From Promethearchaeota archaeon (GTDB lineage: Archaea; Asgardarchaeota; Lokiarchaeia; Sigyniarchaeales; SOKP01): a stretch of DNA of 36,302 bases. Numbering within the stretch: position 1 is the first letter of the stretch; every line of letters begins with the position of its first letter. The stretch lies in assembly GCA_019057795.1 (NCBI GenBank), contig JAHLWS010000010.1:1-36302 (forward strand), in the 5' to 3' direction. This document shows positions 1 to 36,302 of this stretch, piece after piece. The notes under the pieces were generated by a model. It had not been told where the DNA came from, did not search any database, and saw only the letters and a list, made by a program, of their open reading frames with translations. A program made the translations under genes and the position numbers.

Positions 1-179
1 AATTGAGACGTGTAATAAGAAACAAGCTACATCTTTTGGAGGAAATTTACTTGATAAGCTAAATAAGTTGAATAAAACACAAATTTTGTCGAATGAAAAC
101 ACTTAAATGATTTATTAGCTATTCTTTAATAAACATACTCTTTTTTAAAAATAAAAATAATTGTAATTCAACATTAACT

Positions 180-3146
180 TTAAAAAAAAGCATCCATCTT
201 TTTAATGCCCTTGATTTCCTCAAAAGATATACCGAGAGCGTCTAATACCTGCTCTAAAGCAGATTTTAACAACTCGCGATATTTTTTAGAATTAATATCT
301 TGAAGTTTTGCATGCTCCGTTACTTTAGCGCCAATAGGTCCTTTGCTTTTTATGAATCTTACTACGACTCCTTTTTGATATCTGTTTTTTATTGCTATAA
401 TTTCATTTTCACTAGCGTTATTAGCTTGGGCTTTTACAATTTCTCTTTTAATAAAGGCATTGGCGGCTCTTACATGCTGAGGAATGGTTTTGATATAATC
501 TTTCAGATGTTTTTGTAGAGCTATATTTATTGTATAATCTTCTAAAGTAAAAGCTCCTTCTCTCCCAATCTTTTTTAAATTATCTTTGACAATTGCGATA
601 ATTTTTTTCCTTGCTAATTGAAACTCATTATCATTAGTAATTTGTTTTAATATTTCTAGTAATTGGCTAAAGGTTTTTTTGATGAATTCTGGTGTGTTTT
701 TCTTTTTAACGACCAACCCTTTAATATCAACAAATTTAGTGTCTTTATAAATTCCAACATAATTTTTCTTTCTTTGTGAGAGTGCTAAGAATTGGTATGT
801 TTTTTCCTCTTCTAAATCTAAGTCTAATTCTTTTTTGCTCCAATCTGATATTTCCTTCATTTGAGACTTAGATGGATTGAGGAGAAAAACACTATCAGTA
901 TCACCATAAAGTACTTTGACCCCAAGTTCTTCTGCTTTCTTTATCGTCTGTTTTATAGAGTATTGTCCAATTCCTGTTGTGCTTTCGGCAACAGGTAAAC
1001 AAAACAAGGGGAAGTTTCTGGAACCAAATACGCCGTAGCTTGCATTTATAAACACTTTTAGCGCTTGTTGGATTGTATAGTAATAACTACGTTGTTTTTG
1101 AGTTAAAGTTTTATCAGTCGATTTTGGTTTAAAGTATTTTACTCTGGTATCTCGGAAGAAACCAACTACATAAGCAAAAATTCCCATTTTATGAGTACAT
1201 ATATGATAAGGAGTTCCTTTAACGAGGTTGTCTTCATCATCCTTATGAGGACAGAGTACAGTTTCGTAGGATAGATTATATTCTTTTATAATAGAAGGAT
1301 AAAGGCTCGCGAAATCCATAACTACCACATCAAAATGAATTCCAGGAACGGGTTGAACAACATACGCGCCTTGAAATTTACCATCGAAGAATTTCGACAT
1401 CAAAGCACCACCTTTCTTAGAATCTGAAATTTCGGATTTTCTAGGAATGAGAAATTCTTTGCGACGGTGTTCGAAGAAAAAAATGTTTTGTATCCATGTT
1501 GAAATTTGCCGTCGCACCATATCATGAATTGGCATTTTTGTAATCCTACATAATAAAACGATCAAATTCCAGACTAATGAATTGTTAAACCTAGTTAATT
1601 CAAGTGTTAATATTGAATCTTTTAGATTATACCAAGCAAGTGTCCCGTAATCCATGTCATGGATTTCTTCTTCGTGTGGGTATTTTTTTTCACCTAACAA
1701 CGCGGCACTTATGGAATTTAAAGAAGCACTTTGATAAGCTCCGCTAAAAGCATAACCAGAAATACTTCTATTGAAGAAAAAGTTAAAAACATCAATGTGA
1801 ACACCTTTTCTTAAGTCACATTCTGATTTCGACATTATTCCAAAGCCTCTTTTTACATGAATTGGATTTAAATCTTTTTCAATTTTTAATTTTACTGCTC
1901 TGTGATACATATAACTTAAATCAAAATTATCTCCGTTGAAAGTAATAATTACAGGGTAATCCCACAAAATTCTAAAGCTTTCAATCAACAATTCCTTTTC
2001 GGTTTTAAAGAAATATAATTTAGCATCGTTAGGGAAACTTTCATGTAGTTTATTGAAATTAAAACTTTCACGTTCTAAAATATACACCAATTTTAAACCA
2101 TCAGAAGCCACAAATGATATACTAATTATTTCTCGCTTCGCAAGGCGAGGGTCGGGAATCCCATAATCTCTTTCCCCCACCTTAACTTCAATATCCAGCG
2201 CTAATCGTTTCACATCGGGAATTGGTGTAATGAAAATGTCTATAAATTTCTCAGAGAATTCTCGCATTTCAGGTTTTTCATTTTTAAATATCTCTTTTAA
2301 TTCGCCTGCTAATTTTTTAGTTTCTTCTGTGCTCTTTCTATAATCAACCTTTTCAAGTTTTCCGTTATTAATTCGATAAATTAATCCGGGAATTAATTGT
2401 CTATCAAAAATATAATTTAAATGGTATCTTATGTCTGCCTCCCACGCTTTTATTTCGTTTTCCCCTAAGATATTTTTGATGTTAACTCCAGAACCGCCTA
2501 TATTTATAGGAGTCTTGCCATATATCTTCGTTATAGTTATCTCTTTATCGCTAAGCAGTTCAAAACGCTTTATTTCTTCGAACCTTTTAAAACCTTGGTA
2601 ATCTACAAGTTTATTCGTTTTCCCTGTTTTTTCATCGTAATAAGTTAATTTTTTTAAATCTGAAATTGCTTCTTTGCTTAAGCAATAAGGCTCATGGTCG
2701 GTAGTATCTATCCATATCTTGATATCGTCGTTATCCAAATCATAAAATTTACAGTAAGCTTTATTTTGACCTCCATCGTAATCTACATCTAAAAGTAAAC
2801 CTCTTTCTAAATTTTCGACGATGTCTCCCTTTTCAATTAAATATCTAAGGTATTTCGAACTTACAGATTCTCTTTGAACATTTTGTAAGGTAATATTACC
2901 TTCTTTTAAACCAAAATTATGGCTTTTTGTTTTGAAAAAGAGTTTTTGTAGTACTTTTTTTGACTCCGGTTCCGTTTTAGTTTGCTCCACCTCTATCACC
3001 TCTTTTTCTTTAGAATCATCTTGCTTTTTAATGTCGCGTTCTATTTTTCTCGTTTGAGGTTGTGTGTCCTCGACGAAAGAAAAGAGAGATTTTTGTTTGT
3101 CATCAATGGGCTTTTTTTTTCTTGGACTTGGCAATTTAACAACCAA
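180..3146 (-). CDS. polB1: Family B DNA polymerase, archaeal PolB1 type, with charged N-terminal extension
   Basis: ExoI DIE, ExoII FNGDNFD, motif A DFASLYPS, motif B KVFINASYG, motif C YGDTDS all intact. The LLDVDYDG..KAYCKFYD..HEPY segment resembles crenarchaeal PolB1. TTG start is uncertain. Confidence 0.93.
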   Translation of the reverse strand: MVVKLPSPRKKKPIDDKQKSLFSFVEDTQPQTRKIERDIKKQDDSKEKEVIEVEQTKTEPESKKVLQKLFFKTKSHNFGLKEGNITLQNVQRESVSSKYLRYLIEKGDIVENLERGLLLDVDYDGGQNKAYCKFYDLDNDDIKIWIDTTDHEPYCLSKEAISDLKKLTYYDEKTGKTNKLVDYQGFKRFEEIKRFELLSDKEITITKIYGKTPINIGGSGVNIKNILGENEIKAWEADIRYHLNYIFDRQLIPGLIYRINNGKLEKVDYRKSTEETKKLAGELKEIFKNEKPEMREFSEKFIDIFITPIPDVKRLALDIEVKVGERDYGIPDPRLAKREIISISFVASDGLKLVYILERESFNFNKLHESFPNDAKLYFFKTEKELLIESFRILWDYPVIITFNGDNFDLSYMYHRAVKLKIEKDLNPIHVKRGFGIMSKSECDLRKGVHIDVFNFFFNRSISGYAFSGAYQSASLNSISAALLGEKKYPHEEEIHDMDYGTLAWYNLKDSILTLELTRFNNSLVWNLIVLLCRITKMPIHDMVRRQISTWIQNIFFFEHRRKEFLIPRKSEISDSKKGGALMSKFFDGKFQGAYVVQPVPGIHFDVVVMDFASLYPSIIKEYNLSYETVLCPHKDDEDNLVKGTPYHICTHKMGIFAYVVGFFRDTRVKYFKPKSTDKTLTQKQRSYYYTIQQALKVFINASYGVFGSRNFPLFCLPVAESTTGIGQYSIKQTIKKAEELGVKVLYGDTDSVFLLNPSKSQMKEISDWSKKELDLDLEEEKTYQFLALSQRKKNYVGIYKDTKFVDIKGLVVKKKNTPEFIKKTFSQLLEILKQITNDNEFQLARKKIIAIVKDNLKKIGREGAFTLEDYTINIALQKHLKDYIKTIPQHVRAANAFIKREIVKAQANNASENEIIAIKNRYQKGVVVRFIKSKGPIGAKVTEHAKLQDINSKKYRELLKSALEQVLDALGISFEEIKGIKKMDAFF

Positions 3147-3370
3147 AAAATAATTTAAATTAACATTCTATTTAATATAATTAAATATTACAATATAGAT
3201 TTTAATCTCATTTATTTTGAGTTTAATATTTAAATAAAAGCAAAAAGTCAATTCCTTGCATCCATTTAATAAACCTTTAAGTATAGGCTAATCAATTTAA
3301 AAAAGCTAATATTATTAAAACAAATATCATATGATATATCACTAAAAAAGCAGTAAACGAGAAACTTATT

Positions 3371-4819
3371 ATGGAGAATGGAAAAGATATAGCTGATTTT
3401 GCGGTAAATTATGGTGTTTCCCATGGGGCATCCTATATTGAAGCAAGAGTTGTTGATTCAAGAGATGAAAGTTATGCTACGAGAAATGGCGTTATACTTA
3501 GTGGGGGAATTACTTACTCAAGTGGGATTGCAATTCGAGTTCTTGCTAATGGAGGAATGGGTTTTTGTTCTACCGCAAATTTAACTAAAAACACTATTGA
3601 AGATTTGATTGAAGAAGCGATAAAATTAGCTAAAGCTAGTAAAAGAAAAACGCCTATAACATTTTCTGAGGAGAAGGTTGTTCAAGCAAAATGGAAGACG
3701 CCTGTAAAGATAAAATTTGAGGATATTTCAACTGAAGAAAAACAGAAATTTATGATTGATATAGATAAAATTTTGAATAAAGAATTTCGATTTAAATTAC
3801 CTACTAGAACTTTTATATTGGACTTATATTCCGATGAAAAATATATTGTTACTAGTGAAGGTTCAAAAGTTGAGTCTGAAAATTCAATAATCTCTACAAT
3901 TTCTTTCAATACTGCTAAAGGGAAAGCGGGAGGTGAACAAAGAATGCTAAACTTAGGGGGGACTAGCGGATGGGAATGGATTGAAGAAAAAAATGTGGTT
4001 GAAAAAATTTTAGACGATAATAAGTGTTTAGTGAAAGCTGCTCGAAACGCAATTGAAGCGAATCTAAACGAAATAGATGTCGTTATTAGTGGTGAGGTTG
4101 CGGGAATAATGGCTCATGAAAATGTAGGTCATCCTAGTGAAGCAGATCGAATTTTAGGGCGAGAAGGAGCGCAAGCAGGAGAATCCTTTTATTTGGACCT
4201 AATACAAAAAGGCAATCTCAGTGATATTAAAATAGGAAGAGATGAAGTCACTGTAATTGACGACCCAACTCGTCCTGGTAATTCTGGGTTTTATCTTTAC
4301 GATGATGAGTGTGTGAAAGCCCGTCCGCGTTATCTAATAAAAAAGGGGATGTTGAATGAATTGCTTCTAAACCGCGAATATGCTAGTAGATATAACACTA
4401 AATCTAATGCTGCGGCACGGGCAATTAGTTATAAAAGAGAGCCTATTATTCGAATGGCTAATACATATTTTGCTCCAGGAGATTTTACATTCGAAGAATT
4501 ATTTGAAGATATTAAAATAGGAATTTACATGAAAAGTTTTACTGAATGGAACATCGATGACCGCCGTTTTCAAAGTAAATATGTTGGTCTTGAAGTATAT
4601 TTAATTGAAAACGGGGAAATAACTGATACGATGATTCGTCGGCCCATTCTTGAATTAACTACATTTGGTATTCTAGGTAACATTGATGCTGTTTCTAAAG
4701 AATTCAATTCGCCCCATGGATATTGTGGAAAAGGTGAACCGAGCCAAGGAGTCCCTGTGTGGTTGGGAGGGCCACATGTCCGATTGAGAAATATAAACTT
4801 AGGAGGTAAAAATAAATGA
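3371..4819 (+). CDS. tldD: TldD family metalloprotease subunit
   Basis: HENVGHPSEAD (HExxGH..EAD), YDDE, IRMANTY, CGKGEP..PVWLGGPH motifs. Confidence 0.93.
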   Translation: MENGKDIADFAVNYGVSHGASYIEARVVDSRDESYATRNGVILSGGITYSSGIAIRVLANGGMGFCSTANLTKNTIEDLIEEAIKLAKASKRKTPITFSEEKVVQAKWKTPVKIKFEDISTEEKQKFMIDIDKILNKEFRFKLPTRTFILDLYSDEKYIVTSEGSKVESENSIISTISFNTAKGKAGGEQRMLNLGGTSGWEWIEEKNVVEKILDDNKCLVKAARNAIEANLNEIDVVISGEVAGIMAHENVGHPSEADRILGREGAQAGESFYLDLIQKGNLSDIKIGRDEVTVIDDPTRPGNSGFYLYDDECVKARPRYLIKKGMLNELLLNREYASRYNTKSNAAARAISYKREPIIRMANTYFAPGDFTFEELFEDIKIGIYMKSFTEWNIDDRRFQSKYVGLEVYLIENGEITDTMIRRPILELTTFGILGNIDAVSKEFNSPHGYCGKGEPSQGVPVWLGGPHVRLRNINLGGKNK

Positions 4820-6192
4820 GTGAAAATGAGGCCTTTCTTAAAGTCGCTATTGAGGTTGCCCAAAAACAAGATATCGATGAGGTTATTGCTCAAAGAATTA
4901 AGGGAAAAACATACCAAATAAGGTTTTCAAATTCTTTGATAGATATTTCTAAGATATGGAATAATGATATTTTAGAACTTTTTCTTGCTAAAGGAAAAAG
5001 AACGACTCAAATCGATATAGAATCTCCAACCCCAACGAAGATCAGAGAAACTATTACAAAAGCATTTAGATTTCTTTTGAAGCTGCCAGAAAGTTTTCTT
5101 TACAATGGGATGGAAAGGAACTTACATACATATAAAAAGTTAGATCAAATCTTCGACCCAAAAATAATGAGTTTTTCAGAAAAAGCCCCAGAACTTGTCA
5201 ACGCAGCGATACAAACATCATTGGAAAGTGGGGCTAAAAAAGTTGCAGGAGTACTTTACTTTGGGTACTCTAAAACAGAATTAATGACTAATTATGGAAA
5301 TAAAGGTTCTTACGATGGCTCATACTACCGATTTACAATCCGATCCTTTGTTGATGCCGAAAGCAGTGGACAAGGAATTGTTTGTAGTAGAAATCTTTCA
5401 GGAGTTGAAAAAAAATTTATTCAAGCTGGCATTAAAGCTGGTGAAATCGCTAAAATGGCAGTAGGAGGTACGCAAGGTCACCCAGGAAAATACGATGTCA
5501 TAATGAGCCCTACAGTTGCTGCTAATGTATTAGGTCAAGTTTTTGATGGTGTAAATCCCCTTAAAATAATGATTGGTATGAGTCCTCTTAAAAACAAACA
5601 TATTGGAAAGCAAATTGCTTCTGAAGATTTTACAGTAGTAGATAATGCTCTACTTGATAATGGATTAGGAAGCCGTCCTTTTGATGTAGAGGGCACGCCT
5701 ACGGGTAAAACTCCAATTTTTACAAATGGAATTCTTGAAGGATTACTTCACAATACATCAACAAGTAAGATGGAACAAGTAGAAAATACGGGTAGTTCAA
5801 CATTTTTCGACTTCGGAATTGGTTCCAAATTCCTAGCACCTGGTCCCTCTAATATAGTTATCAGCGGAGGAAATTATACTTTAGAAGAGATTATTGCCGA
5901 ATGTAAAAAACCTACGATCTATTTAACTTCTAATTGGTATACACGTTTCACAAATATGATGGATGGTTTATTTTCAACGATACCTCGAGATGGCATGTTT
6001 CTTATTGAAAACGGTGAAATTAAAAAACCAGTAAGAAAACTTCGTTTATCTGACAATCTACTGAGAATTTGTTCAAATATTTCAGCAATAGGTAAGGATG
6101 TTCAACAAATTTATTGGTGGGAAGTAGAAACCCCAACATTCTCACCAACTATAAAAGTAAATAATTGTACCATTACTGCAGCAACACAGTAA
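4816..6192 (+). CDS. pmbA: PmbA/TldE family protein
   Basis: Overlaps tldD stop (ATGA); SRPFDVEG motif, FSTIPRDG, no HExxH. Confidence 0.88.
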   Translation: MSENEAFLKVAIEVAQKQDIDEVIAQRIKGKTYQIRFSNSLIDISKIWNNDILELFLAKGKRTTQIDIESPTPTKIRETITKAFRFLLKLPESFLYNGMERNLHTYKKLDQIFDPKIMSFSEKAPELVNAAIQTSLESGAKKVAGVLYFGYSKTELMTNYGNKGSYDGSYYRFTIRSFVDAESSGQGIVCSRNLSGVEKKFIQAGIKAGEIAKMAVGGTQGHPGKYDVIMSPTVAANVLGQVFDGVNPLKIMIGMSPLKNKHIGKQIASEDFTVVDNALLDNGLGSRPFDVEGTPTGKTPIFTNGILEGLLHNTSTSKMEQVENTGSSTFFDFGIGSKFLAPGPSNIVISGGNYTLEEIIAECKKPTIYLTSNWYTRFTNMMDGLFSTIPRDGMFLIENGEIKKPVRKLRLSDNLLRICSNISAIGKDVQQIYWWEVETPTFSPTIKVNNCTITAATQ

Positions 6193-6216
6193 ACAAACCT
6201 TTCTATATTGCTTGGG

Positions 6217-6564
6217 TTACTGGTTTTTTCTATTTTCTTTAATAATCGTTGAAATTTCAGAAAGTAGTAATTGCTTTTCAGCAATAAAAAAATGAAGTTT
6301 GCTCTTTTCAGGATGTGCGTTGTAAATAAATTCAGCTAATTCTTTAGTTTCAACTTTAGTGGGTGTTAGTAGTGCCCCATCAACATTTTCATTTAACAAT
6401 AACACCAAATTATCTGTTTCAAGTGGTTTAATATCGTACCCATTCTTCACATTTTTATTAATCTTTACACATAGTTCAGCAAGGTACCAGACAGAATTAT
6501 CGTAATTTTCTCCCGTTTTATACCTTTGATAGGCTAAAATCTCAACATCTTCTTTAGTAAACAA
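6217..6564 (-). CDS. Hypothetical protein with two internal helical repeats (DUF2934-like)
   Basis: EDVEILAYQRY..VWYLAEL and ETKELAEFIY..HFFIAEKQL repeats; GGAG upstream of TTG start. Confidence 0.7.
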   Translation of the reverse strand: MFTKEDVEILAYQRYKTGENYDNSVWYLAELCVKINKNVKNGYDIKPLETDNLVLLLNENVDGALLTPTKVETKELAEFIYNAHPEKSKLHFFIAEKQLLLSEISTIIKENRKNQ

Positions 6565-6828
6565 ACTAAATTACAACTCCTTTTCAATAATATAGAGGCT
6601 TAATAATCTAATTAATGAAAAAGTAAAGTTTACATTTAACATTTTTGCATTTAATTTTCAACTGTAAAAACTGCAAAATTAGTATTGATTTATAAATAAC
6701 TTTAATGAGATCATATGAAATAATAAGATTTAGAACTCCATTCTTATATTAGATTTCTCATAATCATAAAATTAATAATTAATTCGTTTTTAATATATAT
6801 CATCTAATATACTAATTAAAATTAATAG

Positions 6829-6922
6829 GCCCTCATGGCTTAGCGGTAGAGCAGCTGACTTGTATAACCTATTCAAGTTTCAAGACATCAGCAGGTCGTG
6901 GGTTCAAGTCCCACTGGGGGCT
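6829..6922 (+). tRNA. tRNA-Thr(TGT) with 22-nt canonical 37/38 intron (6865-6886)
   Basis: Acceptor GCCCTCA/TGGGGGC, D arm GCTT/GAGC, anticodon stem GCTGA/TCAGC, anticodon TGT 6861-6863, T arm GTGGG-TTCAAGT-CCCAC. BHB central helix CTTG/CAAG. CCA is not encoded. Confidence 0.95.
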
Positions 6923-7014
6923 TATTAACTTTTGATTATTTATGCTATTTGTATTTAATTGATTTTAAAAAAAAAAGAGAAAGATTTAAGATTTAATTAT
7001 ATTCTTTATCAAAC

Positions 7015-8340
7015 TCAGCTTCTTAACTCGTAATCTAAAGGATCGATTTTTCTAAAAATTAAGTAGCTTGCCAACAAACTTACAGCGCAGAAAGCAGAAA
7101 CGAAGAAAAATATCAAATAGAAGCTATTTGTAACCAATGCGAAAAGAATAAAAAGACCGGCACCGACAATTGTACCTACATTTTGACCCAAATTTGCTAG
7201 TGATACTAATGTTGCAAAATATGTACTTTTAAGTTTAGGATAGTAATTCTTTGATAAATCTCCGCGTATTGTTTGATTTACGACCGTTAAAGCGTTTTGA
7301 AGAGCACCTAGAAATAACAGAAATATCATTCCAAATATTAACGGAACAATTTCGCCAGTTAATAATGCAAAAGGTATGACTAATATTAGAAACGATGGAA
7401 TATATATTAAGTAGATGTATGAAAGAGTCTTTCTGCGGCTTCGATCACCAAATTTGCCTGCGACAAGAGAACCAATAACTATGCCAACCCCATTAACAAG
7501 GTAAAATATCGAACTCCACGCTTGTAAATCAACGGCACCCCCTCCAACAATCGTTAGTAACGTTTCACTGACATCGATAATGCCCATACCAATTAACACA
7601 AGGTACATAAAGAAATTTAAAAGCATAACTGCTGGAATGCCTGCCAAGAAAGTATACATAAAAACTTTCCAATTTCGCTTTTTTGTAATAATTGTCAATA
7701 AATCCAATCCAAATTCCTTCGATGATCTCTTTTCAAGAGGAGGTTCTTTGACAAGGTAGGGAAAGACGCTAGATAAAATCACTAAAACTCCCGTTACGAT
7801 AAATAATACGGGTACAATGTTTAAAGCTAAAAAAACCAATGCTAAAAGCATTCCTCCCGCACCGTAACCTAAAAACATCATAGTCCAAGTATATCCTTGA
7901 ACTCGTGCTAACTTTTCTTTAGGTGTAACATCGAGAATTAAACCGTCTAATGCGGTATCTGCAAATGCCATTCCTAATTGCGTCATAAAGTAATATATTG
8001 TCAACCAAAGATAAACCTCATTAGCAGGTAGATAAAATGCCATTGCGATCCACCAAACACCTCCAAAGACACCAAAACTTAGTATCCACGGGAATCGTTG
8101 ACCATACTTTTTAGAGCCCCATCTATCGTTGATTACACCCACAATTAACTTAATTGCCCAAGGTAAGTTCCCTATTGAATAAATGACTAGCCATAATGCA
8201 ATATCATAAGATCCACCTAATGTATGTGCTAAGTACTGAGGAAAGAACAGAAATGGAATTCCTTGAGAAAACCCTTCGCAGAGATAAAAGAAGACAAAAA
8301 TGTACGTGTATTTTTTACTATAACTAACATCTGAATCCAT
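7015..8340 (-). CDS. MFS transporter, AmpG/acetyl-CoA transporter (AT-1)-like
   Basis: About 12 hydrophobic segments; EGFSQG, PWAIKL..G...D, RFPWI, DTALDG motifs. Confidence 0.85.
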   Translation of the reverse strand: MDSDVSYSKKYTYIFVFFYLCEGFSQGIPFLFFPQYLAHTLGGSYDIALWLVIYSIGNLPWAIKLIVGVINDRWGSKKYGQRFPWILSFGVFGGVWWIAMAFYLPANEVYLWLTIYYFMTQLGMAFADTALDGLILDVTPKEKLARVQGYTWTMMFLGYGAGGMLLALVFLALNIVPVLFIVTGVLVILSSVFPYLVKEPPLEKRSSKEFGLDLLTIITKKRNWKVFMYTFLAGIPAVMLLNFFMYLVLIGMGIIDVSETLLTIVGGGAVDLQAWSSIFYLVNGVGIVIGSLVAGKFGDRSRRKTLSYIYLIYIPSFLILVIPFALLTGEIVPLIFGMIFLLFLGALQNALTVVNQTIRGDLSKNYYPKLKSTYFATLVSLANLGQNVGTIVGAGLFILFALVTNSFYLIFFFVSAFCAVSLLASYLIFRKIDPLDYELRS

Positions 8341-8501
8341 AAAAAATCTTACGTTTTATTTCTATTTAAATGTTTAGAGTATAAAAAGGAGTTTTATAAG
8401 TCTAATTAATAAGTCTTATGTACTTGAAAGGTATTTAAACAAAATAAATTCACAAAATAAATATTATTAAAATGTTTTATAAAAACTAATAAATAGAAGA
8501 T

Positions 8502-8942
8502 TTGTCGAAATTGAAAGACGACTTAATCAAAAAGGTTCTTAAAGTAAAGGATAACACCCGTGTAAAAGTACGGTTTAACGATACAGGTGCGATGGGAATT
8601 GTCCATTTTAAAAATTATATGGTTTATTTTGACGATGGATTTGTTAGTTTTATGAATAGCCTTTTATCTCCAAAAAGGATAGAGGATACTGTCCATGAAG
8701 GGACTGTATTTGGGGTTAAAAAAGTGGAGATAACCTACCAAGGTTCAGCTAAGTTTGGCGATTATGTTATAGTCGAAACTCAGATAAAAAAAATAGGAAC
8801 ATCATCTATTACATTTCAACACGAGATTTTTAGAGAATCGGATAAAACTCTAATAGCTAGTGTAGAATGCGTGAGGTTAGCAATGGAACTTAAAACAAAT
8901 AGATTGCTCAATGTGGTTGATTTTTTTGCTAATTATTTATGA
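8502..8942 (+). CDS. Hotdog-fold acyl-CoA thioesterase (YbgC/4HBT family)
   Basis: VRFNDTGAMGIVHFKNYMVYFD motif; the usual DTD aspartate is replaced by G (DTG). Confidence 0.8.
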   Translation: MSKLKDDLIKKVLKVKDNTRVKVRFNDTGAMGIVHFKNYMVYFDDGFVSFMNSLLSPKRIEDTVHEGTVFGVKKVEITYQGSAKFGDYVIVETQIKKIGTSSITFQHEIFRESDKTLIASVECVRLAMELKTNRLLNVVDFFANYL

Positions 8943-8986
8943 TTTCCTTCAATTATTCTGTAAATTTTAGTTGTAAAGAAAAAGTA

Positions 8987-10081
8987 TTAAGAAGTTGAAA
9001 CTTTAGGAGCAGGAATAAACACTTTCCTAAGTCCTGTTCGTTGCAGTTCTATAACATCTTCGGGACAATTATTAGCGCACACTCCACAGCCAATACATCT
9101 TTCTTCGTTAACAATAGCAGTAGCTTCTTCTAAATCAATTGCATCCATTGGACATAATTCTAAACACGTACCGCATCCAACACAATCGACTTCACTAACA
9201 TGTGCGATATAAGAAGTATAAGTATGGGTGGGAGAAGCGCCATTATAAAAGGCTTGAAGGTTCTGGCAGCAACAACGGCAACAGTTGCAAATTGCGAGCT
9301 CTTCCATATATGGATCTCCTTTTACATGAAAAGTTTTATGAATTAACCCTAAATCTTCTGCTTCCTTTAATATCTTTAAAGCCTCTTCCTTAGAGATTTT
9401 CTTAGCAAAACTTTGATCTATTGCAAATTTAGCAGTTCTGCCAAAACTTAAACAGTTCTGTCGTGGAGCATTAATTTTACAAGGATCTTCTAGTAAATCC
9501 TTAAAGTGCCTGCAATAACAATGTGAAACGCCAATAATATCGTATTTTTCTATGATTTTTCTTACTTCTTCTTCGGTTAATGTTAATTCTTCGTGTGGTT
9601 CTATCTGTTGTTCAATAGGGATCACCCTATCGATAGGAGGCGCGTTTTTAAAGGCGTTCATTACAATATCGTAGTTTTTTCGAGTTATTTCTGCTTCATC
9701 TTTAAACAACTGTTCCCATAGTTTCGCCAGTTTCTTTTGTTTTGCTCCCGTTTCACCTCGCATGAGAGTAAATTCCAATAATCCCGGTAGAAAAGCTACT
9801 AAACGATAAACCATCACACCAGTAGTCCTACTGGGTATAACCGTTATCATTCCGATGTGCATTAACTCATTTAACATTCTATTTAATGGTGCTTCATCTA
9901 AATCAAATTTAGATTTAATTTGATCCCGATTAAGAGATTTTCGAAACTTTAGAAGAAATTTTAATTGCTCTTCGTTTATCAATGTCTTCAACAATTCGAT
10001 AAGGGTGTCATTAATGGGTACAGGTGGACCTCCTGCCTTTAAAATATTTCTTGCAAGTTGATGCCATAATTTATCAGTCAT
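8987..10081 (-). CDS. Multi-Fe-S protein with C-terminal 2x[4Fe-4S] ferredoxin domain
   Basis: HCYCRH, CKIN..NC, ICNCCRCCC, CVGCGTC..CP and CIGCGVC..CP. Confidence 0.85.
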   Translation of the reverse strand: MTDKLWHQLARNILKAGGPPVPINDTLIELLKTLINEEQLKFLLKFRKSLNRDQIKSKFDLDEAPLNRMLNELMHIGMITVIPSRTTGVMVYRLVAFLPGLLEFTLMRGETGAKQKKLAKLWEQLFKDEAEITRKNYDIVMNAFKNAPPIDRVIPIEQQIEPHEELTLTEEEVRKIIEKYDIIGVSHCYCRHFKDLLEDPCKINAPRQNCLSFGRTAKFAIDQSFAKKISKEEALKILKEAEDLGLIHKTFHVKGDPYMEELAICNCCRCCCQNLQAFYNGASPTHTYTSYIAHVSEVDCVGCGTCLELCPMDAIDLEEATAIVNEERCIGCGVCANNCPEDVIELQRTGLRKVFIPAPKVSTS

Positions 10082-10096
10082 CTAATATCCCACATT

Positions 10097-11206
10097 TTAA
10101 GTTGTTTTTATCCTTGGAGGTGGAACAAAAACCTCTCTATTTCCTGTTCTTTCTAATTCCATTGCGTCTTCAGGGCAATGATGAACACATACACCACACC
10201 CTATACATCTACTTTCGTTAACAACAGCAATAGCATCTTCCAATTCAATTGCCTCCATTGGACATTTCTCTACACATGTTCCGCAACCTATGCATATATC
10301 ATCAAATACTTTTGCTAAATAACTAGTATAGCAATGGTATGGCATAACACCGTTCCAAAATAAAGAGAATATACCACAACAACATTTACAACAATTACAT
10401 ATAGCTTCTTCGTCTAATTCTGGCTTGAGGTGAGTATGGAACGCTTTATGTACGAGACCTTCGTCTGATGCCTTATTAATTATTTTTATTGCTTCTTCCT
10501 TTGAAATTTTGTTTCCAAAGTTATGGTCTATAGCAAATTTTGCGCTTTTTCCTAACAATAAGCAGTTCAATCTTTCGTTTGTAACTTTACAAGAGTCCTC
10601 TAATAGATCTTTCTCATGTCGACAATAACAATGAACGAGAGCAATATCGTCGTATTTATTAACTATTTTTGAAGCTTCTTCATACGGTAATATTTTATCA
10701 ACTGGAACATCCTCAATCTCTTCCTCAACGGGTACGACTCTTGTAATAGGTGGAAATTTTTTAAACTGAGCGACAATGTGATCGTAGTTTCTTTGAGTTC
10801 CTTCACTCATTTCTTCAAACATTTTGTTAAAAAGGTGCGCCAGTTTTATTTGCTTTTCTCCTGTTTCGCCTCTCGTAAATTGCATTTCAAATAGACCAGG
10901 AAAAGGACCCAGCAGCCTATATACCATTATCCCCGTTCTCCTGCTTGGAACGCCTACTACGACTCCGTTATCCATTAATTCGTTTAAAGTCTGGTTTAGA
11001 ACCTCCTCACTTAAAGTTGTTTTTTCTCTTATCTGATTTATACTAAGAGAAGGTTTTTTAAAGATTGAAATGAAATCTGCTTGTTCTTCAGTCATTATTA
11101 GTTGTAGCAGTTCAAGAAGAGTATCATTAACAGCCATAGGAAGTTGTCCAGCTTTAACTATCGTTCGCGCTGCTTTGTACCAAATTTTTTTACTATCTTT
11201 AACCAT
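10097..11206 (-). CDS. Multi-Fe-S protein with C-terminal 2x[4Fe-4S] domain, tandem paralog of 8987..10081
   Basis: Same motifs (HCYCRH, ICNCCKCCC, two CxxCxxCxxxCP), colinear with the downstream paralog. Confidence 0.85.
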   Translation of the reverse strand: MVKDSKKIWYKAARTIVKAGQLPMAVNDTLLELLQLIMTEEQADFISIFKKPSLSINQIREKTTLSEEVLNQTLNELMDNGVVVGVPSRRTGIMVYRLLGPFPGLFEMQFTRGETGEKQIKLAHLFNKMFEEMSEGTQRNYDHIVAQFKKFPPITRVVPVEEEIEDVPVDKILPYEEASKIVNKYDDIALVHCYCRHEKDLLEDSCKVTNERLNCLLLGKSAKFAIDHNFGNKISKEEAIKIINKASDEGLVHKAFHTHLKPELDEEAICNCCKCCCGIFSLFWNGVMPYHCYTSYLAKVFDDICIGCGTCVEKCPMEAIELEDAIAVVNESRCIGCGVCVHHCPEDAMELERTGNREVFVPPPRIKTT

Positions 11207-11329
11207 TTTTTATAATCCCCTTAGTAATACCTAATACTAATTAAACAGATTGTAAAATGCTTAATTTAATTAAAATTCTATGTTATGTTATAAAAAGATT
11301 ATTTTTTAAACTAGCGATATTAACAATTT

Positions 11330-11755
11330 TTAAAGCGGTTCTCTTACTAAATAATAAATCTTTTCAGATTCGCATTTTGGACAATTTGTCTTGCGTTCTT
11401 GTGAGGCTAGTTCATCTTCCCACTCTTTATTACAATTTAGGCACCCATAGCCCTTAAAACCTTGTTTGAAATTAATATTCCCCCCATAAACGCGTATATC
11501 TTTTCCTTCAATAAGAGCTTGAGTGATTTTCTGATGAGCTTTGTCCAAAATCCTAGAAAAAGTTGGTTGAGATACACCCATTTTTTCTGCAGATTCCTTT
11601 TGATTCAAGGAAATATAATGCTTCAAACGCATTGCCTCGAATTCTGCGACCGTTAAACCAACAAAATCCATTAATAATGGGTCTCTACTCTCAGATTGGA
11701 AGTAAAAATTATTTGGCGTACTTTTTACATATCTCATCCTTGTACGACGACCCAT
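11330..11755 (-). CDS. DUF134 (UPF0251) HTH protein with C-terminal zinc ribbon
   Basis: EFEAMRLKH..LNQKESAEKMGVSQPTFSRIL..AHQKI..ALIEGK; CLNC...CPKC. Confidence 0.88.
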   Translation of the reverse strand: MGRRTRMRYVKSTPNNFYFQSESRDPLLMDFVGLTVAEFEAMRLKHYISLNQKESAEKMGVSQPTFSRILDKAHQKITQALIEGKDIRVYGGNINFKQGFKGYGCLNCNKEWEDELASQERKTNCPKCESEKIYYLVREPL

Positions 11756-12024
11756 TTTTACACAACACTATTATTATTAAAATTTTTAATAATTATTCGC
11801 AATTGATATATTTATTTATGAAAAATATTCATTTTAAATATTGTGTTATATATTATAAAATATTGTGATAAAGTGCTCTATATAACATTATTCGGAATGC
11901 TAAAACTAAGAAATAAATGTTATTACAACATCCATTAAAGGCACACAAAGAATAATTTAGATTAAAGTTTAAAAATAGAAAAAACTAATATTTAAAATAC
12001 AATATCTATTTTTATAAAAAAAAT

Positions 12025-13380
12025 TTGGTTGATCAAATGGAGACAACTGAAAATGAATATAAATTGATTTATACGGGAATTTTTTCTTCTTTATATTTTA
12101 CTCAGGGAGTTACTCAGAGTATATTTACTGTAATTGTGCCCGTATATTTGTTAAATCAACTTGGTTCTGTTGACACGGCAGCTCTTTCGTTCATGTTTTC
12201 CATTATTTTAACGCCTTTTATTCTTAAATTGATATATGGCTTATTAAGCGATAAATTTGGATCAAAAAAACTTGGTAGAAGGAAACCATGGATATTAGGT
12301 TCCACCGGTTTTACAGGAATTATGTGGATAGTATTATCTTTTTTAATTCCCTTTTTACTTGATTCAAATCCTTCAGGAATTATTGGTTATATATCTTTAC
12401 TTGGTTTTGTATTAATTTTGGGGGTAGCAATATCAGATACCGCAATGGACGGCTTTATTCTTGATATTTGTCCTAAAGAGAAGTTGGGGCGTACTACAGG
12501 AACAGTTTGGGCATTTAGATCATTAGGAATAATAATTGGAGGACCAATAATTTTATTCCTAATCCTATTTATCCAATTTGAATTAATACTAATTAGTATT
12601 GGTATCCTAACAGTTCTATTTGGACTTTTAACTCTGAAAATACCACACAACACTATTACCGAAGAAATAAGATTGGGAAAAAATCTTAAATCAATGTTTA
12701 AGAGGGGAGAAAACTGGAAAATGTTTGGTTTTTCATTTTTTATGGCAATTGTGGATGGTGTTATATTTACCATGATTTCACTATATGTTTTAGTACAAGC
12801 AGGTGTTGTTGCCGGTGAAGGCGCTACCCTTGATTTATTAGAAGAAGATATAAGCCTATATGGCCCTCAAGCTATAATAACACTATTTATTGGTGTAGGC
12901 GTTATTTTAGGAGCGCTTATTGGGGGTTCAATCGCAGATCTCAAAACAAGAAGGTTGAGCGTTTTTATATCACTTGCATTAACAACAATAGCTCTATTGT
13001 TCCAACTAATCCCGGCTGAATGGCCCATTTTATTAATCTTTGCTTTTATTATTGGGTCGTCTAGTGGGTGGAGCAATTCTAGTTTTTCAGCTGTAGCAAG
13101 TGAATACTCTAAGCAATATCCTGAAGCAACAAGTACATATTATTCTATTTGCACCTCCTTTATCAATCTTGGTGCACAGATAGGCTTAATTATTATGGGA
13201 ATAGTGTTTAGTACTGTTTCTGGCGTTTCTACAGATATTCGATTAGCATTTGGAATAATTTTTATCGTTATGATATTCCTATCGAATCTTGCGTTAATCC
13301 CTTTCTTACTATTGGACCGCAAACAATATGAGTATAAGTTAAAAGAAGAAGTTGAAGGAGAGCATATAGCATCTACCTAA
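12025..13380 (+). CDS. MFS transporter, AmpG/AT-1-like (paralog of 7015..8340)
   Basis: YFTQG, PFILKLIYGLLSD, GRRKPWI, DTAMDG; start may be ATG 12037. Confidence 0.85.
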   Translation: MVDQMETTENEYKLIYTGIFSSLYFTQGVTQSIFTVIVPVYLLNQLGSVDTAALSFMFSIILTPFILKLIYGLLSDKFGSKKLGRRKPWILGSTGFTGIMWIVLSFLIPFLLDSNPSGIIGYISLLGFVLILGVAISDTAMDGFILDICPKEKLGRTTGTVWAFRSLGIIIGGPIILFLILFIQFELILISIGILTVLFGLLTLKIPHNTITEEIRLGKNLKSMFKRGENWKMFGFSFFMAIVDGVIFTMISLYVLVQAGVVAGEGATLDLLEEDISLYGPQAIITLFIGVGVILGALIGGSIADLKTRRLSVFISLALTTIALLFQLIPAEWPILLIFAFIIGSSSGWSNSSFSAVASEYSKQYPEATSTYYSICTSFINLGAQIGLIIMGIVFSTVSGVSTDIRLAFGIIFIVMIFLSNLALIPFLLLDRKQYEYKLKEEVEGEHIAST

Positions 13381-13491
13381 GAAGCATTAAATACTTAAAT
13401 ATTATTCTTTTTCATTATTTTAATTTCTTTTCATAAGATTTTTAACTTTTTATAAATGAAGTAATACAAATTTTAATTCTCTAAAATTTAT

Positions 13492-14679
13492 GTGGTGTTT
13501 AAAATTAATTTAAAATACGCTGATAGAGTTAACAGATTACCACCGTATATTTTCGTTGAAATTGAAAAATTGAAAAATGAAAAAGAAAGGCAAGGAATTG
13601 ACTTAATATCATTAGGTATCGGAGATCCAGATTTAACGACTCCAGATATAATTCTTAACGAAATGATTAAACAAGTACGATATCCAGAAAACCAAAATTA
13701 TCCATCTAGTATGGGTGAACAAGATTTTAGAGAGGCAGTTCAGAGATGGTATAAAGTAAGATTCAACGTAGAATTTGATGCGGATAATGAGGTAAGTAAT
13801 TTAATTGGGGGAAAAGAAGGTATAGCCAATATAGCAAGGGCTTTTGTTAACCCGGGAGATATTGTGTTGTGTCCTAGCCCAGGATATCCTGTTTATGAAA
13901 ACGGTGCTACAAAATTATGCGATGGAGAACCATATCTAGTACCGTTATTAGAAGAAAATAACTATCTGCCGGAATTTGAAACCATTGATACTAGTATTCT
14001 TAAAAAAGCGAAATTGATGTATTTGAATTACCCCAATAACCCAACTGGAGCAACTGCACCTAAAGCGTTTTTAAAAAAAGCAGTGGACTACGCTGAAGAT
14101 TATAATTTTATTATTGTTTATGACAATCCTTATTCTGAGTTCACTTTTGACGATTATATTGCCCCCTCTCTCTTACAAATAGACCAAAATCACATAGAAC
14201 TTAATAGTGCGTCAAAAATGTTTTGTATGACGGGATTTAGGTGTGGTTGGGCAGTTGGACATGAAGATATAATTAAGGGAATTAGAAAAGTAAAATCTCA
14301 AATTGATTCTGGAAGTCCAAGGTTTATTCAAAAAGCTGTTATTAAAGGTTTGAACGAATACATGTCTGAAAAAAAGCCCAAAATTGTAAAAGAAATTATA
14401 GAAACATATGAAAGAAGGCGAGATGCGTTAATAAAGGGTCTCAATGAAATAGGATGGAAAACTGAAAAACCAAAAGCAACTTTTTATGTATGGTCGCATA
14501 TACCTGAAGGAGAAACTAATAGTATGGATTTCGTAAAGAAGTTGATAGACATTGGAGTAGTTCTCACTCCAGGGGCAGGGTTTGGTAAGTTTGGAGAAGG
14601 TTTTGTAAGATTTGCTTTAACTCAACCAATCAATAAAATAAAAGAAGCTTTAGAAAGAATAGAAAAAGTAATTAATTAA
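13492..14679 (+). CDS. dapL: PLP-dependent class I/II aminotransferase, LL-diaminopimelate aminotransferase-like
   Basis: LPPYIF, SLGIGDPD, GGKEG, NYPNNPTG, DNPY, SASKMFCMTGFRCG (PLP lysine), G.GFG..GEGFVRFAL. Confidence 0.75.
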   Translation: MVFKINLKYADRVNRLPPYIFVEIEKLKNEKERQGIDLISLGIGDPDLTTPDIILNEMIKQVRYPENQNYPSSMGEQDFREAVQRWYKVRFNVEFDADNEVSNLIGGKEGIANIARAFVNPGDIVLCPSPGYPVYENGATKLCDGEPYLVPLLEENNYLPEFETIDTSILKKAKLMYLNYPNNPTGATAPKAFLKKAVDYAEDYNFIIVYDNPYSEFTFDDYIAPSLLQIDQNHIELNSASKMFCMTGFRCGWAVGHEDIIKGIRKVKSQIDSGSPRFIQKAVIKGLNEYMSEKKPKIVKEIIETYERRRDALIKGLNEIGWKTEKPKATFYVWSHIPEGETNSMDFVKKLIDIGVVLTPGAGFGKFGEGFVRFALTQPINKIKEALERIEKVIN

Positions 14680-14693
14680 AAAAGAATTAAAAG

Positions 14694-14870
14694 TTATTTA
14701 GATAAATTTTGATATTTTTTTCTCAGATAAGCCATTCTTATCTGATCTTCGCTTTCAATTACACCAGGGTAGGCATCTGAGATATCAAGCATCATCATGA
14801 GAGGGGCATTATCAGAATTCCAATCTTTATAATACTCTAATATCATATCAGGTTCTATTTTTCCGGCCAT
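14694..14870 (-). CDS. 58-aa microprotein (MAGKIEPDMILEYYKDWNSDNAPLMMMLDISDAYPGVIESEDQIRMAYLRKKYQNLSK), not in ORF track
   Basis: Open ATG..TAA frame; strong SD GGAGGTG (14881-14887) 10 nt upstream; convergent with dapL. Confidence 0.75.
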   Translation of the reverse strand: MAGKIEPDMILEYYKDWNSDNAPLMMMLDISDAYPGVIESEDQIRMAYLRKKYQNLSK

Positions 14871-14919
14871 TTCTTTTTTTCACCTCCTTTTTATAATTTA
14901 AATTTTTACGCAGAAAACT

Positions 14920-15152
14920 AAAACCCCATTCCACCTTTTTCTAAAAAATTGAGAAAGTATTACACTAAGAGAATAAATCCAAACAATTTAAAAGAAAAAG
15001 AGTAAGAAATAGGATTTATTCTCTTCATAATACTGTAACAGTGGGAATAATGGCTCTCTTGCAGCCAGCCCATGTAATAGTAGTATTATGTCGTGAAAAA
15101 TTCATTATTGTAAGAATAAAACGAGTGTATACTAATAAATATTGTGGGTTTT
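14920..15152. ncRNA. Putative structured RNA or leader forming a four-way junction
   Basis: Abutting helices P1 14956-14966/15124-15133, P2 14967-14980/15012-15025 (14-bp perfect), P3 15026-15090, P4 15091-15124; possible outer stem 14920-14926/15146-15152. Confidence 0.55.
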
Positions 15153-15296
15153 TTTTCCCATCTGTTTTGATATTAATGTTTTACTTTGTCATTTTTGTCG
15201 AGAGCGAGATTTAATAATTCTTTAAATCAATTGAACCATAAATTAATTTATAAGAATAAAATGGATATTCTTAATTTTTATTATAAATTGAGACCG

Positions 15297-16616
15297 ATGG
15301 ATAAAAAAATCGTACTAGTAGGCGCGGGTAGTACCTCATTTGGCCCTTCTACTTTATTAGATCTTTATCAAAGCGATGTTCTAAGTGGATCAACCGTTGT
15401 CTTACACGATATCAATAAGGACCACTTAGAAATCATTTTTGAGTTAATTGAAGCTGAAAATAAGATCCATAATAATAAATTCAATGTTGAACACACCACA
15501 AACCGCAAAAAAGCTTTGAAAGGAGCAGATTTCATTATTAGTTCTATCGAAGTTGGAGATCGTTTTAAATTGTGGAGAGAAGATTACGAGATTCCTAGAA
15601 AGTATGGGTCTACTCAGATATTAGGAGAATGTGGTGGCCCTGGAGGGACTATGCACTCGTTTAGGATTATTCCTCCAATAGTAGAAATTGTGAAAAATGT
15701 TGAGGAAATATGTCCCGATGCGTTTTTCATTAACTTTTCAAATCCGATGGCTAGAGTATGCTTAGCAATCAAAAGAACGGCTCCAAATCTTAAATTCGTA
15801 GGACTTTGCCATCAAATCGGATTTCTTAATTATCATTTACCCAAAATGGTGAAAAAGAAATTGGATAATTTAAAGTTAAAGCCGTATGGATTAAATCACT
15901 TTGGGTTTTTAATGGGGCTCGAGGAATTAGCTAGCGGTAAAGATTTAATGCCAGAATTTAATAGTAAGGCAAGTGAGTACTTTAAACAACACGAAGACAG
16001 GTTTGAATTTTCTACCTTAACTTTTGAGGTTTATAAAAGATTTGGCTATCTTCCCTATGTAGGTGATAATCATCTCGGTGAATATTTACAATTCGGAGAA
16101 GAGTTCACTGAAACGCAAGATATGATCGATTGGATTGATAATACTGATAAACACGGTAAAAGGATTAATAGACGCGTTTTAAGAAACTACAAACGCCTTA
16201 AAGAAGGGAGGTATCTTAAGAAAGGAATGCTCTCTAAGGGATCTTCTGGAGAAAGAGCAATCCCTATTATTGAAGCAATAATTACAGATGAAAATACTTA
16301 TGAGAGCGCTGTAAACATTCCAAATGACGGGATCATTGAAAATTTACCTCAAGACCTCGTTGTCGAATGCCCAGTTACGGTGGATAAAGATGGCGTACAT
16401 GGTGTCAAATGGGGAATGTTGCCAAAAGACATTGCCGCAATACTTAGAATTGAAGCGATTATTCAGGATTTATGCGTTGAAGCCATTTTAAAGAAGTCAA
16501 AAGATATAGCAATAACAAGCTTAGCTGTTGATCCAAATGTGGGAAGTTTTGAAATTGCGGAAAAGATTTTTACCGAAATAAAATCTAACAGTAATTACTA
16601 TGATTATTTTAGATAA
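15297..16616 (+). CDS. Glycoside hydrolase family 4 (NAD+/Mn2+-dependent alpha-galactosidase/glucosidase)
   Basis: KIVLVGAGSTSFG Rossmann start, GECGGPGG, INFSNP, GLCH, GLNHF. ATG 15297 is preferred over the track's 15186. Confidence 0.9.
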   Translation: MDKKIVLVGAGSTSFGPSTLLDLYQSDVLSGSTVVLHDINKDHLEIIFELIEAENKIHNNKFNVEHTTNRKKALKGADFIISSIEVGDRFKLWREDYEIPRKYGSTQILGECGGPGGTMHSFRIIPPIVEIVKNVEEICPDAFFINFSNPMARVCLAIKRTAPNLKFVGLCHQIGFLNYHLPKMVKKKLDNLKLKPYGLNHFGFLMGLEELASGKDLMPEFNSKASEYFKQHEDRFEFSTLTFEVYKRFGYLPYVGDNHLGEYLQFGEEFTETQDMIDWIDNTDKHGKRINRRVLRNYKRLKEGRYLKKGMLSKGSSGERAIPIIEAIITDENTYESAVNIPNDGIIENLPQDLVVECPVTVDKDGVHGVKWGMLPKDIAAILRIEAIIQDLCVEAILKKSKDIAITSLAVDPNVGSFEIAEKIFTEIKSNSNYYDYFR

Positions 16617-16933
16617 TCAAGCGAAAGTATTGACACAGTTTATTAAACAAAATTGAAGCGAAATATACTAATTTACTAACTATTCCTTCTTTCTCTAGTA
16701 ACTGTTTAAAAGGATAATTATTCGTTTTTTACGTGAATATCAATAATCTCTAAATAATGTTAAGAAATTTGGTTAGAGTTAGAAACACTTAGTAGTCTTT
16801 TTTTCTATAACATATAAAGCTGTAATTTCATAACCAAAAAAAAAATTTCATATAATGGCGCTAGAGCGTGAGATACAGGACTATTAAAAAATATATAGGT
16901 TGAAAAATTACGGTTATACACCAATTCTTAGAG

Positions 16934-16968
16934 TTTTACTAGTAAAATCTAGAATTTACCAGTAAATT
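16934..16968. promoter_or_regulatory. Two tandem palindromic operator-like sites upstream of membrane-protein operon
   Basis: TTTTACTAGTAAAA (16934-16947) and AATTTACCAGTAAATT (16953-16968), centres 20 bp apart. Confidence 0.5.
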
Positions 16969-17010
16969 ATATCAATACATTTTTTTATGAGTATCACCTT
17001 ATGTTAGCTC

Positions 17011-17949
17011 ATGAATTCTAATGTTGTAAAAAAATCTGAAATTAAATACGAAAAAGCTACAAACATTCTTTGGAAAGTGTGGTGGTTTTGTTGGTATTTA
17101 TTAATTGTTCCTTCAGGTATTACAGCATTAGGTTATTTTATCTTCTTTTTTATTAGTCAAGATATTTATATTTCACTGGGTTTTTCTGTCCTTACATTTA
17201 TGTTTTCGATACTTTTTTTCTATAAATTTTTTGATAAATATAGAAATGAGCCCGTTTTTCTTAACCAAACTAATAATCCTACTTCAAGGATACATATTTT
17301 ATTTTTAATAACCATTTTTTCTTTAATAGTAACTCCTATTTTCGTGTTTATCACTCCTTCAGATTACTCTTTTGAATTATTACCTTTAATTTCTTTTTGC
17401 GTGCTCTATTTAATAGTTTTTTACTATTACTATTTCAAACCTATAGACTTCTTTAACGCCTCTATAGGCGAATTCAAGCACTCAATTAGCTTTTCTTTAG
17501 CATCCAAACAGCTTTACAACATTATTGTAATCTTAAATTTTGTTATTCATATTTTATTTCTCTCTTACACATTTTATACAAAACTTTCATGGTTGTTCGC
17601 GTTAGTTACAAATTTTATCTTTTATTTCGTCACACTATTATCTACCAAAACTATCCGTAGAAAAATCAATGATTCAATCAAAGAGAATAAAAAAATTTTG
17701 AAAGATTTGATTACATTTCATAAAAAATACTCAATTTCAATTCTTAGCTTAATTTTCGTTCTGTTAATCCAAATGCCTTTTGTTATAATTGGAATTTACA
17801 GTTTATCTGGACCAACTCCCACGCTGTTTGAATTAATAAATGCTTTCTTTTTATCCATGATGTTCTTTCTAATTTATTTGAAAATTAGAGTATATCTCGC
17901 TTTTTATTATAAAAAATCTCTAATGAGGTTATCCAAGAATGAAATCTGA
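17011..17949 (+). CDS. Polytopic membrane protein (about 8 TM), unknown function
   Basis: Long hydrophobic stretches in hairpin pairs; overlaps start of the next gene. Confidence 0.8.
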   Translation: MNSNVVKKSEIKYEKATNILWKVWWFCWYLLIVPSGITALGYFIFFFISQDIYISLGFSVLTFMFSILFFYKFFDKYRNEPVFLNQTNNPTSRIHILFLITIFSLIVTPIFVFITPSDYSFELLPLISFCVLYLIVFYYYYFKPIDFFNASIGEFKHSISFSLASKQLYNIIVILNFVIHILFLSYTFYTKLSWLFALVTNFIFYFVTLLSTKTIRRKINDSIKENKKILKDLITFHKKYSISILSLIFVLLIQMPFVIIGIYSLSGPTPTLFELINAFFLSMMFFLIYLKIRVYLAFYYKKSLMRLSKNEI

Positions 17950-20900
17950 TAAAGTTGAGGATAGTTTGCCTGAAGAGTTCGGTAAGTATCAGAAGTTAAA
18001 TCTAATTTTATCAATTTTAATTTTAGGGTTTATTATTTTATTCTCGATTTTGATAGAATTTCCGATACTTATCCTATTCTCGCTACTAATATTAATCATT
18101 ATCTCGTATTACGAGCAGAAGGCAAACTTTTGCCCAAAAAAATACAGTAAATATATTTTTTTAATTAATTCTTCGGGGATTTTTGCGACAATTGTTTTTT
18201 GGTTTGTGCCTTTGCCATTAAATATTCAATTTATAATATTGATTATAGGATTATACTTAATCTTAGAAATTTTTGCGATAAGAGGTTATTTCGTTAAAGA
18301 GAATGTTTTGATTGCTCAACATGTTTTAGCTGTTTCTAGTTTTGTCATGATAATTTACTCATTTTTCGATATTTTTTCTTTTATTTACATTGATTTTACA
18401 ACAGATCCTATTCTAATAATTTTTTCAGAATTTTTGCTACATACTTTAACGATTCTATCACTAACTTTAATCTCTTTTTATTACCTCTATGTGCGATACT
18501 TTCGAAAACATCCATGGGATAATTTTAATAGATGCATGATGATTTTAATTTTATTAATAGAATTAACATCATACATCGTAATTAATCTTAGAAATTATTT
18601 CTCATTAAGCATACCTTTATTTAGCAATGGTTTGATTTTGTCAACAATCTTATTTCCAGGTATTTTTTTGATATTTACTTTCATAAATTATTTGATTGGC
18701 GTTTTCTCATCAAGAACAACTCTTTCTTATAGTTACTACTCATGTTGGGGTTTAATGCTGTCTATTGGTCTTTCAATTATGTTTATTTTTGCAAGTAATC
18801 TGACAATTGTAATTTCCATTTTATTATTTTTCTCAATTTCTTCGTATTATCTATTGAAATTTGGGCAGAAAATCGAAAAAATAAGCGAAAGTTCAATAGT
18901 TAAGTTTACTCGTATTAATTCTTATTTTATTTTTATAGAGCTATTTTTCCTATTATTTTCTATATTTTTTGAGTTGTTTTCATATTTTGCACTATACGAT
19001 GATATTATTATTTCAGCATATGCGTCATTTATAGGAATAACCTTTCTAAATAACATAATTTTAAAGAAAAAATTAATCTCAGAATCGAACAGGGTTGTAA
19101 TAAACGAGCTTTCTTTAATATTTACATCCGTTTTAATTTTTTATTACTCTTTTCTATATTTTCTCGATTCTTTTTGGATTCTTATTTTTCCTTTTTTATT
19201 CTTTAGCATTTCATTTTATTTACCCCTAAAATATATACTAAACAAAACAACCCAACAAACCTTTATAAAAAGCTTAATAAAGCTAAACAGTGTTGTATTA
19301 TGTGCGTCATTACTCCTTATTCCAACGATATTTAACTTGCAATTAGTGTTATTAGGATACGCTTTCAATGCATTTAATGTCGCTAATTTTACATTATATA
19401 TTTTTTATGGAATTTTAGTTTTTATTCATAATTTTTTAAGACAACTCAAAATTAGAGAAAAAAGGAGAGAACTAATTGTTAAATTACAGATTATCATTGG
19501 ATTTATCGTTACAGGTACCACCATGTTCTACTATCCATATGTTTTGTTTAAAGACACTTCGTATTTAATAATTTTTCCATTGCTCTCTGCTTTAAGTTTC
19601 TTATTTATCCCTCTTATATTTTCTTATAAAAAAGAGTGTTTTAATACCAAATTAGTTAAAAAGACAATAATTCTGAATAGTATTCTATTTTGGAGCATCA
19701 TTATTTTTATACCGTATATAATTGGGTTAGAAATCGTTAGATTAGGGATGGCCGCTGATCCTATCTTAATTATTTTATTTTCTGTAATACTATTTTTTGT
19801 TTCTTTAAAATTCTTTGATCAGATTTCATCATATATAGAATTGAAAGAAGGAATGATTAATATTATTAAGATAATTCAACCAATTACTTGGTTTTTCATC
19901 AGTATTCTAATTTCTATAATCTTTTTCAATCTAAATTTGATCGTAACAATTACTTGGTTAAGAAATGTTATTTTTGCCGGCGCGCTTTTGTTATTTTTTG
20001 TTTTTAACAGTTACAATTTAGTTCTTTTAGAAGATTTAAAGCAATCAGTCTTTGAAGACGAAACAAGTAAGTTAGATTATTACAAGATTTACAAAATTTA
20101 TGAATTTAATAAAAATATTATAATTTTCGGCGTAAGCATTTCACTATCTCTTTTATTTATGTCAATCGTCCAAATGTTTAATTATAACCAATTTTTTATT
20201 GATATGGGTCCTCAATTATTAGGTTATACCCTCCTCGACATTGCCATATTTTTACTAATATTATTACTCGCTCTTAATGTAAGTGATAAACTGATAAAAA
20301 TCGACTTCGAAAGAGTTAAAGTTACTTCTGAATTGATTATATGGATAATTCTAAAATCTATTATATTATTTACTTTAGCCTTGTATCCTATTCAAATGTT
20401 GTTTTTCAATAAAATAGCACTATTAATTCTTGTTTTCGCCGTTTTAAGTCCCATTTCTCATTATTATTTAGAAAGAAAATTTTTTCTCTTAGAAAATACT
20501 CAATTAGCAATAAGAAAAAGCATAGGGGTCTTGTTTTTCTTATCTATTATTTGTCTTTCCATTGAAATTATTTGGAACATCTCTTCTATAATGTTAGTCC
20601 CGTATTTTAATCAAGAGATACTCATAATTCTTGTTTTCGGGAAAATATTTCTATTTTCAAATTATTATCTTCTACGATATAATTTTTTTACAGAAAGAGA
20701 ATCTGGGTTTCATATCTATAAACTATTTGGAATTTCGTTAGTTTTACTGATTTCATACTTATTACCTCTCTCATTAGCTTTCTTTTTACCCTTTATGATA
20801 TTTTTATTACAAAGAAACAGAAATTCCTATTTTCGCTTGTTTTTCTATTTAATACTAAGTATTATAACATTTATTGAAGCAACAGGGTTCATGGTTTCAT

Positions 20901-23900
20901 ATGAACTTCTACCTTCCCTTGAAGCATTATCGATTAGTATGTCGTCTACTATATACTTAATATCTTTAATATCTGTCTTTTTGACATCAATTATCTTGAA
21001 TTTAAAAAGAGAGAATAACTTTGAAAAATTCATACTTTATTTTTTATTATCTTTCCTTTCGTTTATTTTGTTATCACCCTATATATATCTAATATATAAC
21101 ACGACCACCTCATTATTCATTTTCTTGTGTTTGATGGGTATTTTCTATTATCGAAAAGAGGAGAAGCGATATAAATGGTTTATTAAACCTTGTGTCCTTC
21201 TTGCGATTTTTGATCTTATTAGTTTTCTTTCTTTTTCATTCTTTTTTAATGCTAATATATTTACATCCTGTAATCCGATTCTAAGTTTTACGTTAACTTT
21301 AAGCGTTTCTGGATTTGCGTTTGTATTTCTTTACAACGATTCGCCAAGATTGTTTCGAAAGAGATCTTTTTATGCTGTTTTAGCTTCAAATATAATTTCC
21401 TTTCCCGTATTTCTATATTTCTTCTTGATTTCAGTATACTCGCTTCCGTTATTCGATCTAATTATATTAATTATAAGTATTAATGTAGCAGTTGTTCTTT
21501 TTTATCTTTCAATAGCAATTTATCAATGGAAATTGTCATGGGCTATTTGGAAAATTGGTTATAGAATGTGGATAATATTTCCTATTGTAAATTATGCATT
21601 GATAAGCGAAGCATTTACAGGTATAAATGTATTCACAAACGCTTTAAATTTATTTGGTGTAAATTTATATGGTTCAAATCTTTTAGCGTTTATTCTATGC
21701 GTTCTTTTATCCTTACCGTTCTGGTATACATGGATTAAGAAACATTTCACTAATGTTTTATTTATTTCATGGGGCTTATGTTTATTTTTAATCGGTTGGT
21801 TTAGCCAAAATGCTTTTTTTGGAAACCTTGGTTTGAGCTATTTATCATTTATTGGAATCTCAGTTATATTACTTATGCCAATTCTAGTAAGGCTAAGATC
21901 GTGGAATATAGTATCTATCTTATGGATAATATTCTCAACAATCCTATTAATTTTTCTATTTTCTCTATTTGAAGCAGTAGGATTTCTAATTGAGCTAAAT
22001 TACCCTATAATTACAATAGTATGTGGACTACTTTTTATTACCCTCTCGTTTTTCCCTAATTTAAAAGCTCAGAAGAATGTTATATTAATACTGGCCTACT
22101 CTATTGCATTAACGGGAACTTTCTTATTAATATTTCATCTTATGTTTTTGTTAACCTTGCATCCATATATTTCTACAAATATAGCGTTAATTATTATGTC
22201 CTTTAGCTTATTTTCGTCAAGACTTCTAAAATTAAAACACACAATCTTTAATCGTTTAATTTCTACAATTTTAATAGTAAATTTCTCTTCGCTAACATAC
22301 TTTACTTTTAGCTTAATCCCCAATTTTGGATTGTTTCCATTATTTTTAGCTATATCAGTTTTCGGTGGGTCGTACTTCGTATTTAATTACTATAAATTAT
22401 TCTTCCCATCGAAAAAAATTATTCCATTAAGTATTCTTTCTTTTGGAATTTCATCTTCCGTGTCTTCAATTGTATTTTTGTTGTTTCCCGATTCACTTTT
22501 TATGGTTGCTGCAGTATTTATTACCGTAAATTTATTTTTAATTAATTTTTCATTAGGGAATTATCGATATATAATGTGGTATTTAATCCCTATTCCCTTC
22601 ACACTTTTTATATTACAGTTTTTATTTTATATTGAACTTTTTCAACCTCTTTTTCTGTTTACTTTAGCAGGATTAATTTTATACACTCTTATCTTCCAAA
22701 TCTTTATAATTCTCTTCAATAACGAAAAAGAAATTCCAATCGATTCAAAATCCTATAATATTATGAAATTTTTTGAGGATAAAAATCAAATTAAAGTTCT
22801 AAATTTAATATGCTTTTTATTAAATTCAACTTACTTTTCAGTTTTTATCGCATTTATTAGCCCATTTAACATATTCTACCAAATTCTCGAATTTTTGATA
22901 TTGTGGTCTATTTTGACATTACTCAGTGTACGATACGCCGAATCTTCGAAAATAGAAATTGATATCGAAAAATTTACCACATATTTAAAGAAATTCAGTT
23001 CAGTAGTAGCATTTCTATTATATCTTGAAATTTCTTTTTTTGTTTTTGGAATAGCTCTTGATTATTTAGGGTTGGGGTTGATTGAGAATGTTTTATTATC
23101 ACTTAGCTGTTTATTTATCCTGACATTTTTCGATTTCTATTTTATAAAGAATGTTAGTAAAAAGATAATCTATCCAATTCATATTTTTTCGTATATTTTA
23201 ATATCTATCTTTACATTTATTCTATTAAATCAATTCTTAACGATTGGTTTAGAAAGTCTCTTTTTGAACCTTGTAATTCTGTTAATTATGCAATTCTATA
23301 CTGAATACGCCATTTTTACATATTTAAATCAATTAGGTCGATATAACGCAAGTAAATTAAATGAAACCATGATTCAGATTAGAAATGTCCTAATAAATTT
23401 AGTAATATTTACTATAGGCTTTTACACATCTTCCTTAATAACTTCTTTACTAATAAGTTCAAATGAGATTTTTATAGGATTTCCGGCGTTATTTTTCTTT
23501 TTAATGATTCTTTCCGTCATTATGTTTGTCATAAACCATCTAATAAAGTTTAAGTTCAGAAATTCTATTTTATGGGGATTCTTTTTAATGTTTCAAGTTT
23601 GCTTTACGGCTTTCTATAGTTTATCAGTTTTACTTTTTACAAATTTTAATATATTTAATTCAATGTTTTTAGTTTTAATTAATACGCTCTTAGCTTTTTA
23701 TTCTGTTTTCTCAATCAAAAGAATTTTTAAAGAAAAAGTGAATGCTAAAACCATCCAAAATTCTTATTCTATTCTAATGGTATTATCGTATTTAGAAACA
23801 TCTATTTTATTTTACGGATTGTTTAATCTTTGGTTTGGAGTAATTGAAAGTTTCTTAGCATCACAAGTCGTTTTATTTTTTATAAGCATAATAGAGTTGA

Positions 23901-25564
23901 ATGTAGTAAAGAGAATTAGAAGTAAATACATATATATTGTTCATACAATTAGCTATTTCAACATTTCATGGTCAATATTTTCGTTAATATTTGTTTTATC
24001 AGGCTCTAATTTAGCCTTGCAAAGTCTTGCAATCGTGGTTTTTGCGTTAATGCAATTCTATACAAATTATTCTTATTACAATACTATGCGTAAATTTATG
24101 GCGGACAAAGAGGAATCGTTAGTAAAATGGAAAATATATCGAAAAAATCTCATAGGAATGGTAATTTATATAACATTATACAATTATATTCTTCAGACTC
24201 TTATTTTAACCAACATTGAACTTCAATTAATATTGTTTTTATCAAGCATTATAATTCATGCTTTAATGATTTTCGACAGGTTTTTTCTTAAATTTCTTGG
24301 TAAGTATTCAGTCTTTTTAATGACAGTTTCGTGGGTATTTATTTTTGGATTTTCAATTATTTATTTTGTAGGTTGGATTCCTCAGTATTCATTTTCTATT
24401 ATTCCTATTATAATTATTATATTATTGTTAGAGTTAGTTTACGGCTATGTATTAAACCTATTCGATTTTTGGGCTTTAATTAAAGAAAACAAATTAAAAT
24501 TTCGAAATTTTCTTATAATTGTTTCGTATATCAATTTCTGCTCTTGGCCACTGTACCATTTAACATTAGATTTATTAAATATTACTACGATGATTTTAAT
24601 CGTATTTGGAATTTTACTATTTTTAATGCAACTTGATAATGATAACCATTTAAATTCTATTAATCAAAAAACTAGAAAACAGGTTAATCGTTTCAGCCTG
24701 ATTGGTTTTGGTGCATTCGTCTCATTTGATGTGTATTTTGTATTAGATGTAATGGCTCAAACATCATTTTTGTTAAATATTTCAACTTCCCTATTAATTT
24801 TTATGGTATTTGTAGGCTTCTTAGTCAAACCCTTTAAAAAACGGAAACTCCTCTCCTTTGCTTATTGGGCGTTAATGGTAGCTTTAATAAGTATCATTTT
24901 TTACGACTTTTATTCATCTGGTTGGAGCTGGTCACTTTTAATTGTAGGTATTTTATTATACCCATTTATTTTCATGTTAGAGGAGTTAAAAGAATTCTTC
25001 AATAAAATAGTTGATAATTTGAGCGCATTATATCAAATTGTTAAGAACACCATTAAATCTTTAGTTCAAGGAGTAATTAAATTCTTGAGAGTTAATTTTA
25101 AAGTAATTCGTATTATTTTGACTTTATTATTAGGGGTATTTATGGGAATTCTTTTTTCAGATTTAATATTACACATTTTAAACCCATATCATTCATCCTT
25201 ATTAGCTATTGCTATTTCTGGTTTGTCTTATGGAATTATACCCTCACTGAAATCTGAAGACCTCGACGAAATTTTTAAGGAAAAAATGAAGAGATTCATT
25301 ACAATCTGGATAAGTATAACGATTTTTATTTTGCTTATTATAGTACCAGTCACTTTAAAAATATCGCTAATTTTTACATTTTTCCTTATAATATTATCAA
25401 TTTTAGGGCTTGGAGCTATTCTATTATTATTTATATACCGTTTAGAAGAAAGAGAGAGAGTTTCAATAAAATGGAGATTTTACACCTTAATATTTTTCTT
25501 TATATTACTTGGTATTGAAATTTTAATAGGAGCAGCTTTATATCTTGGCGGTTTTGGGTTCTAA
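17939..25564 (+). CDS. Giant (2541 aa) polytopic membrane protein with internal repeats
   Basis: 7.6-kb uninterrupted ORF, F/I/L-dominated throughout with short K/E-rich loops; repeated segments visible. Confidence 0.88.
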   Translation: MKSDKVEDSLPEEFGKYQKLNLILSILILGFIILFSILIEFPILILFSLLILIIISYYEQKANFCPKKYSKYIFLINSSGIFATIVFWFVPLPLNIQFIILIIGLYLILEIFAIRGYFVKENVLIAQHVLAVSSFVMIIYSFFDIFSFIYIDFTTDPILIIFSEFLLHTLTILSLTLISFYYLYVRYFRKHPWDNFNRCMMILILLIELTSYIVINLRNYFSLSIPLFSNGLILSTILFPGIFLIFTFINYLIGVFSSRTTLSYSYYSCWGLMLSIGLSIMFIFASNLTIVISILLFFSISSYYLLKFGQKIEKISESSIVKFTRINSYFIFIELFFLLFSIFFELFSYFALYDDIIISAYASFIGITFLNNIILKKKLISESNRVVINELSLIFTSVLIFYYSFLYFLDSFWILIFPFLFFSISFYLPLKYILNKTTQQTFIKSLIKLNSVVLCASLLLIPTIFNLQLVLLGYAFNAFNVANFTLYIFYGILVFIHNFLRQLKIREKRRELIVKLQIIIGFIVTGTTMFYYPYVLFKDTSYLIIFPLLSALSFLFIPLIFSYKKECFNTKLVKKTIILNSILFWSIIIFIPYIIGLEIVRLGMAADPILIILFSVILFFVSLKFFDQISSYIELKEGMINIIKIIQPITWFFISILISIIFFNLNLIVTITWLRNVIFAGALLLFFVFNSYNLVLLEDLKQSVFEDETSKLDYYKIYKIYEFNKNIIIFGVSISLSLLFMSIVQMFNYNQFFIDMGPQLLGYTLLDIAIFLLILLLALNVSDKLIKIDFERVKVTSELIIWIILKSIILFTLALYPIQMLFFNKIALLILVFAVLSPISHYYLERKFFLLENTQLAIRKSIGVLFFLSIICLSIEIIWNISSIMLVPYFNQEILIILVFGKIFLFSNYYLLRYNFFTERESGFHIYKLFGISLVLLISYLLPLSLAFFLPFMIFLLQRNRNSYFRLFFYLILSIITFIEATGFMVSYELLPSLEALSISMSSTIYLISLISVFLTSIILNLKRENNFEKFILYFLLSFLSFILLSPYIYLIYNTTTSLFIFLCLMGIFYYRKEEKRYKWFIKPCVLLAIFDLISFLSFSFFFNANIFTSCNPILSFTLTLSVSGFAFVFLYNDSPRLFRKRSFYAVLASNIISFPVFLYFFLISVYSLPLFDLIILIISINVAVVLFYLSIAIYQWKLSWAIWKIGYRMWIIFPIVNYALISEAFTGINVFTNALNLFGVNLYGSNLLAFILCVLLSLPFWYTWIKKHFTNVLFISWGLCLFLIGWFSQNAFFGNLGLSYLSFIGISVILLMPILVRLRSWNIVSILWIIFSTILLIFLFSLFEAVGFLIELNYPIITIVCGLLFITLSFFPNLKAQKNVILILAYSIALTGTFLLIFHLMFLLTLHPYISTNIALIIMSFSLFSSRLLKLKHTIFNRLISTILIVNFSSLTYFTFSLIPNFGLFPLFLAISVFGGSYFVFNYYKLFFPSKKIIPLSILSFGISSSVSSIVFLLFPDSLFMVAAVFITVNLFLINFSLGNYRYIMWYLIPIPFTLFILQFLFYIELFQPLFLFTLAGLILYTLIFQIFIILFNNEKEIPIDSKSYNIMKFFEDKNQIKVLNLICFLLNSTYFSVFIAFISPFNIFYQILEFLILWSILTLLSVRYAESSKIEIDIEKFTTYLKKFSSVVAFLLYLEISFFVFGIALDYLGLGLIENVLLSLSCLFILTFFDFYFIKNVSKKIIYPIHIFSYILISIFTFILLNQFLTIGLESLFLNLVILLIMQFYTEYAIFTYLNQLGRYNASKLNETMIQIRNVLINLVIFTIGFYTSSLITSLLISSNEIFIGFPALFFFLMILSVIMFVINHLIKFKFRNSILWGFFLMFQVCFTAFYSLSVLLFTNFNIFNSMFLVLINTLLAFYSVFSIKRIFKEKVNAKTIQNSYSILMVLSYLETSILFYGLFNLWFGVIESFLASQVVLFFISIIELNVVKRIRSKYIYIVHTISYFNISWSIFSLIFVLSGSNLALQSLAIVVFALMQFYTNYSYYNTMRKFMADKEESLVKWKIYRKNLIGMVIYITLYNYILQTLILTNIELQLILFLSSIIIHALMIFDRFFLKFLGKYSVFLMTVSWVFIFGFSIIYFVGWIPQYSFSIIPIIIIILLLELVYGYVLNLFDFWALIKENKLKFRNFLIIVSYINFCSWPLYHLTLDLLNITTMILIVFGILLFLMQLDNDNHLNSINQKTRKQVNRFSLIGFGAFVSFDVYFVLDVMAQTSFLLNISTSLLIFMVFVGFLVKPFKKRKLLSFAYWALMVALISIIFYDFYSSGWSWSLLIVGILLYPFIFMLEELKEFFNKIVDNLSALYQIVKNTIKSLVQGVIKFLRVNFKVIRIILTLLLGVFMGILFSDLILHILNPYHSSLLAIAISGLSYGIIPSLKSEDLDEIFKEKMKRFITIWISITIFILLIIVPVTLKISLIFTFFLIILSILGLGAILLLFIYRLEERERVSIKWRFYTLIFFFILLGIEILIGAALYLGGFGF

Positions 25565-25594
25565 ATACTCCAAACGAAAGGTTAACCGAAAAAT

Positions 25595-25759
25595 TTAGTT
25601 AAGATTCTTCTCTTTCCATTCCTGTAAAAACTTTTTAAAGTTGTTTATCGGAATTCCTATCGAATTTATTTTTTCTCGATTACATTTAACTCTTTCCTTT
25701 GAAGGCTGGTTATTATGGAAACTTAGTTCCCAATCAAAATAAGAACTTGATTTTGACAT
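25595..25759 (-). CDS. 54-aa microprotein A (MSKSSSYFDWELSFHNNQPSKERVKCNREKINSIGIPINNFKKFLQEWKEKNLN)
   Basis: Open ATG..TAA frame; clear paralogy with adjacent 25925..26098. Confidence 0.8.
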   Translation of the reverse strand: MSKSSSYFDWELSFHNNQPSKERVKCNREKINSIGIPINNFKKFLQEWKEKNLN

Positions 25760-25788
25760 GATAAAAGTATTTTATGTTTTTACTTATT

Positions 25789-25817
25789 TGTAAATTGTAT
25801 AAAAAAATGTATTTAAA
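25789..25817 (-). promoter_or_regulatory. Promoter-like element of microprotein A, duplicated at 26140-26168
   Basis: 24/29 nt identical to 26140-26168; begins with TTTAAA TATA-like box on the minus strand. Confidence 0.55.
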
Positions 25818-25924
25818 CCTCTTTAGATTTTCAATGAATTTCGTACTAAAAGAACATAAATATATAAAAAAGCAAAAAATAAGGATGAAAAATAAAAAAG
25901 CGTTAGATAATAAGTTAAATTATA

Positions 25925-26098
25925 TTAGGAAAGGTTTCTATTCTTCCATTTTCTCAAATAATTTTCAAAGTCATCGTCAGCAATCCCAATTGAATTTAAT
26001 CTTTTTTTTTTTGTAAACATAATTTTTGAAGTGTTATCTGTGTTATTACCTTTAAAACCTAACGACCAATCATAATAAGAAACTACTTTTGATGACAT
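25925..26098 (-). CDS. 57-aa microprotein B (MSSKVVSYYDWSLGFKGNNTDNTSKIMFTKKKRLNSIGIADDDFENYLRKWKNRNLS)
   Basis: Open ATG..TAA frame; shares SY[YF]DWxLxF and NSIGI..F..[FY]L..WK..NL with microprotein A. Confidence 0.8.
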   Translation of the reverse strand: MSSKVVSYYDWSLGFKGNNTDNTSKIMFTKKKRLNSIGIADDDFENYLRKWKNRNLS

Positions 26099-26139
26099 AA
26101 TTTAATTTTAACATTAAACAAAAATAAAGCAATACGGAG

Positions 26140-26168
26140 TGTAAATTTACTAAAAAATTGTTTTTAAA
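26140..26168 (-). promoter_or_regulatory. Promoter-like element of microprotein B
   Basis: Near-copy of 25789-25817. Confidence 0.55.
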
Positions 26169-26303
26169 ATTGTATTAGAAAGCGTGTACTATAATCTAAT
26201 AATTAAAAAATTCATGCAAAAAAGTACAAAAATCTCTATTATTAACATTTATAAATTCTAAGATTAATTTAATTAAATATTAGTAAATATTTTAGTGAAA
26301 ATA

Positions 26304-26851
26304 ATGGAAGAAAATAGAGAAAATAAAACCTTAAATGTTAAAGATTGGATTATCCTTAGTACAACTATGATTGCTGCTGTTTTAACAATTCTAGCTTTAG
26401 TATGGCAAGTACGACCTTCAAGTGGTATTGTTTCTGCAACATTCTTGTTAATGCTTTCATTTATTTTTTTTTTTGAAATTCGGTATCAACTAACTCAAAA
26501 GCACACTATGAAACAAGAGCAGGGAAAATGCCCTAAGAACAAATTAATAGGTTTGTGACATTTGCGGAATATTCGTTCGGTTTCGGATTTACTTTAGTTA
26601 TAACAGCATTTTCTATACTTGGTTATAAATACCTATTAGATTTCGTAGGACGAGAATTAATCGTCTTATTCTTGCCAATAGTTTTCCTATTAACAACATG
26701 GGTAATAATTTTCATTTATAATTGGATAAATTATTCAGGAAAAATATTGAAAAGCCTAAGAAGTTTAAAGCGCAATCTTTGGATATTATTAGAGATAGCA
26801 TGTTTAGTATTTATAATATTTGACTATTTCGAAATAATTATAATTCCCTAA
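26304..26851 (+). pseudogene. Disrupted membrane protein gene (track ORFs 26295..26558 and 26555..26851 are probably one gene)
   Basis: Frame changes at the T11 run 26464-26474. The downstream frame reads NSVSTNSKAHYETRAGKMP*EQINRFVTFAEY with in-frame TAA 26534-26536. Confidence 0.6.
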
Positions 26852-26883
26852 TTCTTTTTTTATTTCAGAAACTAATTATTTAA

Positions 26884-27900
26884 TTATTCAACTATACTGT
26901 AATATATTCCCGGTCTACCTACACCCTCACTCTTAATGTGTTCTTTAATAACTCCTTCTCTCACTAAAAAATTTAAGATCTCTTTTAATCTGGTTCCTCC
27001 AATACCAGAAGATTTACTCAGATCTCTGGTTTTTATCATGTTTCTTTCATCAATTACGCCTAAAACTTCTTTAAATGATCTTGGGTAGCCTATTTTAATT
27101 CTTTTTTCTACAGTTTTAATTTCTAACATCATCTTTGCTTGTTTAGCAAATGGACCGCGAAACCCATCAAAATGAAAAACCTCATCTTCTTTAAAAATTA
27201 TGGAATTTAGGTAATCTTCATCAATAAGCATATTTCCCATATTAACAATTTCGTCATTAAACCTAATTAATTGACAAGTTCTTTCTTTTGTTTGAATTAT
27301 CTCAGTTCCGGTTCTTTTTAATGTATTGGTAATTTCTTCAAGATAGTTTGGATATTTTTCAAAATCTAAATCCGAGAAATAAAGCCTTATCTGAACGCCC
27401 CTCATGAATGCTTGATATAATGCGGGTTCCAATCTTTTTAAAAAAGAAATAGGCAAGGAGCTCATAATTATCTCGTGAAGCGTGTCTTCTATGAGTATAT
27501 AATAATTCTCAAAAGCTAAACTAAGATTGGAATAATGATAAAAACTTACATCTCGAATACATCTTCCCATAGCACTTTCTTGAATTTTTAATTCTTCATC
27601 TAATTTATTAATATTTTCTTGAAATGCGTTAAACTTCTTATTGATTAATTCTGTTAAAGCAATTCTAGGGTTTATCTTAATATAAATTCGAGGTTTTGAA
27701 TCTGATGATTCAATTAAACCTTTTTCTTCCAAAATCATTAAATTATGGTGTACTTGTGTATAAGAATAATTTAAGTCCCTTTTTATATCGTTTATAGTTC
27801 CAAATTTATGAGTTAAAAGATAATGGTATATTTTTATTTGAATATCGGTTAAACCAATTTCATTTAAAAACCTAGTAATTGTGCTTGTGATCATAATCAT
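26884..27900 (-). CDS. TrmB-family transcriptional regulator with an additional C-terminal winged HTH
   Basis: IGLTDIQIKIY..L..LEEKGLIES..PRIY..INP N-terminal HTH; RGVQIRL in effector domain; C-terminal KTRDLSKSSGIGGTRLKEILNFLVREGVI..GRP. Confidence 0.82.
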   Translation of the reverse strand: MIMITSTITRFLNEIGLTDIQIKIYHYLLTHKFGTINDIKRDLNYSYTQVHHNLMILEEKGLIESSDSKPRIYIKINPRIALTELINKKFNAFQENINKLDEELKIQESAMGRCIRDVSFYHYSNLSLAFENYYILIEDTLHEIIMSSLPISFLKRLEPALYQAFMRGVQIRLYFSDLDFEKYPNYLEEITNTLKRTGTEIIQTKERTCQLIRFNDEIVNMGNMLIDEDYLNSIIFKEDEVFHFDGFRGPFAKQAKMMLEIKTVEKRIKIGYPRSFKEVLGVIDERNMIKTRDLSKSSGIGGTRLKEILNFLVREGVIKEHIKSEGVGRPGIYYSIVE

Positions 27901-27931
27901 GAAAACAAAAAATAAGGTTATTTCTTTGTAT

Positions 27932-27999
27932 AATTAATTTGTGACATATGCTTAAATATTTTTTGTACAGTAAATAGGTTAATATTGTCACAATTAATT
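27932..27999. promoter_or_regulatory. Inverted repeat in the divergent trmB promoter region
   Basis: AATTAATTTGTGACA (27932-27946) ... TGTCACAATTAATT (27986-27999). Confidence 0.5.
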
Positions 28000-28040
28000 T
28001 AATACTATAATAACCTGAAAAAAATTTAAGTGATAATAAA

Positions 28041-28172
28041 ATGGCTCAATGTAAAGATTGTAAATTTTATAAACCTATTGATGAAACTAAAGGAGACTGC
28101 TTCGGACACGAAGTTCCAGCAACTTTAGATACGGAAAAGTGTCCTACAAATAGTTTTCAACCAAGAGAGTAA
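28041..28172 (+). CDS. 43-aa Cys4 protein resembling BssC/TutF (benzylsuccinate synthase gamma-like small Fe-S) proteins
   Basis: MAQCKDCKFYKPIDETKGDCFGHEVPATLDTEKCPTNSFQPRE: CxxCxFY..GxC..C..F.PR spacing; 15 nt from the next gene. Confidence 0.72.
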   Translation: MAQCKDCKFYKPIDETKGDCFGHEVPATLDTEKCPTNSFQPRE

Positions 28173-28187
28173 AAGGAGTGAGTAAAG

Positions 28188-28808
28188 ATGCCATCTAAAA
28201 TAGATTTCAAGAGAACTATGAAAGGGTTTTATCAACCGAGCTCTAAAGAAGTGGTGCAGGTTGATGTCCCTGAGATGCAGTTCTTGATGATAGATGGAAT
28301 GGGTTCACCAGGTGATTCTAAAGAATATAATGATGCGCTTGCCGTACTTTATCCCGTAGCATTTAAAACAAAATTTTTAAGTAAAGCAAAAGGCAAGGAT
28401 TATGTTGTTCCTCCTCTAGAAGGCTTATGGTGGGCAGATAACATGAATGACTTTACTGAAGGGAATCGGGATAAATGGAAATGGACGATGATGATAATGC
28501 AACCTGATTGGACAACTCAAGACATAATAAATGAAGTGATAAAAATAACAAAAGACAAAAAACCTGAACTATCAGAACTGCTTCCTAAACTCCGATTAGA
28601 GCAATATAAAGAAGGCAAAGCGGCTCAAATAATGCACATCGGTCCTTATTCAGAGGAAGGTCCTACGATTGCGAAAATTCATAATTTCATTAAGGATAAA
28701 GGAAATACATTCGACGGACACGAGAAAAAACATCATGAAATCTATCTAAGCGACCCGAGAAAAGCAAATCCTACCACAATGAAAACTGTTATAAGACAAC
28801 CTTTCTAA
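28188..28808 (+). CDS. GyrI-like small-molecule-binding domain protein
   Basis: FLMIDG.G.P, YVVPPLEGLWW, WTMMIMQP, HIGPYSEE, HHEIYLSDPR, KTVIRQP; SD GGAGTG. Confidence 0.88.
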   Translation: MPSKIDFKRTMKGFYQPSSKEVVQVDVPEMQFLMIDGMGSPGDSKEYNDALAVLYPVAFKTKFLSKAKGKDYVVPPLEGLWWADNMNDFTEGNRDKWKWTMMIMQPDWTTQDIINEVIKITKDKKPELSELLPKLRLEQYKEGKAAQIMHIGPYSEEGPTIAKIHNFIKDKGNTFDGHEKKHHEIYLSDPRKANPTTMKTVIRQPF

Positions 28809-28816
28809 ATATTTTT

Positions 28817-31219
28817 TTAAAAACATAATAAATCTTTTTGAATAGATCTTCTATTAAAATCAGATTTTAATAATTCTTCGAGTTCAGGGAATTTAAAAGG
28901 AAAAATATTCTCAAAAGCTCTTTTTAGCAATTCGATATATTTCTTCTTATCGTACTGATGTTTTTTTTCGTCGTAAAGATCTGAGAGAATCACCTTCTTT
29001 TCGGGGAATTCTGGATCAGCATCGGCATTGAGTATAATATAGCGAACATTTTTACCGGGAGTCACTACCACACCTGATCTTTCTAGTTGTCTTGCAGCAA
29101 CAGCCTGATACGAGTTTACCTTGTATTGTGAAGGTTTTCTGGAAATCCTTTGGCGAATCGTAAGTTCTTCTCGCGAAACTTCACCGGTCTCTATCTTGTC
29201 CACATATCGATAGAGCATCTTCTTTACTTTTGGGATTCTTCTCATAAATTCTTCGATGGTTTTTGCGCCTTGAAATATGTCGATAAACGCGTACTGAGCG
29301 TCTTTAACGATTTTTGGCACGTCTCTGCGTCGAACTTCAATCCCCCTTACTTTTGTCTCTCCATCGCTCTTAATACCCCAGTAGTGGCTCAGTGCTGGAA
29401 TGTCCGGTTCTGCGCGAGATGGAAGAAAAACGATAAAATTGTACCTTCCGTCCCAGCTCATTGGAATACCCACTTGTTCAGTTATTTCTTCAGCAATTTT
29501 TTTAGTTACCATTTCGAACTCCTCGGGAGACCTACTTTTTGTATCTTTGAGCCAAATTGAATCCACAATTCCGTGAATAACTTTGCAACCATGTTCTTCT
29601 GCTATCTCCGCAGAGCGCATAAGGAATTCACGAGCAAACGCGCAAACCGTTTGATGAGCTTCGATCTTTCCAAAACGAGCATTTTTAAACCCTAAATACC
29701 CGAAACTTACTACGAGTACCCATTTTAGAGCAATATCGGTGAATTTATAACGAAGGTTCCCAGTTTTACGGACATACGCTTTGTACTTTAATCTTTTTGA
29801 TAAAGGCAGACTTATTGATTTCGATATGATTCCTTGTCTTTTTGAACATATATGAAAGTCCAATCCTGGAACTTTTACACCTGTACCGTCGTCTTTACAA
29901 CACTTGCAATTAATGGTTTCCGAAGAAATATTAAAGTTTGCCATTAAAGAAGGATACATAGAAGAAAAGTCTAGTTCTACCACTTGTTCAAAAACTCCAA
30001 TGATCGGTTCGAATATATGGCCTCCACGGTCGCTTCTAATTAGGTCCATTCCAGTATTGAAACCTTCTGGATTTTTCTTGAATGGAGGAATTAAATGGTC
30101 AAGTTTATAAGCGTTATAAAATTGAATCGACTGGAGTGCCCCCCCGATAGTTATACGACTTAATCTTTGGAGCGAGATTCGCGATATACGGGCGACTTCA
30201 ATAACGCCTGGAATATTTCCTTCCGTAAAATGGAGACTGGCGTAAGTTGTTGTGTCCAAATGAAATCTGCCACTTAAATAGACCTGAGTCTTTGAACGTC
30301 GTCTTATTATTCCATAAGACATATAATGATCTGAACCACCAGAAAGCTCGAAAAGACAGTTTACCAATGGCTTTTTATCCCGAGAAAGGTAAAGATCTTT
30401 TGTTACTCGATTCTCTGAAGCCCGAGCAACTAGATACGGAAGGAGAAATTCATCCCCATTTTGGGTAAGTATTATATCAGGATCGAGATGTTCGATTACT
30501 TTGCTTATAGTCTTCAAGGTTTCCGCTTCGTCTGCTTTCTCGATCAATATTTTTCGTTTTATGTATCCATCTGCTCGTGGAACATTGCTCTCGTCGTTTT
30601 CAACAATACTGATTTCAGCATGAGAAATGGGATCGTTATAATATGGTCTTATCCCTTGATGCTGAATTTTTACATCTAACCAAACGGCTTTTAGTGGAGG
30701 CAAATCGTAGAATAACTTTTCGTTGTCATCTTGTAAATCTAGAGAAACAAGGCGTAAAATATTACTTCTCTTGTCTTTGCCCTTTTCAATTTTAACTTTG
30801 AAACGACAGAAAGACATAGGGAATATGTCATTGACATAGAAATACATCTGAGTAATAGGAAGATCCGTATTATGCAAGATAAAAAGTCCTATTCTGTCAA
30901 TCTCTTTAATTGTTTTCTTAAATACCGAGGGTTTCGTTACAGTGACACCAAGAACTTTCGTTTTATCGTGATCTTCGAGTTTTGCATACTTTTCACAGAT
31001 CCGCACCTCTTTTACATTTAGATTTTGAGTAAGGATATATTTCAATCGCTTTAAGTCGTTACCGACTTCATTTCTGGGCACTGCAAAAAATTCAGGACAG
31101 AATTCTTGGTATATTTTTATTACCTTCTGCTCTTTTGAGGTTTTTACCCAAAGGATAACTCCTTCGCTAAAAGTAGATACATCTAAAAGCCACCCGTCAA
31201 AAACATTCTGTGAGTCCAA
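28817..31219 (-). CDS. polB2: Family B DNA polymerase, PolB2 (group G2) type with degenerate catalytic/exonuclease motifs
   Basis: DRGG, DFSSMYPS, NISSETINCKCC, LKWVLVVSFGYLGFKNARFG.IEAH, HGIVDS in place of YGDTDS, RGIEVRRRD. Confidence 0.92.
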   Translation of the reverse strand: MDSQNVFDGWLLDVSTFSEGVILWVKTSKEQKVIKIYQEFCPEFFAVPRNEVGNDLKRLKYILTQNLNVKEVRICEKYAKLEDHDKTKVLGVTVTKPSVFKKTIKEIDRIGLFILHNTDLPITQMYFYVNDIFPMSFCRFKVKIEKGKDKRSNILRLVSLDLQDDNEKLFYDLPPLKAVWLDVKIQHQGIRPYYNDPISHAEISIVENDESNVPRADGYIKRKILIEKADEAETLKTISKVIEHLDPDIILTQNGDEFLLPYLVARASENRVTKDLYLSRDKKPLVNCLFELSGGSDHYMSYGIIRRRSKTQVYLSGRFHLDTTTYASLHFTEGNIPGVIEVARISRISLQRLSRITIGGALQSIQFYNAYKLDHLIPPFKKNPEGFNTGMDLIRSDRGGHIFEPIIGVFEQVVELDFSSMYPSLMANFNISSETINCKCCKDDGTGVKVPGLDFHICSKRQGIISKSISLPLSKRLKYKAYVRKTGNLRYKFTDIALKWVLVVSFGYLGFKNARFGKIEAHQTVCAFAREFLMRSAEIAEEHGCKVIHGIVDSIWLKDTKSRSPEEFEMVTKKIAEEITEQVGIPMSWDGRYNFIVFLPSRAEPDIPALSHYWGIKSDGETKVRGIEVRRRDVPKIVKDAQYAFIDIFQGAKTIEEFMRRIPKVKKMLYRYVDKIETGEVSREELTIRQRISRKPSQYKVNSYQAVAARQLERSGVVVTPGKNVRYIILNADADPEFPEKKVILSDLYDEKKHQYDKKKYIELLKRAFENIFPFKFPELEELLKSDFNRRSIQKDLLCF

Positions 31220-31222
31220 CTT

Positions 31223-31498
31223 CTACTCTTTTCTCTTTATTATTTCCTCTATTTCAATAATCTTTTTTTCCAACGACCCAATTTTCTTTTCTTGCTCAAT
31301 CGCAAACGAAATGAAAAGAATTTCTGAAAGCATAGGGCGAGCGCTTAAACTGCCGGCATCCGCATGAATTCTCGCAAAGTTCATTAATTTATCAAATATT
31401 TTTTGATCTTCTGGCCTAAGCGCTCTTTTATAGTCCTTCCAGCTTTCGATCTCGTGTTCAAGCGCAGGACGAAAGCTTGGTACGGTTCTACCACACAT
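31223..31498 (-). CDS. PolB2-associated small helical protein (PPB2/arCOG07300-like)
   Basis: GRTVPSFR..W..YKRALR.EDQKIFD motif directly upstream of polB2. Confidence 0.85.
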   Translation of the reverse strand: MCGRTVPSFRPALEHEIESWKDYKRALRPEDQKIFDKLMNFARIHADAGSLSARPMLSEILFISFAIEQEKKIGSLEKKIIEIEEIIKRKE

Positions 31499-31665
31499 TT
31501 TACTTCAATTTTCTTTTTAGTTTTTCAAGCAAACCCAGAAGGGTAGTCTTCTGAAACATTAAAAAAAATATACTTCGAAAATTTTCTAATTTTCTATCTA
31601 AAAAAATAATATATAGAACTTTAACATTCTAAGATTATAGTGAAAATTTAATTATTGGATGAGAT

Positions 31666-32637
31666 ATGAAATATAAGATAATTGATTCCCTTTGTTATGT
31701 ACCAACTGAAGAAGTCTTTGTCGATCTTTTAGTGTCGTTACCTCCTCAGATGGCTAGATATCTTAAAGATATTTTTGGTCCACGAATTGCTCCTCTACTT
31801 GGGATAACGGCAGAAGAACTTTATGTTATGAAAACAACATTAAATGCAGCTGAACTCAGGAATGCGATTAAACCTTTTATGCCAAATATAAGAAAAATGA
31901 CATCAACTACAGATGAATTTGTCAAACTGCTCGACAAGATGGGCGTTGAAAAAGCTGTTATATTTAATCTCGACGAAGAAACGCCTAGTGGAATTGCTGG
32001 GCTTCCAAACGACTATTATGCCGAAATTGTTAAAAAACATCCAGATAAATTCGTAGGATTTGCAGGCATTGATCCTTTAAAACGAATGAAAGCCGTAAGA
32101 GAGATAAGAAGATCTTACGATTTAGGGCTTAGAGGCGTAGCTGTTCGACCGTTTATGTTTGGAATACCGCCCCATCATGCGAAAATGTATCCAATTTATT
32201 CCACATGCGTGGAACTTGACATCCCTATTTGGTTTCATCTTTCTATAAATTATTCCACTAATAATATGGAAGTTGAAAGACCGATCTACTTAGATATTGT
32301 CGCTCAGGATTTTCTTGAATTGAAGATTATTGCAGGACATGGCGGATGGCCTTGGGTAAACGAATTAGTAGCTGTTGCTTGGCGTAATCCTAACATATAC
32401 ATTGATATTGCATCTTACCTTCCTAAGTATATTGGTATGAAAGGAACAGGATGGGAGCAACTTATTCATTTCGGCAATTCAGTTCTTCAAGATAGAATTC
32501 TATTTGGATCAACTTGGCTTTTTATGGGAATGTCAATAAAACAATTAGCAGATGGCGTTATGGAATTACCTCTTAAGGAAGAAGTTAAAAGAAAGTGGCT
32601 CTACGAAAATGCTGCTAGACTTTTAGGGATAAAATAA
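31666..32637 (+). CDS. Amidohydrolase_2 family protein
   Basis: PDKFVGFAGIDP, YPIY..CVELDIPIWFH, AGHGGWPW, NIYIDIA, DRILFGS, ENAARLLG. Confidence 0.88.
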   Translation: MKYKIIDSLCYVPTEEVFVDLLVSLPPQMARYLKDIFGPRIAPLLGITAEELYVMKTTLNAAELRNAIKPFMPNIRKMTSTTDEFVKLLDKMGVEKAVIFNLDEETPSGIAGLPNDYYAEIVKKHPDKFVGFAGIDPLKRMKAVREIRRSYDLGLRGVAVRPFMFGIPPHHAKMYPIYSTCVELDIPIWFHLSINYSTNNMEVERPIYLDIVAQDFLELKIIAGHGGWPWVNELVAVAWRNPNIYIDIASYLPKYIGMKGTGWEQLIHFGNSVLQDRILFGSTWLFMGMSIKQLADGVMELPLKEEVKRKWLYENAARLLGIK

Positions 32638-32664
32638 ATAAAATAATCATTAATAGAAAATAAA

Positions 32665-33090
32665 ATGAGCAATAGGTATTGTATTATGAGCATATATTTA
32701 AAGGAGCACGCCCCTTGTGGTATATATTGCAAAAGATGCCCAGGAGTAAAGGTTTATAAGTGTAAAGGTTGCCGGGAGCAGAATGGTCAAATAAAAGATT
32801 TCCCCGTATGTAAAACATATGAATGCGTAACAAGCAAGGGACATAAATTCTGCTACGAATGTGAAGATTTTCCTTGCGAGAAATTACAACCGATCGTAAA
32901 TTTTGAAATTTTCTTACCTCACAATTCAAAAATTTACAACCTGCTTATGATAAAGAAGCATGGCATTGTTAAGTGGAATGAAATTTGTGAGAAGAAATCA
33001 GACCTTTATTATAAAGGGCGAAAAATTCAATTTGGTGGCGATCCTTTGACTCTTGAAAAAAAGAATCCAAATTTATACAAAAAGAAATAA
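32665..33090 (+). CDS. DUF3795 cysteine-rich protein
   Basis: APCGIYCKRCP, CKGCR, C..YEC..KG..FCYECEDFPCEKL; start could be the second Met. Confidence 0.8.
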   Translation: MSNRYCIMSIYLKEHAPCGIYCKRCPGVKVYKCKGCREQNGQIKDFPVCKTYECVTSKGHKFCYECEDFPCEKLQPIVNFEIFLPHNSKIYNLLMIKKHGIVKWNEICEKKSDLYYKGRKIQFGGDPLTLEKKNPNLYKKK

Positions 33091-33125
33091 TAGAACTATC
33101 GTTTAATCCGTTTAATCTTCGATTT

Positions 33126-33884
33126 TTAGGAAAACCAGCAATCTAACGTCATGTTTTTCATTGACTTTGCTAAGTTCTTTTTTGGAGCGCGTGGCTTCCA
33201 CTTTAAAAGGCGGTTTTCAGGCAAAAAAGGATGCTGAACTAAAACATATTCGGTATATCGCTCGTCTTCGTTTATCAATGCTAATACACTTCCGAAGTGG
33301 GAGAGAATTTTTCCGCCATTAGGTCTATATAGAGAATATTCGTTTAGAGGAGCCGTTAGGACGATGAGTGGTCTTGTTTTAGAGAGAATCGTTTTAATCC
33401 CGTTAATAGCTCTCAGTAAATCCTCAAACATCTGCTTTTCGTAACTCTGAAACAATGTAGTAATACCAGAAATTAAAACAACTTTGACATGCTCAAGCTT
33501 AGAGAGCCTATTTTCTAAAAGCTCTACCATTTGATCCCAAATAAACGCGCGGGCAATAAGAATGTTCTCTAACACTTTCCGAGGCGATAAATTTTGGGAA
33601 ACAGCAAACTTGCTTACGTTATATGGGTTAAAACGGTTATTTGCGTCAATGAAAGCAACTTTTATTTCTTCTCCTAAACCTCCATTATTAAAAGATTTTT
33701 GAGCGATAACCGCAGTGGTCAATAGAATGTTCGCAAGTTTTTTTTTATCGCCATAAAGTAGATAAACTAAGTTTTTATGAAAGCCACCGCCTCCCAATAA
33801 CTCGTCTAGCGTTGAATCTCCGCTCGAAACTAAAGGAGTTCTCTTGTTTTTTCTATAAAAATTAAACCCCGAATTAAACGACAT
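33126..33884 (-). CDS. Inactivated RadA/RecA-like protein (iRadA) typical of PolB2 modules
   Basis: SSGDSTLDELLGGG, FIDANNRFNPY, LENILIARAF..QM; Walker A degenerate (YGDKKKLAN). Confidence 0.85.
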   Translation of the reverse strand: MSFNSGFNFYRKNKRTPLVSSGDSTLDELLGGGGFHKNLVYLLYGDKKKLANILLTTAVIAQKSFNNGGLGEEIKVAFIDANNRFNPYNVSKFAVSQNLSPRKVLENILIARAFIWDQMVELLENRLSKLEHVKVVLISGITTLFQSYEKQMFEDLLRAINGIKTILSKTRPLIVLTAPLNEYSLYRPNGGKILSHFGSVLALINEDERYTEYVLVQHPFLPENRLLKWKPRAPKKNLAKSMKNMTLDCWFS

Positions 33885-34263
33885 TACTTAAACTGATGAA
33901 TCCCTCAAAAAAAAAGTGGGTTACTCCGACAATTTTCTAAAATTTGCTACAAACATAAATAAATTCCTTAAGATAATTACTCAAGCTAGAAGAGAAATTC
34001 TCTTTTAAGGTAAAAGCGTTTCATGGAGACGGAGGGAGGAAAGTAGAAGTAAAAATAAAATAAGATAGATAATTTCGAGCTTTTGATGTGTCGACAAAAA
34101 TCATTGCAGCTATTTAACAGAATTTAAATTTTCGAAGTTCAACCTTTTCAAGCAAATATTCTAAATATATGATCACTAATTCAAAACTTTATAACTAATA
34201 TCGTCAGTATTAATTATTAACAACTTTTTTTAACTAAAATTGTAAAATTGATGTGAAATTAAA

Positions 34264-35976
34264 ATGACAAGCCCATATACAGATCGTTTTTGGCGCAAAT
34301 ATTGGGACGAGGGATTAACGGACTTGGATCCTAGCTTGTGGGAATCCTCTTACACAGATGCAGTTAGGACCATTTTTGATAACTTTCCCGACAAAATGAT
34401 TTTATCTTTCCAAGGTTTAGAAATTACTTTCGGACAAATAGATAAATCTTCTAACCAATTTGCTCATATGTTAATTGATCAAGGATTTAAGAAAGGAGAT
34501 GTCGTAGGAATTAATCTTCCAAATACTCCGGAGTATATTATAGCATTTCTTGGGACTTTAAAAGCTGGTTGTGTTGTTTCTGGCGTAAGTCCACTCATGT
34601 CAGATGTTCAAATGCATTATCAAATAAATGATTTAGGAGCAGGCGAAAAAAATGTTGCTTTAGTTACTCTCGACGCGATTTTTGAGCATCGATTGAAAAA
34701 CATAGCGTCAAAATTACCACAATTAAAGCTTGTAATAGCTACTAGCGTAATAGGGTCATTTTCAAAGGAAAAACAAGCTAAAATTAAGGCTGTTAAAGAG
34801 ATTCCTTTTGGAAAGGTAACTCCCTTAGAAGGAAAAACTGTTCTCGACTTTCACGATGATATTTTAGCTAAATACCCAACTGAACTACCTACAGTTGATG
34901 TAACTCCAGATGATCTTGCATTTATTCAATACACTGGAGGAACTACAGGACCTCCAAAAGGGGCGATGCTAACTCATAGAAACGTACTTGCAGACCTTAT
35001 AATCGTTCAAACCTGGCTTGGCTGGGAGAAGGGGGCAAATATTGCGCTTTCAGGGTTTCCTTTTTTCCATATAGCAGGTCTATTTTTCTGTTACGCCTGT
35101 ATATTTCTTGGTTGGGGTCAAGTCCTTATAGCGGATCCCAGAGATACCTTAACAATTTGCAACGAAATGAAAAAATATAATCCTACGGCACTTGTAAATG
35201 TTCCAACATTATTTCAAATTCTTATAAACACCAAAAAATTTAAAAGATTAGATCATTCTAACTTAGATATTTGTATTTCTGCTGCAGCCCCATTTCCGAA
35301 AGAATCTCAACAAAAATTAGAAAGTATAGTTGGAAAGGGAAAATTACTGGAAGCTTATGGAATGACTGAATGTTCTCCACTTTCAACAATGAACCCTTAC
35401 AAAGGAAAACGAAAGTTAGGCTCTATAGGTCTACCTTTATTAAATGTAGAATTAAAACTTGTTGATCCCGAAAGTGGTGAAGAAGTTCCATTAGGAGAAG
35501 CGGGTGAAATTTATGTAAGAGGTCCAATGGTTATGAAAGGTTATTATAACAAACCTGAGGAAACTAAGAATGCAATTGACTTTGATGGATTTATGCATAC
35601 TGGAGATGTAGCAATAATGAGTGAGGACGGATATTTGAGAATTGTAGATCGAACTAAGGATATGATAATTGTTGGTGGTTTCAAAGTATTTTCTTCTAAA
35701 GTAGAGGATACATTGGTTAAGCACCCTGCAATTGGAATGGTTGCCCTTATTGGAGTACCTAATCCTGATAGACTCGGCTCAGAAATTGTTAAAGCAATTC
35801 TGCAACTAGATCCTAATTACGAGTACGAGGGAAACGAGGAAGCATTAAAAGAGGACATTATCAAATTTGCGAAAGAGAATTGTGCGCCATATGAAGTCCC
35901 AAAAATAATCGAATTTGCTAAAGAATTACCACTAACAGTAGTAGGTAAAATCGATAAGAAAGCTTTAAGGAAATAA
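34264..35976 (+). CDS. fadD: Long-chain fatty-acid--CoA ligase (AMP-binding family)
   Basis: YTGGTTGPPKG, PFFHIAG, EAYGMTE, GPMVMKGYY, HTGD, DRTKDMIIVGG, GKIDKKALR. Confidence 0.9.
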   Translation: MTSPYTDRFWRKYWDEGLTDLDPSLWESSYTDAVRTIFDNFPDKMILSFQGLEITFGQIDKSSNQFAHMLIDQGFKKGDVVGINLPNTPEYIIAFLGTLKAGCVVSGVSPLMSDVQMHYQINDLGAGEKNVALVTLDAIFEHRLKNIASKLPQLKLVIATSVIGSFSKEKQAKIKAVKEIPFGKVTPLEGKTVLDFHDDILAKYPTELPTVDVTPDDLAFIQYTGGTTGPPKGAMLTHRNVLADLIIVQTWLGWEKGANIALSGFPFFHIAGLFFCYACIFLGWGQVLIADPRDTLTICNEMKKYNPTALVNVPTLFQILINTKKFKRLDHSNLDICISAAAPFPKESQQKLESIVGKGKLLEAYGMTECSPLSTMNPYKGKRKLGSIGLPLLNVELKLVDPESGEEVPLGEAGEIYVRGPMVMKGYYNKPEETKNAIDFDGFMHTGDVAIMSEDGYLRIVDRTKDMIIVGGFKVFSSKVEDTLVKHPAIGMVALIGVPNPDRLGSEIVKAILQLDPNYEYEGNEEALKEDIIKFAKENCAPYEVPKIIEFAKELPLTVVGKIDKKALRK

Positions 35977-35983
35977 TAAAATC

Positions 35984-36000
35984 TTTTTTTTTTTATTTTT
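35984..36000 (+). terminator. Oligo-T archaeal terminator after fadD
   Basis: Long T run immediately after the stop codon. Confidence 0.6.
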
Positions 36001-36171
36001 ATTCGTCATTAATCACAATTTTATAAACTATTTATTTAAAAAGAGTTCTAAGAAGAGAAGAGAACGAATTTGTAAGAAAATATTAAAATTGCGAAATGAA
36101 ATATCTAAAAAATTAAACTTTATAATACAATGCATCAAATATAATTATAACAATTTTTTCGAAAAAAAAAT

Positions 36172-36302
36172 ATGAGGCTGCAAGTTCATCTCACCAACCG
36201 ACAATAATGGCCTCCACTTTCGAGACATCAATAGGTTGATAGTATTTTGAAATATCCACAGTTAACCCTTCATAATGGCGACTCCTCGTACGCCACTTCG
36301 CC
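36172..36302. other. Truncated element at the window edge: 3' end of a minus-strand CDS or part of a structured RNA
   Basis: GC-richer than flanks; minus frame open 36301-36191 (..HYEGLTVDISKYYQPIDVSKVEAIIVGW*) followed by T9; several short hairpins. Confidence 0.3.

What the first reader, a model, noticed from the sequence alone, without database searches (positions are those of the whole stretch)
14920..15152. Unannotated intergenic four-way-junction RNA next to a microprotein gene
Seen: four helices abut with essentially no spacer. P1 is AGTATTACACT/AGTGTATACT (14956-14966/15124-15133, one bulge). P2 is a perfect 14-bp AAGAGAATAAATCC/GGATTTATTCTCTT around a 31-nt A-rich loop. P3 is a long interrupted stem (CATAATACT/AGTATTATG, TGGG/CCCA, TGGCT/AGCCA). 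P4 is TCGT/ACGA plus TTATT/AATAA. An outer AAAACCC/GGGTTTT stem ends in T8 at 15149-15156. I do not recognise it as tRNA, SRP, RNase P, SECIS or a known riboswitch. Inference: either a plus-strand ncRNA ending at T8, or a minus-strand structured 5' leader controlling the SD-led 58-aa ORF (riboswitch- or type-I-TA-like arrangement).
Basis: partly seen in the sequence, partly recalled or inferred. Interest (0 to 1): 0.8.

Follow-up and report, generated by a model that had tools for sequence, protein, structure and literature searches.

The report
Leader-peptide RNA switch before microprotein gene
The helices are real, but they are not a free-standing four-way-junction RNA: they form the minus-strand 5' leader of the 58-residue gene, threaded by a tiny upstream reading frame, and they belong to a family of about 90 such leaders in one Asgard archaeal family whose tiny frames end in leucine runs before leucyl-tRNA synthetase, which looks like bacterial-style ribosome sensing of amino acids, for which I found no published report in archaea.

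Summary
Observation partly confirmed. Across relatives only P2 and P3 are conserved. P1, P4, the outer stem and the T8 run are lineage-specific, so there is no four-way junction.

Evidence favours the minus strand:
- G.U-only cells outnumber A.C-only cells 100 to 31.
- There is a conserved TATA-like box.
- The invariant SD of the 58-aa ORF lies downstream.

The leader carries a 26-codon ORF (15105-15025) that starts about where transcription should start. It is open in 56/56 orthologous leaders, while both other frames are closed. It runs through P3 and stops at the foot of P2. The P2 loop forms a covarying pseudoknot with 14934-14942.

A covariance model finds about 91 related leaders, all in one Promethearchaeia family. 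One lies before leuS in this genome. The tiny ORFs end in Leu runs before LeuRS (16/16), Ile runs before an FrhB/TrmB-fusion gene, and Val/Leu runs before other microproteins. This window's copy has only a weak Ile/Val/Leu bias.

Best reading: a ribosome-sensing (leader-peptide) leader. How it controls the downstream gene, and in which direction, is not resolved. The scan had already noted this family on other DNA (the leuS leader of this genome and relatives). I found no publication on it.

The parts
15143..15165 (-). Conserved promoter-proximal motif (TGGG ... CCCA here; two direct TGGG repeats in the sister genus). Possibly a transcription-factor site.
   Evidence: Conserved block upstream of the TATA-like box in alignments of 40-56 loci. 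Function not tested.
15132..15139 (-). TATA-like box of the leader promoter
   Evidence: Invariant T[AT]ATAAAT block in 20 species. Across 88 family members the first base of a TATA-like motif lies most often 31 nt before the A of the uORF start codon (42/88; 80/88 within 28-35; 34 nt here).
15025..15105 (-). Upstream ORF: 26 codons plus TGA, inferred to be leaderless. Its last eight codons are Ile Ile Pro Thr Val Thr Val Leu.
   Evidence: An ORF of 20-32 codons starts at the aligned ATG in 56/56 orthologous leaders, while frames +1 and +2 are closed in 56/56. In the wider family it is present in 90/90 members. Coordinates checked.
15026..15090 (-). Hairpin P3 (arms 15082-15090 and 15026-15034; inner GGG/CCC and GGCU/AGCC pairs). 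It lies wholly inside the uORF.
   Evidence: 98% paired in the genus. Present in all 56 leaders: mean contiguous helix 10.6 bp vs 4.6 bp for shuffled 5' regions. There are compensatory changes and matched 3-nt deletions on both arms.
14967..15025 (-). Hairpin P2 (arms 15012-15025 and 14967-14980, 31-nt loop). The uORF stop codon abuts its 5' arm.
   Evidence: 96.8% of cells paired. 9 of 12 pairs change on both sides (73 cells). Covariation score 0.262 vs at most 0.053 for slid partners; 0/500 shuffles reach it. The stop codon lies -6 to +9 nt from the first P2 pair in 90/90 members.
14993..15001 (-). Pseudoknot 5' strand, a U-rich tract in the P2 loop. It is also a candidate oligo-U termination signal.
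   Evidence: Pairs with 14934-14942. 80% paired with 5 of 9 pairs changed on both sides in 56 leaders. 78% paired vs 45-62% for shifted registers in 91 members.
14934..14942 (-). Pseudoknot 3' strand (purine-rich)
   Evidence: Hand-checked compensatory cores in four other genera. The extended 17-nt complement is seen as inverted repeat I5.
14956..14964 (-). Second copy of the P3 5'-arm sequence. It could pair with the P3 3' arm (15026-15034) instead and extend P2.
   Evidence: 9-bp duplex here. At least 7 bp in only 22 of 56 leaders; mean 6.5 vs 5.4 bp for shuffles. Weak and clade-limited.
15093..15100 (-). Candidate P1 5' strand, inside uORF codons 2-5
   Evidence: Complementary to 14876-14883. 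88% of cells paired, but there are only one-sided changes and about half of them break the pair. Not favoured in the partition-function test. Inconclusive.
14876..14883 (-). Candidate P1 3' strand, overlapping the last three bases of the SD and the spacer before the start codon
   Evidence: Inconclusive.
14905..14917 (-). Pyrimidine-rich tract plus GUAAA/GUGAA box. Possible anti-SD or decoy.
   Evidence: Conserved block in alignments. Clear CUCC or CACCUC anti-SD forms occur in relatives. Pairing not tested statistically.
14881..14887 (-). Shine-Dalgarno sequence of the 58-aa ORF
   Evidence: Invariant in 20 of 20 species of the genus and nearly so in 56 leaders.
14694..14870 (-). 58-aa acidic microprotein gene, the regulated gene
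   Evidence: Conserved as a protein at 53-100% identity in the genus. Found in 91 of 131 genomes of the family and in 0 of 19 genomes of three other families. No Pfam or NCBIfam match.

Best explanation
The helices are the core of a roughly 235-nt minus-strand 5' leader of the 58-aa microprotein gene, in an Asgard (Promethearchaeia) archaeon. Order along the RNA: a TATA-like box (15139-15132); then, about where transcription should start, a 26-codon upstream ORF (15105-15025). Hairpin P3 lies inside that ORF, and the stop codon touches the 5' arm of hairpin P2. The U-rich loop of P2 pairs with a purine tract 50 nt further on (pseudoknot). A pyrimidine tract, the SD and the 58-aa ORF follow. 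The leader belongs to a family of about 91 leaders confined, among the genomes searched, to one archaeal family. In that family the tiny ORF ends in a run of codons that goes with the gene behind it: Leu before leucyl-tRNA synthetase, Ile before an FrhB/TrmB-fusion gene, and Val/Leu before two other microprotein families. Proposed mechanism, inferred rather than shown: the ribosome translating the tiny ORF is the sensor. If it moves quickly to the stop codon and leaves, P3, P2 and the pseudoknot fold. If it lingers on the last codons because charged tRNA is scarce, it covers the P3 3' arm and the P2 5' arm, so that fold cannot form. The resulting change in the leader sets expression of the gene behind it, either through access to the SD or through read-through of the U tract. 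The direction of the response is unknown. In this particular copy the codon bias is weak (Ile, Val, Thr, Leu mixed), so its amino-acid specificity is uncertain.
For: Strand and linkage: the element sits upstream of the 58-aa ORF in every orthologous locus fetched from genera g1, g12, g20 and g21 and in two of five g16 loci. It is kept where the GH4 neighbour is absent. G.U-only cells on the minus strand number 100, against 31 A.C-only cells. The SD is invariant. Promoter: the conserved TATA-like box has its first base most often 31 nt before the uORF start (42/88; 80/88 within 28-35). By established knowledge that archaeal TATA boxes are centred about 26-27 nt upstream of the start site, this puts the start at or a few bases before the ATG. 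uORF: open in 56/56 leaders with both other frames closed in 56/56; in the family 90/90, with +1 open in 0 and +2 open in 7. Structure: P2 has 96.8% paired cells and 9/12 pairs with double changes, score 0.262 vs at most 0.053 for slid partners, 0/500 shuffles. P3 is present in all 56 leaders with compensatory changes. The pseudoknot is 78-80% paired vs 45-62% for shifted registers, with several pair types per position. Geometry: the stop codon lies -6 to +9 nt from the first P2 pair in 90/90 members. Family: the covariance model hits 106/126 genomes of the family and 0/24 and 0/125 genomes of other families. A second copy in this genome lies before leuS. Mean residue counts in the last 12 codons by class: LeuRS Leu 7.3 (15 leaders tallied; a 16th also ends in a Leu run); 45-aa microprotein Val 5.1 and Leu 4.4 (n=7); FWKYLD microprotein Leu 5.0 and Val 4.5 (n=6); FrhB-like Ile 5.5 (n=2, plus a GTG-started Ile-rich one seen by eye); 58-aa type Ile 2.3, Val 1.5, Leu 1.1 (n=54). 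Contigs from two RNA libraries span the ORF start and the leader (14863-15076 and 14744-15129). They carry no strand information, and DNA carry-over is not excluded.
Against: There is no transcription start, strand or ribosome data. The start site is inferred from box spacing in AT-rich DNA. One RNA-library contig runs to 15129, beyond the predicted start, though it comes from a relative at 90-95% identity. Within groups of equal-length uORFs there is no third-position excess (for example 16/16/17 variable sites), and synonymous changes are 22-55% of single-base codon differences. The peptide is therefore weakly constrained, and the open frame is the main coding evidence. In this window's class the codon run is weak. 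The link between structure and output is unresolved. P1 has no double compensations. A partition-function test without pseudoknots gave SD accessibility of 0.43 for free RNA, against 0.34 (ribosome at the uORF end) and 0.37 (whole uORF covered), so it does not show opening. The alternative helix is seen in only 22/56 leaders. valS and ileS of this genome have no such leader. The alignments used for P2 were fitted to the model, which leans the counts towards that structure.
Confidence: 0.68

Rival explanations
1. Same sensor, different output. The leader works by premature transcription termination rather than by masking the SD. The conserved U5-plus tract in the P2 loop (14993-15001), 13-30 nt after the uORF stop codon, would be an archaeal oligo-U or factor-dependent termination site. 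Its use would depend on how closely the ribosome follows the polymerase.
For: A U-rich tract is present at that place in essentially all 91 members. The stop codon is 13-30 nt upstream of it, so a ribosome at the stop codon would abut a polymerase sitting on the tract. That archaeal polymerases terminate at oligo-T without a hairpin is established knowledge, not tested here.
Against: The tract's partner strand is conserved and covaries with it, which already explains its conservation. No hairpin-plus-U-tract terminator follows the uORF. RNA-library contigs run through the tract to the ORF start, so read-through molecules exist.
Confidence: 0.3
2. The conserved fold (P2, P3, pseudoknot) is a binding site for a protein or small molecule, that is, a riboswitch or autoregulation by the microprotein. 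On this reading the open frame through it is a by-product or only helps translation of the leader.
For: The stems are conserved in sequence more strongly than pairing alone requires. The peptide sequence is weakly constrained. This window's class has no clear codon run. For the actinobacterial LEU element, which also combines a Leu-run uORF with a pseudoknot, the authors concluded that a protein was the likelier effector (PMC1262725).
Against: One frame is open in 90/90 members while the others are closed. The class-specific Leu, Ile and Val runs go with the downstream gene. The genes served are unrelated (a synthetase, an FrhB/TrmB fusion, several microproteins), which is unlike a single-ligand riboswitch. 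No Rfam family matches.
Confidence: 0.15
3. The tiny ORF encodes a functional peptide in its own right (a small toxin or membrane peptide, type I toxin-antitoxin-like), and the RNA structure only controls its synthesis.
For: Many family members end in 8-13 hydrophobic residues. Type I toxins are about 20-35 residues long with structured leaders (established knowledge).
Against: This window's peptide is not hydrophobic. Peptide sequences differ completely between clades, and even the reading frame across the P3 3' arm differs. The residue in the run follows the downstream gene. No antisense RNA gene or repeat is evident.
Confidence: 0.05
4. An independent plus-strand non-coding RNA with a four-way junction, ending at T8.
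For: The plus strand has the lower z-score in this one sequence (-4.57 vs -3.30). A 5-bp long-range helix (14906-14910 with 15092-15096) fits the plus strand better: 2 vs 22 mismatches in 20 species.
Against: The closing stem, P1, P4 and T8 are not conserved. There is no conserved plus-strand promoter in the sister genus. G.U evidence favours the minus strand in P1, P2 and the pseudoknot. The conserved block ends with a TATA-like box and begins with the SD of the minus-strand gene.
Confidence: 0.03

Closest known systems
Polycysteine leaderless short-ORF attenuators of mycobacteria (Canestrari et al., bioRxiv 10.1101/834739)
   Same: A leaderless short ORF at the 5' end of the mRNA has a run of one amino acid's codons near its end. 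Ribosomes stalled in the run change an mRNA structure that governs the downstream gene. Several loci share the design (the authors' 'ribulon').
   Different: That system is bacterial, senses Cys, and has an experimentally shown duplex that hides the ribosome-binding site. Here the host is an Asgard archaeon and the runs are Leu, Ile or Val. There is a conserved hairpin-plus-pseudoknot module of its own, and the link to the SD is not shown.
Classical leader-peptide transcription attenuators: E. coli leu, ilvB (ivbL), ilvGMEDA and pheM-pheST leaders (own knowledge), and predicted leuS and trpS attenuators of Streptomyces (PMC1262725)
   Same: A short leader ORF carries cognate codon runs, including before an aminoacyl-tRNA synthetase gene. 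RNA helices overlap the ORF, and the ribosome's position decides the fold.
   Different: The classical type needs a terminator hairpin followed by a U tract and an overlapping antiterminator. No such pair is found here: the only conserved U tract lies inside the P2 loop and is base-paired in a pseudoknot. The leader ORF here appears to be leaderless.
Actinobacterial LEU element upstream of leuA (PMC1262725)
   Same: An upstream ORF with a Leu run is combined with a conserved pseudoknot and a proposed stem involving the SD.
   Different: There is no sequence or family relation. For the LEU element, mutation of the Leu codons had little effect and a protein effector was proposed. Here the codon run changes with the downstream gene across classes.
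ermC / cat translational attenuation (as summarised in 10.1101/834739)
   Same: A stalled ribosome on a leader ORF remodels hairpins that control the SD of the next gene.
   Different: Stalling there is caused by an antibiotic and the nascent peptide, not by a shortage of charged tRNA. Those leaders have two simple hairpins and no pseudoknot.

Membership tests
Leader-peptide (ribosome-mediated) attenuator, general | Short translated ORF in the 5' leader, upstream of the regulated gene | tested here: met
   ORF 15105-15025 is open in 56/56 orthologous leaders with the other frames closed, and in 90/90 members of the family. Translation itself has not been observed.
Leader-peptide (ribosome-mediated) attenuator, general | Run of regulatory codons cognate to the function of the regulated gene | tested here: inconclusive
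   Met in relatives: a Leu run before LeuRS in 16/16, mean 7.3 Leu in the last 12 codons of the 15 tallied. In this window's class there is only a weak Ile/Val/Leu bias (2.3/1.5/1.1 of 12), and the regulated gene has no known function.
Leader-peptide (ribosome-mediated) attenuator, general | [quoted passage not shown] | tested here: inconclusive
   P3 lies inside the ORF and P2 starts at its stop codon. An alternative partner for the P3 3' arm gives a 9-bp duplex here, but at least 7 bp in only 22/56 leaders.
Classical transcription attenuator (trp/leu/pheST type) | Intrinsic terminator: G+C-rich hairpin directly followed by a U tract, overlapped by an antiterminator | tested here: not met
   No such site lies between the uORF and the SD. 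The conserved U tract lies in the P2 loop.
Leaderless short-ORF translational attenuator (mycobacterial Cys type) | The short ORF starts at the 5' end of the transcript | tested here: inconclusive
   The spacing from the TATA-like box to the start codon has its mode at 31 nt, with 80/88 within 28-35. This fits a start at or near the ATG, but there are no 5'-end data.
Leaderless short-ORF translational attenuator (mycobacterial Cys type) | RNA duplex that hides the ribosome-binding site and is blocked by the stalled ribosome | tested here: inconclusive
   The candidate P1 (15093-15100 with 14876-14883) is 88% paired but has no double changes. It gives no gain in predicted SD accessibility when the uORF is masked.
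Riboswitch | Match to a described aptamer class | tested here: not met
   No Rfam 15 match at gathering or E-value thresholds, for this leader or for the leuS one.
Riboswitch | [quoted passage not shown] | not testable with these tools
   Needs in-line probing or similar. The diversity of downstream genes argues against a single ligand.
Type I toxin-antitoxin | Small hydrophobic toxin ORF with an overlapping or nearby antisense RNA | tested here: not met
   The 58-aa product is acidic and hydrophilic, and this uORF peptide is not hydrophobic. No antisense gene is evident, but antisense transcription could not be tested.
MITE / dispersed repeat | Many near-identical copies with terminal inverted repeats | tested here: not met
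   BLAST finds one copy in the genome. The only other family member in it is a divergent leader before leuS.
T-box leader | Specifier loop and T-box sequence that bind tRNA | tested here: not met
   No Rfam T-box match.

The most novel reading that the evidence does not exclude
One family of Asgard archaea uses a home-grown, modular RNA device to read the supply of charged branched-chain tRNAs through the ribosome. The device is a leaderless tiny ORF, a hairpin and a pseudoknot. It steers a small regulon: leucyl-tRNA synthetase, an FrhB/TrmB-fusion regulator and several families of acidic microproteins, including this 58-aa gene. That would be the first leader-peptide attenuation system in Archaea, and it would mark the microproteins as starvation-response factors.
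Probability: 0.5. Interest if true: 0.9.

Novelty: new variant of a known kind. Interest (0 to 1): 0.8.

Why it matters
Ribosome-mediated attenuation is a textbook bacterial mechanism. I found no report of it in archaea in the held literature. If it is real, it shows that an archaeon with a eukaryote-like translation apparatus and leaderless initiation senses amino-acid supply through ribosome speed on a tiny ORF. It also supplies a compact, covarying RNA module (hairpin plus pseudoknot) whose two states can be probed directly. Finally, it puts otherwise anonymous microproteins under the same control as leucyl-tRNA synthetase, which gives a first functional handle on them. For annotation, it adds an unannotated promoter, a tiny ORF, a structured leader and a 58-aa gene to what looked like a 430-bp empty gap.

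Tried and rejected
- Rfam at gathering and permissive thresholds on the window region and on the leuS leader: nothing.
- MITE or repeat: BLAST finds a single copy in the genome.
- Plus-strand ncRNA: rejected on conservation of ends, promoter logic and G.U counts. The 5-bp helix 14906-14910/15092-15096, which fits the plus strand better, remains unexplained.
My first count of P3c and P4 used a wrong register and was redone.
- Protein-coding reading of the whole block: indels that are not multiples of three fall outside the uORF. The 37-aa minus-strand and 57-aa plus-strand ORFs are not kept in relatives.
- Test for purifying selection on the uORF peptide: no third-position excess.
- SD-masking by P1: comparative support is weak. 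The partition-function test with ribosome masks showed no opening of the SD. It cannot model the pseudoknot.
- Two-state switch through the repeated P3-arm sequence: seen in only 22/56 leaders.
- Same kind of leader before valS and ileS of this genome: not seen.
- Metatranscriptome contigs: run X6 covers the ORF and GH4 but not the leader, which proves nothing.
- RNAalifold on 13 leuS leaders recovered only P2 and no conserved pairing with the leuS start region.
- Literature searches for archaeal leader peptides or attenuation: no relevant paper.

Full report
**What is in the sequence**

Region 14871-15298 is a divergent gap. On one side is a minus-strand 58-aa ORF (14870-14694) with a GGAGGTG Shine-Dalgarno sequence. 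On the other is a plus-strand family-4 glycoside hydrolase gene. The stretch folds better than dinucleotide shuffles on both strands: z -4.57 on plus and -3.30 on minus, with 0 of 200 shuffles as good. Rfam 15 has no match. BLAST finds a single copy in the 4.95-Mb genome, so it is not a MITE.

A full-length homologue was found in 22 of 24 genomes of the same genus at 71-96% identity, always one per genome. It lies in the same place: aminotransferase, 58-aa ORF, element, GH4. In two species GH4 is not downstream, yet the element, a TATA-like box and a TGGG/CCCA motif are kept. The block therefore goes with the 58-aa ORF.

| Helix | Cells paired |
|---|---|
| P2 | 94% |
| Base of P3 | 98% |
| Distal GGCU/AGCC stem of P3 | 92% |
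| TGGG/CCCA part of P3 | 68% |
| P4 | 59% and 71% |
| Outer stem | 61% |

The T8 run exists only in the four closest relatives. The four-way junction and the T8 end are thus features of this one lineage.

**Strand**

- The 58-aa protein is found in 91 of 131 genomes of the family and in none of 19 genomes from three other families.
- I fetched the upstream DNA of 40 further loci. All 32 from the sister genus g12 carry the element at a fixed distance from the SD, as do the g20 and g21 loci and two of the five g16 loci.
- In the other g16 loci the element lies further upstream, before a 45-residue gene. In the g19 locus I did not find it.
- On an alignment of 56 sense-strand leaders (A2), cells that pair only as G.U on the minus strand number 100. 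Cells that would pair only on the plus strand number 31.
- The middle pair of P2 is U.G in 29 leaders, U-A in 21 and C-G in 3. That is the usual path of compensation on the minus strand and a mismatch on the plus strand.
- The sister genus has no TATA-like box placed for a plus-strand RNA.
- One 5-bp long-range helix (14906-14910 with 15092-15096) fits the plus strand better. I cannot explain it.

**Promoter and tiny ORF**

An invariant TATA-like box (15139-15132) lies 34 nt before an ATG at 15105. From that ATG an ORF of 20-32 codons is open in all 56 leaders, while both other frames are closed in all 56.

In the wider family (below) the ORF is present in 90 of 90 members with enough upstream DNA. 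The first base of a TATA-like motif lies most often 31 nt before the start codon (42 of 88; 80 of 88 within 28-35). Archaeal TATA boxes are centred about 26-27 nt before the start site (established knowledge). This places the start at or a few bases before the ATG, so the tiny ORF would be leaderless. This is an inference; there are no 5'-end data.

The peptide itself is weakly constrained. There is no third-position excess, and the C-terminal halves are unrelated between clades. That pattern suits an ORF whose translation matters more than its product.

**RNA structure**

- P3 lies wholly inside the tiny ORF. It is present in every leader: mean contiguous helix 10.6 bp vs 4.6 bp for shuffled partners. 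It shows compensatory changes and, in one clade, matched 3-nt deletions on both arms.
- The stop codon lies -6 to +9 nt from the first pair of P2 in 90 of 90 members.
- P2 is the best-supported helix: 96.8% paired, 9 of 12 pairs changed on both sides (73 cells), covariation score 0.262 vs at most 0.053 for slid partners, and 0 of 500 shuffles as high. The alignment was fitted to the model, which leans towards this structure.
- The U-rich middle of the P2 loop (14993-15001) is complementary to a purine tract 50 nt downstream (14934-14942). This pseudoknot is 80% paired with 5 of 9 pairs changed on both sides in the 56 leaders. It is 78% paired vs 45-62% for shifted registers in 91 members. The G+C core differs between genera while staying complementary.

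**Less certain elements**

- The 5' segment 15093-15100 can pair with 14876-14883, which overlaps the end of the SD. It shows only one-sided changes, and about half of them break the pair.
- A partition-function test did not show the SD opening when the tiny ORF is masked: accessibility 0.43 free, against 0.34 and 0.37 masked.
- A second copy of the P3 5'-arm sequence (14964-14956) could capture the P3 3' arm. It forms at least 7 bp in only 22 of 56 leaders.

**The family**

A covariance model of the core (R1) finds the leader in 106 of 126 genomes of the family. It finds it in none of 24 genomes of six other families of the class, nor in 125 genomes of 26 other families of the phylum.

Many genomes hold two to six hits. 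The second hit in this genome (contig 21) has the same build: TATA-like box, tiny ORF, P3, P2, pseudoknot. It lies 70 nt before leucine-tRNA ligase.

Tiny ORFs by the gene behind them:

| Downstream gene | Leaders | Content of the last 12 codons (mean) |
|---|---|---|
| LeuRS | 16 | Leu run in all; Leu 7.3 in the 15 tallied, several different Leu codons |
| FrhB-like protein fused to a TrmB-type helix-turn-helix | 3 | Ile run; Ile 5.5 in the two tallied; the third is GTG-started and was read by eye |
| 45-residue microprotein | 7 | Val 5.1, Leu 4.4 |
| FWKYLD microprotein | 6 | Leu 5.0, Val 4.5 |
| 58-aa type (this window's class) | 54 | Ile 2.3, Val 1.5, Leu 1.1 (weak) |

The FWKYLD microprotein sits in tandem behind the 58-aa gene in part of the genus. 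The same U/A-rich arm of P3 is read as Leu codons in the leuS class and as Ile codons elsewhere. This argues that the reading frame is selected.

**Organism**

Records holding the locus are named Promethearchaeota or Promethearchaeia, the Loki lineage of Asgard archaea.

**Mechanism**

Shown:
- a conserved promoter-like box;
- a conserved open tiny frame;
- three conserved pairings, two with good covariation;
- the fixed placement of the stop codon at P2;
- the class-specific codon runs.

Inferred: the ribosome on the tiny ORF is the sensor. A ribosome lingering on the last codons would cover the P3 3' arm and the P2 5' arm and so prevent the P3/P2/pseudoknot fold. A ribosome that terminates promptly would let it form.

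Unresolved: what the fold does to the downstream gene. It could act on SD access, through P1 or a pyrimidine-rich anti-SD, or on read-through of the U tract in the P2 loop. The direction of the response is also unknown. Because this window's copy has only a weak codon bias, it may respond to several branched-chain amino acids or to translation in general.

**Comparison with known systems**

- The nearest analogue in design is the mycobacterial poly-Cys leaderless short-ORF attenuator (10.1101/834739).
- Classical leader-peptide attenuators, including predicted ones before leuS in Streptomyces, and the actinobacterial LEU element share parts of the logic (PMC1262725).
- A defining feature of the classical type, a terminator hairpin followed by a U tract, was looked for and not found. 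I therefore do not file it there.
- I found no paper on leader-peptide attenuation in archaea in the held library.
- Earlier notes of this scan describe the same family at the leuS leader of this genome and at leuS and Val-type leaders of relatives. I reached the leuS copy independently through the covariance model, before that look-up.

**Transcription evidence**

Only assembled contigs of public RNA libraries were available. Two of them span the start of the 58-aa ORF and the leader (14863-15076 and 14744-15129, from relatives at 90-99% identity). They carry no strand information, DNA carry-over cannot be excluded, and one extends past the predicted start.

**Verdict**

The finding is real and interesting, but it is not what its title says. 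It is a cis-acting minus-strand leader with a translated tiny ORF. It is a new class within an unpublished family of archaeal leader-peptide RNA switches.

Noticed in passing
window 14868-14890 and aligned loci (A2): The start codon of the 58-aa ORF varies at the aligned position: ATG here, TTG in part of the genus, CTG in most of the sister genus, and ACG or an upstream ATG in another clade. It is always behind a perfect 7-8-nt SD.
   Followed up: partly
L142 (G008 contig 40) 1250-1900; also L143-L146: In two clades of the genus a second leader of the same family, with a Val/Leu-run tiny ORF and a 60-70-aa acidic microprotein (FWKYLD motif), sits in tandem between the 58-aa gene and the aminotransferase gene. 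It is absent in this window.
   Followed up: partly
L148 2-1432 (-) and L147 1674-2621 (+): A gene for an FrhB/FdhB-like iron-sulfur protein fused to a TrmB-type helix-turn-helix domain is preceded by a leader of the family whose tiny ORF has an Ile run. One relative (L118) uses a GTG start.
   Followed up: partly
L115, L124, L125, L127, L131: A conserved 45-residue acidic microprotein ending in Ile/Leu-Ala-Trp follows the Val/Leu-run leaders in five other genera. No family match was sought.
   Followed up: no
window 15216-15227: A conserved TTCTTTAAA box is probably the GH4 gene's own TATA box. In some relatives the GH4 start codon lies about 25-30 nt after it, so the gene would be leaderless there.
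   Followed up: no
window 25595-26098 (-): Two small ORFs (54 and 57 aa) share a YYDW ... They have no leader of this family upstream (the covariance model finds none there).
   Followed up: partly
window 6829-6922 (+): A tRNA gene matched over 94 nt against a 71-position model, so it probably contains an intron.
   Followed up: no
L161 (record DATKTW010000074.1): A contig carrying this archaeal locus is filed in a public MAG labelled as a Nanopelagicaceae bacterium. That is probably a binning or labelling error.
   Followed up: no
L171 1370-1445: The valS gene of this genome is preceded directly by a tRNA gene and a short spacer, not by a leader of this family.
   Followed up: no

Follow-up and report, generated by a model that had tools for sequence, protein, structure and literature searches.

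A stretch of 36,302 nucleotides from a Promethearchaeota archaeon (contig JAHLWS010000010.1 of assembly GCA_019057795.1; hereafter the window) encodes two microproteins, A and B, which are the products of genuine protein-coding genes under purifying selection. The microprotein family itself is undescribed so far. We predict, with slightly better than even confidence, that B is a small accessory protein of a repair and damage-tolerance set centered on PolB2, iRadA, PPB2 and a HerA-like ATPase, and that it is regulated together with this set. For any particular partner of B our confidence is much lower than for the functional tie. B would be the original gene of the locus, placed on the same strand after an iRadA-PPB2-PolB2 translesion ('mutasome') module. 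A would be its old tandem duplicate, which probably lost the shared promoter box, stayed under purifying selection and became dispensable in some species.

The microprotein genes and their family

Gene A (25595..25759, minus strand) is an ORF for 54 aa with a pI of 9.5, and gene B (25925..26098, minus strand) is an ORF for 57 aa with a pI of 9.75. A arose long ago as a tandem paralog of B, the ancestral and locus-defining copy of the family. The two proteins align over their full length with 41% identity and 67% positives (BLASTP, E=3e-13). The conserved columns of a 51-sequence family alignment are an N block, SY[YF]DWxLxF, and a C block, NS[IL]G...WKxxNL. This agrees with the preliminary description of the window, which had recognized two paralogous minus-strand ORFs with a two-block signature. 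The genes were there called hidden, which is true of the earlier ORF track but not of public collections, where both proteins are already present as called genes titled 'hypothetical protein'.

The further proposal that these are real genes under selection is well founded. Intact frames of 50-65 aa were recovered by single-sequence search in 34 of the 36 genomes of the host genus. The median dN/dS (Nei-Gojobori, variable loop included) is 0.31 in 29 B orthologs and also 0.31 in nine A orthologs. These values of about 0.3 are indicative of purifying selection, and the frames are not decayed. No RNA family of Rfam matches the interval 25000-27000. A 58-aa ORF at 14694-14870 was considered as a distant relative and rejected, given a score of 1.3 bits against the family profile.

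A profile search of 1.84 billion representative proteins identified about 190 sequence clusters of the family (E<=0.001), nearly all of them 50-70 aa long. With a 51-member profile, members with intact frames were detected in 12 of the 13 genera of the host GTDB family, namely in 119 of 134 genomes. In a sample of the phylum it is present in 59 of 68 genomes of that GTDB family and absent from 232 Asgard genomes of 29 other families (profile search). The search across Asgard genomes, proposed at the outset, thus finds homologs confined to one GTDB family, and the microprotein family appears to occur only in this one family of uncultured Asgard (Promethearchaeia) archaea. No longer or fused relatives were recovered from a search of 5.8 billion proteins; a fused form of 151-156 aa emerged later, from weak matches in genomes.

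Several subtypes can be distinguished. Subtype B is the copy at the PolB2 locus and subtype A the tandem second copy, while C-type copies are scattered elsewhere in the genome (one is on contig C71 of genome G000). D-type proteins are 45-49 aa long and lack the first half of the N block. The long form of 151-156 aa consists of the N block and loop, followed by a SWIM-like domain. In the family tree, the B orthologs of the host genus form a clade (support 98/90), as do seven of the nine A orthologs (97/84; A orthologs are known from nine genomes in this genus), and a separate clade unites the C copies (96/80). The separate A and B clades indicate that the tandem duplication took place no later than the origin of the genus. 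A rearrangement has truncated A after approximately codon 14 in two species (G026 and G020), so A is dispensable there.

Neighborhood of the microprotein genes

The window encodes a PolB2-type family-B DNA polymerase (28817..31219, minus strand) with the Pfam DNA_pol_B and exonuclease domains and a C-terminus ending in ...QKDLLCF. Next to it is a gene for a small helical protein of 91 aa (31223..31498, minus strand) that has no Pfam family; its position and size fit those of PPB2 (PMC11791011). A third gene (33126..33884, minus strand) encodes the Rad51-fold protein iRadA, which has a partial Pfam Rad51 match, no GKT/S Walker A motif and a PIP-like C-terminus. The archaeal PolB2 mutasome is an in-silico model with three subunits, PolB2, PPB2 and iRadA (Timinskas et al. 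2025, PMC11791011). PPB2 is in that model a small helical subunit, proposed to contact PolB2, iRadA or DNA via short conserved segments (PMC11791011). In Sulfolobales, PolB2 modules are damage-inducible translesion synthesis units (PMC11791011, PMC8764526).

PolB2 orthologs are present in all 13 genera of the GTDB family. Among the 77 genomes in which one contig carries both a microprotein gene and PolB2, the two are at most 10 kb apart in 73, and in 71 the B-type gene is downstream of PolB2 and in the same orientation. Six genera have gaps of just 0.12-0.33 kb (genera are given by our own numbers, g1 being the host genus). All six g27 genomes have 120-272 nt between the two genes, three of the four from g29 have 174-214 nt, and g26, g19 and g24 have 120-196 nt. 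The pair is divergently oriented in g22, approximately 450 nt apart. The gene order in the host genus is fixed: the giant gene discussed below, A (where present), B, p87/p98, a TrmB-like gene, a GyrI-like gene and PolB2.

In the window, the genes between B and PolB2 (26295..28808, mixed strands) encode the small membrane proteins p87 and p98 (plus strand), a TrmB-like regulator (minus strand) and a GyrI-like protein (plus strand). They are present in g1, g28, g25 and g21 and missing where B directly follows PolB2 (g27, g29, g26, g19, g24). The p87/p98, TrmB and GyrI genes look like a cassette inserted between B and PolB2 in the former four genera. The neighbors of B other than the PolB2 module vary among genera. 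In genus g18, where PolB2 is more divergent (60% identity) and is followed by a methyltransferase gene, there is no microprotein, which indicates that the polymerase module works without it. An apparent joint loss of PolB2 and B in three genomes (G032, G010 and G151) is uninformative, as the region there is split over contig ends or wholly missing.

A small accessory gene that travels with a translesion polymerase has a precedent in UmuD, beside PPB2. B resembles PPB2 in being small, helical and encoded in the polB2 neighborhood, but it belongs to another family, has its own promoter and is found in one host family only, and the window has a separate PPB2-like gene. B shares with the PolB2 mutasome module the same-orientation adjacency to polB2 across taxa, but not subunit homology: Pfam and profile comparisons revealed no homology of the microprotein to PolB2, PPB2 or iRadA, and the genes for the latter two are present separately. 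The microprotein gene is not mentioned in the published analysis of polB2 neighborhoods (PMC11791011).

On the other side of the pair is a giant gene for a 2541-aa membrane protein (17939..25564, plus strand; no Pfam family), convergent with A and a neighbor outside the unit. In the preliminary description the pair was said to converge on the 3' end of this gene, and the stops of A and of the giant gene are indeed 30 nt apart. It also suggested that the microproteins are linked to the giant protein, as partners, regulators or ligands, a view which we regard as most improbable. Almost every locus of the genus keeps the convergent arrangement, including those in which the C-terminus of the giant protein has diverged to 32-50% identity, and the arrangement recurs in g21 (locus L066). 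However, the giant gene adjoins the microprotein only in these two genera; in g22 the distance is about 2 kb, and no adjacent homolog was found in g28, g27, g29, g26, g19, g24 or g25. In other genera the convergent gene encodes a GH20 hydrolase, a PAS histidine kinase or another protein. No giant-like gene was seen in any of the paralog contexts examined, the microproteins are basic and have no hydrophobic segment or signal peptide on reading, and the promoter of B matches those of DNA-repair genes (see below). Synteny with the 2541-aa gene is therefore not kept across genera, the PolB2 module being the stable neighbor, and the proposed functional link is unsupported: the association of A and B with the giant gene is local synteny.

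The promoter of B and a shared box

The promoter of B (26120..26153, minus strand) has a box 1 (26144-26153; TYAGAAAAT-like), 3-4 bases, a box 2 (26134-26141; CTCTGT-like), approximately 5 bases and a TATA-like element (26120-26128; TTTATTTT). This architecture, with fixed spacing, is found in 45 B orthologs from 12 genera, and in 38 of the 45 the box-2 anchor is exactly 43 nt before the ATG. In the window the ATG is 55 nt after the start of box 1. As the TATA box is centered approximately 26 nt before the ATG, the mRNA of B is probably leaderless, judging from the usual geometry of archaeal promoters. B would thus be transcribed from a promoter of its own, probably a leaderless one, and would not simply be the fourth cistron of a PolB2 operon.

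The preliminary description reported a duplicated promoter, based on a 29-nt element upstream of both genes. The match itself is real: the element upstream of B (26140..26168, minus strand) and that upstream of A (25789..25817, minus strand) are identical at 24 of 29 positions. Three of 300 dinucleotide-preserving shuffles reached this value, so its significance is modest. The B copy takes in box 1 together with the first two bases of box 2, and is therefore in part a true regulatory site. The A copy lacks the key AG of box 1 and the whole of box 2. The claim of a duplicated promoter is thus supported in part, as only B's half overlaps the regulatory box conserved in 12 genera. In place of box 1 and box 2, the upstream region of A has a different conserved box of 12 nt (25840..25851, minus strand), which is specific to second copies and also precedes one second copy in g27 (locus L059).

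A box of the same kind precedes other genes of the set. In 15 of 18 loci, which represent many genera, the iRadA promoter has box 1 at -55/-56 and a TATA box that follows the start of box 1 by 25 nt; in the window the box is at 33922-33940 and starts 56 nt before the ATG. The promoters of PPB2 (PPB2-PolB2) have the same box further from the start codon (31571-31589, B-like, in the window). The gene for a HerA-like (DUF87) ATPase, single-copy in all 13 genera, is preceded by both box 1 and a CTCTT element at 26 of 30 loci. We also scored upstream regions with a matrix made from iRadA promoters only (10 nt of box 1 and 10 nt of TATA, with the box start between -60 and -50), which included no microprotein input. 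The B promoters (n=45) reach a median of 10.1 bits, a value attained by 0.12% of the 4142 upstream regions in the window's genome. The B promoter of the window, with its box at -55, scores 13.5 bits and ranks second of the 4142, only iRadA being higher. Promoters of A-, C- and D-type genes score negative. Since the box and its distances to the TATA element and start codon are common to B, iRadA and the HerA-like gene, B is most likely co-regulated with these repair genes, and would be switched on together with iRadA, PPB2-PolB2 and the HerA-like gene.

A regulon defined by the whole 33-nt motif of B was rejected, because this motif is unique in the genome (41 bits, versus 18 for the next best match) and only the shorter box and its geometry are shared. 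A looser bipartite scan of the window's genome added a candidate, the type IA topoisomerase-like gene at C71:59271; a further candidate is the SNF2 helicase gene at C45:20463, which has just the box upstream. Ends of an IS605 TnpB-like element that resemble the B box are probably chance matches.

A function of the microproteins outside DNA repair is unlikely, in our estimate. Adjacency to PolB2 and the box would then stem from the shared descent of the region or from a general regulator, as could be argued from the short, AT-rich nature of the box (a loose 10-mer version occurs 919 times in the genome), from the many unrelated contexts of the paralogs and from g18, where PolB2 is kept without the microprotein. 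The full geometry (box at -55, TATA 25 nt on), however, is nearly unique in the genome to iRadA, B and the HerA-like gene, and this geometry is kept across genera while all other neighbors change.

The box also invites comparison with ANTTTC of Sulfolobales, the element by which Orc1-2 turns on damage-response genes; in damage-inducible genes it lies 23-55 nt before the start codon (PMC6061795). Box 1 of B contains ATTTTC on the opposite strand, at -55 to -46, a motif short enough to arise by chance. The spacing TAG-N9-ACTC of the 20-nt Orc1-2 consensus (PMC6061795) is likewise in common with the B promoter, but the B box has the opposite orientation and its central bases differ, so this is a resemblance only. 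No Orc1/Cdc6 gene is present among the annotated genes of the window.

Predicted structure, paralogs and possible roles

Family members consist of the N block, a lysine-rich loop and the C block, with a median pI of 9.6. The loop has 15-50 residues in most members, the extremes being 15 and about 190, and in a metagenomic protein (P0148) a whole flavodoxin-like domain lies within it. An AlphaFold2 model of B, based on the family alignment, has a helix at residues 8-16, a disordered loop and a helix at 41-56 with pLDDT of about 90 (pTM 0.36). The model of a D-type paralog is a helical hairpin with a mean pLDDT of 73. Thus, A, B and their relatives are predicted to be small basic proteins with two amphipathic aromatic helices and a variable lysine-rich loop. 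The preliminary description did not recognize the family, and this is borne out. No Pfam model matches A or B at E<=10, the profile search of PDB sequences gave no relative (best E 0.8), Foldseek found no match in the PDB for either model (B or D-type), and the ESM Atlas contains no neighbor of B. The family is therefore without a Pfam, PDB or fold relative.

The suggestion that A and B are ligand peptides is unsupported. On reading, their sequences (pI 9.5-9.8) contain no signal peptide, hydrophobic segment or hydrophobic N-terminus, and no modifying enzyme was identified among the annotated neighbors. The family alignment has no conserved Cys, and both ends of the protein are conserved, unlike in a leader followed by a core. 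Secreted or ligand peptides and RiPP precursors are recognized by a leader, a Cys/Ser/Thr-rich core and an adjacent enzyme or exporter, features not seen in A and B or among their annotated neighbors.

It is also conceivable, and in our view quite unlikely, that B is a very small DNA-binding protein, built as a degenerate helix-turn-helix or as a dimeric hairpin whose loop is basic, which regulates the repair set or feeds back on it and does not serve the polymerase itself. As read from the alignment, the C block has a hydrophobic-Gly-hydrophobic turn followed by a K/W/N-rich helix, which is typical of an HTH turn and recognition helix; the loop is rich in lysine, and the strictly conserved promoter of B is its own and lies beside the TrmB-like regulator gene in several genera. 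Against this, no HTH or other DNA-binding model of Pfam matches at E<=10, the predicted structure has two helices, not three, the stretch that would have to be helix 2 varies from 15 to about 190 residues, and neither Foldseek nor the profile search gave a PDB relative. We predict instead that B is probably a helical-hairpin accessory factor, which would contact a protein of the set, or DNA, via its two conserved helices.

The contexts of the other paralogs give a mixed signal, as some have repair genes for neighbors and others unrelated genes. C-type paralogs are convergent with RadA in five loci, and the C copy of the window's genome is located among genes for an RPA-like OB-fold protein, FEN1 and a CoiA-like nuclease. 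A CoiA-like nuclease gene also adjoins a second C type. Other paralogs are beside ribosomal, metabolic or unannotated genes. The secondary paralogs of g28 have mostly unannotated neighbors, and most of these, as well as D-type copies, are found among unrelated or unannotated genes.

Small proteins that bind the sliding clamp are of similar size (~50-60 aa); the Thermococcales inhibitor of PCNA is reportedly one example. The window's genome has a single PCNA, encoded at C82:130391-130756, and the microproteins might be short-motif adaptors for this clamp, an interpretation that we hold to be very unlikely. It derives from the D-type motif QxK[ILV]x[DE][FY][FY], noticed post hoc, which fits a canonical PIP box in 20 of 27 sequences, has an invariant Q and K in 24 aligned D-types and resembles the C-terminal PIP boxes of FEN1-like and other proteins of the genome. 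PolB2 mutasomes, moreover, use clamp-binding motifs (PMC11791011). However, the PIP motif Qxx[ILM]xx[FY][FY] is absent from A, from B and from the 150 best family representatives, and no sequence relative was found among solved structures. In the D-type model the motif is inside a long helix (residues 2-19) that is packed in the hairpin, not in a free tail, which weakens its reading as a PIP box. iRadA and PolB2 already carry PIP-like motifs of their own at their C-termini. The N block of A and B was considered as a PIP variant and rejected, as the register is inconsistent between subtypes.

In the paralog of 151-156 aa, the ESM Atlas placed the additional domain with SWIM-type domains (TM 0.83 by query). 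Pfam gives no SWIM match, and the motif is HxC...CxH and not CxC...CxH. SWIM proteins of the Shu complex (Shu2/SWS1) bind Rad51 paralogs (PMC6316741), and the Rad51 fold of iRadA adds to the likeness, but A and B are without such a domain. By this analogy, the SWIM-like fusion of the long paralog is no more than suggestive as a hint of a role in repair.

A more specific scheme can be built on these observations, which as a whole we consider tentative and rather unlikely. B could be an additional, stoichiometric subunit or an adaptor of the Promethearchaeial PolB2 mutasome, docking onto a RadA-fold protein or the clamp. Its paralogs could be two-helix adaptors for other repair hubs (D-type via its PIP-like motif, the long form via its SWIM-like domain), and the box could mark the first DNA-damage regulon recognized in Asgard archaea, possibly a counterpart of the Orc1-2 system.

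Asgard archaea are the closest prokaryotic relatives of eukaryotes, and little is known about how they regulate DNA-damage tolerance. Even if the link to repair fails, the microproteins constitute a well-supported orphan family. This is a small gene family that has spread by duplication, gaining a PIP-like motif, a SWIM-like domain and an inserted flavodoxin-like domain. To the three-subunit model of the PolB2 mutasome it adds a conserved microprotein, specific to this lineage, which accompanies the module. A second addition is the conserved promoter element common to iRadA, PPB2-PolB2, the HerA-like ATPase and the microprotein, which provides a testable hypothesis for a regulon in these organisms.

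Variant and disrupted members of the microprotein family

Several members of the family that comprises the microprotein B and its tandem paralog A depart from the simple arrangement of N block, loop and C block. A paralog of 151-156 aa (locus L199:1681-2148(-) in genome G018; also at L200, L201 and L202) retains the N block and loop of the family, followed by a degenerate C block and then by a domain of ~100 aa with an HxC...CxH pattern. The ESM Atlas neighbours of this domain are SWIM-type domains (TM 0.83), and the Pfam SWIM model gave no match to it. In the metagenomic protein P0148 (234 aa), a flavodoxin-like domain of ~190 aa lies between the N and C blocks, and the C block occurs twice in P0080 and P0146.

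Copy A is disrupted in G026 (L006:1216-1332(-)) and G020 (L008:417-533(+)). Identity to copy A of the window extends until ~codon 14, beyond which the sequence is unrelated. The C-terminus of the giant membrane-protein gene was sought in both loci without a match, the gene end being missing. A breakpoint of a rearrangement falls within copy A in these two genomes.

The archaeal microprotein, at 67% identity, is also encoded in a public MAG (record DATKTW010000160.1, locus L134) that bears the label of a Nanopelagicaceae bacterium, probably as a result of misbinning or mislabelling.

The region downstream of PolB2

Two overlapping genes for small membrane proteins, p87 and p98, are encoded in the window at 26295-26851(+); no Pfam family was found for either. 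Together with TrmB-like and GyrI-like genes they form a cassette that moves as a unit: some genera have it between PolB2 and the microprotein, and others lack it at this position.

In two genomes of the sister family, which has cultured relatives, a small ORF of 70-76 aa, different from the microprotein, fills the slot downstream of PolB2 (L141:2007-2237(-) in G050 and L142:1940-2152(-) in G055). The two versions are alike, are on the same strand as PolB2, and end in an LPxWFLxK-like motif. G044 lacks such an ORF.

Other sites resembling the promoter boxes

A second box-like site (34117-34136(-) of the window, 12.3 bits) lies ~250 nt upstream of iRadA, within the spacer towards the gene for an AMP-binding enzyme, and locus L062 has a similar site. 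A repeated 20-nt sequence resembling box 1/box 2 of the B promoter (16/20 identical) occurs in the window's genome at C78:201696(+), C68:61063(-) and C11:8070(+). IS605 TnpB-like genes are downstream of the first two, and no ORF could be identified behind the third; the likeness is probably a chance match.

Box 1 is present in the promoter of a HerA-like (DUF87) ATPase (C70:39453-40976(+); loci L163 and L169), encoded once per genome across all 13 genera, and occurs there along with a CTCTT box at 26 of 30 loci. The gene stands alone, with no NurA, Mre11 or Rad50 seen among the annotated flanking ORFs. Box-1-like sites also precede genes for a SNF2 helicase with DUF3670 (C45:20463-23660(+)) and a type IA topoisomerase-like protein (C71:59271(-)). 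Both genes, as found in the window's genome, are candidate members of the same putative regulon.
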